In this document: positions 1-64,000 of the stretch, one piece after another
Position numbering within the stretch: the stretch's first letter is position 1
Layout of the letters: each line of letters starts with the position of its first letter
Origin: a virus
Lineage: Duplodnaviria; Caudoviricetes
IMG/VR virus record: IMGVR_UViG_3300028591_005215
Coordinates: 215,750 to 279,749 of that record
DNA length: 64,000 bases
Reading direction: 5' to 3' (one strand)
Made by a program: the position numbers and the translations under genes
The notes under the pieces: generated by a model
What the model saw: only the letters and a program-made list of their open reading frames with translations
The model's database searches: none
Told to the model about the DNA's origin: nothing

Positions 1-2
1 AT

Positions 3-191
3 TCTATTTGCGTTAGTGATAGTATTCCTTCTGATTTAAGTAAATGGCAAAAGCTACAGTATAGGGATTTTGAGACAGGTACAGGTACAACTGACTATTT
101 GTTCATTAAACGTATCGGTCAGAATGAGCAAATATATAGGGTATCTAAAACATTAGATAAATATAAAGTTACAAAAAGAGAGGTGAAATAA
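3..191 (+). CDS. Hypothetical protein, 3' end only (runs off the window start)
   Basis: Open frame from position 3 (SICVSDSIP...REVK) to TAA at 189-191, just before the next gene. Confidence 0.6.
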   Translation, partial: SICVSDSIPSDLSKWQKLQYRDFETGTGTTDYLFIKRIGQNEQIYRVSKTLDKYKVTKREVK

Positions 192-199
192 AAAATATT

Positions 200-826
200 A
201 TGAATTATGGGTTTGTACCATCTAAAATGGATGGAACTGAAAAAAAATTTGTTACTGTTGAAGGGTTAGATTTACCTGAATCGTATTCTTATGTTAATTT
301 TTTGCCACCTATACTAAACCAAGGCGAAAGGCCTATTTGCGTACCTTGTTCAATATCAGCACATTTAAATTGGAATAAAAATGTTGATACTGATGGTGAT
401 AATAAAAGGGACAATAATGTTAAGTTACTTGATATTTATGCAAGTAGAACTACAGGTGGGGATAATGGCATGACATTTAAAGATGCTTTGAAATATATTA
501 AACACAATGGTGTACGTTCTGACGCAGGTGTTTTAAAAATTGATAAATATGCCTTAGTAGGTGGTGCTTTACAAATTAAACAAGCTTTATTGCTAAATGG
601 ACCACTTGTTGGTGCATTACCTGTTTATAGTACAGATAAATATTTCTGGCGTGATGAAGGATATTCATCTTTTATGGGTGGTCATGCAATATCAATAGTA
701 GGATATGATAAAAATGGGTTGATAATTAGGAACTCTTGGGGTACATCGTTTGGTGATAATGGTTACACCCATATAAATTGGGATGAATTGAGAACATTTA
801 AAGAAATGTGGACAATTATAGATTAA
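200..826 (+). CDS. Papain-like (C1A) cysteine peptidase
   Basis: NQG..ICVPCS (oxyanion Gln, catalytic Cys), GHAISIVGYD (His), IRNSWG (Asn). Confidence 0.85.
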   Translation: MNYGFVPSKMDGTEKKFVTVEGLDLPESYSYVNFLPPILNQGERPICVPCSISAHLNWNKNVDTDGDNKRDNNVKLLDIYASRTTGGDNGMTFKDALKYIKHNGVRSDAGVLKIDKYALVGGALQIKQALLLNGPLVGALPVYSTDKYFWRDEGYSSFMGGHAISIVGYDKNGLIIRNSWGTSFGDNGYTHINWDELRTFKEMWTIID

Positions 827-928
827 GTGAATATTAATGCCTTGGGTATCAAAATCCAAGGCATTATTGTTTAATAAACACCATAAAATTATATAATTTA
901 GATAATTATAGTTAATAAAAATATTACT

Positions 929-1318
929 ATGGCTAAAATTCAATATTTTGGTATAAAATACCCATTTACAAACAAAGATTTCCAAAAATTCTTTATGGAT
1001 GTAAATAACGACGAAAAAGATAAAGTCAGAAGCCAAATAATGCACGTAATTTTTACACCAAAAGGACAAAGACTCCGTGAGCCAGATTTTGGCACTGATT
1101 TAATTAGATATATTTTTGAGCCAAACGATAATATAACATGGGATGGTTTAAAAAACGAAATAACTGATTCAGTACAACGTTATGTAGATAACGTTATTCT
1201 AAATGACATACAAGTAGCTAAAAGTGATGACGAAGCTAATGCAGTATATGTTAGAATAGACTATTCGGTTAAGCAAGGAAATAAATTATCAAAAGATAGT
1301 ATTGTAACAGAATTATAA
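929..1318 (+). CDS. Baseplate wedge protein, T4 gp25/GPW-like
   Basis: TPKGQRLREPDFGTDL..YIFEP motif, 129 aa, directly upstream of a gp6-like gene. Confidence 0.85.
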   Translation: MAKIQYFGIKYPFTNKDFQKFFMDVNNDEKDKVRSQIMHVIFTPKGQRLREPDFGTDLIRYIFEPNDNITWDGLKNEITDSVQRYVDNVILNDIQVAKSDDEANAVYVRIDYSVKQGNKLSKDSIVTEL

Positions 1319-3321
1319 TGGACAAAAAAATCAATTATTTAGCAAGGAATTATTCTGATTATCGTTCAGAGTTAATAGATTTTAGCAAAAAATATTATCC
1401 TGAGTTATCAGACGATTTCAACGATTCGTCTGTTGGCGCTTGGTTTGTTGATTTAGTATCATCAGTTGCGGATAATTTGTCGTATCATATAGATAGGATG
1501 TATCAAGAGACTAATCCTAATTCTGCAACGTTAAAAAGTTCTATTTTAAACAATGCACGTTCTAACGGGTTGAAAATACCAGGTGCTAAAGCAAGTATGT
1601 GCGAAATTAGGCTAAGTTGCGTTTTACCTGTTAATGATACACAAGAAAATAATCTATCAGCCCCTAATTGGAATTATGCACCTATTGTTAGAAAAAATAC
1701 AATAGTATCGGCAGGTAATTATCAATTTCATTTGACTGAAGATGTTGATTTTGCTGAACAATTTAACAGTGAAAGTTTTTCTAACAGGTCTTATGAACCT
1801 AATAGGAATTCTAACGGGTCAATTACAAGTTATACTGTTTCTAAAACAACTATAGCGGTAAATGGCGTGTCAAGAATTTTTAAAAAAGTTCTTCAATCTA
1901 CTGATATTAAGCCATTTATGGAAATAGTTTTACCAGATACTAATGTAATGAATATAGAATCTATTATATTTAAAGAATCTTCTGATTTTTCTAATGACCC
2001 AGATATACAAGAATTTTATTATGACGAAGAACAGTACAAAGTAGATAAAAATGCTGCAATGACATATAGGTATTTCGAAACTAATTCTTTGGCTGACCAA
2101 TGGAGATTTGGTACAGAATCTAATTTCGATAATAATATTATTAAAGATACCTTAAATCCTGAACTTTATGAAGATTATGCCATAAATGGGGACGATAACA
2201 AAATGGTAAGATATTATAAAGGTAAATGGAAACCTGTCACACAAAAATATATCACTGAATACACTGACAATGGGTACATTAAAATTATTTTTGGTAGTGG
2301 GGTTAATTATGACGAGATACCTGAAGGAAGTAGCAAATATGGTGAATATCGTGCAAGCAAAATTATAAATAATGATATGTTAGGTGTGCTTCCAAGGCAA
2401 GGGTGGACTATGTATGTTTTATATGAAATAGGTGGTGGCTCTGAAACAAATTTAGCAGTAGGGGCAATAAATTCCATTTCATTACTTAATGCACAATTTC
2501 ATAGTGATGGGCTTAGTGATAAAGTAAAAGGAAGTGTATTAACAAGTATGTCAGTCACAAACATATCCCCATCTGTAGCAGGTAAAGATGCACCTTCAAC
2601 TGAAGAAATTAAATATTTAACCAAATACAATAATGCTTCACAGGAACGTTGTGTGACTGTTAAAGATTATAAAACAAGGCTTATGATGATGCCACCTAAA
2701 TATGGTGCACCTTTTAGGTCATCAGCAATTGAAGAAAACAATAAAATCGTTATCAGCTTATTGGGTTTAGATTCAAATGGTAAACTTGATAAATCTTTGC
2801 CAGAAGCCTTAGTTAATAATATTATGGAGTATATGTCACATTATAGGACAATAAACGATTACATCGAAATTAAAAGTGGTAAAATATACAATTTAGGCTT
2901 TTCAGTAGATGTTTTTATTGATAAATCATATAATTCAGCTAATGTCATAGAGAATATTATTAATAAGATAAAAGATTATATGTCAGTTGAAAAACATGAC
3001 ATGGGTGAAGATATTTTCATTGGCGATTTAGAAAAAGAAATAACACTAATAGATGGTGTATTAAGCTTGATTTCTTTAAGGGTTTATAACATTTATTCAG
3101 ACAATAACGGAAATTACAGTACTGATAAAGCGCCTTACCCTTTGTTAGATAATAGTAATGATTGTACACCTAATAACTCACCAACATTTATGATTGGAGA
3201 AAGCGTATACAAGCCTATTGATTTAGACTCTATTGACAGGGTATTGTATAGTGATTATAATTCACAATTTGAAATATTAAACCCTACACAGGACATACAA
3301 ATAAGATGCAAATTAAAATAA
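1318..3321 (+). CDS. Baseplate wedge protein, T4 gp6/baseplate J-like
   Basis: N-terminal YLARNY..YRSELI..YYP..DFNDSSVG...LSYHID, IIFGSG, GGG..N and QERCVTVKDY motifs. Confidence 0.85.
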   Translation: MDKKINYLARNYSDYRSELIDFSKKYYPELSDDFNDSSVGAWFVDLVSSVADNLSYHIDRMYQETNPNSATLKSSILNNARSNGLKIPGAKASMCEIRLSCVLPVNDTQENNLSAPNWNYAPIVRKNTIVSAGNYQFHLTEDVDFAEQFNSESFSNRSYEPNRNSNGSITSYTVSKTTIAVNGVSRIFKKVLQSTDIKPFMEIVLPDTNVMNIESIIFKESSDFSNDPDIQEFYYDEEQYKVDKNAAMTYRYFETNSLADQWRFGTESNFDNNIIKDTLNPELYEDYAINGDDNKMVRYYKGKWKPVTQKYITEYTDNGYIKIIFGSGVNYDEIPEGSSKYGEYRASKIINNDMLGVLPRQGWTMYVLYEIGGGSETNLAVGAINSISLLNAQFHSDGLSDKVKGSVLTSMSVTNISPSVAGKDAPSTEEIKYLTKYNNASQERCVTVKDYKTRLMMMPPKYGAPFRSSAIEENNKIVISLLGLDSNGKLDKSLPEALVNNIMEYMSHYRTINDYIEIKSGKIYNLGFSVDVFIDKSYNSANVIENIINKIKDYMSVEKHDMGEDIFIGDLEKEITLIDGVLSLISLRVYNIYSDNNGNYSTDKAPYPLLDNSNDCTPNNSPTFMIGESVYKPIDLDSIDRVLYSDYNSQFEILNPTQDIQIRCKLK

Positions 3322-3323
3322 CT

Positions 3324-3524
3324 ATGTGTAAAAACTGTAAACGTATTAGAACATATAAAGAACTTAGAACTTCTATAAATAATGGTGAAAAAAAACTTAA
3401 ATTATCGAAATTTATGAAGATAAGGGTTCTTTTAAAACACATAGCATTTACATTTAAGGAAAATGTTATGTTTGCTTATAATTTATTTCGTTATGATGAC
3501 TTGAAACAATGGACAAAACTTTAA
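3324..3524 (+). CDS. Small hypothetical protein with N-terminal CxxC
   Basis: ATG at 3324 (MCKNCK...) fills the gap between gp6-like gene and next ORF. Confidence 0.5.
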   Translation: MCKNCKRIRTYKELRTSINNGEKKLKLSKFMKIRVLLKHIAFTFKENVMFAYNLFRYDDLKQWTKL

Positions 3525-6500
3525 GAATAAAAGCGGATATTGGTAAAGATAAAGTGTTGCATTTAAATATGAAGCAAAATGTTGATTTATTTGAAATATT
3601 ATCTTTACAATTATCCCAAGAAGATGCTTATAAAATACATTCTGCTAATTATGGCGTTATTGTTGGACGAGTATTAGCTAATGATGCATTTGGTATACCA
3701 AATGCAAAGGTTTCTGTTTTTATACCATTGACTGACGAAGATTCACTAAATAATGATTTAGTGAATCTTTACCCTTATAAGGAGGTTAATGATACTAATA
3801 AAAACGGCAAAAGATACAACATACTACCAAATTATTCTGAAAATAAATGCTATAGCAAAGTAGGCACTTTTCCTTCAAAAAGGTTGGTGTTAGACAATGA
3901 TTCTATGTTGGAAGTTTATGACAAATATTATAAATATACAACAACTACAAATAAAGCAGGTGATTATATGATTTTTGGTGTACCTACAGGTAGTACACAA
4001 ATTCATGTGGACATTGACCTTTCTGACATAGGTATCATTTCGCAAAAGCCTAGAGATTTAATATCTAAAGGATATAGCATAAACCAATTCCAAAGCCCAA
4101 CAAAGTTTAATGAAAGTAATACTTTAGATGATTTAGCACAGCTTTACAGTCAAAATGAAACAGTAATGGTTTACCCTTTTTGGGGTGATGAAAATTTCGA
4201 ACAGATTGCTATTTCAAGGAAGGATGTAAGCATACAATATGAATTTACTACATCTTGTGTGTTTTTAGGGTCAGTTATTACTGACAGTAGGAATAACAAC
4301 ATATCATTTGATTGTGACGTAAGTGAAAATATGGGTGAAATGTCACAATTAGTGCCAAACGAAGGCACTATAGAAATGATAAGAAAAACACCTTATGGAA
4401 ATGTAGAAGAATTGGTAATCAAAGGAAACCAACTGATAGATTCAGATGGGACGTGGTGCTATCAAATACCTATGAATTTAGACTACGTTGGAATGGATGA
4501 AAAAGGCAATATTGTGCCTACCAACGACCCTACTAAAGGAATACCAACAAGGGCAAGTGTTAGATTTAGATTTTCGTTAACCGAAAATAGTGATAGTACA
4601 ATATCAAGGCACAAAGCTAAATATTTAGTCCCAAATAACCCTAAAATAAATGATGGTGGCCTACGTTCCCCTATTTTGGTTGACGATGATTATGATAATA
4701 TGTATGAATTTGGTACTAATACACCTGATTCTTGCTTTAGGGATTTATTATGGGATTGTGTATATAGTGTCAAGAATTATATACCAAGAACACAAATAAA
4801 TAATTATTTATCGCAATATTACACAGGTATAAAGGGTGTTAATAAAGAATCGTCTAGCAGCAAAAACATTTTTCCTTACAATAAGATAAGAACAAAAGTT
4901 AATCTTTCTACAAATGAAATATTAAGTAACTTTTGGGATGACTTTTTTAGTGAAAAAGCAGAAGTAAAACAATTCCAATATGTTTTTTGGGATAGCGCTG
5001 TAAATAGAACACAATATCCAGAACTTGACACATATATAGAAAGTGTTCTTGAAGAAGATGACGCAATATCGTTAGATTTCTATAATGATTGGATAAATGG
5101 GTGCTTATATTTTCCATTATGGTATTGGAGGAATAACGCAACTAATTCATTAAATGGCAATGTTTCCTACATTGATACATTTTGCTCAAGCAGTAAAAGC
5201 TATAATAATTTAATTTTAGCTGATACTGGCAATTTGCCAATATGCTTTGAGGGGTATGGTGGACTTGCATCCGATACGATGTATGTTAAAAATCATTTAA
5301 TATATGATAATAATAAGAATGCATTAAATGACGCCCCAAGAACTAATGGCAAATATTCTTTTTTTTATAGAATTTTTAATTATTTTAGAAATTTATATAC
5401 AACATATTTTGATGACGTTGTATATAGATATGATAAAATAATAAACTATATGAAACTGAATAATGGGTTAATTAAAAATGTATTAAATAAAGATGGTATT
5501 AACATATATTATTACAATTCATCGCAATATTCAGAAGGTACTTCTAATAAAATAATTAGAAGACTATATTCAACTGATATTATCCTATTAGGCAGTTTAT
5601 CTGATTCTGATATTAATGGAATACCTAAATTTAGTAACATTTACCCTATGTCATCTTGTAATTTACCGCCTATGGGTACGCATAGTGATGATGAAGGAAA
5701 TAATAGTGTTACGGGTATGCATTGGGGTACATCTAAAGATGATGAAAATATAGACCTTGATGATGAAGGCTATAGAATGAGGAAAGGCTTATTCTTTGGC
5801 ACAAGAAGAAATTGGTACACTTTTTATGAATATATATGGTTGCTTATTGGTAGAAAAGAATACAAAAGTATAATTACTGCATATACTAGCCCCAAAACAT
5901 TTATTAATCTTGAAAGAATTTGCGAACTTGGCGTATCTCTTGATATGCCTATAGCAGATAAAAACGGTGATGGACTAATAACTGTAGATGAAATACAAGA
6001 TAATTATTCAAGGCAAATTTTCTCAACATTAAATTCGAATACACTATTAGTGTCAGATGATTCTGTTAATAGTATCACAGGATACAATTTTTATAAATTG
6101 AAATATCTTTGCCCTTATGATTTTAATGGGTTATTAAAAAACTATAAAGAATATTATGCAAATGATTCAGATGCTACTATACCTGAAGAAGAGAATGGTT
6201 TTGATGAAGTTGACAATGATTATCTTAAATTCAGGTTTGGTGAAACACCTAAGTTTTATATAAAAAGGCCTAATGATGAATACTTTTTCCCTTTATATAA
6301 TAATTCATTTTATTTTTATTTTGGTATTAATGAAGGTAGTACTGCAATAGATAAATTTAAACGTGATTATATAGATGAATGCTTAACCGATTCTGATAGT
6401 ACGTCAAATATGAATGTACAAATAAATTATACTGCATCAACTTATTGTAATGACAATAATGGTGTAGTAACAATAAATTGTACTAATTGTCATAAATTTG

Positions 6501-7039
6501 AATATACATTTGGTGAAAATGTTGGCGTTAGTAGCGATGATAGTAATATAGTAACTATTAGTAATTTAGCAAATGGTACGTATCACACCGAAGTAACTGG
6601 TTATGATTCTAATGGATATAAAGTCGGCAGCTATGCAAATACAATAAAAGTTTATCCTACACCTATAAAATTTGAATTAACTTCAACTAATGGTACAACA
6701 GAAAGTGAAGATGAAGTAGGTTCTATATTAATTAATTACATAGAACTTTATGGGTCTAATCAAAATATCATTGACTTTAATGATAGAAATAATTTTGCAA
6801 CACTTTCTTCTAATGGTGGGAACGAAACTTATAAAGTTAAAGTTATTTTTTCAGGAAATTCTGATTATGATGGAAGATTATTTTTTGATAGTAATTTAGG
6901 CAAAATATTTTTTGTTTTTGAAACTAAAAACATACCTGCTGGAATTTATAGTATTACATTGCAAGAATATTGTGGGGAAAGCCCTACAGAAAATAAACTT
7001 ACACGTAGTATACAAATAAACGATACTGATGGACAATAA
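3509..7039 (+). CDS. Large probable virion (baseplate/tail) protein
   Basis: 1176 aa, overlaps neighbours in the baseplate operon; N-terminal beta-sandwich-like region (GVIVGRV..GIPNAKVSVF, TTTNKAGDYMIFGVPTG). Confidence 0.6.
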   Translation: MDKTLRIKADIGKDKVLHLNMKQNVDLFEILSLQLSQEDAYKIHSANYGVIVGRVLANDAFGIPNAKVSVFIPLTDEDSLNNDLVNLYPYKEVNDTNKNGKRYNILPNYSENKCYSKVGTFPSKRLVLDNDSMLEVYDKYYKYTTTTNKAGDYMIFGVPTGSTQIHVDIDLSDIGIISQKPRDLISKGYSINQFQSPTKFNESNTLDDLAQLYSQNETVMVYPFWGDENFEQIAISRKDVSIQYEFTTSCVFLGSVITDSRNNNISFDCDVSENMGEMSQLVPNEGTIEMIRKTPYGNVEELVIKGNQLIDSDGTWCYQIPMNLDYVGMDEKGNIVPTNDPTKGIPTRASVRFRFSLTENSDSTISRHKAKYLVPNNPKINDGGLRSPILVDDDYDNMYEFGTNTPDSCFRDLLWDCVYSVKNYIPRTQINNYLSQYYTGIKGVNKESSSSKNIFPYNKIRTKVNLSTNEILSNFWDDFFSEKAEVKQFQYVFWDSAVNRTQYPELDTYIESVLEEDDAISLDFYNDWINGCLYFPLWYWRNNATNSLNGNVSYIDTFCSSSKSYNNLILADTGNLPICFEGYGGLASDTMYVKNHLIYDNNKNALNDAPRTNGKYSFFYRIFNYFRNLYTTYFDDVVYRYDKIINYMKLNNGLIKNVLNKDGINIYYYNSSQYSEGTSNKIIRRLYSTDIILLGSLSDSDINGIPKFSNIYPMSSCNLPPMGTHSDDEGNNSVTGMHWGTSKDDENIDLDDEGYRMRKGLFFGTRRNWYTFYEYIWLLIGRKEYKSIITAYTSPKTFINLERICELGVSLDMPIADKNGDGLITVDEIQDNYSRQIFSTLNSNTLLVSDDSVNSITGYNFYKLKYLCPYDFNGLLKNYKEYYANDSDATIPEEENGFDEVDNDYLKFRFGETPKFYIKRPNDEYFFPLYNNSFYFYFGINEGSTAIDKFKRDYIDECLTDSDSTSNMNVQINYTASTYCNDNNGVVTINCTNCHKFEYTFGENVGVSSDDSNIVTISNLANGTYHTEVTGYDSNGYKVGSYANTIKVYPTPIKFELTSTNGTTESEDEVGSILINYIELYGSNQNIIDFNDRNNFATLSSNGGNETYKVKVIFSGNSDYDGRLFFDSNLGKIFFVFETKNIPAGIYSITLQEYCGESPTENKLTRSIQINDTDGQ

Positions 7040-10000
7040 TAAGATATTTTTACCTATAAATAATAGCAAAAAATCCAATAATTCATCTTTTTATTTGGAT
7101 GTAGATTTATTATCCAATAAAAAGATGTTTACTGACAATAATATTGTTGGAACGATAAATGCATATGATAGGTATAGGTATGAGAGAAAACAAAGTAATA
7201 AAGTAAGACTTACTGTTAATATTAACGCTATATGCAGTAATGTTTTATTTAACCCTGTTACTGAAATAATTAGGTATGAGGGTTCTGACAGTGCAACATC
7301 TATTAACTACGAAACTATTAAAAATGGGAACATAAAGGATAAAGACGGTAGTAACCCTATAAAACCTAAAGATGGTGATGATAAATCATTTGAATGGAAT
7401 TCATATCAAGCAGTGCGTGATACTCAACTATCAAATGGAGATTATGGGTTTACTTATCATTGCGGTACTGATATTTTTAATAATCATTTATTCAGGAACA
7501 ATTCTTTTAACCTTGTATTATATAACGATGATAAAAAGTCTAATATAGATGAAACATTTAATACAATAGATGATTGGATGCGTAACGAAAAAGGTGAAAT
7601 TATTAAAAGGGGTTTTATTGCTGAAGAAGATGGTAATATTATATATTCTATAACAGGACTTTATATACAAGCAGAACCGCACCTTAAAAATGGGGTTGTT
7701 GATTATCATGATATGTACTGCACGTTTAATATTAATATTTTTGCATCAAAAAATATAAAAAATTCTCCAGAGAATACATTATTTGGCAAATTTTTTATTA
7801 GTGATGATGGAAAAAATGAAAAATACGAAGTAGAATATCATTATACTGGTTTTGAATTAAAAGAAAATAAAGAAACAACTTTATTAATACAAGATGTATA
7901 TGTAGGCTCTACAACAAGATGGGATAAGTTAAATTTCGGAATGGATGACAATTATTCTGACTATGCTTTGTCAGTTAATTCCAGAATTGAAAATATGTAT
8001 AACAACAAATATCCAGTGTCTTATTATTTAAAAGATTCGTCAGCATATAAGAAATTTTACAAGCAATCACATCTTTATCAAAAAAACGGCTTTAATAGTT
8101 TTGATAACTCATTAAAAAATAACTTATTAGAAGTCAACGGGTGGTTTGGTTTTAAAAATAAAGGAAAAATTCAATTAAAAAATTGCACTGTATTAAATAG
8201 CAGTAAAAAATTACCTATATATAATGTTATTAATAACAAATTGAATGGCGAATTTATTGATATGTATCCAGAACGTGATTTATTTTCATTCACACCGAAA
8301 TATAATGAATATAGGAATAGAATAGAGCCTAATTGGGACTATTGCTTGACATATCCTAGTTCGTCTACAACTGAAGGTATTAGTTTTATTAATAGTGAAA
8401 TTAATAGCCTTAAAATAGAAGTATTTAATGAAAATATTAAAGATGATAATGGTGTTGATGTAATAACTTTTTATTCTGTTTCACAGCATGGTTTAAGTGA
8501 AGGCGACTATGTAAACATTTATTCAGATAATGAATTGATTATATCAAATGCCACAGTTTCATTAGTATATAGTAAATATATATTTCAGATATACAGAAAT
8601 GGAGTGACAATTTCGAATAAATGGTATGAACTGAAAGATGAAGATACTAAAGGAAATACATTAGTTGTTGATGGCATAACATATTTTAAGAACCAATCTC
8701 TAAACAATGTTAGATATGTAGAAACATATGAATCCAAGAACTATGTATATTGTGCCGTTCCTGATACTAATAAAATTTCATTGGACAGAACTACTACTAA
8801 CATTTCTTTCAAAAAAGTTGTAAATGGTATTGAATGCAATTATTATGTAAGAATTTTTTCAAAAATACCTAATTTTAAGTTTTCTGACATCGAAATAAAT
8901 GATAAAACACTGTATGATAATGATAGTACATTAATAGCTGATTATTCTAATAGTGATAATATGTTCGAAAGTCACATAAATAAATTAGGATTTTCAAAGA
9001 ATATATATGGTGATAGCATAAATGAAATCGTTTTTACTGATGATATAGATTTGTCATATTTAAAAGATAATCTTGGTAGACCATTAAGTGATATTTATTT
9101 GTCAATATTTAAGCGTAATAAAGGATATAAAAAATGGTATGGAATAGATGACTATGGCAATCCTACAGAATGTAATACAAAAGATAGCGAAATTGAATAT
9201 TCACACTGCTTCGGTAAAAATAGCTGTGGTTTTATTTTATCAGATGAGTCATCGGATGATACAAGATATGAAGATGTACGTTCAATATGCACTACAGGTA
9301 AAGAAGGTGTTATAATGGGTGTGATAAACAAAGATGCAACTAAAAGATATGGTGCTGATGAAATAATCTTTGATGCTGATAAAAATTTCTATGGAGATTT
9401 ATGCTATTATTCACCTACTGATGCTAATGAGGTGTGTATACAGCCTATATTCAATAGATTTAATACAGCGCAACGTGAATTAACAAAAAGCAATAGTATT
9501 GCTTACAAATCATTTAGTTCATTTACATATGATGAAATAATAAATGATGAAGGTCACACAAGAGAACCGTCATCAACATACCATAAAAATCATTCAGAAC
9601 AGAGGATTTATAACCCACTTACAAGGGATGAAGGCTATTACTATAAAGCGCATTATAAAATACCTGTTAAGACTATTTCAGCAGATTTAAGCAAAGAAAA
9701 AGCTATAACACATACAATTTTATCTTTAGAATATCAAGATGATGAATTAATAATATATACTGACGATGTTAATTATTTTTCCATTAATGATAAATTTACT
9801 ATATACGATAAAATTGATAATGTATTGTATAATGGCATAGTTTCAAAATTAATTACTGATAAAAAATTTTTGTGCTATATTTTAGATGAAAATAATATTG
9901 ATGTCAAATTACCTTATATAAATGATATATCAAGATATATATTATTAACACGTGATGATACAACCCCATCATATGCAAAAATAATTAAAGATGGCTCTTG

Positions 10001-10271
10001 CGAATTTTATTGGCGAGATGTTATACAAAACGGCTTTGATGATAATTCAAATGTTGAAGAATACCCATTTACAAACAATGCGTTATATATCAATAGAAAT
10101 ATAAATTTTTATTTGAGAAGACAAGACGCTGATGGTAGCTTAGGATTAAATTATAACTATAATGTTAGTCAAAGTAATAATTACACATTATCTTATGAAT
10201 TTGATTCTGAAAAAATGCCAGAAGAAATTGAAGATAACTACACATCTGAAGAAAATTTGAAAGAATGCTAA
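7029..10271 (+). CDS. Large probable virion structural protein
   Basis: 1080 aa, translationally coupled within the baseplate cluster. Confidence 0.55.
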   Translation: MDNNKIFLPINNSKKSNNSSFYLDVDLLSNKKMFTDNNIVGTINAYDRYRYERKQSNKVRLTVNINAICSNVLFNPVTEIIRYEGSDSATSINYETIKNGNIKDKDGSNPIKPKDGDDKSFEWNSYQAVRDTQLSNGDYGFTYHCGTDIFNNHLFRNNSFNLVLYNDDKKSNIDETFNTIDDWMRNEKGEIIKRGFIAEEDGNIIYSITGLYIQAEPHLKNGVVDYHDMYCTFNINIFASKNIKNSPENTLFGKFFISDDGKNEKYEVEYHYTGFELKENKETTLLIQDVYVGSTTRWDKLNFGMDDNYSDYALSVNSRIENMYNNKYPVSYYLKDSSAYKKFYKQSHLYQKNGFNSFDNSLKNNLLEVNGWFGFKNKGKIQLKNCTVLNSSKKLPIYNVINNKLNGEFIDMYPERDLFSFTPKYNEYRNRIEPNWDYCLTYPSSSTTEGISFINSEINSLKIEVFNENIKDDNGVDVITFYSVSQHGLSEGDYVNIYSDNELIISNATVSLVYSKYIFQIYRNGVTISNKWYELKDEDTKGNTLVVDGITYFKNQSLNNVRYVETYESKNYVYCAVPDTNKISLDRTTTNISFKKVVNGIECNYYVRIFSKIPNFKFSDIEINDKTLYDNDSTLIADYSNSDNMFESHINKLGFSKNIYGDSINEIVFTDDIDLSYLKDNLGRPLSDIYLSIFKRNKGYKKWYGIDDYGNPTECNTKDSEIEYSHCFGKNSCGFILSDESSDDTRYEDVRSICTTGKEGVIMGVINKDATKRYGADEIIFDADKNFYGDLCYYSPTDANEVCIQPIFNRFNTAQRELTKSNSIAYKSFSSFTYDEIINDEGHTREPSSTYHKNHSEQRIYNPLTRDEGYYYKAHYKIPVKTISADLSKEKAITHTILSLEYQDDELIIYTDDVNYFSINDKFTIYDKIDNVLYNGIVSKLITDKKFLCYILDENNIDVKLPYINDISRYILLTRDDTTPSYAKIIKDGSCEFYWRDVIQNGFDDNSNVEEYPFTNNALYINRNINFYLRRQDADGSLGLNYNYNVSQSNNYTLSYEFDSEKMPEEIEDNYTSEENLKEC

Positions 10272-13099
10272 AATATAGTTTAAAAGCACATATGACGCCA
10301 GAATTAAATAAGTTAAGCGTAAGGGAAACTTATTTATCAAAAGATTTGTCTTACATATCTGGTGTTACTGACTATTTCGAAGGCATAAGGGATGGCGAAG
10401 AAGTTTCTTTGTCAAGCCCTTATGTTGAAAATAAAATCCAAACTAAAATAAATTTAGACTTAGTCAGAAGACAAGGGTATGTTATAACTAAGGAACGTAA
10501 ATCTATTAATTCAGTAGACGTTATTGATTATGATGAAGTAAAAACTGTTCGTTATATTGAATATAACGGAAATTTTTATTACGAATATGCAAACAATGGA
10601 CTAAAAGGATTTTTAATAGAAGGATTTTTTTATAGGACAAATGATGATACTGTTACAATCACAGTAAAAAATTGGATAGAAAATGGTGTTGTATGGATAA
10701 AGGGTGAAAAATATAGGGTAGACACTAATTTAATACCAAATGATGACTATAAAACAGGTTACGAGCCACCAGTAATAAAAAAATATGGCAACGATGAACT
10801 GTTAACTACCATAGATGACAATGAAATATCAGTAAAGGACTATGAATATAATAAATGGTTTAATTGCTATAAATTTTTAATAAAAGCTTCAGATAATAAT
10901 GAAATTGACGTAGTAAGCTCAACACCTGCGATGTATTATCCTTTTATCATATACAAAAATGACGTCTATGATTTTTTTGACTATGGTGAAGGAAATGATA
11001 CTGAATATGGAGTACTAGTTGAAGGAAATTTTTATAAAAATGATTCTTTTGATAGTGTAGAAGAATATAATTATACTGATGAAGCTACTTTAAAAGTAGG
11101 TGATGAAGAAGTAAACATTGAATCCTTGCTTAAAACTAATGAATCAGCTATTTACTCAGTTTTAAAAAGCAAAACTGATATATCAACATATAAATTATAT
11201 GATATTATAATAGCAGAAAGCAACTACCCATATTCTGAACTTGACGTAATAGACGACACTTTTGTCTTTTTTGATAATCAGAAATATTTGATTAAAAATA
11301 ATGTTGGCGACTATGTTACAATAAATAATGAAGACTATAAAATAGAATACACTGATTCTGATTTACTTTCAGGTAAAATAGTAGTTAATGGTAACTCAAT
11401 TCCTTTAACATTTTTCAATGAAGAAATTGTAAATGAAGATACTACTAGCAATGAGATGAAAACTATTAAGAAATGCTATTACACTAACAAAATATATACA
11501 AAAAGTGGTGATAGCGTGATTTATTCATATCAAAATGAATCAACTGACGTTTCAGCATACACTGTTACTGAAGTTGATGGCATAGTTATAGATGACGTTG
11601 TTTATCCAATATACTACACAAAAGATGGCACTTCAAAATTCTGCAAATTAAATAAACCTGAAAAATATGAATTTGAGATTATTGATATATTAGGTAGTGA
11701 TTCATTGCTATTAAGTCCTGTAGTTAATAATGACGATTATGTAATAAAAGAAACTGTTAACAGAAAATTATATAAAAATTTAGAATCTTTTCACTTTTAT
11801 CTAAAAAATAATATTTTTGGCGATGATAATATTACACCTGAAGTGGCAGCAGTATTGGCTGCAACATCAAATAGACCTATATCAACTAAAGACGTTAATT
11901 TAACCTTAAATAAATTAGCTATCTACCAAATAAGTGACTATATAACATTACCTATATCTTTGGGTAATAAAATAGGTGCTAATGTTAATGCTGATGATGT
12001 TTTGCAAAATGAATTTGTGAACGAAAAAACAGAAGAGGGTGTTAATTCAATAGTAGATATGGAAAAAGATGTATATTACCCTGGTTATTATATGGGTGAT
12101 GGGTTTGCACCAATTACTAAATTAGTTTTTAACTTACATTTTAGGACAAGGAATAAAGATTCATGGAAAATAAATGAAGATAACACTGAAGAATTAGGTG
12201 GAATACCAATTAAAGGCTATATAAAACCATTTAATTCAAATGGTGAAATATCAGTGGATAAAAAAGAAATAGTCAATTATGGGACAAATTTAGCCAATTC
12301 TAATTGGTTTGTAATTGACAATTATTATTATGACTTGTATGAAGATAAACTTCTTTTGCAAAATTCATCTGATTTAATGGGATTATTGAATTTTACGGAT
12401 GAAGATGTTAAGTATAGGAAAAATAAAATAGGGAAATCGTTTTTAAGATTATCATTTTACAGTACTAATAGCCCGCATACACAAGTTTTGCTGTCAACTT
12501 CTACAATATTTATGGATGAAAATTCTTTATATAAGAAATATATGGATTTTAGTTCTAATGGGAATTTTATTAATGTTAACACAAATGAAATAACTAAAAA
12601 TATTAATGTATTATCAGAAAATTATACTAATGGCAATGTAATAGAAATTAAAACTAATAAAAGATTAGATAGCAGTATTACTGTCAATAATAAATATTCA
12701 ACAAATACTTCTTCAGAAGGCTTTTATTTATATTTATTTAGAGATTATTCAACAAAATTAAGGGAAAACACTATATATCTTAAAATAGATTTTTGTCATG
12801 CAGGTACAGGTTTAGTTTTACCTTTCATAATACCAACTAATGAAGAAGGGACTGAACCTTTATATATGGATAATTATTCTGATGTTGAATTAATGAAAAA
12901 AGGTGTGGCTATGACAGATTTATACAATAAAATGTATATACCAATAAAAGTTATTTATTCTGAAAAAGATAAAAAATACTTTTATTATTTACCTGAACGA
13001 TTTGTAGAAAATGATAAAATGGGTGTTGAAAATAGCACTATGTTATTTAACTTATTTGAATTAAAAATTAAAAATCAATCTTATGAAACAGATTATTAA
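10265..13099 (+). CDS. Large probable virion structural protein
   Basis: 944 aa, overlaps both neighbours. Confidence 0.55.
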   Translation: MLKYSLKAHMTPELNKLSVRETYLSKDLSYISGVTDYFEGIRDGEEVSLSSPYVENKIQTKINLDLVRRQGYVITKERKSINSVDVIDYDEVKTVRYIEYNGNFYYEYANNGLKGFLIEGFFYRTNDDTVTITVKNWIENGVVWIKGEKYRVDTNLIPNDDYKTGYEPPVIKKYGNDELLTTIDDNEISVKDYEYNKWFNCYKFLIKASDNNEIDVVSSTPAMYYPFIIYKNDVYDFFDYGEGNDTEYGVLVEGNFYKNDSFDSVEEYNYTDEATLKVGDEEVNIESLLKTNESAIYSVLKSKTDISTYKLYDIIIAESNYPYSELDVIDDTFVFFDNQKYLIKNNVGDYVTINNEDYKIEYTDSDLLSGKIVVNGNSIPLTFFNEEIVNEDTTSNEMKTIKKCYYTNKIYTKSGDSVIYSYQNESTDVSAYTVTEVDGIVIDDVVYPIYYTKDGTSKFCKLNKPEKYEFEIIDILGSDSLLLSPVVNNDDYVIKETVNRKLYKNLESFHFYLKNNIFGDDNITPEVAAVLAATSNRPISTKDVNLTLNKLAIYQISDYITLPISLGNKIGANVNADDVLQNEFVNEKTEEGVNSIVDMEKDVYYPGYYMGDGFAPITKLVFNLHFRTRNKDSWKINEDNTEELGGIPIKGYIKPFNSNGEISVDKKEIVNYGTNLANSNWFVIDNYYYDLYEDKLLLQNSSDLMGLLNFTDEDVKYRKNKIGKSFLRLSFYSTNSPHTQVLLSTSTIFMDENSLYKKYMDFSSNGNFINVNTNEITKNINVLSENYTNGNVIEIKTNKRLDSSITVNNKYSTNTSSEGFYLYLFRDYSTKLRENTIYLKIDFCHAGTGLVLPFIIPTNEEGTEPLYMDNYSDVELMKKGVAMTDLYNKMYIPIKVIYSEKDKKYFYYLPERFVENDKMGVENSTMLFNLFELKIKNQSYETDY

Positions 13100-16000
13100 G
13101 AAAATATCAATGGAAGATATGAAATCAAGATTACCTGGGATTATACCTTCTTTAAATAAAAAATGGGTTATTAATTATGGTAATTATTATTCTGAATATG
13201 AATCATATTCAGAAGCATACCGTGATGCAATAAACGCATCCATTGATGTTTCTAAAATCGAAGAAAAAGTTGAATTTACTGACATATATACTGATAATAT
13301 AGCTAATGCCAAAATTAATGGAAATTATGGTATGATTCCAAGTGATATAGAAATACCTTATGAATATATTGACTATATAACTGATTATACAGATATATAC
13401 ATTAATATACCAGATGATAATGGTGGGTATTACACAATTAATCAAATAAGTAAGAAAGACTTATTGAATAGGGCTGAAGAAGGGTCTATTTATTATTTCT
13501 ATTACGGAAGGGATATTTACTCTATTAACTGTACATCCAAAACAAAATATTTAGAAATAGTTGACGTTCTTGAACGTGCCAAAAAACATAAGTTTTTAAC
13601 ATATAGAACGTTGCAAAAATGGTATTCATTTTTTAATGAATACCATAATTTGCTTAATTCTGGTAAAGGTAAAACTAAATATAAAAATGCGCTTGAATAT
13701 TACGAATATGAAATAGAAGATAAAAGTAATAATGAATTGAAAAAATATGAAGAATACGATTCATTATATAATTCAAGAGGTGGTGATTATTTTTATAACT
13801 GGATTAATATGACTTGTTTGCCTAAATATAGGCTGCCAAAAAAATTCATAGAAAAAAATGGGTTCTCTTATTTGTATTATGGCACTGCAATTAAATTTTA
13901 TTATTGGCTTAAAGAACGTTATGAGAAATATAATAAATTTCTTGATAATGCTAATAAATATACATTTAGTATTAATGTGTCAGAAAAAACAAATGACATT
14001 AAAGGGCTTGGTATAGATAATGCTTTGTTTACAAGCGAACTTGTTGATAAAGATTATTCTGATTACAACCTATATACTATTGAAGAGAATACAAATGACT
14101 TAGATTTTAATAGCTTTATGCTAGATGGAGATAATATAGTTAGTTGGCCTGAAATCATCGTAACACCGAAAGCATATACTGATTCTGATTTAAAAACTAT
14201 TTGTATGTCTTCTGATGATTGTTGTGACTGCTTTAAATATTTTAAACGTGGTGGCAATGAGCTTTATTATGATTTAAAGGATTGGGTAGATAGCCTATCT
14301 ACAAAGCCAACATCATTAAAATCAGCATCATTAGTCATACCAATAACTTTATCAGTAAATATTGATGATATTGGCGAAATGGCTATATTTTCTAATGAAT
14401 ACAAAGAAAAAACAAATTATAAACCTACAATTAGCACTGACGAAAACGGTGGTACTGTTGTTAATAGACCTATAATAACTAATAATGAAACAGGTGACAT
14501 TTTTGTTGATAATAATGTTTATATGATTAAAAATGAATCAGTTGGATATATCCAAAATGATTATAAAGAAAATGTGTTCAACGAAGAAGATTGGATTGAT
14601 TATACTGGATATTATGTTAACAAACATAAAAATGAATTTGTAACTGACATTTTAGAATTTGCTTACAATGACAATGGTAAAATAGTATATAATCCTTCAG
14701 ATGAAAATATGTCTATTGACTATGATATAAACTATTATGATAATGGATTTTTCCTAATAAATGATAAAATTTATCCTGTAGAGCTTAAAAAATATGTTTA
14801 TTATAAAGGCTTCAAAAATTCATTGGCTAATGGACTTATGCTTTCAGTAGATGAAACTGCTGACGGCCAATATTACACTAAAATAAATAATAGGATATTT
14901 TACGCAATAAAAAAAGGTAACAATTATTATTTTAATTTTAAAACTTATAAAGCATGCATTGATACATCTGATTATGATTGTGAAGTATTGCCTGAAAAGG
15001 ATGGTAAAATAGGTTGCATAAAATTCGCTAATACTTTATATGTAGCAGATAAAAATGTTTTAACGATTGATATAAATGGCACTGATACAACTTTTACTAA
15101 AATAGATGGGTATGTTGACACTAAAGAAGGAAGATTCTACATTAAAGATAATAAAATTTTTGAAATAGAATCTGAATTAAGTAATGTAGATTGGAAAAAA
15201 TATGATGTAAAAGATGGCAAATTAAAAATTGTACATCCTTATACCATATATAAATGTGATGAAATAAGTGGCCACACAAATTCTAAATTGGACTTATTTA
15301 GGCAAACTAACGTCTTGCATGATGATTTAGGTAATGAAATGCCTGGATACTATGAACCTTCATATGATGAAAGGACAAAAACAAAATATGCCCAACCATA
15401 TAATGATTGCTTACTTGATTTATATTATAAGGTTGGTAATGTTTCACAATTGTCTAAAAATAACAATTTAACCATAGATGGTGATTCAGAAAAACAATTT
15501 TTCAATGGCAATATTATGGAATCAATGGAAATATACCACACAATAAATGGTAAGAAATTAGAAAAAAGTTCTATAATATTAAATAATTCCATGAACGATT
15601 ATGACAAAAAGAATGTTTTAACTACAATAGAATTGTCAATGGATATAGTGAATACTTTTCTCAATAGTGATAATGAAAAAGAACTTGAAAAATACGTAGA
15701 TGACATTTCCAATTTAAATGAAGCTGTCATTGAAACACATTGCGTTTTTACCTATTATATAGGGGCTATTCTAAGAGAACGTATTACGCTAAAAGAATAT
15801 AATGAATATAGTGGGTATGAACTTGCAGCTGGTAAAAATCATGGGGTTAAGTATGTGGAAGACGATGTATTAAAATTGGAAAATTGTTTATATAATTTAT
15901 TGGATGGCTCTTCTTTTACTCTAAGATATTATAATATTATTCAAAACACAAGAAGAATCACACTTAATGATTATAATAATCAACTAAAGGATGTGAATGA

Positions 16001-16304
16001 CGCTATATTTTATAGTAATATAAAATTATTAGGCTTAGATAATAATGGTGATGTAGTTGTCACTAAAGAAGAATTCACACATGAAAATGGTTTTGACCAA
16101 TTAAATAACACAATAGCTGCGCCTGTTTTCAGAAAAGAATATGATTTTGGCGTAGCATTACCTCAAAATATCAAATCTGATATTTATATAGACAGAGGTA
16201 TAAACAAAGCCTTAGACAAACATTTAAGGCTTCAAGAGATAAGTGATATGAACTCTTTACTACAATATGGTAATGGTTCAGTTTTTAATATAATAGAAAA
16301 TTAA
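13083..16304 (+). CDS. Large probable virion structural protein
   Basis: 1073 aa in the structural operon. Confidence 0.55.
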   Translation: MKQIIKKISMEDMKSRLPGIIPSLNKKWVINYGNYYSEYESYSEAYRDAINASIDVSKIEEKVEFTDIYTDNIANAKINGNYGMIPSDIEIPYEYIDYITDYTDIYINIPDDNGGYYTINQISKKDLLNRAEEGSIYYFYYGRDIYSINCTSKTKYLEIVDVLERAKKHKFLTYRTLQKWYSFFNEYHNLLNSGKGKTKYKNALEYYEYEIEDKSNNELKKYEEYDSLYNSRGGDYFYNWINMTCLPKYRLPKKFIEKNGFSYLYYGTAIKFYYWLKERYEKYNKFLDNANKYTFSINVSEKTNDIKGLGIDNALFTSELVDKDYSDYNLYTIEENTNDLDFNSFMLDGDNIVSWPEIIVTPKAYTDSDLKTICMSSDDCCDCFKYFKRGGNELYYDLKDWVDSLSTKPTSLKSASLVIPITLSVNIDDIGEMAIFSNEYKEKTNYKPTISTDENGGTVVNRPIITNNETGDIFVDNNVYMIKNESVGYIQNDYKENVFNEEDWIDYTGYYVNKHKNEFVTDILEFAYNDNGKIVYNPSDENMSIDYDINYYDNGFFLINDKIYPVELKKYVYYKGFKNSLANGLMLSVDETADGQYYTKINNRIFYAIKKGNNYYFNFKTYKACIDTSDYDCEVLPEKDGKIGCIKFANTLYVADKNVLTIDINGTDTTFTKIDGYVDTKEGRFYIKDNKIFEIESELSNVDWKKYDVKDGKLKIVHPYTIYKCDEISGHTNSKLDLFRQTNVLHDDLGNEMPGYYEPSYDERTKTKYAQPYNDCLLDLYYKVGNVSQLSKNNNLTIDGDSEKQFFNGNIMESMEIYHTINGKKLEKSSIILNNSMNDYDKKNVLTTIELSMDIVNTFLNSDNEKELEKYVDDISNLNEAVIETHCVFTYYIGAILRERITLKEYNEYSGYELAAGKNHGVKYVEDDVLKLENCLYNLLDGSSFTLRYYNIIQNTRRITLNDYNNQLKDVNDAIFYSNIKLLGLDNNGDVVVTKEEFTHENGFDQLNNTIAAPVFRKEYDFGVALPQNIKSDIYIDRGINKALDKHLRLQEISDMNSLLQYGNGSVFNIIEN

Positions 16305-16314
16305 AAGTAATATA

Positions 16315-17217
16315 ATGTCAGCAGGAGTATATGGCATTTCAGTGCCAGCAAACATAGATTCTTCATTGGTGGATATTTATTATGCATATCATAAAACCAG
16401 AAATAGTGATAATTCACGAAATGCAGTATTTACAAAATTGCCATCAAGTATTTTGGCAAATGCACTATATGATGGTGGTGATTCAACTGATAATGTTCTT
16501 GAAGGTATGTATAATCTTAAATTGCCTTTGGAATATTTCAATCAAAAAGGGTTCTATACAATTTACATAAAGCCAAAAGAAATACCAGCAGTTATTGCTG
16601 ATATTAGCACGCTAGCTGCACATTCTAATATAAATGGCATAGTATTAGATTCATCAAGTATTGAAGATTCTTTAATAAGGACAAAAGTTTTGACAAATAA
16701 CTCATTAGTTGGGTGGAGGATAATTTATATTGACGATAATGGTGATAGACAAGACTATTATAGGCTAATAACTAGCAATAACAAATGCGAACCTATAGTA
16801 ATGGCTTCTAATAGCTCAAGTGATAAATCATACACATATAGGTATAATGAAAATTCTACATTATCATTTTTAACTGTAACACCGTCTTCAGCACCAAGTT
16901 TTAAAGCTAATGCTGCGCCTTATATTGGAAAACCTACGCAGCGTATTTTGCTCGTTAATACGATGTTTGAGCCTGTTATGATAGATTTAGAATTAGTAGA
17001 GCATGATGCTGACACTATTTCAACAATGCTTGAAGGTTCGCAACTTAGAAGCCTTGATAACGGCTTAATCACTACATTTAATAGTGATAATGAAATTTAT
17101 AATCAGTCTGAAAACTTTACACTTAAAGATAGTGAAACAGGACAACCTATTTATGAAGTAAAACAAAACAGAACAAATAATGTTGACTATTCTCAAACAT
17201 TAGATGATAAAATTTAA
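16315..17217 (+). CDS. Probable virion structural protein
   Basis: 300 aa, beta-rich, inside the structural operon. Confidence 0.55.
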   Translation: MSAGVYGISVPANIDSSLVDIYYAYHKTRNSDNSRNAVFTKLPSSILANALYDGGDSTDNVLEGMYNLKLPLEYFNQKGFYTIYIKPKEIPAVIADISTLAAHSNINGIVLDSSSIEDSLIRTKVLTNNSLVGWRIIYIDDNGDRQDYYRLITSNNKCEPIVMASNSSSDKSYTYRYNENSTLSFLTVTPSSAPSFKANAAPYIGKPTQRILLVNTMFEPVMIDLELVEHDADTISTMLEGSQLRSLDNGLITTFNSDNEIYNQSENFTLKDSETGQPIYEVKQNRTNNVDYSQTLDDKI

Positions 17218-17231
17218 GTTAATTTAAGGGT

Positions 17232-20200
17232 ATGCCATATATAAAATCACATTCTAATTATGTGCTTAAAAAAAAGCACCAACTTACTAATAGTGGTACT
17301 ATCTACGAAAGGGATATTACCACTATTGGTGGTAAAAATAGTTTCACAAGTAATCAAACCCCAATTTACCAAACAGGTAATTTTATAATTACAGTGAATA
17401 ATGATGATAATGTTAAAAAAGATTCACATAGTGTTAATTGGGAAGAGCATTTTAGTGGTGATGTTTGGACATTAAGCACGTTACAAGATTATATTAAAGA
17501 TGAAACATCATCTGAAGATGAATCAATCGTAATTAAAAGGGATTATTACAATTTAAGGGATTTTGCATATTTCGGCTCTTGTTCAGAATTAATAAGAGCT
17601 TCAATAAATGACATTATTAATAAATTCCCTGGTGAATTGTTTATACCATTTGACAATACAACTGTATCGTCATATACATATGTTGAAGATGTGTGGGACT
17701 TGGATAAAAATGGAAACCCATTTTCAACCTCTAAAACATTAAGCGGTGAGACAACTGATACTGAAGAAATAATAAGCAGAAATGGCTCAGTGACTGCTAC
17801 AACTGTAGTAGGTGGTATTCCTGTGTTTTACACTGATAATTCAGAATTTAATAGTGGTACTAATGGCGCATTAAACGATGATGGTAACGGAAATTCTAAA
17901 ACAAAGATTAAAAGACTTGGTGGAGATAATTATTTCTTGGTTGATAATCCGTTTAATGTTAATATTCACACGGCATTTAAGAAAAGTAGTGAAATAACTG
18001 ATGATAATTTTCTTAAATTTTTTGCCAATGAAGGGTATAAAAATTATGAATTAATAGGTAATAATGGCGAAGCCCATAAATTTAATTGGGTAGTTAAAAA
18101 CCATTTAGACAAACTTTGTGTTGGTGAAAAAATTTGTGACGTTGAAATAACGTGTGTAGATAGCAGTGAAACCTTCGTTATAGAAGCTTGGGTAAGCAAT
18201 AATAAAGAAATAAAATATTTAATTGACCTATCAAAATATGATAATCTAATAGAAAATGGCGCTTTCAAATATAGCATAAGACCTAAAGTGCAATTCTTAG
18301 ACGAGTTTTTCAAAAGTCTTGATATGTTTGAAAGAATATTAATGAATAAAGATTCTTCCCCTAAATATACTGCTTATTTTAATATTTTAAGAGAAAATGA
18401 ATATGGGTACTATAGTAATATAGAATCATTTACATTCCCAACTACATACGGCAGTTATAATATTGGTGCTGATGGTGTTTCATTTGACGCTTACATACAG
18501 AATTTAGTTGATATTGCTAATTTCTACGATGAAAGATTTTGCGATAATATGTATAGGTCAATGACCCATGAATCTATTAAAAACTTTGACTGGACATATA
18601 GAAAACTAAAGACACAAGAAGAATCTGAAGATATTATTAGTGCAGGAGATAAAATATCAAAAATAATTAGGCTTTTTGGAAGAGAATTTGATGAAATTTT
18701 ATCATACATTAATGCTATAGCTAGTTATAGAACTATAACATATGATGATATAAACAATTTACCTGATTATTTTTTCACTGATGCATTGGAAAATAATGGA
18801 TGGGATTTTAAACAAATAACACCTTATACATTAATAGAATATACTGGTGCATCTAAAACTGACATTTCAGATAAAACAACAGAAGATGATGAAAAAAGTA
18901 ACACATACAATGGAAATGCTTTAAAAAGGCTATTTACGCAAGATACAAGTTTTTTAGTAAAACCATATGATAAAAAACTTGACATTTATCCTGATGGTTA
19001 CTTTTTTGGGTGCACACCAAATCATCAAGAAACATCTGAACAATTTACTTTAGACGTAAATAATCAATCTTGTGAGTCTGCACAAACTATCGTATTTAAT
19101 TACGAAGAGCAAGAAACTGATATACCTGTTGAATCGTACAGTAGAGAATTTGAAAATGGAAGAGAAACGTGTGGCTATGGTAAGTTTACGAATACTGGTG
19201 GAACTGTATTTTCAGCATCCACTGAATCATCAGAACTTGATAGTGGAAGTACAATAGATTATCCAAAAAATGAAATAACTTCGTATGGCGGAGAAAATAT
19301 AACTGGCAACACATTTATAAGTCCTTGTAATAATAACATCTTAGAACGAATTAAAAACTATTCTTCAGAGAAAGAATGGTCAATGCCAGAAGTAAATGTT
19401 GAATTTGAAAAACGTTTAATTCTTAACTCTAAAGAAATATGGAAGCATAAAGGAACACAAGATAGTGTAGAAATGATTCTTGGTATGTTCGGAATGAGAA
19501 GTAAAAGATGGTATGATGCTTTACCTTTATATGAAAAAGAAAGCTACATTAGTAGTAATGGTGGAGTTGGGAATTATAATAGATATGATTTTGAAATAAA
19601 AGAATATACATCTTTTACAACAAGAATAGAAGACCCTTATGTTAACGGCATTTTAGATTATAAATATAATTGGGTTAATAAAGCTAAGAATATTTCTTAT
19701 TCAGTATATGGCAATGATGATTATGAAGATTACCAAGGTCTACCTGTAATGTATCGTGATATTGATGGTAAACGTTATCTTTACCCAAATTTTGATAAAA
19801 ACAAAGTTTATGATGGGAATCCTTATTACCAAATGAATGGTGGGTGGACATCAACATACCCTTATATGTTTGATAAAGATAATAACATTGTGACTAAACC
19901 AAACGACAGCAAAATCTATCAGGAAACGCTTAGAAATATTAAAAATGTTGATAAGCTTCAAGACCTTTTTGATTTACCAGTGCAAAGTTTAACAAATGGT
20001 GAAATTTACTATGTAACAAACTTATCAGGTTCTTATGCAGTTGTGGATGGCGTTGTATATGATATAATAACTGAAAGTGATGGTGTTACCGATTATAGAT
20101 ATTTTGAAGTGCAAATAGTTAATAATTCAATTGTAGTAGGTGAAGCTTATTTTAATGACTATGTGATTGTAAGTAACCCATTTGAGCCAAATAATAAGAG

Positions 20201-21164
20201 AAGGTATGATTTAACTGATGATGACATTAATGGTCAAAATATAAAAGTGTATTTAATTAAGCCTGATGGTAATGAAACAATATATTTGTATTCAGACCAA
20301 GATTCAGTATCAACGTTTACTGTTTTTGAAAATGGTAAATACATGGAAGGTGATAATTTTACTCATTATTTTAGGATAAATGATGTTTATTCAGTAGGTG
20401 AATTAAGTCCTTTAGGGTGGGAACAGCTTAAGAATACTGATTATGATTTTTATCGTATAAATTCAGATGAAGATTATTTCAAAGGTAATAACCCACATAC
20501 AGGACATTTGCATTATGATAACGGTCATGAATATTTTACATACTTTAGTAACTTATTTAAATACTCATCTAATAATTCATTAATAGATGAATCAATTCTT
20601 ATTGATTATCCAAACTATGCAAATATATCACTTCACAACGATATTGATAACTTTGGGTTTAGTGGGTTAATTAAAGATGATGAATGCGACCTATCTTATG
20701 ATGATTTTTTAATTGAAGACAGCAAAATACATTATTTTGGGGATTGGTTTGAATCAAGAGCAACCATTACTACTGTAGATGACAATGGAACTATTAAACG
20801 TAATTTCTTTGACACTGTAAATTATTATTATTTTAATAATGATATTATTACTAAAAATAATGAAATACCTTATAATGTTTCAGATATTAGTCCTAAAGAA
20901 ATGACTTGTAGAAATAACCCTAATTTTTCTTACGGTAAAATTAAAAAAGAAGAAGCGAAATTAATAGATGGGTGCACTAACCAAATAGTTAATAATAAAA
21001 TAGTTAAAATTATTTTCTATTTAAGAAATGATAGTTTCTATAGTAAATCAGCATTGGAGGAAATGAAATACTTACAATCTATAGTAGTACCTTATATGAA
21101 TCAGGTAATTCCAAGTGGTGCAATTTTAGAAACTTGTTATATATATAATGGTCAAAAGATGTAA
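17232..21164 (+). CDS. Probable baseplate wedge protein (gp7/P2 gpI-like motifs)
   Basis: 1310 aa; LPDYFF..LENNGW, WKHKGTQDSVEMILGMFG and C-terminal PYMNQVIPSG resemble wedge-protein motifs. Confidence 0.55.
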   Translation: MPYIKSHSNYVLKKKHQLTNSGTIYERDITTIGGKNSFTSNQTPIYQTGNFIITVNNDDNVKKDSHSVNWEEHFSGDVWTLSTLQDYIKDETSSEDESIVIKRDYYNLRDFAYFGSCSELIRASINDIINKFPGELFIPFDNTTVSSYTYVEDVWDLDKNGNPFSTSKTLSGETTDTEEIISRNGSVTATTVVGGIPVFYTDNSEFNSGTNGALNDDGNGNSKTKIKRLGGDNYFLVDNPFNVNIHTAFKKSSEITDDNFLKFFANEGYKNYELIGNNGEAHKFNWVVKNHLDKLCVGEKICDVEITCVDSSETFVIEAWVSNNKEIKYLIDLSKYDNLIENGAFKYSIRPKVQFLDEFFKSLDMFERILMNKDSSPKYTAYFNILRENEYGYYSNIESFTFPTTYGSYNIGADGVSFDAYIQNLVDIANFYDERFCDNMYRSMTHESIKNFDWTYRKLKTQEESEDIISAGDKISKIIRLFGREFDEILSYINAIASYRTITYDDINNLPDYFFTDALENNGWDFKQITPYTLIEYTGASKTDISDKTTEDDEKSNTYNGNALKRLFTQDTSFLVKPYDKKLDIYPDGYFFGCTPNHQETSEQFTLDVNNQSCESAQTIVFNYEEQETDIPVESYSREFENGRETCGYGKFTNTGGTVFSASTESSELDSGSTIDYPKNEITSYGGENITGNTFISPCNNNILERIKNYSSEKEWSMPEVNVEFEKRLILNSKEIWKHKGTQDSVEMILGMFGMRSKRWYDALPLYEKESYISSNGGVGNYNRYDFEIKEYTSFTTRIEDPYVNGILDYKYNWVNKAKNISYSVYGNDDYEDYQGLPVMYRDIDGKRYLYPNFDKNKVYDGNPYYQMNGGWTSTYPYMFDKDNNIVTKPNDSKIYQETLRNIKNVDKLQDLFDLPVQSLTNGEIYYVTNLSGSYAVVDGVVYDIITESDGVTDYRYFEVQIVNNSIVVGEAYFNDYVIVSNPFEPNNKRRYDLTDDDINGQNIKVYLIKPDGNETIYLYSDQDSVSTFTVFENGKYMEGDNFTHYFRINDVYSVGELSPLGWEQLKNTDYDFYRINSDEDYFKGNNPHTGHLHYDNGHEYFTYFSNLFKYSSNNSLIDESILIDYPNYANISLHNDIDNFGFSGLIKDDECDLSYDDFLIEDSKIHYFGDWFESRATITTVDDNGTIKRNFFDTVNYYYFNNDIITKNNEIPYNVSDISPKEMTCRNNPNFSYGKIKKEEAKLIDGCTNQIVNNKIVKIIFYLRNDSFYSKSALEEMKYLQSIVVPYMNQVIPSGAILETCYIYNGQKM

Positions 21165-21166
21165 TT

Positions 21167-22063
21167 ATGGATAAATTTGAAGCATTTTACAACGAAGGCA
21201 TTGTATACATTAAATCAAACACTAATTGGAGTGCCAAGGTTAAAGGTAATATAATGCTATCTTCATATAGCGGTGTTGGTGATGGAGAATTAAAAGTTTT
21301 TCCATCACCAGACATGAAATATGGATATGGCGAAATATTTTTTACATATGGTGATTTGTTTTGCAGCAATTACAATAAATTATACATAAGTCTTTTCAAT
21401 AAATCATATTTTAAAGCAGTTCCTAATTATTTATGCTTCAATGGCGAAAATTCAGTAGCATATTCAACAATTTACGCAAATGATGATTATGAAATATTAA
21501 ATCCATCGACAGAAAAATTCACTGCTATAAAATATGATAATAGTAAAATAATGGTGGTATCTAACACAAGTGAAAACTTTGGTTGTGATGATAATGAGGT
21601 ACTTAAATTAAAAGACGCAAATAATAATTTGATATTCATTGACTTATACCAATGCATTGATGAAAACATAGATGATAATTGCATACTTAAAGCAAGCTAT
21701 ACTAATATAACTGAACATTCAGCAAATGTTAAGGTAACATCACTTATTGGTTCTAAATATGCAAATTTTAAATGGGAAGAAGTTAAAGGCGTCAAAATAA
21801 CAAAATTAACAGGTAATAGTTTATTATGTGAGTTTGACGGTATTGATAAATTCACACTTAAACTGTCAAATGCATGCACTAACATATCTATTGATATATA
21901 TGCTTCATATGATGATGATAAAGTGTTTAATGTTGCAATGCAATGCAACGGTATAACAGATAAATCACATATTTTCTTGAGTGTAGTATCAACATCAGTT
22001 GATAATCCAGAAGAAGCTAATAATTTGATTGACGAAAATCAAAAGACTGCAAATTTATGCTAA
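21167..22063 (+). CDS. BACON/Ig-like domain protein
   Basis: IKSNTNWSA..LSSYSGVGDG and second YANDDY repeat resemble BACON strands. Confidence 0.45.
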   Translation: MDKFEAFYNEGIVYIKSNTNWSAKVKGNIMLSSYSGVGDGELKVFPSPDMKYGYGEIFFTYGDLFCSNYNKLYISLFNKSYFKAVPNYLCFNGENSVAYSTIYANDDYEILNPSTEKFTAIKYDNSKIMVVSNTSENFGCDDNEVLKLKDANNNLIFIDLYQCIDENIDDNCILKASYTNITEHSANVKVTSLIGSKYANFKWEEVKGVKITKLTGNSLLCEFDGIDKFTLKLSNACTNISIDIYASYDDDKVFNVAMQCNGITDKSHIFLSVVSTSVDNPEEANNLIDENQKTANLC

Positions 22064-22068
22064 TCATA

Positions 22069-22098
22069 AAAACCTTGCTTAATAATTAAGCAAGGTTT
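22069..22098. terminator. Hairpin between convergent genes
   Basis: aaaccttgctta-ataat-taagcaaggttt inverted repeat. Confidence 0.6.
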
Positions 22099-22903
22099 CT
22101 TTGTTATTATCCATATCATCTACGGATGAAATTTGAAAGTCATACAACCCATAGGTTGTATCTAAATCAATGAATTTATGTTCTTTTTTTTCCAAGTCCC
22201 ACACACAAAAACCATGCTGTGTTATAGTTTCACCAAAACTTTGTTGTATTAATGACCCAGGGTATACAATATTAACATCACCACGTTTTATTTCTTGCCG
22301 TTTATGAATATCACCAGCAATGACAAAATCGCAACCATTAAAAGTATCACCATCAGTTCCGTCTTGCATAACAGTGCCATTGTTTAGCGTTGCACCAGCT
22401 ACTGTTCCGTGATACAACCCAATAACTGTATTATTAGGGTTTTCTTCCCTTGCTTGTTCAATGTCAGGCCGTCTAAAATCAGAATATATTGAAAATAATG
22501 CCCACGTTACATTATCATCTATTAGTGTCCCACTATCATAGCCTAAATATGAATCTACAAACACTGAATTCTGAAAATTGGCAGTTTCGAATAAAGCTGT
22601 CATAGTATCTTTTCTGCTTGTATTATTAACTATTAGGTCATGATTACCACTAATAATTATTACTTGTGCAATGTTTTCCAATTCCCTAATAAACAAACTA
22701 GCAAACACAAATAATTCATTAGAAATTGTATTTTTTTGGTGGAATAAATCACCTGCTATCACAATTCTAACTTCTTCTTTCTTATACGGCTTTGCAAGTT
22801 CACTACATTTTCCAATAAATTGCGTTAATTGTTCAGCATATTCTTCGTGTCTTTGATAGTTTCTTATATGTATATCAGCAGCATGTATAATTAATTTTAT
22901 CAT
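22079..22903 (-). CDS. Mre11/SbcD-like metallophosphoesterase nuclease (lacks the usual C-terminal part)
   Basis: ADIH, AGDLFH, GNHD, YHG, GDIHKRQ, YPGSLIQQSFGE motifs. Confidence 0.85.
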   Translation of the reverse strand: MIKLIIHAADIHIRNYQRHEEYAEQLTQFIGKCSELAKPYKKEEVRIVIAGDLFHQKNTISNELFVFASLFIRELENIAQVIIISGNHDLIVNNTSRKDTMTALFETANFQNSVFVDSYLGYDSGTLIDDNVTWALFSIYSDFRRPDIEQAREENPNNTVIGLYHGTVAGATLNNGTVMQDGTDGDTFNGCDFVIAGDIHKRQEIKRGDVNIVYPGSLIQQSFGETITQHGFCVWDLEKKEHKFIDLDTTYGLYDFQISSVDDMDNNKETLLNY

Positions 22904-22926
22904 ATTTAACTTTTATTAATATAGTG

Positions 22927-22957
22927 CAAATATATCTAAAATTATGTTAAAACCAAA
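22927..22957 (-). promoter_or_regulatory. Bacteroidota sigmaA-type promoter for the Mre11-like gene
   Basis: Minus-strand TATATTTG (22927-22934) with TTTG about 20 nt upstream. Confidence 0.6.
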
Positions 22958-22984
22958 ATATTTATATTAAAAGTTTTTTTAAAA

Positions 22985-25063
22985 ATGGTAGATAGTAGAA
23001 AAAGAAAAGTTGAATGGGAAGGCGAAATACCTGCGTCTGCATTGTCATGGGTATCATTTGTCGAAACAGACAGCTATGGTTACGAATTCACTACTGACGA
23101 AGATGGTAATGGCAAAATTATCGTTTCATCTGATGATAATGATGCAAAACCTATAGATTATGTGAAAATAAAATTACAACCTGCATATGGCAAACCTGGG
23201 GATGCTGACTATAGAACTTGTTCTATTAAATTCAAACAGCTTGGTTTTGCAAATCCAAAAACATGCGAAGCACACATTAAACAAAAAGTATTAAATTCAT
23301 ACAGGAATGATTTGTTTTACAAAGTATTGAAAGATGCTACACCACATTTAAACTTTAAAGAAAACGATAGAAGCATAAATGATAGCACTGGCTTTGATTA
23401 TAGTGGTGGCACAATACAATTTGATTGGTATTTTGAACTTGAATACATTGATTATTGCTACTATTCAGGTACTAATATTCTTGCAGTAGATGACAATGGT
23501 AATTATATACAATCAGGTACAACTAAAGAAAAATGTACGTCATCAGAAAATGCGGTGTGGGAATGTAATAACAAAAACGCAATAATATATGATGATGGAA
23601 CATTATTAATGGGTGATGTCAGTGAAGACACTATATTTGACGTTACACTTAAATATAAAGGGTATGATAAAGAAGCTAAACAAACAGTTAGGCAAACTAA
23701 TAATACAAAAAATGTTACTTATAGGGTTAACACTAACATAAAAGACGCTAATGTAACATTTAATTATTATTATAAAAAGGCATATACTACTGTTAAATTA
23801 GCCGATGGGATAAGTGATAAAAAACAATATGTCTTTAATGTAGAACCACCAATTTTAAACTTTACAAATTCTACAGATATAAAATATGTAACAGTAGATT
23901 CGTTACGCTCATCTAATGAGCCATTATATTATGCTGAATGCGAAATACCACAAATTGCGACAGATGTCACAGCTTCAATACAATATAGTGGCATTAAAGA
24001 TAAGCACTATAACATATCAATTGAGCCAAATACGTGGAACGCTAATTTGTCTGACGAATTAAATGTAACTGTATCAGCTTCAGAAACCGTGTCTGAATAT
24101 GATGGCACTAAAGTATCAATTAGTTTTGAGGAAAATGTTTATGAAAAAGATATTATCATCAAAACTGTTACAACAAATAGCTTAACGCCTTATTCAGTAA
24201 GCTTACCAGAAAATGTTGAAGACTTATCTGAAGGGAAAGGTACTAATCTAAAAATTACATCAGATAATGTGGTTGGTGTTGCAAAATATTCAGTTAATGC
24301 AGATACAAATGTTTATGATACATTAACTATAAGCCGTAACATACCTAAAGAATATGTGTTTACTTGGAGTGATGGCACTACTACACCAAAAGAAATTGAT
24401 TTGGAATATAGTGATGATGTTTTGAAGAGAGTAATAAGCAATGTAATATCTACATATGGTGGTGAAACCAACGATTATACGTTAAGCTGCGCTAATAACA
24501 ATGTATTAATTGATAATTCCACAAAAACAGTTTCTTTTAAATCTAAAAGCACTTATGTTGATGCAACATATTTAACAACACCATATAAGGGAAATGGTTT
24601 TACTAAATCATATGGGTTTGTTACTAAATATGTTATATCATTAACGCAGTCTAATAGTGCTAAAAAATTAACATTAAATGTGAATTATTATCACAAGTCA
24701 CCTTGTGATATACATTTTTCTAAAAATAATAATAAACAATTGCTTATTAAAATAAATGATGGCGCTACTAATAAATTACCTAATAGCGTAACTTATTATA
24801 GTTTTGATATTACAGCACAATATACAGTAAATAATGAACCTTATGACCCATCTAATGTTAAATCAATTACAGATATATTAGACCCATATTTTTCATCACA
24901 TTTGTATGCTATATCAAATTACATACCTGAGTTGTCTGAACCAAGTGTATATATCTATGATTTTAGACTACCAAATAGTACACTTAATCGGTCAAATATA
25001 AACGAATATTTACCAAATGAATGGTATACTGAATATAATGAAATTATAGACGAAAATAATTAA
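22985..25063 (+). CDS. Ig/BACON-like repeat protein, probable adhesin or virion decoration
   Basis: Beta-rich, Thr-rich; shares the N-terminus (VEWEGEI..W(V/L)SF) and Y.VNTNI..A..TF module with the next ORF. Confidence 0.5.
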   Translation: MVDSRKRKVEWEGEIPASALSWVSFVETDSYGYEFTTDEDGNGKIIVSSDDNDAKPIDYVKIKLQPAYGKPGDADYRTCSIKFKQLGFANPKTCEAHIKQKVLNSYRNDLFYKVLKDATPHLNFKENDRSINDSTGFDYSGGTIQFDWYFELEYIDYCYYSGTNILAVDDNGNYIQSGTTKEKCTSSENAVWECNNKNAIIYDDGTLLMGDVSEDTIFDVTLKYKGYDKEAKQTVRQTNNTKNVTYRVNTNIKDANVTFNYYYKKAYTTVKLADGISDKKQYVFNVEPPILNFTNSTDIKYVTVDSLRSSNEPLYYAECEIPQIATDVTASIQYSGIKDKHYNISIEPNTWNANLSDELNVTVSASETVSEYDGTKVSISFEENVYEKDIIIKTVTTNSLTPYSVSLPENVEDLSEGKGTNLKITSDNVVGVAKYSVNADTNVYDTLTISRNIPKEYVFTWSDGTTTPKEIDLEYSDDVLKRVISNVISTYGGETNDYTLSCANNNVLIDNSTKTVSFKSKSTYVDATYLTTPYKGNGFTKSYGFVTKYVISLTQSNSAKKLTLNVNYYHKSPCDIHFSKNNNKQLLIKINDGATNKLPNSVTYYSFDITAQYTVNNEPYDPSNVKSITDILDPYFSSHLYAISNYIPELSEPSVYIYDFRLPNSTLNRSNINEYLPNEWYTEYNEIIDENN

Positions 25064-25065
25064 TC

Positions 25066-27108
25066 ATGAATAAAAAAATAGAATGGTACGGTGAAATAAC
25101 AGGTGATGGGAGAACTTGGCTATCATTTACTTATGATGATACTAAGGGTTACGAATATGACACAACCACTAAACCTAAAAAAATAATAGTAACTACAGAT
25201 GATAACAATGGAAGCTTAACTGACATAATTGGGTTGGATTTAGAACCAAATACAACACAATATATTAGAAAAACAAACGTTGAATTTTATCAGTTAGGCG
25301 GGAAGCATATATCTTACGAAGTTACACAAAAAGTAGGGCATAGTTTTATTGAAACGAGTACTTATGAAGAAATATCTACTTGGGTATTTAATTCAATGTC
25401 AATTTCACCTGTTAGTGAAACGTGTGAATGCGACACTACTGAATACACATTTAAAGCAATTTATTCTCATAAGCCTAAATATGTAACATATTCTAAAGGG
25501 TATTATGCTGATAATCCTGATGAGGAAATTAAGATAGTTAAAAGTGAAAGATATGGTGATGTACAATATATTTCAGACCCATCTAAATTTATTTGGGCTA
25601 CAGATAATGGCACTATAACTAATGGTAAGTTAACATTTAATGAAAATGTAGATAGGAACAATTATGTTTTATATAACGTAACTGCAACATATAGAGATAA
25701 TTATAATGAAAAAAACGCAACTGGCGTACTAAAGCAAAAAGCAAATGACAAAACTGCAACGTACACGGTTAATACTAATATACCAAATGCAACAGCAACA
25801 TTCACAATTGATAACGAAATTATATCAGCTATAACAGTAGCATATGTTTCTGATAATGAATATACAGCCATTTGTGAAGGACCTTTAAATTCATCTTTAA
25901 AAGTAGCTATTACAGGTAGTAAAAATGAAATAATCACTTATTCTTTAGATGTGTCACCAAAAAAATGGGATATTAAGGAATCAAGTGCATTAACGGTAAC
26001 AGTTACAAGTAATAAACATGTTGAAGAAAATGATTTTTCTAACAACTCTTATACGTATCCTGATAATATATACAACGCTACTATCAATATAAATAGAAAA
26101 ACAAGTGATAGTGAAGCATCTTATTCAGCTATTCTTCCTGATGGTATAACTGATGAATCGGTAGATGGCAATTTTACATATCTAAAAGCTGCTGAAGGGA
26201 GTTTAAAGGATGGTGGCGAAATAACATATTATTTAACTGAATCTGAAGACATAAAAGCTAAGATAAGTGTAAGTAATTCAACAAGTGATGACAAATTTTT
26301 GGAAGATAAGATGATGACATTAGTTTATGACTATGGTATAGTTGGTAGAACTTTAGAGACAAGGCCTCAGATTATGCTTTATAGGTCAAAAACTAATAGT
26401 AGCGTAGAAGCAATATATGTAGCCACAACATCGCAATCTACTCTTCATCAGGGGACATTTGATGTTATAGAAATTAAAAAAACTGACAAAACATATATAA
26501 CTGACGATGGTACTTTTTATGTTTTAAACATTTCAAATCATCACGAATTAGTTGTTAATGGTAATAAAGTTATAGTTTTTTTAAAGCTTATAGGTGATGA
26601 CGTACCAGATGAAATGCAATACTATAACGGAAATATAACAGCAGTAAGAATACCTACGCCATATACAAAACTTGATAATGCTTGTTTGTATTGTAACACC
26701 AGCTTGCATCATTTGTTTTTAGGGAATACAATTAGTTTACTTGTATCAGATTGTTTAGCAGGTTTTGCTTCAATAAAAGAAATATATTTTGGCTATGAAG
26801 AAGCGCCTACTTTGAATAAAGGTAACGGTACAGGGCATACTTTTAGAGATACTTATAGAAACTCGCAAGCATCAAGTAAAGATTGCATTATTTATGGAGT
26901 GAAAGGAAGTTATGATAGTTATCATGTTGATAGTAATGACCCTTGGCAATGGGATGGGTGTATATATGCTGACGTTTCAGGTCGTTCAGATATTAACAAT
27001 AATACGAAAACATGGAGGATTGATACTGACACTTATACAGTAGATAAAGAACTTGAAATCTTCAAGGAAAAGGTAATTAATGCTAATACAGGTGACCCTA
27101 TTGTATAA
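25066..27108 (+). CDS. Ig/BACON-like repeat protein, paralogue of the previous gene, with a BspA/LRR-like C-terminus
   Basis: Shared modules; C-terminal CNTSLHHLFLGNTISLL..IKEIYFGYEEAPTL resembles BspA-type LRR caps. Confidence 0.5.
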   Translation: MNKKIEWYGEITGDGRTWLSFTYDDTKGYEYDTTTKPKKIIVTTDDNNGSLTDIIGLDLEPNTTQYIRKTNVEFYQLGGKHISYEVTQKVGHSFIETSTYEEISTWVFNSMSISPVSETCECDTTEYTFKAIYSHKPKYVTYSKGYYADNPDEEIKIVKSERYGDVQYISDPSKFIWATDNGTITNGKLTFNENVDRNNYVLYNVTATYRDNYNEKNATGVLKQKANDKTATYTVNTNIPNATATFTIDNEIISAITVAYVSDNEYTAICEGPLNSSLKVAITGSKNEIITYSLDVSPKKWDIKESSALTVTVTSNKHVEENDFSNNSYTYPDNIYNATININRKTSDSEASYSAILPDGITDESVDGNFTYLKAAEGSLKDGGEITYYLTESEDIKAKISVSNSTSDDKFLEDKMMTLVYDYGIVGRTLETRPQIMLYRSKTNSSVEAIYVATTSQSTLHQGTFDVIEIKKTDKTYITDDGTFYVLNISNHHELVVNGNKVIVFLKLIGDDVPDEMQYYNGNITAVRIPTPYTKLDNACLYCNTSLHHLFLGNTISLLVSDCLAGFASIKEIYFGYEEAPTLNKGNGTGHTFRDTYRNSQASSKDCIIYGVKGSYDSYHVDSNDPWQWDGCIYADVSGRSDINNNTKTWRIDTDTYTVDKELEIFKEKVINANTGDPIV

Positions 27109-27177
27109 AAAAATAAATATAAAAGTAGACTTTTTTTTTCAGTGATATAGATATTTATTATTGCAAAGTTTGTTAAT

Positions 27178-27513
27178 ATGAATATAATAATAGAAAGAGT
27201 TATTTCGCAAACCATTAATAAGCTCATCAACGAAAACTGTTCAAGGTCATCAGTCATAACAGAGAACGATGGTGATGATATGGGTATCTACAAAGAACTT
27301 GATGATAAGGTTATTGATATTTGTTATCGTCATGATTTCAATGTACAAACAAGAGTTGGCAACGATTTGGCATATTATGCATTTTTCATTGCAGATGACA
27401 GACTACCAAAAGTTCAAGAATCAATACAAATGTTGGAGAAACTTGGACTAAGAAGAATCAATAATGGGACTTTAAGCGGAACAATACATTATTACACTAT
27501 AGATTTTCACTAA
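27178..27513 (+). CDS. Hypothetical protein with N-terminal L/IxE leader
   Basis: IIIERVISQTINKLINE; ATATTTAT motif upstream at 27151. Confidence 0.6.
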   Translation: MNIIIERVISQTINKLINENCSRSSVITENDGDDMGIYKELDDKVIDICYRHDFNVQTRVGNDLAYYAFFIADDRLPKVQESIQMLEKLGLRRINNGTLSGTIHYYTIDFH

Positions 27514-27518
27514 ATAAC

Positions 27519-28851
27519 GTTCCAAGGATGCCCACACGCTTTAGCGGTGGGAGGAATTGGAACAAATTTTTATTTTTTTTTTTCTTATTTATTTAAACTT
27601 TTAAAACTTTCTTTATATTTATAATAAGAAGGGTATTTCCCTTGAGTGAATAAAAACACATGACGTACAGAACATATAACATAGAGCTACAAATGAGTGA
27701 CACAACACACAACTATTGGATGAGCCTATTGACTCAGACAATGGAAGCTTATAACTGTTGTGGCAACATCGCTGTACAACAGCAAATACCACTAGGTATT
27801 AAGCCCTTCCATGATAATTTGTATGGTATAATCAGAAAGAAGTTCCCACTGATTCCAGCACAAGGTGCAATAAAAACTTATAAGGAAGTCCTTTCAACAC
27901 TCAGAGCAATCAGAGGTAACAAACATAAGAACGCCTCAGTTCCTCAACGTAAACAACTGTCATTACATCTTGATAAAAGAATGTATTCAAGACTTTCCAT
28001 TGATGGTATATCCTTGACAACTGAAGTAAGAAACAAACGTGAGTTCTGTACATTTATCCTCTTCGACAAGGTGAGAGAATTATTCTCCACTTGTGTCCCA
28101 AAAGACCCTACAATCTTTGCTCGTAACGGTAGACTATTCCTTTCAGTATCTTTCGAGGTTCAATCCTTGCCTTGCAAGGATGACACCGCAATCGGTGTTG
28201 ACCTTGGAATGAAGAGATTCTTTGTCACCTCAGAAGGTAAGTCCTTCGTTGACAAGAATTACTTGAAACAACGTAGGAAACTACGTTATTTGAAGCGTTG
28301 TCTCCAGAGCAAATGTTCTCATTCATCCAAAAGGCATCTTCAACGTTTATCCCATAAGGAACGTAATGTTTCCAAGAGCCAAGTTGAAAAAGCTTGCAAT
28401 GTGCTACTTCGTAGCACCAATACAAGTATTCTTGTATTGGAAGACCTTACGAAGATTAAGACGAAGACTTCCAAGACAAAGGAAGGTTTTAAGAGGACAA
28501 GACATAACAATGCCTTGTCTCAAGTCCCATTCTATATGTTCAAAGAACGCTTGACCAATAAGGCACAACTCGTTGGAAAACGAGTTGAAACAGTTTCTCC
28601 AGCGTTTACAAGTCAGACTGACAGCCGAACAAACAAACGTAATGGCATCCGCCACGGATGCAATTATATATGTTTTGATGGTGTTGTCCTTGATGCTGAT
28701 TGGAACGCTGCGGTCAATATTGCACTTCGTGCAAAACACCCACTTTCGAGCAGCGAGCTGCCCTTAAGTGGCAGGGTGCGGTCAATCACCCAATCGTCAG
28801 AAGCCTAACGGCTTTATGGCAAGCCACTGACTTTAGGCAGTGGTAGTTGAC
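27519..28851 (+). mobile_element. IS200/IS605-family element, tnpB only (IS1341-like)
   Basis: Left-end hairpin gttccaa..cccac..tttag..gtggg..ttggaac (27519-27563); right-end hairpin ccactg..tttag..cagtgg followed by tagttgac; GC content above the flanks. Confidence 0.8.
27660..28808 (+). CDS. tnpB: TnpB-family RNA-guided nuclease
   Basis: RuvC-I GVDLG, RuvC-II LVLEDL, TSQ, RuvC-III DADWNAAVNI. Confidence 0.9.
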   Translation: MTYRTYNIELQMSDTTHNYWMSLLTQTMEAYNCCGNIAVQQQIPLGIKPFHDNLYGIIRKKFPLIPAQGAIKTYKEVLSTLRAIRGNKHKNASVPQRKQLSLHLDKRMYSRLSIDGISLTTEVRNKREFCTFILFDKVRELFSTCVPKDPTIFARNGRLFLSVSFEVQSLPCKDDTAIGVDLGMKRFFVTSEGKSFVDKNYLKQRRKLRYLKRCLQSKCSHSSKRHLQRLSHKERNVSKSQVEKACNVLLRSTNTSILVLEDLTKIKTKTSKTKEGFKRTRHNNALSQVPFYMFKERLTNKAQLVGKRVETVSPAFTSQTDSRTNKRNGIRHGCNYICFDGVVLDADWNAAVNIALRAKHPLSSSELPLSGRVRSITQSSEA

Positions 28852-28880
28852 TAAATAACGAATTAAATACGTATTGAAAT

Positions 28881-29171
28881 ATGACTAAGAAACTTATAAG
28901 ACTAACAGAAAGTGACCTTCACAGGATTGTGGAGAAGTCAGTAAACAGAATATTGAAAGAATCTGATGATTTTAAGCCAACAGGTTATAAAACCGCATCT
29001 AACCTTGGTGGGCATGAGGTGCAAATAAACCCTTCTGGTGACTCTGCTCGCTTTAAATTCTATGGTGGCGAACCAACAGATTGGATGGAAATAGAATTTG
29101 ATGAAGATGGCGTTGCATATGTTGAGACAGAAAGAGGTCGTGAACTATTATCAGACTATATGAGATATTAA
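28881..29171 (+). CDS. Hypothetical protein with LTESDL leader (possible internal head protein)
   Basis: KKLIRLTESDLHRIVEKSVNRILKE. Confidence 0.7.
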   Translation: MTKKLIRLTESDLHRIVEKSVNRILKESDDFKPTGYKTASNLGGHEVQINPSGDSARFKFYGGEPTDWMEIEFDEDGVAYVETERGRELLSDYMRY

Positions 29172-29185
29172 TTATGTAATCAAAT

Positions 29186-29218
29186 AAAGAGGTATACTAT
29201 TGAAGGTATACCTCTTTT
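29186..29218. terminator. Bidirectional terminator
   Basis: aaagaggtatac..gtatacctcttt between convergent genes. Confidence 0.6.
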
Positions 29219-30207
29219 ATTTTTATAGCATTTGCTAAATGTTTAAGTATTATTTTTTTTCCTCCTAATTGGAAAAGCAATGATGGGTCGTATTTTTCGT
29301 CAACAGGTATATATCTTATTTTATTATACAATCTTCCGTGGTTTAATTCTTTATATGTTTCAAGAGCAGTTTGAAATGTATCACCGTCAATAAAAATATT
29401 AATGTTTGCATTTGCTTTTGCATTTATATCCCAATAAAGTTTAAATTTTTTATCAATTACTTTACCAAGTAATGGCACTGAGTTTGGTACTACTAAGTGG
29501 TCAAATGGGCCTTCTACGAGTGTAACATCAGCATCCCACTGTATTTTCTCTTCATTAAAAATAATGTCACGTCTTTCTACCTTTGGGTTATAATACTTTT
29601 GCCTTTTTTCATTTCCTGTAAAATCACGACCTGTCCAATAATTAAGCTCACCAAATTTATTGTATGAAGGCAAAATTATTCGATTTGAAGCCATTTTATC
29701 TTCTTCATCATACATTGTGAAGCCTATATTAAAATCGTGTATTATATCCCAAGTAATACCCCTTTTTTGAAGATATTCCATTGCTTTTGGTGGATAATAT
29801 TTATCTTCTCTAAATGGTCTAAAACTTTTTGGTAATTTTACATTGTCTATTTGCGCTAAATCAACTTTAAATGTTTTAGCAAAATCTATGTTATATAGTT
29901 TACTATCTCTTAATGATTGAACACATTCTTTATATTCTTTATAAAGTTGTTCGTTACCATACAATTTTAGCAACTTATATACTGAGCCATGCATTTCATC
30001 ATCGTCTTCAGCACCACATTTCCAACAATGAAACACAAAATAATTACATTCAAGGTTATACTTTTGAAGTTCCCTATTTCCATATTTTTCAGAACAATGT
30101 GGACATCCAAATTGCAACTGTGTGTAATTTGCGTCAAATCCTCCTTTCGCTTCACCTAAAAATGAAGCCAATATAGAATACATTCTTTGAAATTCTGGTG
30201 GTAACAT
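29197..30207 (-). CDS. DNA primase (zinc-binding domain plus TOPRIM)
   Basis: CPHC..FHCWKC zinc site, YLQKRGI, RIILP, GRD, VEGPFD, DGD. Confidence 0.85.
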   Translation of the reverse strand: MLPPEFQRMYSILASFLGEAKGGFDANYTQLQFGCPHCSEKYGNRELQKYNLECNYFVFHCWKCGAEDDDEMHGSVYKLLKLYGNEQLYKEYKECVQSLRDSKLYNIDFAKTFKVDLAQIDNVKLPKSFRPFREDKYYPPKAMEYLQKRGITWDIIHDFNIGFTMYDEEDKMASNRIILPSYNKFGELNYWTGRDFTGNEKRQKYYNPKVERRDIIFNEEKIQWDADVTLVEGPFDHLVVPNSVPLLGKVIDKKFKLYWDINAKANANINIFIDGDTFQTALETYKELNHGRLYNKIRYIPVDEKYDPSLLFQLGGKKIILKHLANAIKIKEVYLQ

Positions 30208-30286
30208 ATTTTTTTATTTTTTGGCAAATATACCTAAAAAAATCAATAAAACAAAATCAAAAAACTATTTATTAATAAAAAATATT

Positions 30287-30517
30287 ATGGATGATAAGTT
30301 AAAATTTACTGATAGTGACCTACTTTATTCAATGATTGAATGTCTCGATTATGATAAATCACAATATGGAAATGACGGCCCTTGGTATACACAGGGAGAA
30401 TATCATGATATTAGTCATTTTGATAACAAAGACGACAAAATAACACCTTATGGGGTCACAGATTTAGAAAGATATGAAAATAATAAACCTAAAGGGTTTT
30501 GGAAAATATACATTTAA
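30287..30517 (+). CDS. Hypothetical protein with LTExDL-like leader
   Basis: Likely ATG at 30287 (MDDKLKFTDSDLLYSMIE); TATTTAT motif at 30266. Confidence 0.55.
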   Translation: MDDKLKFTDSDLLYSMIECLDYDKSQYGNDGPWYTQGEYHDISHFDNKDDKITPYGVTDLERYENNKPKGFWKIYI

Positions 30518-30519
30518 AT

Positions 30520-30553
30520 AAAAAAGGAAGGTAAAATAATACCTTCCTTTTTT
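30520..30553. terminator. Bidirectional intrinsic terminator
   Basis: aaaaaggaaggta..taccttccttttt. Confidence 0.75.
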
Positions 30554-31307
30554 ATTCTAAATATGTTATTCTATGTGTAGTTTTATCCCAATAATTAACA
30601 TCGTACTCTATTTTATTTTCAGATTCTTCAATATTTGAAATTTTAAATTCTATATCGCCTTTTCTAAGTTTATTCAAATATCCTAAACATGCAACGTAAC
30701 TATCAGTAGCATCAAAATTTTCTTTTTTCAATTCACCTTTTTTATCATAAATCCAAGTTATTTGAGGAAATAATTCAGATACTTTCTCTTGAAGAACGGC
30801 TTTTTTATCAACTTCCCATGAATAACTTCCAAATAAAACAAGTTTAGAATTTTTAATTTCGTTCATAATTTTCTTTCTTTCATATTGATTACCTGATTTA
30901 TTGTATTTTCTAATTGACATCAAATCAGGAAAAGAAAATTTACGAGCATCATAGCTTGATATATATTGAGGGACAACACCTAAAATTTCATATGCAGAAC
31001 AAGATAGCATACCATTGAATCTTAAAAGTGTTCCAACAGTATATTCATTATTTGAAGAAAGCAAAGGCTCTTCAATCACCACTTCATCAATACCAATACC
31101 TTTAAATTTTTCGAGAAATTCATCAAAAATTTTCTTTTTAATACATAAAGCTTCTATACCTTTGATTTTATTTGGTACTTTTGGCGAAATATGAGTTAAT
31201 TCTATAATTTGTCCATAATCTGACCCGTCATCAAGTAAAATAGTAACACCAATAGTTTTGGTACTAACGTCAAGCCCCATTAATATTTTATTTCCATTTT
31301 TGTCCAT
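30552..31307 (-). CDS. RuvC-like Holliday junction resolvase
   Basis: MGLDVSTKTIG, VVIEEP and DATDSY acidic motifs. Confidence 0.75.
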   Translation of the reverse strand: MDKNGNKILMGLDVSTKTIGVTILLDDGSDYGQIIELTHISPKVPNKIKGIEALCIKKKIFDEFLEKFKGIGIDEVVIEEPLLSSNNEYTVGTLLRFNGMLSCSAYEILGVVPQYISSYDARKFSFPDLMSIRKYNKSGNQYERKKIMNEIKNSKLVLFGSYSWEVDKKAVLQEKVSELFPQITWIYDKKGELKKENFDATDSYVACLGYLNKLRKGDIEFKISNIEESENKIEYDVNYWDKTTHRITYLE

Positions 31308-31437
31308 GATATTATTATAATATATATAATATTATTTTATATATAAAATATAATATATTACATGATATTTTAAATATTATTAATATATTATTTTGATTTA
31401 ATTAACATTTTTTATATATTTGCAATAAATCAATAAT

Positions 31438-31773
31438 ATGAGTATAAAAAAAGATATAGAAAGATATTGTAAAATCAATAATATATCAGATGTTGATGCT
31501 TTTATTGATGATTGCTTAATTAAAGGCTTTAATATTGTTAAATATGGGCTAACACCTAAAGAAAATTTTGATATAGAAAATGGCAGATTTACTGATAAAC
31601 CCACACTACAACACACTCAAACAAGAGAAAACGAATGTAGAACAAGCAATGATAAACCTGAACGTGTCGAGGTTTTACCTATGGAGCACGTGGTCGAGGG
31701 CACTAAAGGTTCAATTATAGAAGAAAAACCTAAAAGGAAAACAACTAAAAAGATTAAAATTATAAAAAAATAA
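31438..31773 (+). CDS. Hypothetical protein
   Basis: 111-aa ORF after TATATTTG promoter (31415-31422). Confidence 0.6.
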   Translation: MSIKKDIERYCKINNISDVDAFIDDCLIKGFNIVKYGLTPKENFDIENGRFTDKPTLQHTQTRENECRTSNDKPERVEVLPMEHVVEGTKGSIIEEKPKRKTTKKIKIIKK

Positions 31774-31777
31774 TAAT

Positions 31778-34162
31778 ATGTTAGACATAGGTCAAAACGC
31801 ACGAATTAACTTACATTGGAAAGTTTCTCCTTATGACTTTTCTAAAGAAATGATGAATAGAGCTATTGGTAGTGCATCTAAAAAATACGGTATATCAAAA
31901 GAACATATTAAAGTTACGCCAGAATTCATTACTAAGAATGAAAAGGGCGAAAAAATTGCATTGACAAGTGATATTGTTTCTAATATTCAAGACCCTGTTT
32001 TTCAAGTAAAGCTTTTCAAAGATTATTTGAAGCTTAAAAATATAGTTGATTGTGACTTTGAATTAATTAAAAAAATAGATTCTGAAATAAATGGAAAAAT
32101 TGATTATAAAGTTTATGACAAGTATAGAAGATTCAGTATCAAATGGATTAAATGGGATAATTTCTTGTCATATGGAAATGGCAATCTATTTGATTTTAGT
32201 ACTTTGCGAGGACTTGTATTACTAAATGGTGATAATCAAAGTGGAAAAACAACATTTGCTATAGATTTAATTCATTTTTTGTTATTTGGAAAGACGCCAA
32301 AAGTTGCTACACAAGATAAAATCTTTAATAAGCATCTTAAAGAAGCCACTAATGTTGTAGTTGAAGGCAGCCTTGAAATAGATGGGGAAGAATATGTAAT
32401 CAAGCGCACACTTACAAGACCTTCACTTACAAGAAGAACTGAACGTAGTAAGACTACGCAAAAAGTTGAATACTATAGAATAGTTGGGCAAAATAAAGAA
32501 GAATTGACTGAATATATTGATAACCAACAAGAAGAAAACAGTATTCAAACTAATAAAAAAATCAAAGAAGCAATTGGACGTGAGGATGATTTTGACTTAG
32601 TAATGTCAATAACAGAATCTAATCTTGATGCATTAATTGATAAAAAAGATACTGAAAGGGGAAGACTTTTATCACGATGGATAGGACTTATGCCACTTGA
32701 ACAAAAAGATGAACTCGCAAGGGAACATTTTAACACGTCAATTAAGCCTTATCTGATTTCAAATCAGTATGATTCTGAAACCCTTAAAAACGAAATTGGC
32801 GCATTTAACGTGTCTATTAAGCAGAATGAGCAATTCATTAAAGAATATACAAATAAAAATATTGAGCTTGATAAAGAAATTGCTTCATTTGAACAAACAA
32901 GAAATGCTTTGCTTTCATCAAAATCTACAATTGATGATGAAGTTTTAAAAATAGATATTACCACTTTAAATAGGGCGATTGAAGATACCACAGAAAAGGG
33001 TAAAATAAAAAAAGCTGAAATAGATTCTGTTACGCATGACATAGAAGATATTGGCGAAATTGATTTCTCTATTGAAGAATATGATAAACTTACTGAAAAG
33101 TTGAATGAATTATTTGGCGATAGAGCTAAATATGCTGAACAGTATAAATCAGGTAATCAGCTAATAGAACAATTAAAGAAAAGTGAATATTGTCCTACTT
33201 GCGGTAGAAAACTTGATGATGTTGATAATTCTAGCAAAATTTCAGAACTTGAGCAAAAAATTTCAGAAGTTATTGCAAAAGGAAAAGAAGTTTCTGAAGA
33301 AATTAAAGTAATTTCAGAAAAGGTTGAATCAATGAAACTAAATCGTGAAAAGTATAACCTTAAGAACACTTTAACGATGAAGAAGTCTGCATTAGAAATC
33401 AATATTGAAAGACTGAGGAATGATTTAAGAGAAATGATTCTAAAGCGTAAAGAATATGAAAAAAATGCACAAGCAATTGATAAGAATAACCAATTAGACA
33501 TTCAAATTAGGAATAATGAAATTATAATTTCAGAAAAGCGAAGAAGCAAAGAAAATAACTTAGGTTGGATAAACCAAAATAAGGCTAAAATTGAAGAATT
33601 CAAAGAAAGAATCTCTGAAAGGGAAATTATAATTGAAAAAATTCAAAATGAAGAGAAACTAATTAAGAATTGGAAAATATATCTTGATATGGTTGGGAAG
33701 AATGGAATTAGTAAAATGGTTCTGAGAAAAACATTACCAATCATAAATGCAAGACTTGCGCAGTTGCTTTCTGACGTTTGCGATTTTGATGTAGAAGTAA
33801 CAATTAATAACAGAAACGATATAATGTTTAATTTAATTAAAGACGGTGTTGTTTCTGATTTATCAAGTGGAAGCGGATTTGAACGAACATGTGCATCATT
33901 AGCGTTAAGATTTGTACTTGCAGATATTTCAAGTATTCCAAAAATGAACTTCACGCTTATCGATGAGTGCCTTGGGCGTGTAGCCAAGGACAATCTGGAT
34001 AATATCCATAAGCTTTTCGATAAGATGCTTACAAGCTATGATTTTATATTACATGTATGTCATTTGGATGAAGCGAAAGATTGGTCTAAAACTCAAATTT
34101 ATGTAAATAAATCTGAGAATATATCTCATATTAACGTTGAAAAAAACGTATATGCTAAATAA
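31778..34162 (+). CDS. Rad50/SbcC-like SMC ATPase with ~115-aa N-terminal extension
   Basis: NFLSYG, Walker A GDNQSGKT, coiled coil, zinc hook CPTC, signature SGFE, Walker B LIDE, H-loop CH. Confidence 0.9.
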   Translation: MLDIGQNARINLHWKVSPYDFSKEMMNRAIGSASKKYGISKEHIKVTPEFITKNEKGEKIALTSDIVSNIQDPVFQVKLFKDYLKLKNIVDCDFELIKKIDSEINGKIDYKVYDKYRRFSIKWIKWDNFLSYGNGNLFDFSTLRGLVLLNGDNQSGKTTFAIDLIHFLLFGKTPKVATQDKIFNKHLKEATNVVVEGSLEIDGEEYVIKRTLTRPSLTRRTERSKTTQKVEYYRIVGQNKEELTEYIDNQQEENSIQTNKKIKEAIGREDDFDLVMSITESNLDALIDKKDTERGRLLSRWIGLMPLEQKDELAREHFNTSIKPYLISNQYDSETLKNEIGAFNVSIKQNEQFIKEYTNKNIELDKEIASFEQTRNALLSSKSTIDDEVLKIDITTLNRAIEDTTEKGKIKKAEIDSVTHDIEDIGEIDFSIEEYDKLTEKLNELFGDRAKYAEQYKSGNQLIEQLKKSEYCPTCGRKLDDVDNSSKISELEQKISEVIAKGKEVSEEIKVISEKVESMKLNREKYNLKNTLTMKKSALEINIERLRNDLREMILKRKEYEKNAQAIDKNNQLDIQIRNNEIIISEKRRSKENNLGWINQNKAKIEEFKERISEREIIIEKIQNEEKLIKNWKIYLDMVGKNGISKMVLRKTLPIINARLAQLLSDVCDFDVEVTINNRNDIMFNLIKDGVVSDLSSGSGFERTCASLALRFVLADISSIPKMNFTLIDECLGRVAKDNLDNIHKLFDKMLTSYDFILHVCHLDEAKDWSKTQIYVNKSENISHINVEKNVYAK

Positions 34163-34183
34163 TTTTTTCTAAGTATTTAACTG

Positions 34184-34909
34184 ATGAACGATTATGTTAA
34201 CGATTTTAACCAAAACGTAAAAACATATTATAAAGAACTTAAAAAATATCAGCCTATGACGAAGGAACAGGAAAAAGTTCTTCTCGTCAAGGCTAAAAAT
34301 GGGGATTTAGAAGCACAGCACAAAATTTTAACTGCTAATTTGAAGTATGTGTTTGAAACTGCTAAATCTTTTAGATGCAATGGTGTTGCCATTGAAGATT
34401 TAATTGCAGAGGGCAATGTTGGCATGATAAAAGCTATTCATAAGTTTAACACTGATTATGACGTTAAATTTTTATCATATGCAATATGGTGGATTAAGCA
34501 GTCTATGCAATCTTTAGTTAAAAAAACACAAATCTCAAAGAGTATTGAAAAAGGTGACGATGAATTAAATTCAGTTATAAGAGAAAATGCAGTTTCAGAT
34601 GATGAAGATGACAGGATTATTAAAATGGACGTAGTTTCTTCAAATGAAGAAGATGAAACAAACGCAGAAATTGAAAAAAATCAAAAAGTTGTTGTTGATA
34701 AACTAATGGTTAAACTTGATGGAAGAGAAAAGCTTATAATTGAGCAATATTATGGGCTAAATGGGGAAAAAGAACAAAATCTTGAAGAAATTGGCACTAA
34801 GTTGGGTATTAGTAAAGAAAGGGTAAGACAAATTAAGAAAAAAGTTTTATTTAGAATGAGGTCTGAAGTTTTATGTATGGAAACTGGGTCTGATTTTTTG
34901 TTTAAGTAA
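34184..34909 (+). CDS. Phage sigma70-family factor (regions 1.2, 2 and 4)
   Basis: DLIAEGNVGMIKAIHKF..KFLSYAIWWIKQSM and LEEIGTKLGISKERVRQI. Confidence 0.9.
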   Translation: MNDYVNDFNQNVKTYYKELKKYQPMTKEQEKVLLVKAKNGDLEAQHKILTANLKYVFETAKSFRCNGVAIEDLIAEGNVGMIKAIHKFNTDYDVKFLSYAIWWIKQSMQSLVKKTQISKSIEKGDDELNSVIRENAVSDDEDDRIIKMDVVSSNEEDETNAEIEKNQKVVVDKLMVKLDGREKLIIEQYYGLNGEKEQNLEEIGTKLGISKERVRQIKKKVLFRMRSEVLCMETGSDFLFK

Positions 34910-34938
34910 TATTTATATAAATAAAAAAAATATTTTTT

Positions 34939-35286
34939 ATGGTAGAAGTTAAAAAAACATCAAAGAAAGCTAAAAAGGCTGCAACCAAAAAAATGGAAGA
35001 ACCTGTAGTTATAGAAAATAAAGAAGAAACAGCTGATGAACCTGTATTGGGTGAATCTAAGGTTGAAGAAAGTGATGATGAAGAAATTAAAGAAACAATT
35101 GATGAAGCAATTAAAGAAGATTTAAATAAAATAGCTGAAAATATTGTTGAAGAAAACAAAAAAGACGAAGTTGCTGTAAAAACAGAACCAATCGTTGAAC
35201 ATGAAACTGAAAATAAACCATCCAATAAAAGTAAAATTATTAGGAATTTTACAGCTACTTGGAATGGTGTGACAATGGATTACTAA
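34939..35286 (+). CDS. Glu/Lys-rich low-complexity protein
   Basis: 115-aa ORF after ATATTTAT (34909). Confidence 0.6.
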   Translation: MVEVKKTSKKAKKAATKKMEEPVVIENKEETADEPVLGESKVEESDDEEIKETIDEAIKEDLNKIAENIVEENKKDEVAVKTEPIVEHETENKPSNKSKIIRNFTATWNGVTMDY

Positions 35287-35287
35287 A

Positions 35288-35887
35288 ATGGGTGAAGATA
35301 TTACTAAAAAAATGCTTAAACGCATAAGAGAAAGTATTGATAGCATGAATAAAGTTAAACCATTAATTAATGAAGAAAACTTTGAAAAAGATAATTTTTT
35401 AAGAAGGTCTGAAATTTTAATGGAAGAAGCTGAAAATACTAATAGAAAAAAAAAATTAAATGAAGGCGTATTTGATTCTGAAGAAGAAGGCAATAAAAAA
35501 GATTTTGTTGTAAAAGCAAGCGACCCTCAATTTAGTAATCTTAGAAATTCACAAGAAGAATCTTTAAGAAAGACTGTTGGTGATGTTGAACTTAAAGATG
35601 ATGCACTTGTTTATCATCCTGATATTGATGATATAACGCTTGATGGTATTATTAAAGGCTTAAACATCAAGTTTCAGTTTAGATTTAACGACCCTTCAGG
35701 TGATGGTTGCTATATAACTGGTGCTGATTTGCAATTAACTGACGCAAATACTAAAACAATTGAAAAGATTAGGGCAGCATTTCAAAATTGGAAACAAGGA
35801 CTAACAAATGATGGTAACACACTTAAAGATTTGGAAAAAGCAGCTGAAAGACAAAGTAAAGAAAATGGAAGTGATTCTGCTGAATAA
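35288..35887 (+). CDS. Hypothetical protein with repeated L/IxE sites
   Basis: KRIRE, PLINE, ILME, KLNE in the N-terminal region. Confidence 0.6.
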   Translation: MGEDITKKMLKRIRESIDSMNKVKPLINEENFEKDNFLRRSEILMEEAENTNRKKKLNEGVFDSEEEGNKKDFVVKASDPQFSNLRNSQEESLRKTVGDVELKDDALVYHPDIDDITLDGIIKGLNIKFQFRFNDPSGDGCYITGADLQLTDANTKTIEKIRAAFQNWKQGLTNDGNTLKDLEKAAERQSKENGSDSAE

Positions 35888-35897
35888 ATAAATTGTA

Positions 35898-35925
35898 AAT
35901 CCCCTTAGAAATAAGGGGATTTTTT
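35898..35925 (+). terminator. Intrinsic terminator
   Basis: aatcccctta-gaaa-taaggggatttttt. Confidence 0.8.
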
Positions 35926-35966
35926 GTGTTTAATAGATATTTATAGGGTAGAAATTACTGTATATT

Positions 35967-36176
35967 ATGAATGATAATAAATTACGCCAAATAATTAATG
36001 AAGAATTAACTAAATCACAGGTTGAATCAATGATTAATTCTAAACTTGAATCGTCTTATTCTTCAAAGGATTTTAAAAAAGCCGTTAAAGATTTAAGTGG
36101 CGAAGTAGTTAATGAAATTTTTAAACTATTATGGCAGAGAAATAATTTCTGGAAGAGTAGTGCTACGAGAGTATAA
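35967..36176 (+). CDS. Small protein with IINE leader
   Basis: MNDNKLRQIINEE; ATATTTAT at 35937. Confidence 0.6.
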   Translation: MNDNKLRQIINEELTKSQVESMINSKLESSYSSKDFKKAVKDLSGEVVNEIFKLLWQRNNFWKSSATRV

Positions 36177-36190
36177 TAATAGTTAGATAA

Positions 36191-36541
36191 ATGAAAAAGA
36201 TAATTATAAACGAAAATAAATTAACTATATTAAAAGAAAGTCAAGAAGAGGTTACATTTTATAAATTTTTTGTTGAAGTTAAAAACTTTATGAAAGACTT
36301 ATTAAATGACCCTATAAATGCAAAGCCAAGGGACTTCTTTAAAAATCATGGTATAAGTAGGAGCGTGTTGATTAATAGGATGTTAGATAAAAATATGCTA
36401 ACAAAAAAAGAAACTATTAATGAACCAAATGATGCTGATGGAAAAATGAAATCAAGGCATTTTATTGAATATAAAGTACCTAAAAAAAATTTTGAAGAAA
36501 AAATGCATAGGCTTTATTCATATTTTTTTGAAAATGATTAG
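36191..36541 (+). CDS. Hypothetical protein with IINE..LKE leader
   Basis: MKKIIINENKLTILKE. Confidence 0.6.
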   Translation: MKKIIINENKLTILKESQEEVTFYKFFVEVKNFMKDLLNDPINAKPRDFFKNHGISRSVLINRMLDKNMLTKKETINEPNDADGKMKSRHFIEYKVPKKNFEEKMHRLYSYFFEND

Positions 36542-36564
36542 TACTATTAAAACTATAACTAAAG

Positions 36565-36846
36565 ATGTTAATTAATGAATCAACTATACATAAAATATTA
36601 ATGGAAACCATTAATGAATTTATAAATGAAGACGGTGCAACTGCTGCTATGGATGGCGGTAGCTTTAATGGAGCACCTAACGCACAAATTAGTTCTGACG
36701 CATCATACGATGTTCCATTAGGAAAAGGTGGGAAAAATAAAAGTACTGTAATGAGAAGAACTTTTTGGACTGCTGGTAATTCTGAGAAAACAATGCAAAG
36801 CGTTGATGATGAAGATACTGATGTAGTTAATAAAAGGAAAAAATAA
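36565..36846 (+). CDS. Hypothetical protein with INE leader
   Basis: MLINESTIHKILMETINEFINE. Confidence 0.6.
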   Translation: MLINESTIHKILMETINEFINEDGATAAMDGGSFNGAPNAQISSDASYDVPLGKGGKNKSTVMRRTFWTAGNSEKTMQSVDDEDTDVVNKRKK

Positions 36847-36852
36847 TATAAT

Positions 36853-37044
36853 ATGTCTTACGAAGGATTTGATGTTGTAGAAGCACAAAATAATGCTATT
36901 AAAAGGGTGCAAGAAGTTGATAAAGAAATACAGAAAGAAATTTCAAAAGGTAGTATGAGTGACGAGCGTAAAATAACCAAATTAAGATTTGAGCAAATGC
37001 TCCGTGGACTTTTTATTACGCAAGACCCGTTGAACCTAAATTAA
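36853..37044 (+). CDS. Small hypothetical protein
   Basis: 63-aa ORF in operon context. Confidence 0.5.
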   Translation: MSYEGFDVVEAQNNAIKRVQEVDKEIQKEISKGSMSDERKITKLRFEQMLRGLFITQDPLNLN

Positions 37045-37064
37045 ATAAAATAAACAAATTAATT

Positions 37065-37925
37065 ATGACAAGAATTGTTTACAATGTAGGAAAGTTAAGA
37101 AAAGCTATCAAGGAAAGTGCAGACAATAAGTTTGATAAGAATTCCAAGAACGAGTTTAAACCCGTATATGGAAAAGGTGTGCAGGATGGTAACAAGGAGA
37201 TTAATAGAAAAGCCTACAATGACATTAAAAAAGAAACATCATCATATGATGGTAATTTAAGTGGTGCTAAAAAGCTAAATAAACTAGGCACAATTACACC
37301 TACGGAAAATAGGGGAATGAGTGACTTAGAGTATGATGGTATTTCACAACCTTTTAAAGATAAAGTTAAATCACAATTAAAAGGTTATACTTCAGCAGAT
37401 GCTGAAAAGAATCATAGCAAAGATAATTTTGGCAATGCTGAATTTAATTCTAAGGATGAATCAGAATTTTTTGTTAAGCATGCTAAAGAAGCCAAAAAAG
37501 AAAAAGACAAAATGAAAGGAACTGGTTTGACTGGTAGTACTCAAAATAAATCAGAAATTGAAAAAAGAAGTGACACTATGTTTGAATCTAAAAAAATTAA
37601 AAATATCAAATTCAAGCATACTGAATTTTTAACTGAAGGGCATATGCTTTCTAAAGTACCTGATGAATTTAAAACAGAAGGGAATAAATTTATGATGAGT
37701 GATTCAGAAGGAAATTCTTATATGGTAGAATGGCACACAAATGATGCACCTGATGTTGAGAAGAAGATTAACAAGAAACTTGTTAATGAAGAAATGAATA
37801 GAATCAAATCACTTTACAATTATCATAGCAAAGATTATTTTAACACAACAACAGCCAAATCACGTGTGAATGAGAATAAAGAATTCTCTAATTTAATTGA
37901 TAGGGCAAGGGAATTGATGAAATAA
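37065..37925 (+). CDS. Hypothetical protein, possibly head/scaffold-associated
   Basis: AIKE, FLTE, LVNEEMNRIKSL and RVNE motifs. Confidence 0.55.
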   Translation: MTRIVYNVGKLRKAIKESADNKFDKNSKNEFKPVYGKGVQDGNKEINRKAYNDIKKETSSYDGNLSGAKKLNKLGTITPTENRGMSDLEYDGISQPFKDKVKSQLKGYTSADAEKNHSKDNFGNAEFNSKDESEFFVKHAKEAKKEKDKMKGTGLTGSTQNKSEIEKRSDTMFESKKIKNIKFKHTEFLTEGHMLSKVPDEFKTEGNKFMMSDSEGNSYMVEWHTNDAPDVEKKINKKLVNEEMNRIKSLYNYHSKDYFNTTTAKSRVNENKEFSNLIDRARELMK

Positions 37926-37965
37926 ATGTTTTGAATAATAATGTTATAGATATTTGTAAAAATAA

Positions 37966-38796
37966 ATGGGAACTAAAAATATGGATAAAGACGTTAATAT
38001 CAGCATTAACGTACCTTCTAACAATGGAAACACTGATGGATATACAACAAAGGTAAATGTAATTGCAAAGCATATAAAAACGATAGTATCAAGCCTTGCA
38101 AATGCTAGTTATGTTAAAATATTTAAAGTGTTTATATCAACTATACTGTTTTTATTTTGTAGCACAATTGGTTTTTTTGTGTATAATTTATCTAAAAATC
38201 AACAAGCTGTAAATACAATTATTGATGAAATGATTGTAACAAAAAAAGAAGATGAAGCAAACATGAAAATTCGTGATGCTGTTACACCTCAAATTGATAA
38301 TGAATTGAAAAAAATAATGTATACAGCGCATGCTGATAGAATAGCAATTTTTGAGTTGCACAATGGTAAAGAGAATGCTACACGTTTGCCTTTCAGATAT
38401 GCTGATATGTCTTATGAACAGGTAAATGATAATGATAAAAGTATTAGCTACGTTTCGGACGGGTTTCAAAATATTCCGTTAACACATTACACTATACCTT
38501 TTTATATAGCTGAAAATACGTATTTTGTAGGAAGTATAGAAGAAGTAAGATTAATTGATAAAAGATTTGCTGACCTGATGGATAAAATAGGTGGTAAATA
38601 TATGTCATCAGTTATTTTGAGGAATGATGGCTCTGATATAGGCTTCTTATGCTTATTTTATGATACTACAGTACCAATGGATGAAAACAAAAAAGAGGTT
38701 GGCGAATTGCTAAAACATATGTCGGATAAAATAAGTCCTCTTCTTGATTTAAGGGTGCAAAAAAAGAAGTATAAAAATGAAAACCAATTTAACTAA
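37966..38796 (+). CDS. Single-TM protein with GAF-like C-terminal domain, possibly T4 gpt-like holin
   Basis: TM IFKVFISTILFLFCSTIGFFVY; ADRIAIFELHNG..MSYEQV..IGFLCLFY. Confidence 0.45.
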   Translation: MGTKNMDKDVNISINVPSNNGNTDGYTTKVNVIAKHIKTIVSSLANASYVKIFKVFISTILFLFCSTIGFFVYNLSKNQQAVNTIIDEMIVTKKEDEANMKIRDAVTPQIDNELKKIMYTAHADRIAIFELHNGKENATRLPFRYADMSYEQVNDNDKSISYVSDGFQNIPLTHYTIPFYIAENTYFVGSIEEVRLIDKRFADLMDKIGGKYMSSVILRNDGSDIGFLCLFYDTTVPMDENKKEVGELLKHMSDKISPLLDLRVQKKKYKNENQFN

Positions 38797-39493
38797 TAAT
38801 GGTACTAAAAAAAAGACTATTTTCAAAGTAGTTATTTTCATTTTGTTCATACTATTATTGCTTTTTTTAAGCAATAGATGTGCAAACTTTTGCTTGAAAA
38901 AAAATAAAATAGAATATGTGGACACTGCTAACGTAAAAATCGTTAAATATAACGAAGAAGAAATTGGTAGACTTAGAATAGAAAATGCTAAATTATATGA
39001 TGCCGTTTCTAGATACCAAAAAGAAATAGATTATTTGTCTCAATTTGCTTACGATAAAATATATGATACTGGCAAGGTCGAAACGAATAAAAAAGTAAGT
39101 AAAGAAAGCAAAGACAAAAAATCTAATTTAACGGAAGAAGTTGATTCACCAAGGACATTTGTTTATGAAAACAAGCCTAATGATAGTTTAACTTATAAAT
39201 TACTAATTAATTCTACAAAAGAGCCTAATTGGTATTCGTTAAATGTTAAAGTACATGACGTAATAACAGTAGTGAATAAAGATAAAGGCAATGGTCAAAA
39301 TGAATTAACGATTAAAACTGACAATAAAGCAGATATTAGTGATGTTACTGTTTTTAAAAAGAAAAAGAAAGTGAACATTTTTAACAAAATAGCAATTGTG
39401 CCAGGTGTTTTTTATGGATATGACATAAAAAATAAAAATTTAGGATATGGTGTTGGCGTTACAATAGGATATAATATATTTGGCACTAAATAG
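38777..39493 (+). CDS. Membrane-anchored coiled-coil protein, possibly spanin-like
   Basis: N-terminal hydrophobic segment ending near Cys, short coiled coil, C-terminal GVGVTIGYNIF beta strand. Confidence 0.4.
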   Translation: MKTNLTNNGTKKKTIFKVVIFILFILLLLFLSNRCANFCLKKNKIEYVDTANVKIVKYNEEEIGRLRIENAKLYDAVSRYQKEIDYLSQFAYDKIYDTGKVETNKKVSKESKDKKSNLTEEVDSPRTFVYENKPNDSLTYKLLINSTKEPNWYSLNVKVHDVITVVNKDKGNGQNELTIKTDNKADISDVTVFKKKKKVNIFNKIAIVPGVFYGYDIKNKNLGYGVGVTIGYNIFGTK

Positions 39494-39499
39494 AAAAAT

Positions 39500-39537
39500 A
39501 ACCCCCAATAGGTATTTACTATTGGGGGATTTTTTTT
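39500..39537 (+). terminator. Intrinsic terminator
   Basis: ccccaatag..ctattgggg followed by T-run. Confidence 0.75.
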
Positions 39538-39560
39538 ATCTTTTATGAAAGAATATAATA

Positions 39561-39755
39561 ATGATAGGAACATTTTTATTAGGTGTAAAAGTTTTTGCCT
39601 TTATATTTGCAATTCTTGTTTTAATTAGAGATTGCTATAACTTTTCTAAAGTTTTGGTACTAAAAGAAGGGAAATATGAAACAACAGTAAAGGGGCAAGT
39701 ATTGTTGGCTTCATCAATTTCTTATATTATCACAATGTTAATAATAGGTTTTTAA
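39561..39755 (+). CDS. Small two-TM membrane protein
   Basis: Two hydrophobic segments in 64 aa. Confidence 0.55.
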   Translation: MIGTFLLGVKVFAFIFAILVLIRDCYNFSKVLVLKEGKYETTVKGQVLLASSISYIITMLIIGF

Positions 39756-39768
39756 AGATTTATATATA

Positions 39769-40341
39769 GTGTTACAAAATAAAATAGATGAAATTAAGCC
39801 ATATTTTAGGTCTTTGGAAACATATAATGATGCACTTATTGTACGTGTCCAATTTCCTAACAAATGGGCTGTTTTCCCATCAGACGATGGTAAAATTAAA
39901 CCAGCACCGTCTTCGCAAGTTGCAAATGAATATTTTTATTATGGTGATGGTAAAGATGTATCTTTGGAAGATATATTTGATTTCGTTAAAGAAACAATTG
40001 AAGTTAACCAAAGTTTAGAAATAAAAGCTAAATTACTTGTAGAAAGAGCCAAAGAATTACAGGAGCTTTTTGAAACTACTCCATTAGAAAAGTTAAAAAC
40101 ACTTAAATTTGTTATGGAGGACGTTAAAAAGAATAAGCCTAAGAGAAAGTATACGAAGAAAAAGAAAATTGAACCTGAAGCAAAAGAATTGGCTGAAAAT
40201 AAATCTAATCATGAAGATGAAGACACAGTAAAGGTCACAGAAGAAGTTTGTACTAAAACAGATTCAAATGATAGTGAAATAAAAATTTCTTCAGCAACTT
40301 TGGATAAATTTAAAAAGTATAAAAAAGAAAAAAATAGCTAA
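39769..40341 (+). CDS. Hypothetical protein
   Basis: 190-aa ORF with GTG start and Lys-rich tail. Confidence 0.6.
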   Translation: MLQNKIDEIKPYFRSLETYNDALIVRVQFPNKWAVFPSDDGKIKPAPSSQVANEYFYYGDGKDVSLEDIFDFVKETIEVNQSLEIKAKLLVERAKELQELFETTPLEKLKTLKFVMEDVKKNKPKRKYTKKKKIEPEAKELAENKSNHEDEDTVKVTEEVCTKTDSNDSEIKISSATLDKFKKYKKEKNS

Positions 40342-40342
40342 A

Positions 40343-40702
40343 ATGGAATTTTTCACAGCATTTATTTACATTATAACTTGTTTTGGTATTTGTACAATTT
40401 TGATAGATTCCATTGGGCCTTGGCACATCTTTGTTAAATGGCACAATTGGATGAGTAAGCACACCCCTATGTTAGATGAATTGTTTTCTTGCTATGTGTG
40501 CTTACCAACTTGGATTGGTGCTACATTTAGTGCCGTTAATTATATATTTATGCCTACTTTAGCATTTACACCATTTAATATGCTATTAGGTGGCACTGTT
40601 ACTTGGTGGTTAATAATACCTTTGGACGCTTTTTTCACAAGCGGAGGTGTATGGCTAATACATACAATTCAAAGGGCAGTAGAAAAATATGCAGATGAAT
40701 AA
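40343..40702 (+). CDS. Membrane protein, DUF1360-like
   Basis: Three hydrophobic segments and ELFSCYVCLPTW (CxxC..W). Confidence 0.5.
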   Translation: MEFFTAFIYIITCFGICTILIDSIGPWHIFVKWHNWMSKHTPMLDELFSCYVCLPTWIGATFSAVNYIFMPTLAFTPFNMLLGGTVTWWLIIPLDAFFTSGGVWLIHTIQRAVEKYADE

Positions 40703-40925
40703 TTTACCTTTATATAAAGAAAAAAAAATACTTGATAATGAAAAGCTAATGACTGAACGAATTATTGCAGGACAGCAAGAAGTAATAGCAAAGCAATTAT
40801 TAGGTGATATGGGAAAAGATATGAATGATGTTTTAAGTGGTAAAGTTAAAGTTAAATTATCATTAAAGGAAAAAATTAAATACACATTCAGATTTTGGGT
40901 TAATAAGTTTTTTAGAACGTTTTAG
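40689..40925 (+). CDS. Hypothetical protein
   Basis: ORF overlapping its neighbour in the operon. Confidence 0.55.
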   Translation: MQMNNLPLYKEKKILDNEKLMTERIIAGQQEVIAKQLLGDMGKDMNDVLSGKVKVKLSLKEKIKYTFRFWVNKFFRTF

Positions 40926-40927
40926 AA

Positions 40928-41182
40928 ATGGAATTAAAATTAAATAGTTATGAAATTTTTGAGTTGGGCGAAATGATAGATAGCAAGCTCCATGAAAATG
41001 GAATAACTGAAAAAAGTGTGCTAACCATATATGTTAATAGTGAAGAACTTAATAAAATAGACGAAGATTTATATTATAGAAATAACCCAGAAGGAAAAGA
41101 TTATATCCCTTCTGATGGTGAAATAATAGTAAATTTTAAAAATGTAGTTATTAAATTTTTAGAAAAAAAAGAGGGCAAATAA
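40928..41182 (+). CDS. Hypothetical protein
   Basis: 84-aa ORF. Confidence 0.55.
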   Translation: MELKLNSYEIFELGEMIDSKLHENGITEKSVLTIYVNSEELNKIDEDLYYRNNPEGKDYIPSDGEIIVNFKNVVIKFLEKKEGK

Positions 41183-41197
41183 TTGCCCTCTTTTTTT
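41163..41197. terminator. Bidirectional intrinsic terminator
   Basis: aaaaaaagagggcaa..ttgccctcttttttt. Confidence 0.75.
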
Positions 41198-41888
41198 ATG
41201 GTCTTAATGAATTTCGTGATAGTTTAGTTCTATTCCACCCTGTCCATTCTTCCAACCTTTTATACCATTCAGATTTAAGATGCGAATTGCCAACATCATT
41301 ACCCCAAAAAATATATTTAACCTTATTTTTTATTGCAGTAGATTCAAGTTGATTATATAATCTAATGCAATCATTAACATTTTTGCATAAAATCATATTA
41401 AGGCTACCATTTATATCAACTATCAATTTGTTTTTAAATATAACAACATTTTTAAAATTATATTTGTTGCAATTCTTTTCTATGTAGTTTTCGTAAATCC
41501 ATTTGAATGTTTTTCGTTGCAGTTGTGGGTGAAATCCATATACCCAGAATGTTTCTTCTTTTTGATATGGTGTTCTGTCAAGTATAACCCAATCAGGTGA
41601 GGAAGAAATATAATTGATGTAACGACCATATTCATCACGTATTTTAGTTTCATTTGCATCTTTTTTTTCTTTACTTTTAATAATTACAAGTTCATAGTTA
41701 GCATCTTTTAGACCTTTATTATTAATATATTTAACGGGAAAAATTATGCTTTCATTATTTTCAGATTTTAGTTTTTTAAATTTTTCATAAACTGACGATT
41801 CTTTAGCTGAATGATATATATCAGCTATTTGTTTACCGTTACTTGTTATTATAATATGGTATAAATATTTTTTAGGCTTTTTACTCAT
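41196..41888 (-). CDS. Basic hypothetical protein
   Basis: 230-aa ORF with minus-strand TAAATTTG promoter at 41924-41931. Confidence 0.6.
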   Translation of the reverse strand: MSKKPKKYLYHIIITSNGKQIADIYHSAKESSVYEKFKKLKSENNESIIFPVKYINNKGLKDANYELVIIKSKEKKDANETKIRDEYGRYINYISSSPDWVILDRTPYQKEETFWVYGFHPQLQRKTFKWIYENYIEKNCNKYNFKNVVIFKNKLIVDINGSLNMILCKNVNDCIRLYNQLESTAIKNKVKYIFWGNDVGNSHLKSEWYKRLEEWTGWNRTKLSRNSLRP

Positions 41889-42001
41889 CTAACTTAATAT
41901 GTCATTTAATTTTAAATATAATGCAAATTTATAAAATAATTTTGGTTTTAATATTTTTTTTAAGTATATTTGCATTGTTAAACATTTAAACTATATAAAA
42001 T

Positions 42002-42469
42002 ATGAGCAAAATTTTCGAAACATCAAATGATTTGGTAGAGTTAGGGCAATTAAAGTTTAATGAAACAGGTCTTAATGATGTTGGTATAAGACTAAAGGTT
42101 CTTTCTTTAACTAAGTCTAATGTTGCTGCTAAGGTTACTAAGGCTAATGCAACAACTAACTTCATTAGTCATGGCCAAATTGATGTTGTTCTTTATCTTT
42201 ACGAAGAATTACTTGATAGGTTAGACGATGATATGAAAGACAGACTTATTGAAGGTGCTTTATCTAATTTATCATATGATGGTGAAAAAGATAAGTTGAA
42301 TATTGATAATTCCCCATTCGGTGAAGTTATTAGAATGTCAAAGAAATACCCTGATTATGTTAGCGACCTCGAAACTGCCCAATTAACAATTGAACAGTTG
42401 CAAGAAGAAATCAAAGAACGTAAAGCTGCTGAAAAGGAAGCGAAGAAAGCATCTAAATCTTATGAGTAG
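42002..42469 (+). CDS. Hypothetical protein (weak resemblance to phage metallopeptidase fold, no HExxH)
   Basis: After TTTG..TATATTTG promoter (41941-41972). Confidence 0.55.
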   Translation: MSKIFETSNDLVELGQLKFNETGLNDVGIRLKVLSLTKSNVAAKVTKANATTNFISHGQIDVVLYLYEELLDRLDDDMKDRLIEGALSNLSYDGEKDKLNIDNSPFGEVIRMSKKYPDYVSDLETAQLTIEQLQEEIKERKAAEKEAKKASKSYE

Positions 42470-42839
42470 GGGGAAAACTTTAGACAAAATTCTTAATAGA
42501 ATCTATGAGGAGTTGTATAAACACGCAACCCCTCAAGCTTCGTTTAAAAAATTATTAAAGGAAGCGAATTGGACCGATTCAAGCGGTAACACTGCACCTT
42601 CTGATGAAGTACATACAGATTCTTGGTATAAAGAGAACGGTTACAAAAAAGATATACATTATAAAGAATATGTGATTGATAAATCAACAAGTGATAGAAT
42701 AGTTAACGACATAATTGATGAATATCCTAAATTAACGCCTTTCGACATAAAGACATTAATATTTAACTTATCAAAAGGATGTGGTCCGTTAACTAATGAA
42801 GAAAAGGCTAAAATAGAGAATGAACCACAAACAAATTAA
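42462..42839 (+). CDS. Hypothetical protein
   Basis: ATG at 42462 overlaps the previous gene's end, in frame with the tracked ORF. Confidence 0.55.
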   Translation: MSRGKTLDKILNRIYEELYKHATPQASFKKLLKEANWTDSSGNTAPSDEVHTDSWYKENGYKKDIHYKEYVIDKSTSDRIVNDIIDEYPKLTPFDIKTLIFNLSKGCGPLTNEEKAKIENEPQTN

Positions 42840-42853
42840 AAAACTAGCAAATA

Positions 42854-43645
42854 ATGAGTAAAAGCAATTTGATTTTAGGTGATTCAAGCGAGGAAATGCA
42901 GAAATTGATAGACCAAGGTATAAAGGTTGATTTAACTGTAACATCCCCTCCTTATGATGGGTTACGAAGTTATGAAGGTAATGTTGTGTGGAATTTTGAT
43001 AAATTTAAAGACATTGCCAACAAATTATATGAAATTACTGCTGATGGTGGTGTTGTGATTTGGGTTGTTGCTGACCAAACCAAGAATGGTAGTGAGAGTG
43101 GTTCTTCATTCAGACAAGCTCTTTATTTTAAAGAAATTGGCTTCAGACTACATGATACAATGATTTATAAGAAAAGGAACTATATTCCTCTTACACATAA
43201 TAGATATGAACAGTCTTGGGAATATATGTTTTGTTTTTCGAAAGGCAAGCCAAAAACTTGGAATCCTATTATGATTCCTTGCAAAAATGCAGGTAAAATT
43301 GAATCTTACGGAAATGGTAGAAGGACAGAGCTTGATAAAAATCAAGCAATGAGAGCGCCTGAGGGTATAACATATATGAAAACAAAAGAAGAAAAGATAC
43401 ACCCAAATATTTTTGAATATTCATTAGGCGCTACTAAAAGCGGTCATCCTGCTGCATTTCCTAATGGATTACCTCACGACCAAATTATCACTTGGACAAA
43501 CGAAGGGGATTTGGTTTTTGACCCATTTATGGGAGGGTGCACAACTGGCGTTGAAGCAGTTAAAGCAAAAAGAAACTTTATAGGTATCGAAATCGTACAA
43601 AATTATTATAATATAGCAATTAATCAAATTAAAAATATAGTATAA
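42854..43645 (+). CDS. Orphan beta-class N4-C/N6-A DNA methyltransferase
   Basis: TSPPY (motif IV) precedes HPAAFP and DPFMGGCTTG (motif I); no adjacent endonuclease. Confidence 0.9.
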   Translation: MSKSNLILGDSSEEMQKLIDQGIKVDLTVTSPPYDGLRSYEGNVVWNFDKFKDIANKLYEITADGGVVIWVVADQTKNGSESGSSFRQALYFKEIGFRLHDTMIYKKRNYIPLTHNRYEQSWEYMFCFSKGKPKTWNPIMIPCKNAGKIESYGNGRRTELDKNQAMRAPEGITYMKTKEEKIHPNIFEYSLGATKSGHPAAFPNGLPHDQIITWTNEGDLVFDPFMGGCTTGVEAVKAKRNFIGIEIVQNYYNIAINQIKNIV

Positions 43646-43648
43646 ATT

Positions 43649-43888
43649 ATGGAAGCAATAATTGATTTAGCTTGTATGATATTAGTTATGGCAACGTTAA
43701 TTGGCATTTACTTTTTGCCTGCTATAATTGGTTTGATATTCAAAGCTAAGAATTCAAAATGGATTTTTGCACTTAACGTTTTGACAGGTTGGACTATAAT
43801 TGGATGGATAATCGCATTTTTGTGGGCTATTTTTGAGTGTGATGGGACTGATTTAGTGGCAAAAATTAAAGAAAATAATAATTTATAA
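43649..43888 (+). CDS. Superinfection immunity (T4 Imm-like) membrane protein
   Basis: YFLPAII..IFALNVLTGWTIIGWIIAFLWA signature. Confidence 0.8.
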   Translation: MEAIIDLACMILVMATLIGIYFLPAIIGLIFKAKNSKWIFALNVLTGWTIIGWIIAFLWAIFECDGTDLVAKIKENNNL

Positions 43889-43937
43889 AACCGATGCAAG
43901 AAAACCCATTAATCTTTAGTTAATGGGATGAATTGCA

Positions 43938-44336
43938 TTAACCTTGATTCTCAATGTACTTTCTGATTATATCAGGACTTGCTTCACCAATAGAGCATAC
44001 AAAATATCCATCGGACCAAAAACTATGTTCTTTCCAAAAATGTTTTCTTAGCATTGGTTGAAACTCTTTCCAAAGTCTATTTGTGCTTACTTGTTTCAAT
44101 ATTCTCACAATTGAAGTAACAGTAATATTTGGTGGATAGTTAATAAGTAGATGTATATGGTCTTTGTCTGTTTCCATTATCTCAATGTCAAAGTCACACT
44201 TACTTTCTACTTCTTTGAAAACAGAAATAACACAATCTCTAATATCAGAAAGTAATAGTTGTTTTCTGTATTTACAAACAAAAATCAAGTGGCATTTCAA
44301 ATAAAACTTGTGTCTATTTTTAGAAAAATAACTCAT
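43938..44336 (-). CDS. tnpA: IS200/IS605 Y1 (HUH) transposase
   Basis: HLIFVCKYR, DHIHLL (HUH), FWSDGYF, YIENQ. Confidence 0.95.
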   Translation of the reverse strand: MSYFSKNRHKFYLKCHLIFVCKYRKQLLLSDIRDCVISVFKEVESKCDFDIEIMETDKDHIHLLINYPPNITVTSIVRILKQVSTNRLWKEFQPMLRKHFWKEHSFWSDGYFVCSIGEASPDIIRKYIENQG

Positions 44337-44429
44337 AATCAAAAATATTTTTTACAAAAATAGTAACTTTTTGTAAAATATCTGATATTTATTATTGAAA
44401 AGCATTTAGTTTTTAACTATATTTTAAGT

Positions 44430-45626
44430 ATGAAAGTGATTTTAAAGACATATAAGTACAGAATGTACCCAAATAAGGAGCAACAACAAATGCTTGCAAA
44501 ATATTTTGGGTCAGTCCGTTTTGTCTATAATCACTTCCTTGCTGAAAGAAAACAGCAATACACAGAGAGTGGTAAAAGTGATAACTACTATGCACAAGCA
44601 AGCACACTTACCAAGCTAAAAAAACAAGAAGATTATTCGTGGCTGAAGGAAATTAATTCACAAACACTTCAATTTGTACTTAGAAATCTTGAAACAGCAT
44701 ACACAAACTTCTTTAGGGGTAATGCAAGATTTCCAAGATTCAAGGCAAAGAAGAATGGTGGCAGTTTCCATATACCACAGCATTGTTCTGTTGAAAATGG
44801 TAGAATCTACATACCAAAGTTTAAGGGTGGCATAAAGATAGTAGAACACAGACCATTTAAAGGTGGTGATGTTAGAAATATGACAATCTCTGTCACACCA
44901 AGTGGAAAATATTATGTTTCCATACTAACGCAAGTTACATATGAACCTTTACAGAAAACCAATGCAAAGGTTGGTATAGACTTGGGGCTAAAAGACTTGG
45001 TTATTACAAGTGATGGCAAAAAGTATTCAAGCAATAAGTTTATCAAACGTTACTCAAAAGAACTTGCAAAAGCACAAAAGCATTTGTCAAAGAAGCAGAA
45101 GGGTAGTAATACTTGGGATAGACAAAGAATAAAGGTTGCAAGAATACAAGAGAAGATTCATAACTGTAGGTTTGACAAATTGCATAAGATTAGTACTGAC
45201 TTAATCAGAAACTATGATGTAATTTGTTGTGAGGATTTAAACGTTAAAGGCATGCAAAGAAATCATAGACTTGCTCAGACAATATCTGATGCAAGTTGGG
45301 GAGTATTTCTTTCAATGCTTACATATAAAGCAGTTATGAACAATAAGCAAGTAGTGAAGATAGACAGATTCTATCCATCTTCAAAGACTTGTCATTGCTG
45401 TGGATGGGTAAAAGAAGACTTGCTATTGAAGGATAGAGAATGGGCTTGCCCTCATTGTGGAAACACACTTGACAGAGATATTAATGCTGCGATAAATATC
45501 CTTGCAGAAGGATTAAGAAATATATCGGCAGGAACTGTCGATTACACTGATGGAGCAGATGTAAGACCCTTTCAAGGGCAATCAGCAATGAAGTCAGAAG
45601 CCCACAAATCTTTAGTTTGTGGGTAG
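44430..45626 (+). CDS. tnpB: TnpB RNA-guided nuclease
   Basis: YKYRMYP HTH, GIDLG, CEDL, SSKTCHCCG..CPHCG zinc finger, DRDINAAINI. Confidence 0.95.
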   Translation: MKVILKTYKYRMYPNKEQQQMLAKYFGSVRFVYNHFLAERKQQYTESGKSDNYYAQASTLTKLKKQEDYSWLKEINSQTLQFVLRNLETAYTNFFRGNARFPRFKAKKNGGSFHIPQHCSVENGRIYIPKFKGGIKIVEHRPFKGGDVRNMTISVTPSGKYYVSILTQVTYEPLQKTNAKVGIDLGLKDLVITSDGKKYSSNKFIKRYSKELAKAQKHLSKKQKGSNTWDRQRIKVARIQEKIHNCRFDKLHKISTDLIRNYDVICCEDLNVKGMQRNHRLAQTISDASWGVFLSMLTYKAVMNNKQVVKIDRFYPSSKTCHCCGWVKEDLLLKDREWACPHCGNTLDRDINAAINILAEGLRNISAGTVDYTDGADVRPFQGQSAMKSEAHKSLVCG

Positions 45627-45684
45627 TTCACGATTCTTCTAAATGGTTGAAGTTGGTATAGATAAAGTAACAAACAAATAATTT

Positions 45685-46362
45685 ATGGATTTAGAAAAAG
45701 ATTTTAGAAAATTCGCAATTAGTAATACTAAAATTCGTGCAACTGTTCTTGATGATAAAATCAAACAAACAAAAGATTTTTTGACTCCTTATATTCTTGA
45801 AGAAAGGCAGTTGAACGTAACACAAATGGATATTTTTAGCCGTTTGCTTTTTGATAGGATTTTATACTTTACAGGTGAAGTTAATCAAGCTACTTGTGAC
45901 ACAATGAATGCTGAGTTGCTTTATCTTGATTCGGTAGATAATCGTGATATTAATTTGTACATTAATTCACCTGGTGGCTCAGTTGTAGATGGGCTTTCTG
46001 TAATTGATACAATGAATTTCATTAAGTCAGATGTATCTACTACTTGCATGGGTATGGCAGCGTCTATGGGGTCGGTTTTACTTAGCAATGGCGCTAAAGG
46101 CAAAAGATTTGTCCTTCCTCATTCACGTGTTATGATTCATTCAGTAGCAAGTGGTTTTCAGGGACATACTGCTGATGTAAGAATTGAAATGGAACAGACT
46201 GAAAGGTGTCAGAAGGATGTATATCAGATTTTGGCTGATAACACAGGGCATACATTTGAAGAAATGGAGAAATTATGCGATAGGGATAATTGGTTTATTG
46301 GTGATGAAGCTGTCAATAATCTACATATTGCAGATAAAGTAATACTCCCTACTAAGAAATAA
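45685..46362 (+). CDS. clpP: ATP-dependent Clp protease proteolytic subunit
   Basis: YINSPGGSV, MAASMG (Ser), MIH (His), DRD (Asp); LTPYILEERQLNVTQMDIFSRL N-terminus resembles Bacteroidota ClpP. Confidence 0.95.
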   Translation: MDLEKDFRKFAISNTKIRATVLDDKIKQTKDFLTPYILEERQLNVTQMDIFSRLLFDRILYFTGEVNQATCDTMNAELLYLDSVDNRDINLYINSPGGSVVDGLSVIDTMNFIKSDVSTTCMGMAASMGSVLLSNGAKGKRFVLPHSRVMIHSVASGFQGHTADVRIEMEQTERCQKDVYQILADNTGHTFEEMEKLCDRDNWFIGDEAVNNLHIADKVILPTKK

Positions 46363-46461
46363 AAACCAAGCATCAACGAACTTTAATAGTTTTTAACCTT
46401 GTAGATTTTGTTCTGCAAGGTTTTTTTAATATATTTGTATTGAACAAATATGTAAATATAT

Positions 46462-46764
46462 ATGATTTCAGAAGATGGCAAATTATTTTTAAGGTTTTTA
46501 AAGAGAGAAAAAATATTTAATATTTTTTTGAGGTATGCAACTAACCCATATACAACGCAACTAAACATGTTTAATAATTGCATGTTCCAAGGGAGCTTTG
46601 CTAAAGTATTAGAAGCTGATGATATAAATGAATATGGTAATCCTACATCATATTGCATAATTTTTGGTAGGACAAAAGAAGGTTGCGACTATTGGTTTAA
46701 GATGTGCGATAGATGGTACGCATTTTATGGAAAAATGAAAAAAGAACGATTATATGAAAAGTAA
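46462..46764 (+). CDS. Hypothetical protein
   Basis: After a hairpin and TATATTTG (46430-46437). Confidence 0.55.
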   Translation: MISEDGKLFLRFLKREKIFNIFLRYATNPYTTQLNMFNNCMFQGSFAKVLEADDINEYGNPTSYCIIFGRTKEGCDYWFKMCDRWYAFYGKMKKERLYEK

Positions 46765-47179
46765 TTTTGGATTTGATAAAAATGAAAGAAGCGGATTCAA
46801 ATATTGGTTTTCACATTGGTGCGCTTATAATATGACAGCACTTGTAATGCATATATGGAAACCAAAATATTTATTGCACGACATTGAAAAGCCTTGGCTT
46901 AAATTAATTTTAAAGGACTATAAGAAAGTTCAAAAATGGCATAGAGCTCATAGTAAACACCATCTTGACTATGGTGATAAACATGGCTATGATAAAGTTG
47001 ATTGGGAAGCTGCTGTAATAGATTGGGAATGTTCAAAACTCACCAAACGTGCGCAACAAAGAAATGCAAGGCAGTTTACTGAATACATTTTATCAAATGA
47101 AGATGGAAAATATTCTGAAAAGCAACGTTTTGCAGTAAAGGACAATGTACTGCCAATTTTGGATAAAATAGGTTTATAA
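46754..47179 (+). CDS. HD-like (DUF5662-like) His-rich protein
   Basis: H..HDIEK..HRAHSKHH..DWE pattern. Confidence 0.55.
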   Translation: MKSNFGFDKNERSGFKYWFSHWCAYNMTALVMHIWKPKYLLHDIEKPWLKLILKDYKKVQKWHRAHSKHHLDYGDKHGYDKVDWEAAVIDWECSKLTKRAQQRNARQFTEYILSNEDGKYSEKQRFAVKDNVLPILDKIGL

Positions 47180-47249
47180 CCATTGATATTTTTGCATTTT
47201 GTCATATATTTATATAAAAAATAATAACACTATTTTAATTATACAAATT

Positions 47250-47381
47250 ATGGCATGTGCGTGTACAAGCAACAGAGCAAAGGCAAATAATGTTGTAATT
47301 AAAAGAACACCTGTGCGTAGAGCCAATCCAAATAAAAAGAATGGTGGCATGAGAAGGATTATAAGGAGAGAATTAATATAA
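47250..47381 (+). CDS. Small basic peptide (MACAC..., Arg-rich)
   Basis: ATG at 47250, 43 aa; ATATTTAT at 47206. Confidence 0.5.
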   Translation: MACACTSNRAKANNVVIKRTPVRRANPNKKNGGMRRIIRRELI

Positions 47382-47420
47382 TTTAACCTTTTGAGCTTTT
47401 GATTTTTAGTATATTATTTG

Positions 47421-47428
47421 TATATTTG
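47421..47428 (+). promoter_or_regulatory. Bacteroidota -7 box (TATATTTG) upstream of the tRNA-like RNA
   Basis: TAnnTTTG with TTTG about 20 nt upstream; RNA starts 12 nt downstream. Confidence 0.6.
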
Positions 47429-47439
47429 CTTTAAATTTT

Positions 47440-47669
47440 GGGAAAGTGGCGGAATTGGTAGACGCTGGGGACATTGTATGGCTCGATTTTAGTGAATAAT
47501 GAAAAAATATATTTTATTCGCAGAGCCCTTTATTATCCACTGCTTTAGGTAAGTCCATCCTTTGGTGTGAGAAATCATGTAATGGCATCCACTTTGTAAT
47601 ATCGTTTAATATAAACGAATTATGATGATAAGGACGTAAATCGTGTAGGTTCGAATCCTACCTTTCTCA
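47440..47669 (+). ncRNA. tRNA-like RNA (~230 nt): acceptor, D and T arms around a large insert
   Basis: GGGAAAG/CUUUCUC acceptor, UGGCGGAAUUGGUAGACGC D arm, GUAGG-UUCGAAU-CCUAC T arm; no recognisable anticodon arm. Confidence 0.75.
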
Positions 47670-47734
47670 ACTATTTAATAAGAAATGTATATAAAATATT
47701 TGGTTTTATTATAATATTTATATATATTTGTAAC

Positions 47735-47855
47735 GTAATCACTACAATATACGAAAAAAGGTTAACAGTAGTCCTTTTGAGTCAGTAACCTTGAGATAAT
47801 ATCAAAATCAACGGCATGACGTAGATGAGCTGTAGCAAAAGGTTGTAGTGACTGC
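47735..47855 (+). ncRNA. Putative structured ncRNA (~120 nt)
   Basis: gtaatcactacaa/ttgtagtgactgc and ccttttg/caaaagg stems; starts just after TATATTTG (47723-47730). Confidence 0.5.
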
Positions 47856-47900
47856 ATTATTTTATACCTCGATGGTGAAATTGGTAAACACACGAGACCT

Positions 47901-48733
47901 AATTTAATTTGAGTGCTATGGCGAGAAATCCCATAGTAGAATCTCCCTAAAACGGTGGAAATCCTTTTTATGTTAGTTATATCACTCCGAGAGTGCTCGT
48001 ATAGGATGGGGAAAATGATATATGTCCAATAAGACCCTGATACGCATCTGCGTAGAGCGCTGTCTTGAATTAACAAGCAACAGATAGGACAAACTAACAA
48101 CACTAACCAATAATGCGTAAGGATAATACAGTGCTAAATTGAGAAGCTTGCATTAACTCTTTTGAAAGGTGAAATTAGATGGGAGTTAAAATCTGCTCAG
48201 CTTTTAATAACAAAAATGTGTCTCATAAAAACGCTTTTAGTGAAAAACAAATAGGCAGCAGTACTACCGAATTCACGCTTGTGGACTATCCAACTATGAA
48301 TGACAGACTTAGAAATAAGGAACTAAAAAGTAGCGATAGGTTGAAACAAGAAGTTAATAATGAACAGACAAATTTGTTCAAGTTTTAACATACTGTAGAG
48401 AGTATATAGGAGATGCCTAAGTTGAAATTATGTGCAAATAAAAGTGGGCTTGGAAGTAGCCATCTTTTAAAGAGTTAATCACTCTGGGAAGGAAGTAACC
48501 TTCAGGGAGGTAGGTATGCATCCCTCTGGCCGATGCATTTGGAGTTAAAAGCCAAAATGTTTGGGCAGCAGAACGTCAGTGGATTATTTGGTGTAACAAC
48601 ACATATTTGTACATTACTTGCAAGAATTTCAATATGGTAATAATGTATTCCAGACTACAACAAGCAAGTCGATAATTAAAGAGTGGGAAGCAAAGACGCT
48701 CCTTGTTTGGCTATGGTAACATAGTGTAGCAGG
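47901..48733 (+). ncRNA. Group I intron (trnL-UAA/IC3-like), 833 nt, with large peripheral inserts
   Basis: U^AA insertion site, P2 with GAAA loop, P3 aucucc/ggagau, P7 gagagua (48398-48404)/uauucc (48646-48651), P8, P9 GUAA hairpin, terminal AGG (omega G). Confidence 0.85.
48430..48614 (+). ncRNA. 23S rRNA H43/H44 (L11-binding) mimic in intron loop P8
   Basis: GUGGGCUUGGAAGUAGCCAUCUUUUAAAGAGU..GUGUAACAAC enclosed by an 11-bp stem. Confidence 0.75.
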
Positions 48734-48804
48734 AAAATTTCGTGAATCGTAAGATTCTTGAGGGTTCGAGTCCCTCTCGAGGTACTATAATGACTTTACC
48801 TAAA

Positions 48805-48875
48805 TGTGGTATGATGTAACGGTAACATAGCAGATTCTGATTCTGCATTTATAGGTTCGAATCCTATTACCACAA
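48805..48875 (+). tRNA. tRNA-Gln(CUG)
   Basis: UGUGGUA/UACCACA acceptor, GCAGA-UUCUGAU-UCUGC anticodon arm, AUAGG-UUCGAAU-CCUAU T arm; CCA not encoded. Confidence 0.9.
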
Positions 48876-48902
48876 CAATTTAAGCGAAGCAAAAAAATAT
48901 TA

Positions 48903-49088
48903 ATGGACGCATTTATATATTTAACTGATGAAGAAAAATTAAAGCATCTTTGGTCTAAATCGCCTTTTGATAATTATACAAGCTATACATATATTAGTGA
49001 AGATGCAATTAAAGATGTTTTAACTGAAGATGAATTCAATGATTTGAAACTTAAAATACGGTTAAATTCTACCGACAAAAAAATATAA
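48903..49088 (+). CDS. Small hypothetical protein
   Basis: 61-aa ORF with ATG after an A-rich leader. Confidence 0.5.
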   Translation: MDAFIYLTDEEKLKHLWSKSPFDNYTSYTYISEDAIKDVLTEDEFNDLKLKIRLNSTDKKI

Positions 49089-49205
49089 GTAGTGTATTAT
49101 ACTTATGACTCAATAAAGGTTTGTAGTGCGCCTTTGGTCTTAGAACCAAGAAACTGATTTCACTGTTATTCATGGGAATTAGTAACTATATAAACTTAGG
49201 CAATA

Positions 49206-49904
49206 ATGAAAAAGAAAATCATCAAACTCACAGAGCGGGATGTTCATAACATGGTTAATGCTGTTGTGCATCGTGTGCTGAATGAAGCTGTAGGTGGCTT
49301 AAAGACTGGTTATGAACAGGATATTGTCAACTATATAAAGTCATTCGGTCATAAAGGTAAGCTGCCTAACTATGAAGGCCGTTTAATTGACGCATACGGC
49401 CCTTATATGGAAGAAGCATATAATTGGGCTTGCAAGAGTACTGATGGGGTACAGAGGGACGGATTTGCATTCTTTAAGAGACACTTCAGTATTGATATAG
49501 TTGGTAGATTCAATTATAATAAACGTGGTCTTATATATGTTGAACGAAATATAGACATTGATACCAATCAGGAAATAAATGAATTGGGATTTAAATCAAT
49601 TGGTGAATGCTGGTCATGGAAAAAGAATAATGCTTCCAGTTATTGTTCAAACCATTCAATATTGAATAATGGAGTTACAACAGTTACAATATGTGGATAT
49701 GTTCATCCAGATTCAATTAATTGGCTGGAGACAATTTATATCAATTCATATGAAATGGCAAATGAAACGGAGATTAGAATGAATAACAATGCTACGGTTG
49801 AATGTGGTTATATTCTAATTGGTGGAAGGAAATTCCCAATGGGAGGAACATACTTGATTGATGCAAGTGCAGACAAATATAACCCAAATAGAAAAGATTG
49901 GTAA
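49206..49904 (+). CDS. Protein with LTExD leader and unknown C-terminal domain
   Basis: KKKIIKLTERDVHNMVNAVVHRVLNE. Confidence 0.7.
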   Translation: MKKKIIKLTERDVHNMVNAVVHRVLNEAVGGLKTGYEQDIVNYIKSFGHKGKLPNYEGRLIDAYGPYMEEAYNWACKSTDGVQRDGFAFFKRHFSIDIVGRFNYNKRGLIYVERNIDIDTNQEINELGFKSIGECWSWKKNNASSYCSNHSILNNGVTTVTICGYVHPDSINWLETIYINSYEMANETEIRMNNNATVECGYILIGGRKFPMGGTYLIDASADKYNPNRKDW

Positions 49905-49924
49905 TATTGAGAAATACATCTTAG

Positions 49925-50095
49925 ATGGTAAAAGACATTATATTAACAGTGATATCAATCACATTTATATTTGTTGCTGCACTTAATATATGGACACCAT
50001 ATGTTGAGGGTAATGCAATTGATGTTGCTTTCTGGTTCACTGGAATAATATGTTGTCTATCATATATGGCAAAAATAATTAAAAAATATGGATAA
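49925..50095 (+). CDS. Small two-TM membrane protein (56 aa, absent from the ORF track)
   Basis: MVKDIILTVISITFIFVAALNIW..VAFWFTGIICCLSYMAKIIKKYG. Confidence 0.5.
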   Translation: MVKDIILTVISITFIFVAALNIWTPYVEGNAIDVAFWFTGIICCLSYMAKIIKKYG

Positions 50096-50236
50096 AAAAA
50101 TATAAGTAGGTGAATATACTAGTCTAAAAGCCTAAACGTAAACCTTTTAATTCCCCTCTTTTTGAATAAATGCAATAACGGGAATTGGCTGTCAACGTAT
50201 GGATGGACGTTCCATTGCGTGGTTATTTTTAAATGG

Positions 50237-50270
50237 TAAGGTGGTAAATTAATACCACCTTAATTTTTTT
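50237..50270 (+). terminator. Intrinsic terminator
   Basis: taaggtggta..taccacctta followed by T-run. Confidence 0.75.
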
Positions 50271-50318
50271 ATATTTCGTAAATATTTACTTGTAATAACA
50301 ATTATTAATAAAGAATTT

Positions 50319-50516
50319 ATGGAATATATAAAAACAACGGATAACATTGAGTTATCAAAAAATGGCTATGAAGATGATTTAGAATTTACTTTGACATTGT
50401 ATGATAAATACGGCCATTATGATACGGAGGTTAAACTTACGAAAATACAAGCATTTGATATTTTAGAAGGGTTGAAAGAAGAAGAGGATGAATTCACTAA
50501 TCTAATGGACCAATAA
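50319..50516 (+). CDS. Small acidic hypothetical protein
   Basis: 65-aa ORF. Confidence 0.5.
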   Translation: MEYIKTTDNIELSKNGYEDDLEFTLTLYDKYGHYDTEVKLTKIQAFDILEGLKEEEDEFTNLMDQ

Positions 50517-50533
50517 CATAATTTATTTAAATA

Positions 50534-50929
50534 ATGAGCAAAAAAAATGAAAACGGTTATTTAACACCGACACAAGTATTTTTGAGGGCGATTAAGGAAA
50601 CTAATAACTATTATTATTTTCTTAACTTAGCCATAGAAAAAAATAGTAAACTGCAAAATAATCCACATTATAGGTCAGATGATTATAGGCTTATACCTTT
50701 ACATAACAAAGACTTTATTTGGAAGGTTATGTGTAATTATTGTGTATCTTTATCAGAAGCATTTATGTTTTTTTTAAGCGGTTGGCAATCGTGGACATGG
50801 CAATATGCAGATTATGTTAGGCGAGTAAAGCAATGTAGAAAATGGGTTCGTGATAATGTTAAATCAGGATATCTCAAACGTGGAAGTCGTGGGGCTACAA
50901 AAATATTGTTTGAATGGAAAAATAAATAA
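50534..50929 (+). CDS. Hypothetical protein
   Basis: 131-aa ORF. Confidence 0.55.
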   Translation: MSKKNENGYLTPTQVFLRAIKETNNYYYFLNLAIEKNSKLQNNPHYRSDDYRLIPLHNKDFIWKVMCNYCVSLSEAFMFFLSGWQSWTWQYADYVRRVKQCRKWVRDNVKSGYLKRGSRGATKILFEWKNK

Positions 50930-51339
50930 TGGGGAAGATTATTGTTTATAATTGTAAAAACGAAGACCATACATCTGATAAAAATAATTTCTACATAGGT
51001 AGAAGTAAAAGTGGAAATCCTTTAGGTAATCCATTTGGTGTTGGTGGTAAAAGACCATCACTTGCTAAAATGACATTTCCGACAAGGGATGAAGCAATTG
51101 ATGCTTATAAACTATATTTCGAAGCGATGTATGGTAAAGACCCTTCTTTAACTGTTGCATTTGATGAAATCTATGAACATTATAGAAATGGTGAAGATGT
51201 CTATTTGCAATGCTTCTGCAAGCCTTTAAGATGCCACGGTGATGTGATAGCTGAAGAACTACAAAAGAAGCTTGTAAAAGAAAAAATAGAAGAAATGAAA
51301 AGTAAAAAATCTAATAGCGAAAAAGCAGATAAGTCTTAG
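50929..51339 (+). CDS. DUF4326-family protein
   Basis: YIGR..LGNPF..CFCKPLRCHGDVI. Confidence 0.8.
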   Translation: MGKIIVYNCKNEDHTSDKNNFYIGRSKSGNPLGNPFGVGGKRPSLAKMTFPTRDEAIDAYKLYFEAMYGKDPSLTVAFDEIYEHYRNGEDVYLQCFCKPLRCHGDVIAEELQKKLVKEKIEEMKSKKSNSEKADKS

Positions 51340-51357
51340 TACTTGTCTGCTTTTTTT
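51320..51357 (+). terminator. Intrinsic terminator
   Basis: aaaaagcagataagt..acttgtctgctttttt. Confidence 0.7.
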
Positions 51358-51521
51358 ATTTTTTAACATTTTGGCAAAAAACTGCATATTATAGTTTCCT
51401 AAAGATAGTAAGTCTTTATTAGTAAGTATTGGTAAATATTCTTTTATTAAAGATATTTATTATTGAAAAAAAATAATCAAGCAAATTTTTATTTGCTTTT
51501 CTTAAATACTTTTTAGTAAAA

Positions 51522-54500
51522 ATGACTTCAAATGTTAAAAGGCACGTGAGTTTACCTAAAAGCAGTAAAGAAGGTGCAAAACCAAGCACTGATGATTTAT
51601 TTTACGGTGAATTAGCAGTAAACTATGCAAAAGGAAAAGAATTCTTATCATTAAAGAATTCTGGAAATGAAATTGTTACACTTCAATTTAATGATAAAGG
51701 TTTTGGTAAAGTAGGTGGTGATAGTGGGGGTGATGTTTCTGCTACTACTAATTACGATAAATTTACAATTGAAGGCGGTAGTTCAATTGGTACATCCACT
51801 GATACCACGAATAAAAAAATAATAATAGCACATGACAGTTATACGTTAGGCGCTCCATCAACAAGTGTATCAAATGTTAGCAGTCTTGGTGGAACGTTCA
51901 CCGCATTGACAAATGTGTCTGTCAACAGCACAGGTCATTTAACTGCAACAACTGCAACAACATATACAATTACACACCCTAAAGAAGCATCTGCCACATC
52001 TGACGGTGATGCTACATTAAATTATAGTGGGGGAAGTGCAAATACCGTTACAACAATAGTTAGGGATGGCTCTGGGCATGTTACAACATATAAATATAAT
52101 ACTATTAAATTACCAGAACTTGATGTTTCTACAACAGGTAACGGTAATGTTGTGACAAGTGTGAGTAGGAATGGTAATTCAATTACTGCATCTAAAGACC
52201 TGTCAGCTTTAACAGGTGTTACAACTGGTGGTACTGCTACACATAATGTTGTTTCGAACGTTGAAAAAAATGGGGGTGATATTAAAGTCACATATTCAAA
52301 CGTAGAATACCCAAATATTACGGCTACTACTTCTGGTAGTGGAAATGCTATAACAAATATATCAGCTACAGGACATTCAATAATTGCAGCAAAGGGTACT
52401 ACATTTGCTTTGACAGATGATTTAGTTTGGGAAAAAGGAAGTGGCAGTAATAGTGCTGTTCTAAAAAATAGTAATTCCGTTGCAAGCGCAGAATTTGCTG
52501 TTGCAGAAGGTCGTAATACAAAAGCATCAGGAACCCATTCTCATGCTGAAGGCTATTATACAACTGCAAGTGATGAATATTCTCACGCTGAAGGTGATTT
52601 CACAAAAGCGCTTTCACTAAGTTCTCATGCAGAAGGTTCTTCTACGACTGCATCAGGATTATATTCTCATGCTGAAGGGGACCATGCAACTGCATCAGGA
52701 AGCTATTCTCATGCTGAAGGTTCTTTTACAACTGCATCAGGAGAGAATGCACATACTGAAGGTTATAAAACATTGGCATCAGGGTTGGGGTCTCATGCTG
52801 AAGGCAGTGGCACAACAGCAACAAGTTACGCATCTCATGCAGAAGGCTATCATACAAAAGCATCAGGAAGCTATTCGCATGCAGAAGGTATGTTGAACAA
52901 TGCTATAGGTCGATATTCTCATGCTGAAGGCGGTGGCGAAAAGAAAGATGAGAATGGGGCTCTAATATATTTAACAAATGTTGCTAGTGGTGATTCTTCT
53001 CATGCTGAGGGTCAAAGCAATAGTGCAACAAGCGATGCATCCCATGCTGAAGGCTATAGTACATTAGCAATCGGTAAATATTCTCATGCAGAAGGAAGCT
53101 ATACAAGAGCTTCAGGAAATAGCTCTCATGCTGAAGGCACCAGCACAACAGGGTCAGGATACTATTCTCACGCAGAAGGAAGCTATACAACAGCATCAGG
53201 AAGCTATTCACATGCAGAAGGTGACAGCACAAAAGCTTCGGGAAGTTGCTCTCACGCAGAAGGCTATAATACAACAGCGTCAGGAGATTACTCTCACGCA
53301 GAAGGACATAACACAAAAGCAAGTAGCCAATATTCTCATGCTGAAGGTGACAGCACAAAAGCTTCAGGAAGTTGCTCTCACGCAGAAGGAAGTTATACAA
53401 CAGCGTCAGGAGATTCTTCTCATGCTGAAGGGCAAACTACAAAAGCTTTAGGAAGATATTCTCATGCTGAAGGAAGCTATGCAACAGCTAGTGGTAGTTC
53501 TTCTCATGCAGAAGGTGACAGCACAAAAGCTTCAGGAAGCTATTCACATGCTGAGGGGTATTTTACAGAAGCATCAGGGACTTACTCTCATGCTGAGGGT
53601 TATTATACAGAATCATCAGGGTGGCGCTCTCATGCAGAAGGTGGGGAAACAACTGCAAGTGGCCAATATTCTCATGCAGAAGGTTCTGGTACAACAGGGT
53701 CAGGATACTATTCTCACGCAGAAGGCTATAATACAACAGCTAGTGGTAGTCCTTCTCACGCTGAAGGTCATAACACAAGTGCTACAAATTATACATCTCA
53801 TGCAGAAGGTTCAGATACAAAAGCTTCGGGAAGATGTTCCCACGCAGAAGGTCAAAACACTAGTGCAACAAGTGATGCATCTCATGCAGAAGGCAGAAGT
53901 ACAACAGCTTCAGGAAGCGGTTCTCATGCAGAAGGTTATGCAACAGAAACAATAGGTGAATATTCACATGCTGAAGGTAGCGGTACAACTGCATCAGGAA
54001 GCAGCTCTCATGCTGAAGGGTATTGCACAAGTGCCACAACGACATATGCACATGCTGAAGGAAATAAAACATTAGCGTCAGGTACAGAAGCACACGCTGA
54101 AGGTGAAGTTACTGTGGCAAGTGGTCCTACTTCGCATGCAGAAGGTGCTGGAACAAAAGCAACTGGAAATAATGCGCATGCTGAAGGTATGTCAACACTA
54201 TCAAGTGGCTCTCAAGCGCATGCGGAGGGTTGGGCAACGGAAGCATCAGGTGAAGGGTCTCATACAGAAGGTGGAAAAAGTGCAGCAAGTGGTCTCTATT
54301 CTCACGCTGAAGGTGCTGATACGAAAGCATCAGAAACTTGTGCGCATGCTGAAGGAAATGTGACAAAAGCATTAGGAACTGCATCTCATGCTGAAGGGTC
54401 TGAGACAGAAGCAAGTGGCCCTAATACTCACGCAGAAGGTTATAAAACAGAAGCAACGGGAAGTAGTTCTCATTCAGAAGGTAATGGAAGCAAAGCATCA

Positions 54501-55214
54501 GGAGAGAATGCACATGCTGAAGGCTATAATACAAAAGCTATTGGAGAAGCTTCTCATGCATCTGGTATAGAAACAATCGCACAAGGCGTTGCGCAAACTG
54601 TTGTTGGAAGATGGAATTCATCTAATACTGATGATGCATTTATTGTAGGTAATGGTGATGAAAACACAAGGCATAATAGCTTCAGTGTATCAAATAACGG
54701 CTCTGTTAATATTCATGATGGGCTTCTTAAATTTGATAAAAGCCAAAGTGCAAATTTCACAATTTTTGGACATGATGCAAGTGAAACATTTTATGCTGCA
54801 AGAAATAACAGTAAATCTATAAGATTAACAATTCACCCAACTACAGTAACAGATAGTAACCCAGTTAATAGTCTTTTAGTGTCATCAGGATATACTGAAT
54901 CTCAAAAACAAGTAAGTGCCCCAGCATTCTACGCATCATCAGATGTTAGATTAAAAGAGAATATACATAATGTAACTGATGAAAGTATTAATAAGGTTTC
55001 TAATGTAGATTTAAAGGAATTTAATTTTATTGGAAAAGATACTGAAAAATATGGTGTAATAGCTCAGGAAGTAGAAAATGCAGGGCTTAGTAATTTAGTA
55101 TCAACAAATTCAGAAGGGTACAAGTCAGTTGATTATACGTCATTATTAATCTTGAAAATAGCACAGCTTGAAAAAGAACTTGCTGAATTAAGAAAACAAA
55201 TTAATGAGAAATAA
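51522..55214 (+). CDS. Tail fibre/adhesin with YadA-like head repeats and C-terminal S74 intramolecular chaperone
   Basis: N-terminal GELAVNY; tandem 14-aa SHAEGxxTxASGxx repeats; SSDVRLKENI..GVIAQEV..VDY plus coiled coil. Confidence 0.85.
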   Translation: MTSNVKRHVSLPKSSKEGAKPSTDDLFYGELAVNYAKGKEFLSLKNSGNEIVTLQFNDKGFGKVGGDSGGDVSATTNYDKFTIEGGSSIGTSTDTTNKKIIIAHDSYTLGAPSTSVSNVSSLGGTFTALTNVSVNSTGHLTATTATTYTITHPKEASATSDGDATLNYSGGSANTVTTIVRDGSGHVTTYKYNTIKLPELDVSTTGNGNVVTSVSRNGNSITASKDLSALTGVTTGGTATHNVVSNVEKNGGDIKVTYSNVEYPNITATTSGSGNAITNISATGHSIIAAKGTTFALTDDLVWEKGSGSNSAVLKNSNSVASAEFAVAEGRNTKASGTHSHAEGYYTTASDEYSHAEGDFTKALSLSSHAEGSSTTASGLYSHAEGDHATASGSYSHAEGSFTTASGENAHTEGYKTLASGLGSHAEGSGTTATSYASHAEGYHTKASGSYSHAEGMLNNAIGRYSHAEGGGEKKDENGALIYLTNVASGDSSHAEGQSNSATSDASHAEGYSTLAIGKYSHAEGSYTRASGNSSHAEGTSTTGSGYYSHAEGSYTTASGSYSHAEGDSTKASGSCSHAEGYNTTASGDYSHAEGHNTKASSQYSHAEGDSTKASGSCSHAEGSYTTASGDSSHAEGQTTKALGRYSHAEGSYATASGSSSHAEGDSTKASGSYSHAEGYFTEASGTYSHAEGYYTESSGWRSHAEGGETTASGQYSHAEGSGTTGSGYYSHAEGYNTTASGSPSHAEGHNTSATNYTSHAEGSDTKASGRCSHAEGQNTSATSDASHAEGRSTTASGSGSHAEGYATETIGEYSHAEGSGTTASGSSSHAEGYCTSATTTYAHAEGNKTLASGTEAHAEGEVTVASGPTSHAEGAGTKATGNNAHAEGMSTLSSGSQAHAEGWATEASGEGSHTEGGKSAASGLYSHAEGADTKASETCAHAEGNVTKALGTASHAEGSETEASGPNTHAEGYKTEATGSSSHSEGNGSKASGENAHAEGYNTKAIGEASHASGIETIAQGVAQTVVGRWNSSNTDDAFIVGNGDENTRHNSFSVSNNGSVNIHDGLLKFDKSQSANFTIFGHDASETFYAARNNSKSIRLTIHPTTVTDSNPVNSLLVSSGYTESQKQVSAPAFYASSDVRLKENIHNVTDESINKVSNVDLKEFNFIGKDTEKYGVIAQEVENAGLSNLVSTNSEGYKSVDYTSLLILKIAQLEKELAELRKQINEK
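52490..54570 (+). repeat. 42-nt coding tandem repeat (roughly 45-50 units)
   Basis: Recurring tctcatgc(a/t)gaagg with 42-nt period. Confidence 0.9.
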
Positions 55215-55227
55215 AAAAAACATTAAT

Positions 55228-58212
55228 ATGGCAAAAAAAATAGCAAGTATACAAGATATTATTAAAATTGGGGGTGTTGTGATAGACACCCCTAATTTAA
55301 ACTTATGCCCAACTTATTCCGAATGGACAAGTGGAAAATATATGAAATATGGTACAGGTGATTCATGTGTAGAAATAACTGCCCATACCATTAGTGAATC
55401 TAACGTATCATATGACTCAAATGAGTTAGTAGCAATTGATGATTTTATATATCACCAAGCATCAACTGAACCTGATAAGTATATCTTAAGCGTTGATAAC
55501 ATTGATTATGATATAGTATATAGTGGTGACACAATATCACTAAATGTTACATCACAAAAAATATCAAATGGCGAAATAATAAATTTGGGTAAAGAATCAA
55601 TTGAAATAGATTATGATGCAGATTGGATTGTTGGCTATAGTATTAATGAATTCCCAACTGTTAAGTTTACTATTGCTGAAAACTCCCTTTATGAAGATAG
55701 GACTGATTGGATAGAGTTTAAGCAAGTAGATGAAGGTGTGCAACGAAACAGTGAAAGAGTAAGCATAACACAGAAAGCAGCGCCTGATAAGTACATCTTA
55801 AGTGTTGGTAGTGTTGGTCATGATATATCATACAGTGGGGATGTTATATCGTTAGTAGTAACATCGCAAAAGATATCAAGTAATGGAAAAGCCGATTTGG
55901 GTAAAGAATCAATTGAGGTAAACTATGTTGCAGATTGGATTAAGAGTTATGATATGAGTGAATTCCCAACCGTTAAGTTTACCATTAATGAAAATTCATC
56001 TTATGAGGAAAGGACTGATTGGATAGAATTTAGACAAGTAGACGGTGGCTTGCAACGAAATAGCGAAACCGTATATATAACACAAGAAGCAGCGCCTGAT
56101 AAGTATAGTCTATATTTTGAAAATGTTAGTTCAATTGGGTACGAGTCAAAAACTTTATTTGCAATTGCATCATCATTCGAAAATACAAAAAATGGGTCGG
56201 ATTTTGGTGAAAGTGCATTAACGTTTACAGCAGATAAACAATGGGTTAATAATATAACTTTTAATGGTGATTATCCAAGCACATTATATGCAGATATTAG
56301 TGAAAATACAGAAAAGGATGATAGAGTTGTAACTATAACTGTTTTGCAGAAAGATAATGGTGAAATAAAGAACAGTAAATCATTTACAATTACACAGGCT
56401 GCTAAACCAGCTGACGTTTATGTATTCGAAAATACTAATGATTGGTATAGTGATTTTAACGGTGAAAGTGGTGAATTTGAATTTACGTATATTTCAACAA
56501 AGAATGGGGAATATTTTGACAATGTAAATACAGCTGTTAATGTCAGTTGGGCTAGGGTTAAACGAACCTATCAGAAAGATACTACAACATTAGCTGTTGT
56601 GTTAGAATATGATTCATATAATTCAGATACTACTGATTCCAGAAAAGGCAACTTAGTCGTTACGCAAAATGAAAGCATGATAGAATCAACAATGGAATTC
56701 ACACAAGAACCTATTGTTGGAACTTATGAATTCGATGTAAGTTTATACGATGGCAGTAGTGGGGTAGAATCATTAATTCGTAAAATTAGTGATAGTGACA
56801 CGTTTAAATTAGTAACAAATAGCAACTACGGTGGGCGAAGATATGCTTCTTATAAACTTGATTTCAATTCTAAAAAAATAATAAATGAAACATCTTATAA
56901 TAATAAGCTTACGATGAATTTAAGTGCAAATTATTATGATTTTGCATATGAAATTATCGCAACTGGGATTTATGCACAAGGTGAATGTTTTTATGATAGT
57001 GAGTTTGCTCATCAAGGTGAATGGTATGATTATGTTGTAATTAATTTTGATGATAATAATGAAAGTGGCAACACATTTGACCCAACGCCTTATGAAAACA
57101 AAACATATGGTACTAATAATCAATTTAAAATAAATAGTTACAAAAAGCACCCAAATCATAATTGGTGGGTAGCGAATAATATTGACATTACATTTGATTC
57201 AAGTGATTATTTAGGGCCTACGGATGAAATGCAGGATAGATTTGAAATTTACTTTGGAAATGACGAATTGCTGCATCCAAGTACATGCCGTTTAACATTT
57301 ACGCAAGAGGGTAGTAATAAAACAAAATCATTATTATTAACACCAGATGATTCACTTGGGCACATTGATTTTGCAATTTATCATATAACAGATTCTTATG
57401 AGAAACAAGTTTATGTTATTCAGGATGGAGCTGTTGAATATAGTGCAACTTCATGGTATGATACAAGTTATCAATTAAAGGCAACTTTTGAAAAGGATGG
57501 TATTTCAACACCGTTAACGGTAGATGAAATTACTGTTAATGAAAGTGGTGCACTATATATGACGCCTGATGGTACATACAAGAAATTAAATGTGACTTTG
57601 TATCCTGTTAATAATAAACCTGGGTATTTTACTTTCAAAGTTGATGGATTAGTAAGGAGAAACTTATATGTAGCAAAAGAGAGCGAATTAAGGCAAACAG
57701 TAGAAATACCTGATACAGACGACTCAATGGCAGTTAAATTTGGCTTTACTGGTGTAAAAAATGAACAAACAGGCTATACATATTTTACGGTCGTCCAAGA
57801 TTCAGATTACTATGTTATAGGTGATAGTCTTTTATTGAATGGCGAAGATGGAAGGCAAATAGTGCCACCTGCATCTATGGCTTACACTGTGCCTTTTGGT
57901 TATGATATTGCAAAATATCCAATTGGTATTACATATAACGTGTTTTATACTGAGCGCAACGATAGAGGTCAACTGATATACCTTAAAAAGAAAATGGGTG
58001 ATGACAGAACTATTAGCATTAATAGTAGTAATTTGTATGAATTCAATACTGTTGTGTCATTTAATGAATTAGAGCCGTTAACAGAAGGCGGCAATATTTC
58101 TAAGCATTACTCAGCGTATTCTACAAAATTGGATTTAAGTAAAGTTCCTGAGTCATTCAAATGGAGATTTATAACTGAAGATGATGTAACTAAAGAAGTT
58201 GATAATAGATAA
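55228..58212 (+). CDS. BACON-like repeat protein
   Basis: Near-identical ~104-aa duplication (PDKYILSV..ADWI..VKFTI.EN..RTDWIEF.Q), 312-nt period from about 55471. Confidence 0.7.
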   Translation: MAKKIASIQDIIKIGGVVIDTPNLNLCPTYSEWTSGKYMKYGTGDSCVEITAHTISESNVSYDSNELVAIDDFIYHQASTEPDKYILSVDNIDYDIVYSGDTISLNVTSQKISNGEIINLGKESIEIDYDADWIVGYSINEFPTVKFTIAENSLYEDRTDWIEFKQVDEGVQRNSERVSITQKAAPDKYILSVGSVGHDISYSGDVISLVVTSQKISSNGKADLGKESIEVNYVADWIKSYDMSEFPTVKFTINENSSYEERTDWIEFRQVDGGLQRNSETVYITQEAAPDKYSLYFENVSSIGYESKTLFAIASSFENTKNGSDFGESALTFTADKQWVNNITFNGDYPSTLYADISENTEKDDRVVTITVLQKDNGEIKNSKSFTITQAAKPADVYVFENTNDWYSDFNGESGEFEFTYISTKNGEYFDNVNTAVNVSWARVKRTYQKDTTTLAVVLEYDSYNSDTTDSRKGNLVVTQNESMIESTMEFTQEPIVGTYEFDVSLYDGSSGVESLIRKISDSDTFKLVTNSNYGGRRYASYKLDFNSKKIINETSYNNKLTMNLSANYYDFAYEIIATGIYAQGECFYDSEFAHQGEWYDYVVINFDDNNESGNTFDPTPYENKTYGTNNQFKINSYKKHPNHNWWVANNIDITFDSSDYLGPTDEMQDRFEIYFGNDELLHPSTCRLTFTQEGSNKTKSLLLTPDDSLGHIDFAIYHITDSYEKQVYVIQDGAVEYSATSWYDTSYQLKATFEKDGISTPLTVDEITVNESGALYMTPDGTYKKLNVTLYPVNNKPGYFTFKVDGLVRRNLYVAKESELRQTVEIPDTDDSMAVKFGFTGVKNEQTGYTYFTVVQDSDYYVIGDSLLLNGEDGRQIVPPASMAYTVPFGYDIAKYPIGITYNVFYTERNDRGQLIYLKKKMGDDRTISINSSNLYEFNTVVSFNELEPLTEGGNISKHYSAYSTKLDLSKVPESFKWRFITEDDVTKEVDNR

Positions 58213-59267
58213 TGGAAAATAATATTAATTGGAGTGCTTCAGTTGAAGGTGGTAAACAATGGGTTCACATTGAGCCTTCAGCTAATACAAGTATGAAAGA
58301 TGCTAAAATTACAGTAGATGAAGGCATAGTTGATGAAGCGACAATAGTATTCACGCAAGATGGTAGTGGCAACGTTGAAAAAATCAAGGTTGTCGCTAAC
58401 ACCAAGCGTAATGACACGTATGATTATATGTTTTCACTAAGTAGTAGCAATATTGAATTTAAGAGTGGAGAAGAATCACCTGTAACTATATATGTGGATA
58501 GTTTATATAGTAAGAATAGTGGCGAATTAAAAAAATGTCCTTTTGAATTAATAGATGACAATTCAACTAATTTTAGTGTTAATTTGGATGGTGATGAAAT
58601 AATAGTGTTTCCATATAAAGACAACTTAACTGATGATGACATAATAGAATATTTTACGGTTAAGCAAATAACACAGGGTGGTGGCGTTCCTAAATCAATT
58701 AATTTAATGGTAGTTCAAAACCCAACAGTGCAAGAATCACCAGATGAACCAACACCAGATTACTCTTATTTACAAGATGACCATTATCTTAAATTTAGAA
58801 TTAATATTTCAGGTGGAAATTTTACACCTTATACTACTAATGTAGGTGCTTCTGATTTAGATAATTCAAAAATGGTTACAATTGAATTTGATAATTCTAA
58901 TGGTGATGCAATAGGAGGAATTGGTGGTACTGAACTTATGTGGCATAATGGTAGAAAAAAAATGCCTAATAATGAAGAATACTATACCTTACTTGAGTTG
59001 GAGAATGGATATACTGTTAAAGACATAAAAAGAATAATTTTTTGGATAGAAGAATCACTTGGTTCTCGCTCTGAATATGCTGTAGTTGTTAACCAAGGGT
59101 GGGCTACGTTTTATGGTAACGATATTGTATATGATGAATTAAAAGGGTATACCACATCATATAATGATATGGCAGATTTAACTCAAATATCAATACAAAC
59201 AACTTCTTCTAACTTTATTTGGCTAAATGGTGAAGATATAAGGTGCGTTAATATAAATTTGCTTTAA
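58212..59267 (+). CDS. BACON-like domain protein
   Basis: NWSASV..WVHIEPS..ITVD..IVFTQ N-terminus shared with the next ORF. Confidence 0.55.
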   Translation: MENNINWSASVEGGKQWVHIEPSANTSMKDAKITVDEGIVDEATIVFTQDGSGNVEKIKVVANTKRNDTYDYMFSLSSSNIEFKSGEESPVTIYVDSLYSKNSGELKKCPFELIDDNSTNFSVNLDGDEIIVFPYKDNLTDDDIIEYFTVKQITQGGGVPKSINLMVVQNPTVQESPDEPTPDYSYLQDDHYLKFRINISGGNFTPYTTNVGASDLDNSKMVTIEFDNSNGDAIGGIGGTELMWHNGRKKMPNNEEYYTLLELENGYTVKDIKRIIFWIEESLGSRSEYAVVVNQGWATFYGNDIVYDELKGYTTSYNDMADLTQISIQTTSSNFIWLNGEDIRCVNINLL

Positions 59268-59282
59268 AATTAATGGATAGGT

Positions 59283-60248
59283 ATGTCGAATAATATAAAA
59301 TGGGTATCTAAAGTAAATCAAGATTGGGTTCATGTAATTCCATCTGGCAACACATATGACAATTCACCAAGAATTACTGTTGATAATAATGTTAAAGGAG
59401 AAGCAATTATAACTTTTACACAATTGGATAGTGGATATGAATCAGTTGTTAAAATCGTAGCTGATACAAGACCAAAATATTCTTATAGGGAATTAGATTG
59501 GGCTGAGTATATCACAGGTGAAGGATATGTTAAAAGGGGAAAAAGTAAAACTATAAATGTATCAAATGGTGAAACATATAATAATGGGTTTGGCTTTTTT
59601 GACGAAAATGACAATATAGAGGAAGGTGGAAACGCTATAAATGGTGTAGACTATAAGATAATAAGTGGCGATGATTGGTTTAATACTGAATGGATAAAAA
59701 CATATAATGACAGAGTTCCGTTAGGGTATATAGAAATTTCAATACCATTCGGTATAGACATTACTAATAAGACAGCAGTATTGCAAGTTTACGGTAGGTC
59801 ATATAATGATGAGTATTATTCAAGCGAATCTTTAACATTAGTAATTGAAGGGCCAAAAAATGGCGATTATACACCTTATGATGACTTTAGCGTGATGATT
59901 GAATTAATTAATTCACCATCTATACCAAAATCAGCTATTTTTATAACTGAAACTGATGTTAAACGAACTGAGGTACAAAGTAATTATGTAGGCTTGCCAA
60001 GTGTATCAATGCAATATGATGATACTAAAGATGCGGTTATATCCTATTATAGAATTGATACTATTAATGGTGAATACATATATAGCAAAAATGGAAAAAC
60101 TACTAAGCCTGGCAGGAGATATAAGATATGGGCTTTGTTTTATGGCTTATCGCTTGCATATGTTGGTGATTTTATAATGCCTAAAGATGAATCAACGATA
60201 GAATTTGATTGTACAAACGTTGATTTTACAAATGGTGGACACAGGTAA
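59283..60248 (+). CDS. BACON-like domain protein, paralogue
   Basis: KWVSKV..WVHVIPS..ITVD..ITFTQ. Confidence 0.55.
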   Translation: MSNNIKWVSKVNQDWVHVIPSGNTYDNSPRITVDNNVKGEAIITFTQLDSGYESVVKIVADTRPKYSYRELDWAEYITGEGYVKRGKSKTINVSNGETYNNGFGFFDENDNIEEGGNAINGVDYKIISGDDWFNTEWIKTYNDRVPLGYIEISIPFGIDITNKTAVLQVYGRSYNDEYYSSESLTLVIEGPKNGDYTPYDDFSVMIELINSPSIPKSAIFITETDVKRTEVQSNYVGLPSVSMQYDDTKDAVISYYRIDTINGEYIYSKNGKTTKPGRRYKIWALFYGLSLAYVGDFIMPKDESTIEFDCTNVDFTNGGHR

Positions 60249-60255
60249 TTAAATA

Positions 60256-60289
60256 AATCCTACGAGAAGTTAAAAAATCTCGTAGGATT
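60256..60289 (+). terminator. Hairpin/terminator
   Basis: aatcctacgaga..tctcgtaggatt. Confidence 0.6.
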
Positions 60290-60347
60290 AATTGTTTTTA
60301 ACAAAAATTATTTGTATATTTGCAAAGAAACAATTATAAGCTAAATA

Positions 60348-61205
60348 ATGAAAAAAGAATATAAAGATATACCTAATATGTTTGTCGTTAAAGGTGAACC
60401 GAAAGAAGTAACTGAAATAAGGGCAAAGATATTAAATAAATTTAAAGATTTAGTATTCGAGGAAGAACCACACATTTATTATTTAAAAGATGATAAAAGT
60501 CATAAATTTAAGTCAGTAACAACTAAATTAGGACAGTTTGAATCTGAATTTAATGCAGATGCTACTGCTGAAAGGTATGCTAAAAAAAATGGTGAAACAA
60601 AAGAATATTGGCTTGACCAATGGAAGTTTAAAAATCTTGTGGCGACTACAACAGGTAGTATGGTTCACGAATATGGCGAATCATTAGGCAATATGCTTAA
60701 TGGAAACTTAGAAGGAATTACAACTGCTAATCTACCTAAGTTTATTAAAGACAAAAAATGGCTAATACCTACGAGACCTAAAGAAGAAGCTATATTAAAG
60801 TTTTATAAAGAATTAAACCCAAATTTACATTTTGTACTTGCTGAAGCCAAGATGTATACTGAAGGGCTAAAGGAAAATTTAGCAGGTACTGCTGATATTC
60901 TTTTCTATTATAAAGACCCTAAAAATGACTCAAAAAGTGGGTTATGCATATTTGATTATAAAACAAACCAAGAAATAAGAAAAAGTTATTCAAGGGAAAA
61001 CGGTAAAATGTTATTAGAACCATTTTCTGATTATTGGGAAGAACCTAAATCAATTTATACGCTACAGTTATCTACTTATGCAATACCTTTGCAAGATTTA
61101 GGTTTTAAAATTATTGCAAGAAGATTGGTTTGGTTGAAAGATGACAGTACATATGAGCTTATTCCGCTTAATGACGAATCTGAAAGATTAAGAAAAGTTT
61201 TATAA
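60348..61205 (+). CDS. PD-(D/E)xK exonuclease (Cas4/RecB-like)
   Basis: SVTT, GSMVH, AE, AGTADILF, DYKTN, QLSTYA. Confidence 0.8.
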   Translation: MKKEYKDIPNMFVVKGEPKEVTEIRAKILNKFKDLVFEEEPHIYYLKDDKSHKFKSVTTKLGQFESEFNADATAERYAKKNGETKEYWLDQWKFKNLVATTTGSMVHEYGESLGNMLNGNLEGITTANLPKFIKDKKWLIPTRPKEEAILKFYKELNPNLHFVLAEAKMYTEGLKENLAGTADILFYYKDPKNDSKSGLCIFDYKTNQEIRKSYSRENGKMLLEPFSDYWEEPKSIYTLQLSTYAIPLQDLGFKIIARRLVWLKDDSTYELIPLNDESERLRKVL

Positions 61206-61234
61206 TTAAAATAATACTATTAAATAATAAATAA

Positions 61235-61456
61235 ATGGTAGAACATGTTTTTAAAAAAGAATATAAATGTGAATTAGGCTCTCTTAAGGAAGGTACTTCC
61301 ATTAGGGTAATGACTTATAATGGTAAACCTGTCGTATATTATGAAGGTGGAATGGTAAATGGTGGCTATGCTGATATTTTATTAAAAATCATTAAAGACA
61401 GCAAACTGCATAATGAGTATCTTTCTGATAGGGAAGTTATTAAGAATAAAGTTTAA
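61235..61456 (+). CDS. Hypothetical protein
   Basis: 73-aa ORF. Confidence 0.55.
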   Translation: MVEHVFKKEYKCELGSLKEGTSIRVMTYNGKPVVYYEGGMVNGGYADILLKIIKDSKLHNEYLSDREVIKNKV

Positions 61457-62163
61457 TGGAAAATAAAGTAGAAACATTCAAAGAAACTTTGCCAATAAAA
61501 GCTAAACCTATGCAATATAATGTGTATTTTATTGCTGATATGCACATCCATCATAAAAATATTTTATTTCACCAACCTAATAGAGTATCAAAACTTAATC
61601 TTAAAGGTGGTGACGACATTAAAGGAATGGATGAATACATATATGATATGTGGGATAAAACAGTTAAACGTGGAGACCATGTTTATTTATTAGGTGACGT
61701 TTTTCTTGGCAATAAAGTTGATGCTTGGAAGTGTGTGCAAAAATTGAAAAAGAAAGGTGCTAATATACATCTTATAGTTGGTAATCACGATAAATATATT
61801 CCTCAATTTTATAACCAATTTGCAAGCATTGATTATGTAAAAAAAGTAACGTTTAAAAAAAATTCATTCCCTTTTTTGGATGAAGATTTTAAAACTTGCT
61901 TATGTCACTACCCAATGATATCATGGCCAGATAAATGTAGGGGTGCAGCCTTAATATATGGTCACGTGCATTCGGATTATCCTTTTCTTGATAAAGAGAC
62001 TGATGATTTAATGGTTAACGCAGGTTTTGATGCGCCTTTAGCAGACTGTAAGCTAATACCTTTGGAAAAGGTTTGGGCTTATTTCAAAGAAAAAAGAGGT
62101 GACTTAACTGCTGAAGAATATGTTAAAAAAATAAGAAAAGAAAATCCTAAATTTGTTGGCTAA
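61456..62163 (+). CDS. Calcineurin-like metallophosphoesterase
   Basis: ADMH, LGDV, GNHD, CHYP, GHVH. Confidence 0.85.
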   Translation: MENKVETFKETLPIKAKPMQYNVYFIADMHIHHKNILFHQPNRVSKLNLKGGDDIKGMDEYIYDMWDKTVKRGDHVYLLGDVFLGNKVDAWKCVQKLKKKGANIHLIVGNHDKYIPQFYNQFASIDYVKKVTFKKNSFPFLDEDFKTCLCHYPMISWPDKCRGAALIYGHVHSDYPFLDKETDDLMVNAGFDAPLADCKLIPLEKVWAYFKEKRGDLTAEEYVKKIRKENPKFVG

Positions 62164-62225
62164 GTGACAAATTGTCAGTATGACATACTGACATCATAAT
62201 AAGTTAGAAAAAAATAATTTAAACA

Positions 62226-62669
62226 ATGAAGACTAAATTTTATGATTTGTATGCAGATGGCATTGACGCTAATGGTGTCAAGCATACAGTGACTGTTGTT
62301 GGTAAGTTTACGCAGGAAACAATTAAGAAAGTATGTGAAGTAGAAATTCCTGTTGAAGTTAAGCCAAATACTTATACTAATGGTACTTTAAAATTTAATA
62401 AAAAGAGATTGCATAGGACGTTGACAATAGGTGTTTCTATTTGTAACCCTGAAGATGAATTTTCACGTGAAGAAGGTATACGTATTGCCAAGAAGCGTAT
62501 TGAAAATGGTGAAGATGCAGGTACTATTGAAACAAATGATGTGACAATGTTAACTGAAGATTTGATTATGGCAGAACTTTTGGGTAAACTATCTTACGTT
62601 ACAAATCATATTGATAATTACATTCAGCCTAAAGAAAAGTATATACCTGATTTTGATAGGTTTGCGTAA
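62226..62669 (+). CDS. Hypothetical phage protein
   Basis: GVSICNPEDEFSREEGIRIA, a pattern common in small phage proteins. Confidence 0.6.
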   Translation: MKTKFYDLYADGIDANGVKHTVTVVGKFTQETIKKVCEVEIPVEVKPNTYTNGTLKFNKKRLHRTLTIGVSICNPEDEFSREEGIRIAKKRIENGEDAGTIETNDVTMLTEDLIMAELLGKLSYVTNHIDNYIQPKEKYIPDFDRFA

Positions 62670-62721
62670 AAAAAATGGGTAATGATATACTTGTTGACTA
62701 AAAATAATGGATAAATAAGGT

Positions 62722-63051
62722 ATGAACATCACGGAAGAAACAACAGATTTTGGTATAGTACACTATTACAATAATGATTTCTGTAGATTTGCTCTATATG
62801 CTTATAATGATGATAAGAATACTATGTATCTATCAAATGTAAAGGTAGAGCAATCAGCAAGAGGTCGTGGACTTGGCAACAAAATACTTGAACTTGCCGA
62901 TAAAGAAGCCAAGAAGTATAATTATACTGTAATATGTCTGAAGGCGCTAAAATCATCTTGGGTGCACGATTGGTATACTAATCATGGATATAGTGATTTC
63001 TGTTACGATGATGAAGATGCTGATTACGTATGGATGAAGCATACTTTATAA
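62722..63051 (+). CDS. GNAT-family acetyltransferase
   Basis: LSNVKV..ARGRGLGNKIL acetyl-CoA motif, WY..HGY. Confidence 0.8.
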   Translation: MNITEETTDFGIVHYYNNDFCRFALYAYNDDKNTMYLSNVKVEQSARGRGLGNKILELADKEAKKYNYTVICLKALKSSWVHDWYTNHGYSDFCYDDEDADYVWMKHTL

Positions 63052-63173
63052 TGAATAAATTAAAGGTATAGGCAACAGGTATATAGTTACTTAATAAAAA
63101 ATATTAATATTATTTAACGAGAGCTCTATTTGGGTTCTCGTTTTTTTATGATATATTTGCAAAAAATGAATTT

Positions 63174-63479
63174 ATGAGTGATGTAAATATTGAAAAATAT
63201 ATTGGCAGATACAAATGGAAAAATACAACAAAGGCATTGGATGATGCTTGGATAACCATTTTAACAATTAATAAAAATGGAATATGTACATATAGGCTAA
63301 CTAATGTGAATAAGGGTAAAACTGAAATTACGGTTGTAGAACCTAAAATTTTTCATTTTAATGATGGTACATCAGTAATAAGATTTTTAGGCGGTGACTT
63401 TACCATCCCTTTCACCACGCAAAATGGTGAAGTATACGAAAGGTGGACTAAACTTAAAAATGAGATGAATTTTATATAG
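63174..63479 (+). CDS. Hypothetical protein
   Basis: After a terminator and TTTG..TATATTTG promoter (63129-63159). Confidence 0.55.
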   Translation: MSDVNIEKYIGRYKWKNTTKALDDAWITILTINKNGICTYRLTNVNKGKTEITVVEPKIFHFNDGTSVIRFLGGDFTIPFTTQNGEVYERWTKLKNEMNFI

Positions 63480-63481
63480 TT

Positions 63482-63496
63482 TGGCACGGTATTTGC
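63482..63496 (+). promoter_or_regulatory. Sigma54 (-24/-12) consensus promoter
   Basis: TGGCACG-GTAT-TTGC, 50 nt upstream of the dnaK ATG. Confidence 0.7.
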
Positions 63497-63546
63497 TTAT
63501 ATAATTACATATTAATAAAAATTTTAAATAAACATATAATAAAGTA

Positions 63547-64000
63547 ATGAGTAAAACAATTGGTATTGACCTTGGAACTGGCAATTCTTGTGTGTCAGTT
63601 TTTGAAGGTGGTGAAGCGAATGTTATTGTAAACAGTGAAGGTAAGAGAACAACACCATCTATCGTTGGTTTTGTTAAAGATGGTGAGAGAAAAATTGGTG
63701 AAAGTGCTAAAAGACAAGCTGTAACCAACCCAAAGGGAACAGTTTATTCTATTAAACGTTTTATGGGTGAAAGTTATGACCAATGTAAAGAGGAAATTGA
63801 GCGTGTGCCATATGATGTGGTAAATGAAAATGGCTTCCCACGTGTATCAATTGAAAGTAAAAAGTATACACCTCAGGAAATCTCAGCTATGATTCTTCAG
63901 AAAATGAAGAAGACCGCAGAAGACTATCTTGGTCAAGAAGTTACTGATGCCGTTATCACAGTACCAGCTTACTTCTCAGATTCTCAGCGTCAGGCTACCA
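63547..64000 (+). CDS. dnaK: Hsp70 chaperone DnaK, 5' part (runs off the window end; absent from the ORF track)
   Basis: [63 protein letters not shown]. Confidence 0.95.

What the first reader, a model, noticed from the sequence alone, without database searches (positions are those of the whole stretch)
47901..48733. Oversized trnL-type group I intron in a phage tRNA, loaded with RNA domains instead of a homing endonuclease
Seen: insertion between U34 and A35 of tRNA-Leu(UAA), a recognisable P1-P9 core with intact G-binding pair, 833 nt in all, and inserts of ~150 nt (P5), ~255 nt (P6) and ~185 nt (P8). There is no ORF over 69 aa on the sense strand and no LAGLIDADG, HNH or GIY-YIG motif. Known: this site and these boundary sequences match the cyanobacterial/plastid trnL(UAA) intron, and large phage introns usually owe their size to endonuclease ORFs. 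Inference: the intron is a carrier that releases a stable multi-domain ncRNA during infection.
Basis: partly seen in the sequence, partly recalled or inferred. Interest (0 to 1): 0.8.

Follow-up and report, generated by a model that had tools for sequence, protein, structure and literature searches.

The report
Megaphage tRNA intron carrying ribosome-mimic RNA
The leucine tRNA gene of a giant rumen phage is split by an 833-base group I intron from a large phage intron family that Rfam does not detect, and this copy has also acquired a leftover transposon guide RNA and a complete RNA mimic of the ribosome's L11-binding site, which splicing would release.

Summary
Window 47866-47900 and 48734-48784 join into a tRNA-Leu(UAA). 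The 833 nt between them have the full group I topology: U.G at the 5' splice site, a G-C guanosine-binding pair after a bulged A, and omegaG.

Rfam's group I model misses it. An exact 20-mer of its P7-P3' core found 23 relatives in IMG/VR megaphage contigs. They sit in the anticodon loops of Leu, Arg, Ser, Met and probably Trp tRNAs. They share a near-identical core and have four variable slots (P5, P6, P8, P9a) whose cassettes are shuffled between copies. One relative carries an I-HmuI-like HNH endonuclease.

The window's extra size has three sources:
- a unique 133-nt P5 cassette;
- a 76-nt P6 cassette plus a 164-nt relic of a TnpB gene end (omegaRNA scaffold) in the P6-P7 linker;
- a complete GTPase-associated-centre (uL11-site) mimic grafted onto P8.

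This scan has already found that mimic family free-standing in other phages. Rumen metatranscriptomes hold this intron's RNA but not its flanks, and relatives show circle junctions.

The carrier idea is partly supported. One insert is a real independent ncRNA and one is endonuclease debris. Splicing of this copy is unproven.

The parts
47866..47900 (+). 5' exon: tRNA-Leu(UAA) positions 1-34. C47899 stands at position 33, where relatives and a close strain have U.
   Evidence: ARAGORN on the joined exons. DNA run X2 reads T at 47899, 27.3 of 27.3 depth. Relatives have ...ACTT|.
47901..48733 (+). Group I intron (IC3/trnL-like), 833 nt, ending in omegaG 48733.
   Evidence: Hand-read core, 23 homologues and covariation. 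No Rfam hit.
48734..48784 (+). 3' exon: tRNA-Leu positions 35-73, with long variable arm, T arm and discriminator A. CCA is not encoded.
47897..47914 (+). P1. U47900.G47911 marks the 5' splice site. The guide GAG(U) is at 47911-14. C47899 x A47912 is a mismatch in this strain.
   Evidence: The guide covaries with the exon in relatives: GAG/CUU, GGA/UCU, GUG/CAU.
47915..47937 (+). P2 hairpin with a GAAA-containing loop L2 (47922-30).
   Evidence: P2 pairs 21-22 of 22 canonical, with compensatory TA<->AT and C-G->A-T changes.
47941..47966 (+). P3 5' strand (47941-46), J3/4 UAAAA, P4 5' strand (47953-57), P5 5' strand (47961-66).
   Evidence: Near-identical in all relatives. P4 and P5 pair counts.
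47967..48099 (+). P5-slot cassette, 133 nt, unique to this intron lineage.
   Evidence: No blastn hit in the own genome or in about 200 loci. Slot length in relatives is 39-126 nt. Folding z = -1.4.
48100..48144 (+). Conserved hairpin ACAC-UAACCAAUAAU-GCGU (C48116 deviates), P5 3' strand (48119-24), P4 3' strand (48127-31; A48130 gives a G.A mismatch), P6 5' strand (48140-44).
   Evidence: 22 of 23 relatives have G-C where the window has G-A. No read variant at 48130 or 48116 in four runs.
48145..48220 (+). P6-slot cassette, 76 nt, homologous to the P9a-slot cassette of relative L021.
   Evidence: 81-82% identity over 75-76 nt; the only cross-slot match.
48221..48229 (+). P6 3' strand UCUCA (48221-25) and linker UAAA.
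   Evidence: P6 covaries strongly in relatives.
48230..48393 (+). Relic of an IS605-type TnpB element: the last ~46 codons, omegaRNA scaffold and right end ...CATAC(TGT). It sits in the linker between P6 and J6/7. The 69-aa ORF at 48179-48388 is its coding trace.
   Evidence: 83% DNA identity to the 3' end of the Lak-A1 tnpB gene. tblastn matches only residues 376-420 of 420. That protein carries the Pfam TnpB domains. Helices covary across copies.
48394..48414 (+). J6/7 UGUA; P7 5' strand G48398, bulged A48399, GAGUAU 48400-05; J7/3 AUA; P3 3' strand GGAGAU 48409-14.
   Evidence: An exact 20-mer shared with 23 IMG/VR loci. Parallels GUGCAGAGACUCGACGGGAGC of the cyanobacterial trnL intron.
48415..48429 (+). 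P8 5' strand, with CCUAAG (48416-21) as half of an 11-nt tetraloop receptor.
   Evidence: Conserved in relatives. Pairs with 48625-38, which holds UAUGG at 48633-37.
48430..48614 (+). P8-slot graft. An 11-bp helix (48430-40/48604-14) carries a complete mimic of the 23S rRNA GTPase-associated centre: 5' half 48441-75 (H43 and 1067 loop), inner insert 48476-48586, 3' half 48587-48603 (H44 and 1095 loop).
   Evidence: Pattern match at 48447-73, with 0 expected by chance. 63 non-rRNA phage contigs share both halves, and the closing stem and the 1092-1099 pair covary. It is the only copy in the 280-kb genome.
48615..48651 (+). Conserved palindrome CUUGCAAG, P8 3' strand (48625-38), J8/7, and P7 3' strand GUAUUCC (48645-51; C48650 pairs with G48400).
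   Evidence: segment D.
48652..48733 (+). P9 domain: P9 48653-59/48725-30, P9a 48661-48705 (short 35-nt slot), P9b 48711-24 with a GUAA loop, omegaG 48733.
   Evidence: P9, P9a and P9b covariation; fold.

Best explanation
SHOWN. The window comes from a Lak-like rumen megaphage. Its only tRNA-Leu(UAA) gene is interrupted between U34 and A35 by an 833-nt group I intron of the IC3/trnL type. The intron belongs to a prolific, phage-restricted family found in the anticodon loops of several tRNA isotypes. The family has a near-invariant catalytic core and four peripheral slots (P5, P6, P8, P9a). These slots hold unrelated 30-260-nt cassettes that recombine between copies. Some members carry an I-HmuI-like HNH homing endonuclease next to P9.

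This copy is the largest ORF-less member, for three reasons. It has a long unique P5 cassette. It has a 164-nt orphan TnpB omegaRNA/right-end relic in the linker between P6 and J6/7. And its P8 tip has been replaced by a complete GAC-mimic RNA, a family that is otherwise free-standing in phage tRNA arrays.

INFERRED. The pre-tRNA folds P1 with guide GAG(U). Exogenous G attacks after U47900, omegaG48733 docks at G48400-C48650, and the exons are ligated into tRNA-Leu. The excised intron, linear or circular, persists. Because the GAC mimic projects from the P8 tip, away from the core and beyond the L2 receptor, it should fold independently. The intron would then deliver this phage's only copy of the mimic. 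The TnpB relic and the P5 and P6 cassettes are most simply tolerated passengers.
For: - tRNA halves and splice sites.
- Core and family: 23 loci share the exact P7-P3' 20-mer. Aligned core segments are near-identical while the slots are unrelated.
- Covariation is seen in P1 (guide against exon), P2, P6, P9, P9a and P9b.
- IC3 hallmarks are present: a GAAA L2, the 11-nt receptor in P8, and motif parallels with a cyanobacterial trnL intron.
- Cassette shuffling, including one cross-slot case.
- HNH endonuclease ORF in relative L028.
- TnpB relic.
- GAC mimic.
- The genome contig holds one family intron, one GAC mimic and no second tRNA-Leu.
- RNA: contigs identical to window-specific parts occur in three metatranscriptome runs. 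Examples are X4, 351 nt with 0 differences over 47938-48288, and X3, 249 nt over 48394-48642. The flanks at 48766-48900 have no RNA cover but depth 32 in DNA from the same sample as X3.
- Contigs from RNA runs join the omegaG end of relatives' introns to a point a few nt inside their own 5' ends, as circularised introns would (table 5c).
- A close strain has the canonical U33.
Against: - Rfam RF00028 gives no hit even at E<=10, for the window or for 10 relatives. Three cyanobacterial trnL introns score 65-82 bits.
- This copy deviates from the consensus of all 23 relatives at three places: C47899 (breaks the middle P1 pair and replaces U33), A48130 (a G.A mismatch in P4) and C48116 (an A.C mismatch in a conserved hairpin).
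- The 164-nt insertion next to J6/7 has no precedent I know of, and it could disable folding.
- No exon-exon joint and no circle junction of this particular copy were among the rows listed.
- RNA evidence comes from assembled contigs at low depth (5-38).
- Folding energies of the inserts are not exceptional (z -1.2 to -1.8).
- No other intron-borne GAC mimic was found, so the graft may be a recent accident.
Confidence: 0.6

Rival explanations
1. Dead gene. The intron no longer splices and the tRNA-Leu is a pseudogene. The relic next to J6/7, the P4 and hairpin mismatches and C33 are signs of decay. All the inserts, including the GAC mimic, are neutral debris that piled up in a disabled element.
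For: Three consensus-breaking substitutions unique among 24 copies, plus the 164-nt insertion beside J6/7. No splice junction was listed. TnpB 3'-end relics are scattered through these phages' tRNA regions (L020, L033, L218, L224, own genome 131925).
Against: The rest of the core matches the family consensus, including the 20-mer, P2, P8, P7' and P9. It is the only tRNA-Leu in the contig. A close strain has U33. The same intron with the same inserts occurs, with few changes, in samples from several studies and years, and its RNA is seen without its flanks. J6/7 proper (UGUA) and P6 are intact, because the insertion lies in a family-specific 6-nt linker.
Confidence: 0.25
2. The intron is a dedicated carrier, and its three inserts are all functional RNA domains that act together as one stable multi-domain ncRNA during infection.
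For: Modular slots across the family. The P8 insert is an intact independent ncRNA. The omegaRNA-relic helices still covary with coding copies. Intron RNA is present in metatranscriptomes.
Against: The P5 insert has no homologue at all. The 'P6' insert is mostly TnpB gene-end debris with no cognate TnpB in the contig; the resident TnpB is only 40% identical and has a different 3' end. No insert has a significant folding signal. No second phage shows the same combination.
Confidence: 0.1
3. Selfish guide-RNA reading. The orphan omegaRNA is still used in trans. Its guide would be the sequence after the right end, AGAGAGUAUAUAGG, which is the most conserved stretch of the whole intron family. A compatible TnpB could then cut 'empty' family introns in co-infecting phages, giving homing or exclusion.
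For: The relic keeps a full-length (~150 nt) scaffold with conserved helices and abuts the family's invariant 20-mer. The family is abundant in the same habitat.
Against: There is no cognate TnpB in the 280-kb contig. No copy with a full IS at this site was found. The TAM is unknown. Two other relics (L218, L224) share the 9-nt flank AGAGAGTAT at a non-intron locus, which fits illegitimate recombination at a 12-nt microhomology better.
Confidence: 0.04

Closest known systems
Cyanobacterial/plastid tRNA-Leu(UAA) group I intron and the other bacterial tRNA anticodon-loop introns (subgroup IC3; Anabaena, Azoarcus)
   Same: Same insertion site (U34|A35) and the same boundary logic (U.G, omegaG, 3' exon AAAA). 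Same helix order. Parallel core motifs: GUGYAGAGA...GGAG, AAGG-AAU-P4', and an L2 GAAA with the 11-nt receptor in P8. Occurs in several tRNA isotypes at several loop positions, as catalogued for bacteria.
   Different: It is 3-4 times longer (464-833 nt against about 220-260). It is not detected by RF00028. It is phage-restricted: the 20-mer is absent from 185,579 bacterial and archaeal genomes. It has four slots with shuffled cassettes and a long P6-J6/7 linker.
IStrons (group I intron fused to an IS200/IS605 element with TnpB and omegaRNA; Tourasse 2014 PMC4227781; Zedaveinyte 2023 preprint 10.1101/2023.11.20.567912)
   Same: A group I intron and IS605-type TnpB/omegaRNA sequence in one intervening sequence. 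The omegaRNA end lies next to ribozyme sequence.
   Different: Only the last ~150 nt of the IS survive, with no tnpA or tnpB ORF. From my own knowledge, not checked in the papers here, the IS part of an IStron lies 3' of the ribozyme core and ends at the 3' splice site. Here it lies inside the core, in the P6-P7 linker. No full copy at this site was found anywhere.
Phage GAC-mimic RNA family (free-standing mimics of 23S rRNA H42-H44, the uL11/thiostrepton site), seen earlier in this scan on other phages; I found no description of it
   Same: Both conserved halves, the split by a variable inner insert (46-359 nt in the family, 111-116 nt here depending on where the halves are bounded), the covarying closing stem and the H44 pair. 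Associated with tRNA genes.
   Different: Here it is not a separate gene between tRNAs. It is the tip of intron helix P8, so release would be by splicing rather than by tRNA-end processing. This is the only such case among 64 contigs and 24 introns examined.
Phage group I introns with homing endonucleases (T4 td/nrdB/sunY; SPO1 I-HmuI type)
   Same: Relative L028 carries an I-HmuI-like NUMOD4-HNH-NUMOD1 ORF and L031 carries its relic. The phage context is the same.
   Different: This copy has no endonuclease ORF. Those introns sit in protein-coding genes, not tRNAs.
Introns that carry other functional RNAs (twin-ribozyme introns with GIR1 in a peripheral helix; eukaryotic snoRNA- and miRNA-bearing introns)
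   Same: A second, independently folding RNA nested in a peripheral part of an intron and released by splicing.
   Different: The cargo and the organisms differ. This is an analogy only, recalled from general knowledge and not tested here.

Membership tests
Group I intron | 5' splice site after a U that forms a U.G wobble in P1 with an internal guide sequence | tested here: met
   U47900.G47911. The guide covaries with the exon in relatives (GAG/CUU, GGA/UCU, GUG/CAU). The neighbouring pair is mismatched in this strain (C47899) but U-A in strain X2.
Group I intron | omegaG as the last intron nucleotide, with exons joining into a functional RNA | tested here: met
   G48733. The joined exons give tRNA-Leu(taa), 87 nt.
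Group I intron | P3-P9 core topology with a P3/P7 pseudoknot and the P4-P6 domain | tested here: met
   All helices were placed by hand. Covariation in 14-23 relatives supports P2, P6, P9, P9a and P9b. P4 and P5 are conserved and paired.
Group I intron | Guanosine-binding G-C pair in P7 next to a bulged nucleotide | tested here: met
   G48398-C48651, bulged A48399, G48400-C48650, read from the sequence. Same arrangement as G(A)GACU/AGUCC in the cyanobacterial intron.
Group I intron | Match to the Rfam covariance model RF00028 at its gathering score (50 bits) | tested here: not met
   No hit at E<=10 in the window, nor at E<=1 in 10 relatives. Positive controls score 65-82 bits. Large inserts and divergence are the likely cause.
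Group I intron | Self-splicing activity | not testable with these tools
   Indirect evidence only: intron RNA without its flanks, and circle-like joints for relatives in RNA runs.
IC3 / trnL(UAA)-type intron | Insertion between U34 and A35 of tRNA-Leu(UAA) | tested here: met
   Seven family members sit in tRNA-Leu(UAA).
IC3 / trnL(UAA)-type intron | L2 GNRA tetraloop with an 11-nt receptor (CCUAAG/UAUGG) in P8, and a GNRA L9 | tested here: met
   GAAA in L2 (47922-30); CCUAAG at 48416-21 and UAUGG at 48633-37; GUAA in P9b (48716-19). The motifs are read from sequence. The docking itself is inferred from knowledge of Azoarcus.
IStron | An IS200/IS605 element with tnpB (and sometimes tnpA) ORFs inside the intron | tested here: not met
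   Only residues 376-420 of a 420-aa TnpB are traceable. No Pfam domain in any intron ORF.
IStron | The IS part lies 3' of the ribozyme core, with the omegaRNA end at the 3' splice site | tested here: not met
   The relic lies at 48230-48393, between P6 and J6/7, 340 nt from the 3' splice site.
TnpB omegaRNA | Homology to the 3' end of a tnpB gene plus the transposon right end, with conserved scaffold helices | tested here: met
   83% identity to Lak-A1. Compensatory changes in two helices across copies.
TnpB omegaRNA | A cognate TnpB protein encoded in the same genome | tested here: not met
   The only TnpB of this clade in the contig (window 44430-45650) is 40% identical and has a different 3' end. 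The genome is about 80% complete.
Phage GAC-mimic RNA | 5' half GU-N-GGCUU(A/G)GAAG(C/U)AGCCAUC(A/U)UUUAAAGAG, matching 23S 1058-1090 | tested here: met
   48447-48473 is an exact pattern match with 0 expected by chance. 27 of 30 nt are identical to E. coli.
Phage GAC-mimic RNA | 3' half UUUGG(U/C)GUA(A/G)(C/U)A(A/G)CACA (H44 and 1095 loop) plus a covarying closing stem | tested here: met
   48587-48603. Closing helix 48430-40/48604-14. The family shows GU..AC against GC..GC covariation.
Phage GAC-mimic RNA | Binding of uL11 or GTPase factors | not testable with these tools
   Inferred from mimicry only.

The most novel reading that the evidence does not exclude
The intron family is a natural modular RNA scaffold. 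Its four peripheral slots take up cargo RNAs, which splicing then releases inside a stable, often circular, ribozyme shell. In this phage the sole copy of the ribosomal GAC decoy is delivered this way. Production of tRNA-Leu(UAA) and of the decoy would then be coupled, one decoy per tRNA. Other slot cassettes in the family may likewise be undiscovered functional RNAs.
Probability: 0.25. Interest if true: 0.85.

Novelty: new variant of a known kind. Interest (0 to 1): 0.62.

Why it matters
1. It reveals a large, phage-specific family of tRNA group I introns that the standard Rfam model misses. tRNA sets of huge phages are therefore under-counted: this contig's only tRNA-Leu is invisible to routine tools.

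2. The family combines a near-identical core with four freely exchanged peripheral cassettes. That makes it a natural experiment on what a group I core tolerates, and a possible natural template for displaying RNA cargo on a ribozyme scaffold.

3. This copy provides the first case seen in this scan of the undescribed GAC-mimic RNA embedded in another RNA. It shows that the mimic works, or at least survives, as a portable domain. It also gives a simple handle for testing its function: splice-dependent release.

4. It documents TnpB guide-RNA relics lodged inside a ribozyme core, an IStron-like association at a new position.

Tried and rejected
- **Rfam searches.** At the gathering score and at E<=10 on the window, RF00028 over the whole genome, and 10 relatives at E<=1, there was no group I hit at this locus. 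The model works on cyanobacterial controls. I treat this as a failure of the model on these insert-laden RNAs, not as evidence against an intron.
- **blastn of the P8 insert against E. coli genomes** gave no match. The method was too insensitive for a 27-nt match with 3 mismatches; direct comparison with rrlH shows the likeness.
- **More TnpB remnants in the intron.** tblastn with small word size found only the last 46 residues.
- **Folding energies of the four inserts and of the P9 domain.** z was -1.2 to -1.8, uninformative.
- **A full IS at the same intron site.** The right-end/core junction gave 0 hits in IMG/VR. It gave 8 in JGI metagenomes, of which 6 are chance 18-mers and 2 are relics at a non-intron locus.
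- **Another intron-borne GAC mimic.** There was none among 23 relatives or 63 mimic loci, and a P8-to-mimic pattern gave 0 hits in metagenomes.
- **Homologues in Lak-A1, B1 and C1.** The tRNA 3' half is absent with up to 3 mismatches.
- **RNA runs X4 and X5** do not cover 48479-48601. Many joints skip 48430-48616. These cannot be assigned to this phage rather than to relatives, so I draw no conclusion about a strain without the mimic.
- **No 47900->48734 exon joint and no 48733->47901 circle joint** were among the rows shown. tRNAs are poorly captured and the lists were truncated, so this counts neither way.
- **The joint 48740->47914** is ambiguous and was not used.
- **Minus-strand ORFs over the intron** (up to 144 aa stop to stop) have no Pfam family and are taken as chance.
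Full report
**Context**

The window is 27-36% G+C over most of its length and lies at 215750-279749 of a 279,749-bp IMG/VR virus record, estimated 80% complete. Its only blastn relatives in GenBank phages are the Prevotella Lak megaphages. Runs holding the sequence are sheep, bovine and other gut metagenomes. In-frame TAG codons in otherwise intact genes, such as the TnpB at 44430-45650, fit the TAG recoding known for Lak phages, so I read ORFs under both codes.

**Checking the observation**

ARAGORN and Rfam see only tRNA-Gln(CUG) at 48805-48876. The sequence nevertheless shows two tRNA halves. The first is 47866-47900: acceptor ACCUCGA, a 3-bp D stem and anticodon stem CGAGA. The second is 48734-48784: AAAA, UUUCG, a long variable arm, the T arm and UCGAGGU-A. 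Joined in a script, they are called tRNA-Leu(taa), 87 nt. The anticodon loop is CCUAAAA, so position 33 is C rather than the near-universal U.

The 833 nt in between start right after a U and end in G48733. The longest sense ORF is 69 aa, or 71 aa stop to stop with TAG=Q. No intron ORF on either strand hits Pfam.

**Is it a group I intron?**

Rfam says no. RF00028 gives nothing at the gathering score or at E<=10, and nothing in a genome-wide search, which finds only a weak 27-bit hit upstream of the window. The model itself works: three cyanobacterial trnL introns fetched as controls score 65-82 bits.

Read by hand, however, the core is all there:
- P3 is AUCUCC 47941-46 with GGAGAU 48409-14.
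- J3/4 is UAAAA.
- P4 is CGGUG 47953-57 with UACAG 48127-31.
- P5 is 47961-66 with 48119-24.
- P6 is UGAGA 48140-44 with UCUCA 48221-25.
- J6/7 is UGUA.
- P7 is G48398, bulged A48399 and GAGUAU 48400-05, paired with GUAUUCC 48645-51. This gives the canonical G-C guanosine-binding pair, G48400-C48650.
- P8 is 48415-29 with 48625-38.
- The P9 domain is a three-way junction ending in omegaG.

The stretch UGUAGAGAGUAUAUAGGAGAU parallels GUGCAGAGACUCGACGGGAGCU of the cyanobacterial intron. P8 carries CCUAAG/UAUGG, the 11-nt tetraloop receptor. L2 contains GAAA and P9b ends in GUAA. From my knowledge of the Azoarcus and Anabaena introns, this is the IC3 arrangement.

**Relatives settle it**

The exact 20-mer GTAGAGAGTATATAGGAGAT occurs in 23 IMG/VR loci and in none of 185,579 bacterial or archaeal genomes. 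Aligning these loci shows one intron family. ORF-less introns are 464-751 nt.

The guide sequence changes with the exon: GAG for CUU|, GGA for UCU|, GUG for CAU|. Compensatory changes support the helices:
- P2 shows TA<->AT in three copies and C-G->A-T in one.
- P6 has up to five pair types per position.
- P9 alternates U-A and C-G.
- P9a and P9b also covary.
- P4 and P5 are conserved and paired.

One member (L028) has a 171-aa NUMOD4-HNH_3-NUMOD1 (I-HmuI-like) ORF just after P7', and L031 keeps its relic. This is therefore an ordinary mobile group I lineage in kind. It is new as a family, it is phage-restricted, and Rfam cannot see it.

**Modular inserts**

Core segments are almost identical between copies, yet four slots hold unrelated sequence: P5 (39-133 nt), P6 (34-259), the P8 tip (39-187) and P9a (29-129, or 665 with the ORF). 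Identical cassettes recur in different combinations and in different host tRNAs, for example L018=L022 in P5 but L018=L029 in P6, and L012=L016 in P5. The window's P6 cassette (48145-48220) is 81-82% identical to the P9a cassette of L021, the one cross-slot case. The window has the longest P5 and P8 slots and the second-longest P6 region, which is why it is the largest ORF-less member.

**What the window's inserts are**

(a) The P5 cassette, 47967-48099, has no hit in the genome or in about 200 fetched loci. Its fold is unexceptional, z = -1.4.

- Positions 48250-48396 are 83% identical to the last 147 nt of a gene in Lak-A1.
- That gene is a 420-aa TnpB with HTH_OrfB_IS605, OrfB_IS605 and Cas12f1-like TNB domains.
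- Only its residues 376-420 are traceable in the window. This is the stretch that doubles as the omegaRNA scaffold, followed by the right end ...AACATACTGT.
- Two scaffold helices covary across copies: GGUAG/CUACC against GGGUG/CACCC, and ACUAUC/GAUAG against AGAUAC/GUGUCU.
- Similar orphan pieces lie between tRNAs in L020, in L033, and as a 56-nt stub elsewhere in this genome.

Family members read UCUCA-UAAAUG-UGUA-P7, whereas the window reads UCUCA-UAAA-[relic]-UGUA-P7. The relic therefore sits in a family-specific linker, and J6/7 proper is untouched.

The guide of such an omegaRNA would be the sequence after the right end, which here is the family's invariant core. However, the only related TnpB in the contig (44430-45650, next to an IS200-type TnpA at 43938-44342) is 40% identical and has a different 3' end. 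No full IS at this site exists in IMG/VR or the JGI metagenomes. Two relics in metagenomes (L218, L224) carry the same nine bases, AGAGAGTAT, after the right end but at a non-intron locus. That suggests the relic entered the intron by recombination at a 12-nt microhomology (TGTAGAGAGTAT) rather than by transposition. This last point is inference.

- 48447-48473 is a near copy of E. coli 23S 1062-1088, that is H43 with the 1067 loop. The degenerate pattern has 0 chance expectation in the window.
- The pattern hits 64 IMG/VR contigs, and only one of them is real rRNA, with 1303 nt aligned to rrlH.
- Most of the others, 43 of the 47 distinct sequences, share a 3' half, UUUGG(U/C)GUA(A/G)(C/U)A(A/G)CACA. 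This corresponds to H44 with the 1095 loop.
- The two halves are separated by a variable insert of 46-359 nt and closed by a covarying stem. The 1092-1099 pair alternates between G-U..A-C and G-C..G-C.
- The window has both halves (48441-75 and 48587-48603) and an inner insert, 48476-48586.
- Its closing stem is changed in a compensatory way (GG/CC to UA/UA) and continues as an 11-bp helix (48430-40/48604-14) stacked on P8.

The free-standing copies lie in tRNA arrays and match no Rfam family. Earlier agents of this scan reported the same family on other phages and also found no description of it; my two literature searches found none either. In this genome the intron-borne copy is the only one. 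It is also the only intron-borne one I could find.

**Is this copy alive?**

Against:
- Three substitutions are unique among the 24 copies: C47899 (the P1 middle pair and U33), A48130 (G.A in P4, where 22 of 23 copies have G-C) and C48116 (A.C in a covarying hairpin).
- The relic sits beside J6/7.

For:
- Everything else in the core equals the consensus.
- It is the only tRNA-Leu in a contig with just two other standard tRNAs.
- A 17-kb DNA contig of a close strain reads T at 47899.
- The same intron with the same inserts recurs, with few changes, in runs from 11 studies.

RNA evidence comes from assembled contigs of three metatranscriptome runs, representing two samples:
- X4 has a 351-nt contig over 47938-48288 with no differences.
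- X5 has contigs over 47937-48286 and 48259-48429.
- X3 has contigs over 47939-48127, 48099-48371 and 48394-48642, the last covering nearly the whole P8 graft (48430-48614).
- The flank 48766-48900 has zero RNA cover, although DNA from the same sample as X3 covers it at depth 32.

This is a weak but consistent sign that intron RNA accumulates.

The conserved core bins reach summed depths up to 1.6e5, so the family as a whole is abundant in rumen RNA.

Several contigs from RNA runs run from a relative's omegaG end straight into its own 5' region, a few nucleotides in. An example is ...CATAG-AGTGGTAAG-AGAAGCTTGTTTAAGC-TAATTTGAG, which is L028-like. Truncated circular introns would give exactly this. 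It speaks for ribozyme activity of the family in vivo, not of this copy.

**Verdict**

The intron is a modular carrier in structure, and one passenger is a genuine independent ncRNA that splicing would release. Another passenger is nuclease-gene debris, and the third is of unknown origin. I put splicing competence at about 0.6 and a selected 'cargo' role for the GAC mimic at about 0.25-0.35.

In kind, this is a new variant of a known class, the tRNA anticodon-loop IC3 introns. It belongs to a new, large, phage-only family with exchangeable peripheral cassettes.

Noticed in passing
window 47440-47669: A second interrupted tRNA-like gene 200 nt upstream. It has a 7-bp acceptor (GGGAAAG/CTTTCTC), a Leu-type D arm and a canonical T arm, enclosing about 180 nt with no recognisable family-intron core. 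As the phage seems TAG-recoded, it might be a split suppressor tRNA. Unresolved.
   Followed up: partly
window 43938-45650: A complete IS200/IS605 element 2.2 kb upstream of the tRNA-Leu gene: TnpA (Y1_Tnp, minus strand, 43938-44342) and TnpB (406 aa with one in-frame TAG, 44430-45650). It is 40% identical to Lak-A1 TnpB.
   Followed up: partly
L015, L016, L017, L023, L025, L026, L027 (IMG/VR): A subgroup of the same ribozyme family lacks P9. Its P7' (AAUACUCU) is followed within about 5 nt by a complete tRNA-like gene. Its 5' flank is not a tRNA half in most copies (L015, L017, L023, L025, L027 read ...GTCAGCCCCTAAC|AA...; L016 differs). Rfam gives weak tmRNA/tRNA hits just downstream in L025. 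It may be an intron in another structured RNA, or a ribozyme acting as a processing element.
   Followed up: no
63 IMG/VR contigs (L012, L033-L095 except L085): The GAC-mimic RNA family is widespread in phage tRNA arrays. It has two conserved halves copying 23S H43 and H44, a variable inner insert of 46-359 nt and a covarying closing stem, and no Rfam family.
   Followed up: partly
G000:213937-214114, about 1.6 kb upstream of the window start: A sub-threshold RF00028 hit (27 bits, E 7.8e-6).
   Followed up: no
L218 (about 13185-13202, minus) and L224 (5321-5338): Two metagenome contigs carry the same TnpB 3'-end relic followed by AGAGAGTAT, the same nine bases that follow the relic in the window, but then continue into unrelated non-intron sequence. 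The two contigs differ upstream of the omegaRNA scaffold.
   Followed up: partly
L028 2789-2903; L029 637-765 and 3448-3561: Sub-threshold Y RNA-like (YrlA, RF02553) hits of 31-49 bits in the tRNA arrays that hold family introns.
   Followed up: no
window 48617-48624 and all relatives: An invariant 8-nt palindrome, CUUGCAAG, lies on the 3' side of P8 just before the P8 base helix in nearly every family member (segment D). It could be a loop-loop or dimerisation site. Not examined.
   Followed up: no
L001 2958-4307 (Lak-A1): Directly downstream of the Lak-A1 tnpB lies a second 449-aa ORF with 11 in-frame TAG codons. Its length and composition look like another TnpB/Cas12-like gene. Not analysed.
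   Followed up: no

Follow-up and report, generated by a model that had tools for sequence, protein, structure and literature searches.

A phage RNA that rebuilds the uL11-binding part of 23S rRNA within an insert splitting a tRNA-Leu gene

Why should an insert that splits a phage tRNA-Leu gene contain a 185-nt RNA rebuilding the uL11-binding part of 23S rRNA? The RNA lies at positions 48430-48614 of the window, by which we mean the whole 64,000-nt stretch of DNA analysed; all features described below are on the + strand. The original prediction saw in this segment a mimic of the H43/H44 domain of the GTPase-associated centre, and direct reading of the sequence located every element that it had listed for 48430-48614. 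The RNA is closed by an 11-bp helix, one G.U pair included, between AUGUGCAAAUA (48430-48440, equivalent to the top of H42, 1045-1055) and UAUUUGUACAU (48604-48614, equivalent to 1104-1114). The 5′ block that follows, AAAGUGGGCUUGGAAGUAGCCAUCUUUUAAAGAGU (48441-48475; E. coli 1056-1090), comprises the H43-like hairpin, near-exact with respect to 23S rRNA, and the junction UUUAAAGAGU; it was aligned by the LSU model and by the family model R1 (see below) and fits the consensus of 79 + 111 copies. The 5′ strand of H44 is interrupted between 1090 and 1091 by a structured, multi-hairpin expansion of 111 nt (48476-48586; hereafter the expansion). At its base lies a helix of 8 bp with one bulged G (UAAUCACU, 48476-48483, with AGUGGAUUA, 48578-48586), over which the local minimum-free-energy fold favours a small hairpin, AGAGU-UAAUC-ACUCU. 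A UUUG linker (48587-48590) then leads into the 3′ block GUGUAACAACAC (48591-48602; E. coli 1091-1102) and the H44-like hairpin GGUGUAACAACACA (1091-1103; 48587-48603 with the linker), whose motif reads GGUGUAACAACAC.

Tertiary contacts described for the rRNA domain join 1071 with 1091-1100, 1072 with 1092-1099 and 1070 with 1096 (PMC2952862). In the window copy, G1071, U1072 (48457), G1091, U1092 (48592), A1096, A1099 (48599) and C1100 are all present and pairwise compatible; G1067 lies at 48452 and A1095 at 48595. When the check proposed with the original prediction was run, the Rfam bacterial LSU covariance model recognised the segment as GTPase-centre positions, aligning 48442-48484 to model positions 1098-1143 (16.2 bits, E 0.0032 in a 226-nt search). 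The same model applied to the whole 280-kb phage record returned no match. Over E. coli 23S rRNA 1059-1090 the 5′ block shows about 86% identity, and it is closer still to the 23S rRNA of one member of the Bacteroidaceae. The E. coli string quoted in the prediction is genuine 23S context, as seen in locus L106, and what it stated for Bacteroidota 23S rRNA proved correct: a Bacteroidaceae 23S sequence (L143) reads GGCUUGGAAGCAGCCAUUCAUUUAAAGAGUGCGUAACAGCUCAC, giving G1067, C1097 and GAGU, all common to the window copy, whereas its C1072, C1092 and G1099 stand where the phage RNA has U, U and A. The match of the window segment to the 23S domain, and to the family described next, is far beyond chance.

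The same architecture was found in several hundred or more phage contigs of IMG/VR (at least about 118 contigs per search) and in cultured jumbo phages of Cronobacter, Pectobacterium, Serratia, Erwinia, Yersinia, Xanthomonas, Pseudomonas, Ralstonia, Acinetobacter, Aeromonas and Vibrio. Further cultured carriers are CBB, pf16, RSP15 and ME3. The copy in Cronobacter phage GAP32, at about 289511-289761 of JN882285.1, is intergenic, with no annotated gene at its position and no tRNA nearby; the LSU model matches it at about positions 1096-1145 with E 7.8e-5. A covariance model, R1, was built from 24 other members, leaving the window sequence out. Searched against the whole window, R1 scored 48430-48613 at 90.5 bits (E 1.6e-27), which falls in the middle of the range of its best matches in 39 further loci (38-113 bits). 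The window sequence 48441-48475 fits the family motif GGANGUN-GGCUURGAAGYAGCCAYCN-UUUAAAGAGU, and its A1056 recurs in 23 of 79 copies. It likewise satisfies the motif of the H44-like hairpin, GG(C/U)GUAAYA(G/A)CACA, in which the 1092-1099 pair matches 1072 (here U1072 with U1092-A1099); both its linker and its hairpin are identical to the 3′ block of the U-type copies. In every member examined, an expansion closed by a covarying 3-bp base comes right after GAGU; the UUUG linker behind it completes the family arrangement, to which the window copy conforms. The expansion site is fixed between 1090 and 1091, lengths range from 42 to 355 nt across copies, and the expansion sequences show no conservation between members. 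The segment 48430-48614 is thus an intact member of a widespread family of phage-encoded RNAs.

The original prediction had overlooked the existence of this very large family. In other genomes the RNA occurs as a gene of its own, for the most part within tRNA arrays and commonly with a tRNA gene directly on either side, a setting from which the window copy departs by residing inside a split tRNA gene. Among 135 other loci, a stricter version of the ARAGORN intron-mode search found no second copy housed in a split tRNA. ARAGORN intron mode applied to tRNA arrays gave chimeric calls and was discarded as evidence. The family appears to be undescribed, as the prediction had supposed, so far as Rfam 15 and the full-text literature show. 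No Rfam 15 family, under gathering and E-value thresholds, corresponds to the mimic in the window, in 12 family loci or in the GAP32 copy, the matches there being confined to tRNAs, one unrelated GOLLD RNA and weak LSU hits; no published description turned up in a full-text literature search whose coverage of subscription journals is thin.

The contact between 1072 and the 1092-1099 pair points to selection on the fold. Copies retrieved only through a 3′ block carrying C1092-G1099 have C1072 in 59 of 59 cases, and copies retrieved only through U1092-A1099 have U1072 in 52 of 52. Hence the joint switch at 1072, 1092 and 1099, from which the prediction had argued, holds in 111/111 independently seeded homologues; the phage-genome search and covariation check that it had called for show homologues keeping the triple. 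Within the set of 79 copies, the triple is C.C-G in 53, U.U-A in 18, U.U.G in 6 and C.U-A in 2. The search left position 1071 free, and G1071 is retained in 59/59 and 51/52 copies of the two seeded groups. The helices covary as well. For the 24 aligned members, 96.2% of the pair cells are paired, compared to 72% in shuffles and 34-61% with partners slid, and the covariation score is 0.658 against 0.174, a value as high being reached in 0/500 shuffles. All eight tested pairs of the closing helix (8/8) change on both sides across the family; pairs 1-3 at the base of the expansion are formed in 94-97% of the copies with 4-6 pair types; 1058:1080 occurs as all four Watson-Crick types among the 79 copies; and 1082:1086 covaries in the reciprocally seeded copies. 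As for the loops, U1094 of H44 is invariant (79/79) without having been fixed by the search, and the exposed loop of H43 varies in unbiased samples (1067, A45/G10/C3/U1; 1068, G39/A20; 1070, A45/G14).

The conserved RNA sits in an unusual place. Acceptor strand ACCUCGA, D arm, anticodon stem CGAGA and loop start CCU of a type-II tRNA-Leu(UAA)-like molecule are encoded at 47866-47900; AAAA, anticodon stem UUUCG, variable arm, T arm, acceptor strand and discriminator A follow at 48734-48785. ARAGORN in intron mode calls a single tRNA over 47866-48785, and phage tRNA-Leu genes that share this D arm but have no interruption read CGAGA-CUUAAAA-UCU in the corresponding region. The 833-nt insert (47901-48733) separates anticodon positions 34 and 35, which is the classical group I site of trnL(UAA). 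At the junctions, CGAGACCU|A...G|AAAAUUUCG, the exon ends in U and the insert in G (G48733), and excision would yield the 7-nt loop CCUAAAA.

The insert is collinear with 21 cyanobacterial trnL introns. A putative internal guide, UUUGAG (47908-47913), agrees in position and sequence with that of the cyanobacterial introns (AAUUUGAG). Its GAG could form P1 with CCU of the exon, with U.G at the splice site and one adjacent C.A mismatch at C33, and its U-rich part could form P10 with AAAAU of the 3′ exon; P1 is weakened because C33 replaces the near-universal U33. Minimum-free-energy folds place a hairpin, GCUAUGG/CCAUAGU with a GAAA-containing loop (47915-47937), at the position of trnL P2. The candidate 5′ strand of P3, CUCCC (47943-47947), precedes a J3/4-like UAAAA and pairs with GGGAG at 48181-48185; this duplex (-8.9 kcal/mol) closes the minimum-free-energy fold of 47901-48190. 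The segment 48164-48185 reads GAAAGGUG (J6/7-like), AAUUAGAU (candidate 5′ strand of P7) and GGGAG (3′ strand of P3), resembling the trnL consensus GGAAGGUG-CAGAGACUCGAC-GGGAG. The candidate 3′ strand of P7, GUCGAUAAUU (48668-48677), was read from the sequence and could form 8 bp with 48173-48180, including a G-C pair, around a 2-nt bulge, a weak duplex of -1.1 kcal/mol. Between these strands, folds show a long irregular stem, the P8 extension, with the mimic at its tip: the 5′ strand (48394-48429) pairs with 48625-48658 of the 3′ strand region (48615-48658), and the duplex is worth -18.2 kcal/mol. The 3′ terminal region (48681-48733), analogous to the P9 region of trnL introns, folds into a hairpin GAGUG...CGCUC (48681-48701) and a second hairpin with a GNRA loop, CUAUG-GUAA-CAUAG (48711-48724).

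The rest of the group I core was harder to recognise. No canonical P4-P6 could be drawn in the insert. The Rfam group I model RF00028 gave no match in 47700-48950 at E up to 10, nor at this locus in a whole-record search in which an nrdD-like intron of the same phage scored 27 bits. An nhmmer profile of the 21 cyanobacterial trnL introns gave nothing significant, its sole weak match (E 2.8) falling on GAAAGGUG. Two other arrangements were considered and rejected: a core with P7 formed by GCGCUGU (48057-48063) and ACAGUGC (48128-48134) and a J8/7-like AAGGAUAAU, whose P3 overlaps the guide, and the use of CCAGACUAC (48650-48658) as the 5′ strand of P7, since this segment proved to form the 3′ side of the long stem that carries the cargo. 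IMG/VR yielded no relatives when searched with exact 22- to 27-mers taken from insert and exon. A neighbouring 232-aa protein has no relatives there either, and the intron consequently lacks a syntenic comparator. The insert is best read as a group I or group I-like intron of the trnL(UAA) type with the mimic at the tip of its P8 extension, a location suggested by the trnL-type features at both insert ends. The original prediction of a self-splicing intron with the mimic in P8 therefore fared unevenly: the P8 placement agrees with the candidate strands for P3, J6/7 and P7 on either side of the cargo, whereas self-splicing stays putative, given the silence of RF00028 and the trnL profile, the failure to draw P4-P6, the weak P7 candidate and the C.A mismatch in P1.

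A second passenger was found in the insert. The 147-nt segment 48250-48396, next to the mimic and likewise overlooked in the prediction, is what remains of a tnpB 3′ end, omega-RNA-like in character and with no TnpB gene attached. In IS200/IS605 elements the 3′ end region of tnpB encodes the omega-RNA scaffold and the right end. The remnant is 83% identical at the DNA level to sequences in Lak-A1, A2 and C1 phages, and an ORF at 48179-48388 matches, at E 3e-17, the C-terminal 45 residues of a protein of Lak-A1 that has TnpB Pfam domains. When the whole RNA region was compared with 50,697 phage records by blastn, only this TnpB tail was matched, in Lak phages. The other TnpB elements of the window (27502-28871 and 44430-45626) lack its sequence. 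The best phage match of the TnpB-like ORF at 44430-45626 is in a Parabacteroides phage. Immediately downstream of the split gene lies a tRNA-Gln(CUG) (48805-48876; ARAGORN, and 64.7 bits with Rfam).

What might such an RNA do? Judging from its likeness to the 58-nt rRNA domain, the mimic, as a family member carried at the tip of the P8 extension of a trnL-type intron, would fold like that domain and act off the ribosome as a decoy of the GTPase-associated centre, most likely through uL11; we put the probability of this reading at roughly 0.55. In its likeliest mode the RNA would bind host uL11 through the C-terminal domain of the protein and display the 1067 and 1095 loops, and uL11, or a factor recognising the uL11-RNA surface, would thereby be withdrawn from normal use. 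As the mimic forms the tip of an intron stem splitting the tRNA-Leu gene, it would be transcribed together with the tRNA and then released with, or kept on, the intron RNA. No uL11 gene was found in the phage record, so any uL11 partner must be that of the host. Imitation of the full stalk base is excluded by the absence of the uL10-binding part of the rRNA (lower H42), and the variability of 1067, 1068 and 1070, looser than in rRNA, weakens a strict factor-docking role. The bases shared with Bacteroidaceae 23S rRNA (G1067, C1097, GAGU) fit a mimic tuned to a Bacteroidota host; such a host is consistent with the Parabacteroides phage match of the ORF at 44430-45626 and with the match of the TnpB remnant to Lak phages of Prevotella. 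More speculatively, phage replicas of this kind may strip or capture host uL11 or a factor of the uL11-RNA surface and so reprogram how translation is controlled in the infected cell; RelA-dependent (p)ppGpp synthesis might be blunted, for instance, or an attack on the rRNA site absorbed. In this phage the replica would have become part of P8 in a tRNA-Leu group I intron, and one transcript would give both tRNA and decoy. We hold this wider proposal with low confidence.

Other explanations bear on different parts of this reading. That the segment is a decayed piece of host 23S rDNA taken up by the phage, or a chance resemblance, might be entertained on account of its identity to E. coli and Bacteroidaceae 23S rRNA, but is contradicted by the family and covariation results and strikes us as vanishingly improbable: no rRNA sequence flanks the segment, the LSU model matching nothing beyond it; the closing helix and the expansion are family features with compensatory changes; UUUG and A1101, which are not features of rRNA, occur in hundreds of phage copies; and an 18-mer combining G1067 with U1072 is never met in a 23S setting among representative genomes covering 185,579 species. 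The absence of this 18-mer, the 111/111 triple and the covarying helices support the conclusion, already drawn in the prediction, that the copy of the H43/H44 GTPase-associated centre is under selection for its tertiary fold and is not a decayed rRNA fragment. A doubtful alternative, to which we nevertheless give some weight, bears solely on the context. On this view the insert would not function as an intron, and the tRNA-Leu body would be either a processing and stabilising scaffold (RNase P, 3′ end maturation) for a composite non-coding RNA or a disrupted relic. Such tRNA bodies do occur: the neighbouring gene at 47440-47669 specifies a tRNA-shaped RNA with a replaced anticodon arm, and two metagenomic phage contigs (L234 and L262) contain similar bodies with the same D arm and foreign inserts in the anticodon arm. 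The C33 and weaker P1, the failure of group I models to match, the weak P7 candidate and the IS remnant point the same way. Against this, the position of the insert coincides exactly with the trnL group I site, the exon ends in U and the insert in G, excision would restore a 7-nt loop, and trnL introns show the same succession of guide, P2, P3, J6/7-like motif and 3′-proximal GNRA hairpin.

Two further alternatives accept the fold and dispute the partner. The RNA could be a decoy or bait for something other than uL11 that recognises the GTPase-associated centre, be it RelA, one of the translational GTPases, a host defence effector or toxin acting on the site by modification or cleavage, or thiopeptides that bind the uL11-RNA cleft. 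Conservation of the exposed 1067 and 1095 loops alongside the buried tertiary contacts, the invariant U1094 and the spread of the family across phages whose hosts differ widely, which a universal target would predict, would suit such a partner; yet the sarcin-ricin loop, also needed by the GTPases, is absent, loop positions 1067, 1068 and 1070 vary, and we know of no anti-phage effector specific to the GTPase-associated centre. This alternative seems unlikely to us. Less probable again is a purely structural module with no ribosome-related partner, in which the compact, Mg2+-stabilised fold would serve as a nuclease-resistant cap, as a folding nucleus for the expansion or as a peripheral element of P8. 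The fixed site, the tolerance for expansions of such different lengths and the location at the tip of an intron stem in this window agree with that role. However, the expansions lack conserved sequence while the rRNA-like part is nearly invariant, and a scaffold need not keep unpaired rRNA loop sequences or track the host-type G1067 and C1097.

If the RNA does bind uL11 or another ligand of the GTPase centre, as the decoy reading would have it, it would represent the first instance known in which a virus has copied a functional rRNA domain into an RNA of its own that acts on the host translation apparatus, and a very common one. The family in addition amounts to a natural experiment on how a classic RNA-protein model system folds, with independent sequences in the hundreds, one point at which insertion is tolerated and a clean covariation among three positions, and it is directly testable with existing phages and purified uL11. 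The window copy adds a new housing for such RNAs, a split tRNA gene, which bears on how the tRNA loci of phages also serve to produce other RNAs.

Among known systems, the trnL(UAA) introns of cyanobacteria and plastids, which belong to subgroup IC3, correspond to the phage insert in their site (U34|A35), guide (AAUUUGAG), P2, P3 (CUCCC/GGGAG), GAAGGUG-type J6/7 motif, GNRA hairpin near the 3′ end and terminal G. The phage insert differs in its length (833 nt as against 231-368 nt), in carrying about 480 nt of cargo in P8, in having no recognisable P4-P6 and an A/U-rich, weak P7 candidate, in being missed by RF00028 and the trnL profile, and in its location in a phage. IStrons, reportedly group I introns fused to IS605/IS607 elements with TnpB, likewise unite a group I-like intron and TnpB omega-RNA-type sequence in one insert. 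Here, in contrast, tnpB and tnpA are missing, and the omega-like remnant lies mid-insert, 337 nt from the 3′ end and not at the 3′ splice site; it therefore has the appearance of a secondary insertion that has decayed. GOLLD and ROOL, large ornate non-coding RNAs found beside phage tRNA genes, are, like the mimic, phage-borne, tRNA-associated, structured and of unknown function, and in one locus (L051) a GOLLD RNA shares the tRNA array with a family member; their folds are unrelated to the mimic, neither Rfam model matches it, and neither RNA copies an rRNA domain.

Closer in kind are the leaders of ribosomal-protein operons, such as the L10 leader and the L1 site in the L11 operon mRNA, where an RNA off the ribosome also imitates the rRNA binding site of a protein. 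Such leaders can titrate the protein whose rRNA site they imitate. They are cis-regulatory mRNA segments of cellular operons with a loose resemblance to rRNA, whereas the mimic, which no Rfam leader family matches, is a separate phage non-coding RNA with a near-exact copy of the domain and no regulated gene attached. The closest comparison is with the GTPase-associated centre of 23S rRNA itself (top of H42, H43 and H44; E. coli 1051-1108), the 58-nt domain that binds uL11 and thiostrepton. Unlike it, the mimic is free-standing, phage-encoded and devoid of rRNA context, has an arbitrary helix in place of H42 and lacks the uL10-binding part, carries an expansion of 42-355 nt plus the UUUG linker between 1090 and 1091, and has A instead of U at 1101. 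The two nevertheless share the layout of the three-way junction; their sequences are almost the same in H43, the 1082-1086 turn and the H44 hairpin; 1056.1103 is G.A or A.A, as in the 23S centre; the switch from C.C-G to U.U-A occurs in both; and the positions that make the tertiary contacts of the 23S centre are retained in the mimic (PMC2952862).

The RNA at 48430-48614 copies the GTPase-associated centre (GAC) of 23S rRNA, and all the parts listed in the original prediction were found within these limits. An 11-bp closing helix read from the sequence (48430-48440 with 48604-48614) encloses AAAGUGGGCUUGGAAGUAGCCAUCUUUUAAAGAGU (48441-48475; counterpart of E. coli 1056-1090), an insert of 111 nt that forms several hairpins (48476-48586; closing strands UAAUCACU/AGUGGAUUA), a UUUG linker and GUGUAACAACAC (48591-48602; counterpart of E. 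coli 1091-1102). The reference sequence quoted at the outset is confirmed by a genuine enterobacterial-type 23S context (L106), and the original statement that Bacteroidota carry G1067 and C1097 is correct, as a Bacteroidaceae 23S locus (L143) reads GGCUUGGAAGCAGCCAUUCAUUUAAAGAGUGCGUAACAGCUCAC. Positions 1072/1092/1099 are C/C/G in this host-type rRNA and U/U/A in the window mimic. In a 226-nt search, positions 1098-1143 of the Rfam bacterial LSU model aligned to 48442-48484 (16.2 bits, E 0.0032). The alignment treats a small local hairpin, GAGU-UAAUC-ACUC, as H44; comparison across the family rules out this assignment and puts the true H44 equivalent in the distal block. The folding energy of the domain lies below that of shuffled controls (z -2.6), and the domain is the sole mimic in the 280-kb record.

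The pattern search of phage sequences proposed with the prediction proved productive: GGCTTRGAAGYAGCCAYNNTTTAAAGA matches at least 118 IMG/VR contigs and, among the matches listed, all but L106 lie outside a 23S context, continuing into GAGU and variable sequence. The common plan, drawn from short copies between tRNA genes, comprises a 5′ closing strand, GGANGUN-GGCUURGAAGYAGCCAYCN-UUUAAAGAGU, a variable insert, UUUGG(C/U)GUAAYA(G/A)CACAC and a 3′ closing strand. Many copies begin 14-25 nt past one tRNA gene and stop roughly 90-170 nt short of the next. Representative genomes of 185,579 species contain the 18-mer combining G1067 and U1072 at 20 places, never in 23S context (0/20); three of these are mimic-type copies carried by MAG contigs, and the others fall in unrelated, apparently coding, sequence. 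Cultured phages carrying the mimic, unannotated, include Cronobacter GAP32, Pectobacterium CBB, Serratia BF, several Erwinia phages, Yersinia fHe-Yen9-04, Xanthomonas XacN1, XbC2 and XaC1, Pseudomonas pf16, Astolliot and Milchi, Aeromonas 4_4572, Ralstonia RSP15, Acinetobacter ME3, one Vibrio phage and one Paenibacillus phage. Two hypothetical genes flank the GAP32 copy, whose sole Rfam match is the LSU model (positions 1096-1145, E 7.8e-5). A covariance model (R1) built from 24 copies, without that of the window, was strongly matched at just one site of the 64-kb window (48430-48613, 90.5 bits, E 1.6e-27). Since best matches at 39 other loci scored 38-113 bits, the window copy is a typical, intact family member. 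Variants at five loci (L307, L318, L324, L354 and L371) have extra sequence breaking the 3′ strand of H43 after AGCCA, seemingly a second point at which insertions are tolerated. Three R1 matches (41.6, 25.7 and 24.6 bits) lie inside 1.2 kb of a 409-kb phage contig (L316, 3766-4945) and may be tandem diverged copies. In another locus (L051), a single 25-tRNA array holds both a GOLLD RNA (1359-1772; Rfam, 236.7 bits) and a mimic copy (7168-7330).

Structure was assessed on the same 24 members. Standard pairs fill 96.2% of pair cells; shuffling lowers this to 72%, and sliding the partners to 34-61%. The covariation score of 0.658, versus 0.174, was reached by none of 500 shuffles. Both-sided changes affect 8/8 closing-helix pairs and 3/3 pairs at the base of the insert, while 1058:1080 appears as G-C, U-A or A-U. 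Of the 24 members, 18 have C-G and 6 have U-A at 1092:1099; testing 1072 as partner of 1099 again gave 18 and 6. Among 79 distinct copies the 1072.(1092-1099) triple reads C.C-G in 53, U.U-A in 18, U.U.G in 6 and C.U-A in 2. Because this set had been gathered by a 5′ pattern, two reciprocal searches were seeded by the 3′ block only. Every one of the 59 new distinct copies returned by the seed GGCGUAAYAGCAC has C1072; GGUGUAAYAACAC returned 52, all with U1072, position 1072 being excluded from scoring. The covariation originally claimed for the triple is thus upheld in 111/111 copies. In these sets 1082:1086 covaries too, G1071 is retained (59/59 and 51/52), as is U1060 in the first (59/59), and the exposed loop positions 1067, 1068 and 1070 show some variation. 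In rRNA, the contacts are C1072/C1092 with C1072-G1099, G1071/G1091 with G1071-C1100, and A1070-A1096 (PMC2952862).

The mimic lies within a type-II tRNA gene (47866-48785) that ARAGORN found only with introns allowed; standard Rfam and ARAGORN searches of the window detected tRNA-Gln(CUG) (48805-48876) alone. An 833-nt insert (47901-48733) separates the 5′ exon (47866-47900) from the 3′ exon (48734-48785), which together supply the acceptor ACCUCGA/UCGAGGU, a Leu-type D arm, a variable arm and a T arm. Joining the exons (47893-47900 to 48734-48742) yields the anticodon loop CCUAAAA, versus CUUAAAA in uninterrupted phage tRNA-Leu genes with an identical D arm. This comparison places the insert, on sequence grounds, between U34 and A35, where group I introns classically interrupt trnL(UAA), with C33 replacing U33. 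Among 135 loci with both mimic blocks, the window copy is the only one enclosed by a split tRNA.

The insert is collinear with 21 cyanobacterial trnL(UAA) introns in several elements: the guide AAUUUGAG directly past the splice site, P2 (47915-47937), CUCCC-UAAAA (47943-47952; trnL counterpart GCUCUC-AAA), GAAAGGUG-AAAUUAGAU-GGGAG (48164-48185; counterpart GGAAGGUG-CAGAGACUCGAC-GGGAG), a GNRA hairpin (48711-48724) and a terminal G. In the minimum-free-energy fold of 47901-48190, the closing helix is CUCCC/GGGAG. On this trnL-type reading, all that lies between GGGAG (48185) and the candidate P7 3′ strand GUCGAUAAUU (48668-48677) would be P8, in agreement with the loop to which the mimic had been assigned; the mimic tips a long stem (48394-48429 with 48625-48658, -18.2 kcal/mol).

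Between the putative P3 and P8, positions 48250-48396 match, at 83% identity, the end of a TnpB-domain gene (Cas12f1-like TNB, OrfB_IS605 and HTH_OrfB_IS605) of the Prevotella phages Lak-A1, A2 and C1, and a 69-aa ORF (48179-48388) aligns with the last 45 residues of the Lak protein (E 3e-17). In IS200/IS605 elements the end of the TnpB gene encodes the omega-RNA scaffold and right end. We read the segment as a probable decayed IS insertion. Identity of the insert as an IStron was rejected: no TnpB ORF or nuclease gene is attached to the remnant, and the Lak homology ends at 48396, at the start of the long stem. A second partial copy of the TnpB tail lies at 131925-131982 of the record. A 398-aa ORF (44430-45626), unrelated in sequence to the remnant, matches TnpB-type phage "transposase" genes in 457 phage records (best match a Parabacteroides phage, 59% identity). 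The Lak-A1 TnpB ORF (L002, 1377-2639) is open only with one in-frame TAG as a sense codon, which would fit the stop-codon (TAG) recoding reported for Lak phages.

A group I core is not established in the insert: the Rfam group I model (RF00028) gave no match there at E up to 10, a profile of trnL introns found nothing significant, P4-P6 cannot be drawn, the candidate P7 duplex amounts to only -1.1 kcal/mol, and the putative P1 contains a C.A mismatch owing to C33. RF00028 did give 27 bits to an intron (L147, 1501-1678; 213937-214114 of the record) that lies 1.6 kb upstream of the window. That intron is compact and canonical-looking, contains GACUA...AAGAUAUAGUC and, as in T4, interrupts an nrdD-like gene. 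The tRNA body may then serve as a scaffold for the insert, without splicing, a reading to which the lack of an established core, a neighbouring tRNA-shaped RNA and similar metagenomic RNAs all lend weight. The neighbour, of 230 nt (47440-47669), combines the acceptor GGGAAAG/CUUUCUC with a Leu-type D arm and a canonical T arm; an insert of about 150-180 nt with several hairpins stands where its anticodon arm would be. The octamer TATATTTG upstream of it (47421-47428) recurs at 47723-47730, about 135 nt ahead of the split gene. The metagenomic RNAs, on phage-like contigs (L234 and L262, also L213 and L256), are tRNA bodies that share the D arm of the window's tRNA-Leu and have foreign inserts of 60-110 nt instead of an anticodon arm; they hint that tRNA-scaffolded RNAs form a wider class.

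Throughout the family the rRNA-like part is conserved while the insert and closing helix vary, a pattern that points to the GAC fold and its surface as the property under selection. The C-terminal domain of uL11 binds the GAC domain in the ribosome, and by analogy host uL11 would be the simplest partner. As the uL10 site (lower H42) is absent from the mimic and no uL11 gene was found in the phage record, we favour a free decoy that would bind host uL11; conceivably, ribosomes would lose uL11, RelA activation would weaken, or something aimed at the GAC site would be kept from it. The mimic may also bind a different partner, or may be purely architectural.

Rfam 15 has no entry for the family, and the full-text literature, most subscription journals not being covered, yielded no published description of it or its literal motif. 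New in the window are the placement of a mimic inside a split tRNA-Leu gene and its adjoining a TnpB remnant; new with this analysis is the reciprocal 111/111 test of the triple. A switch of this triple to U.U-A in natural rRNAs as well was reportedly described by Conn, Gutell and Draper (1998).
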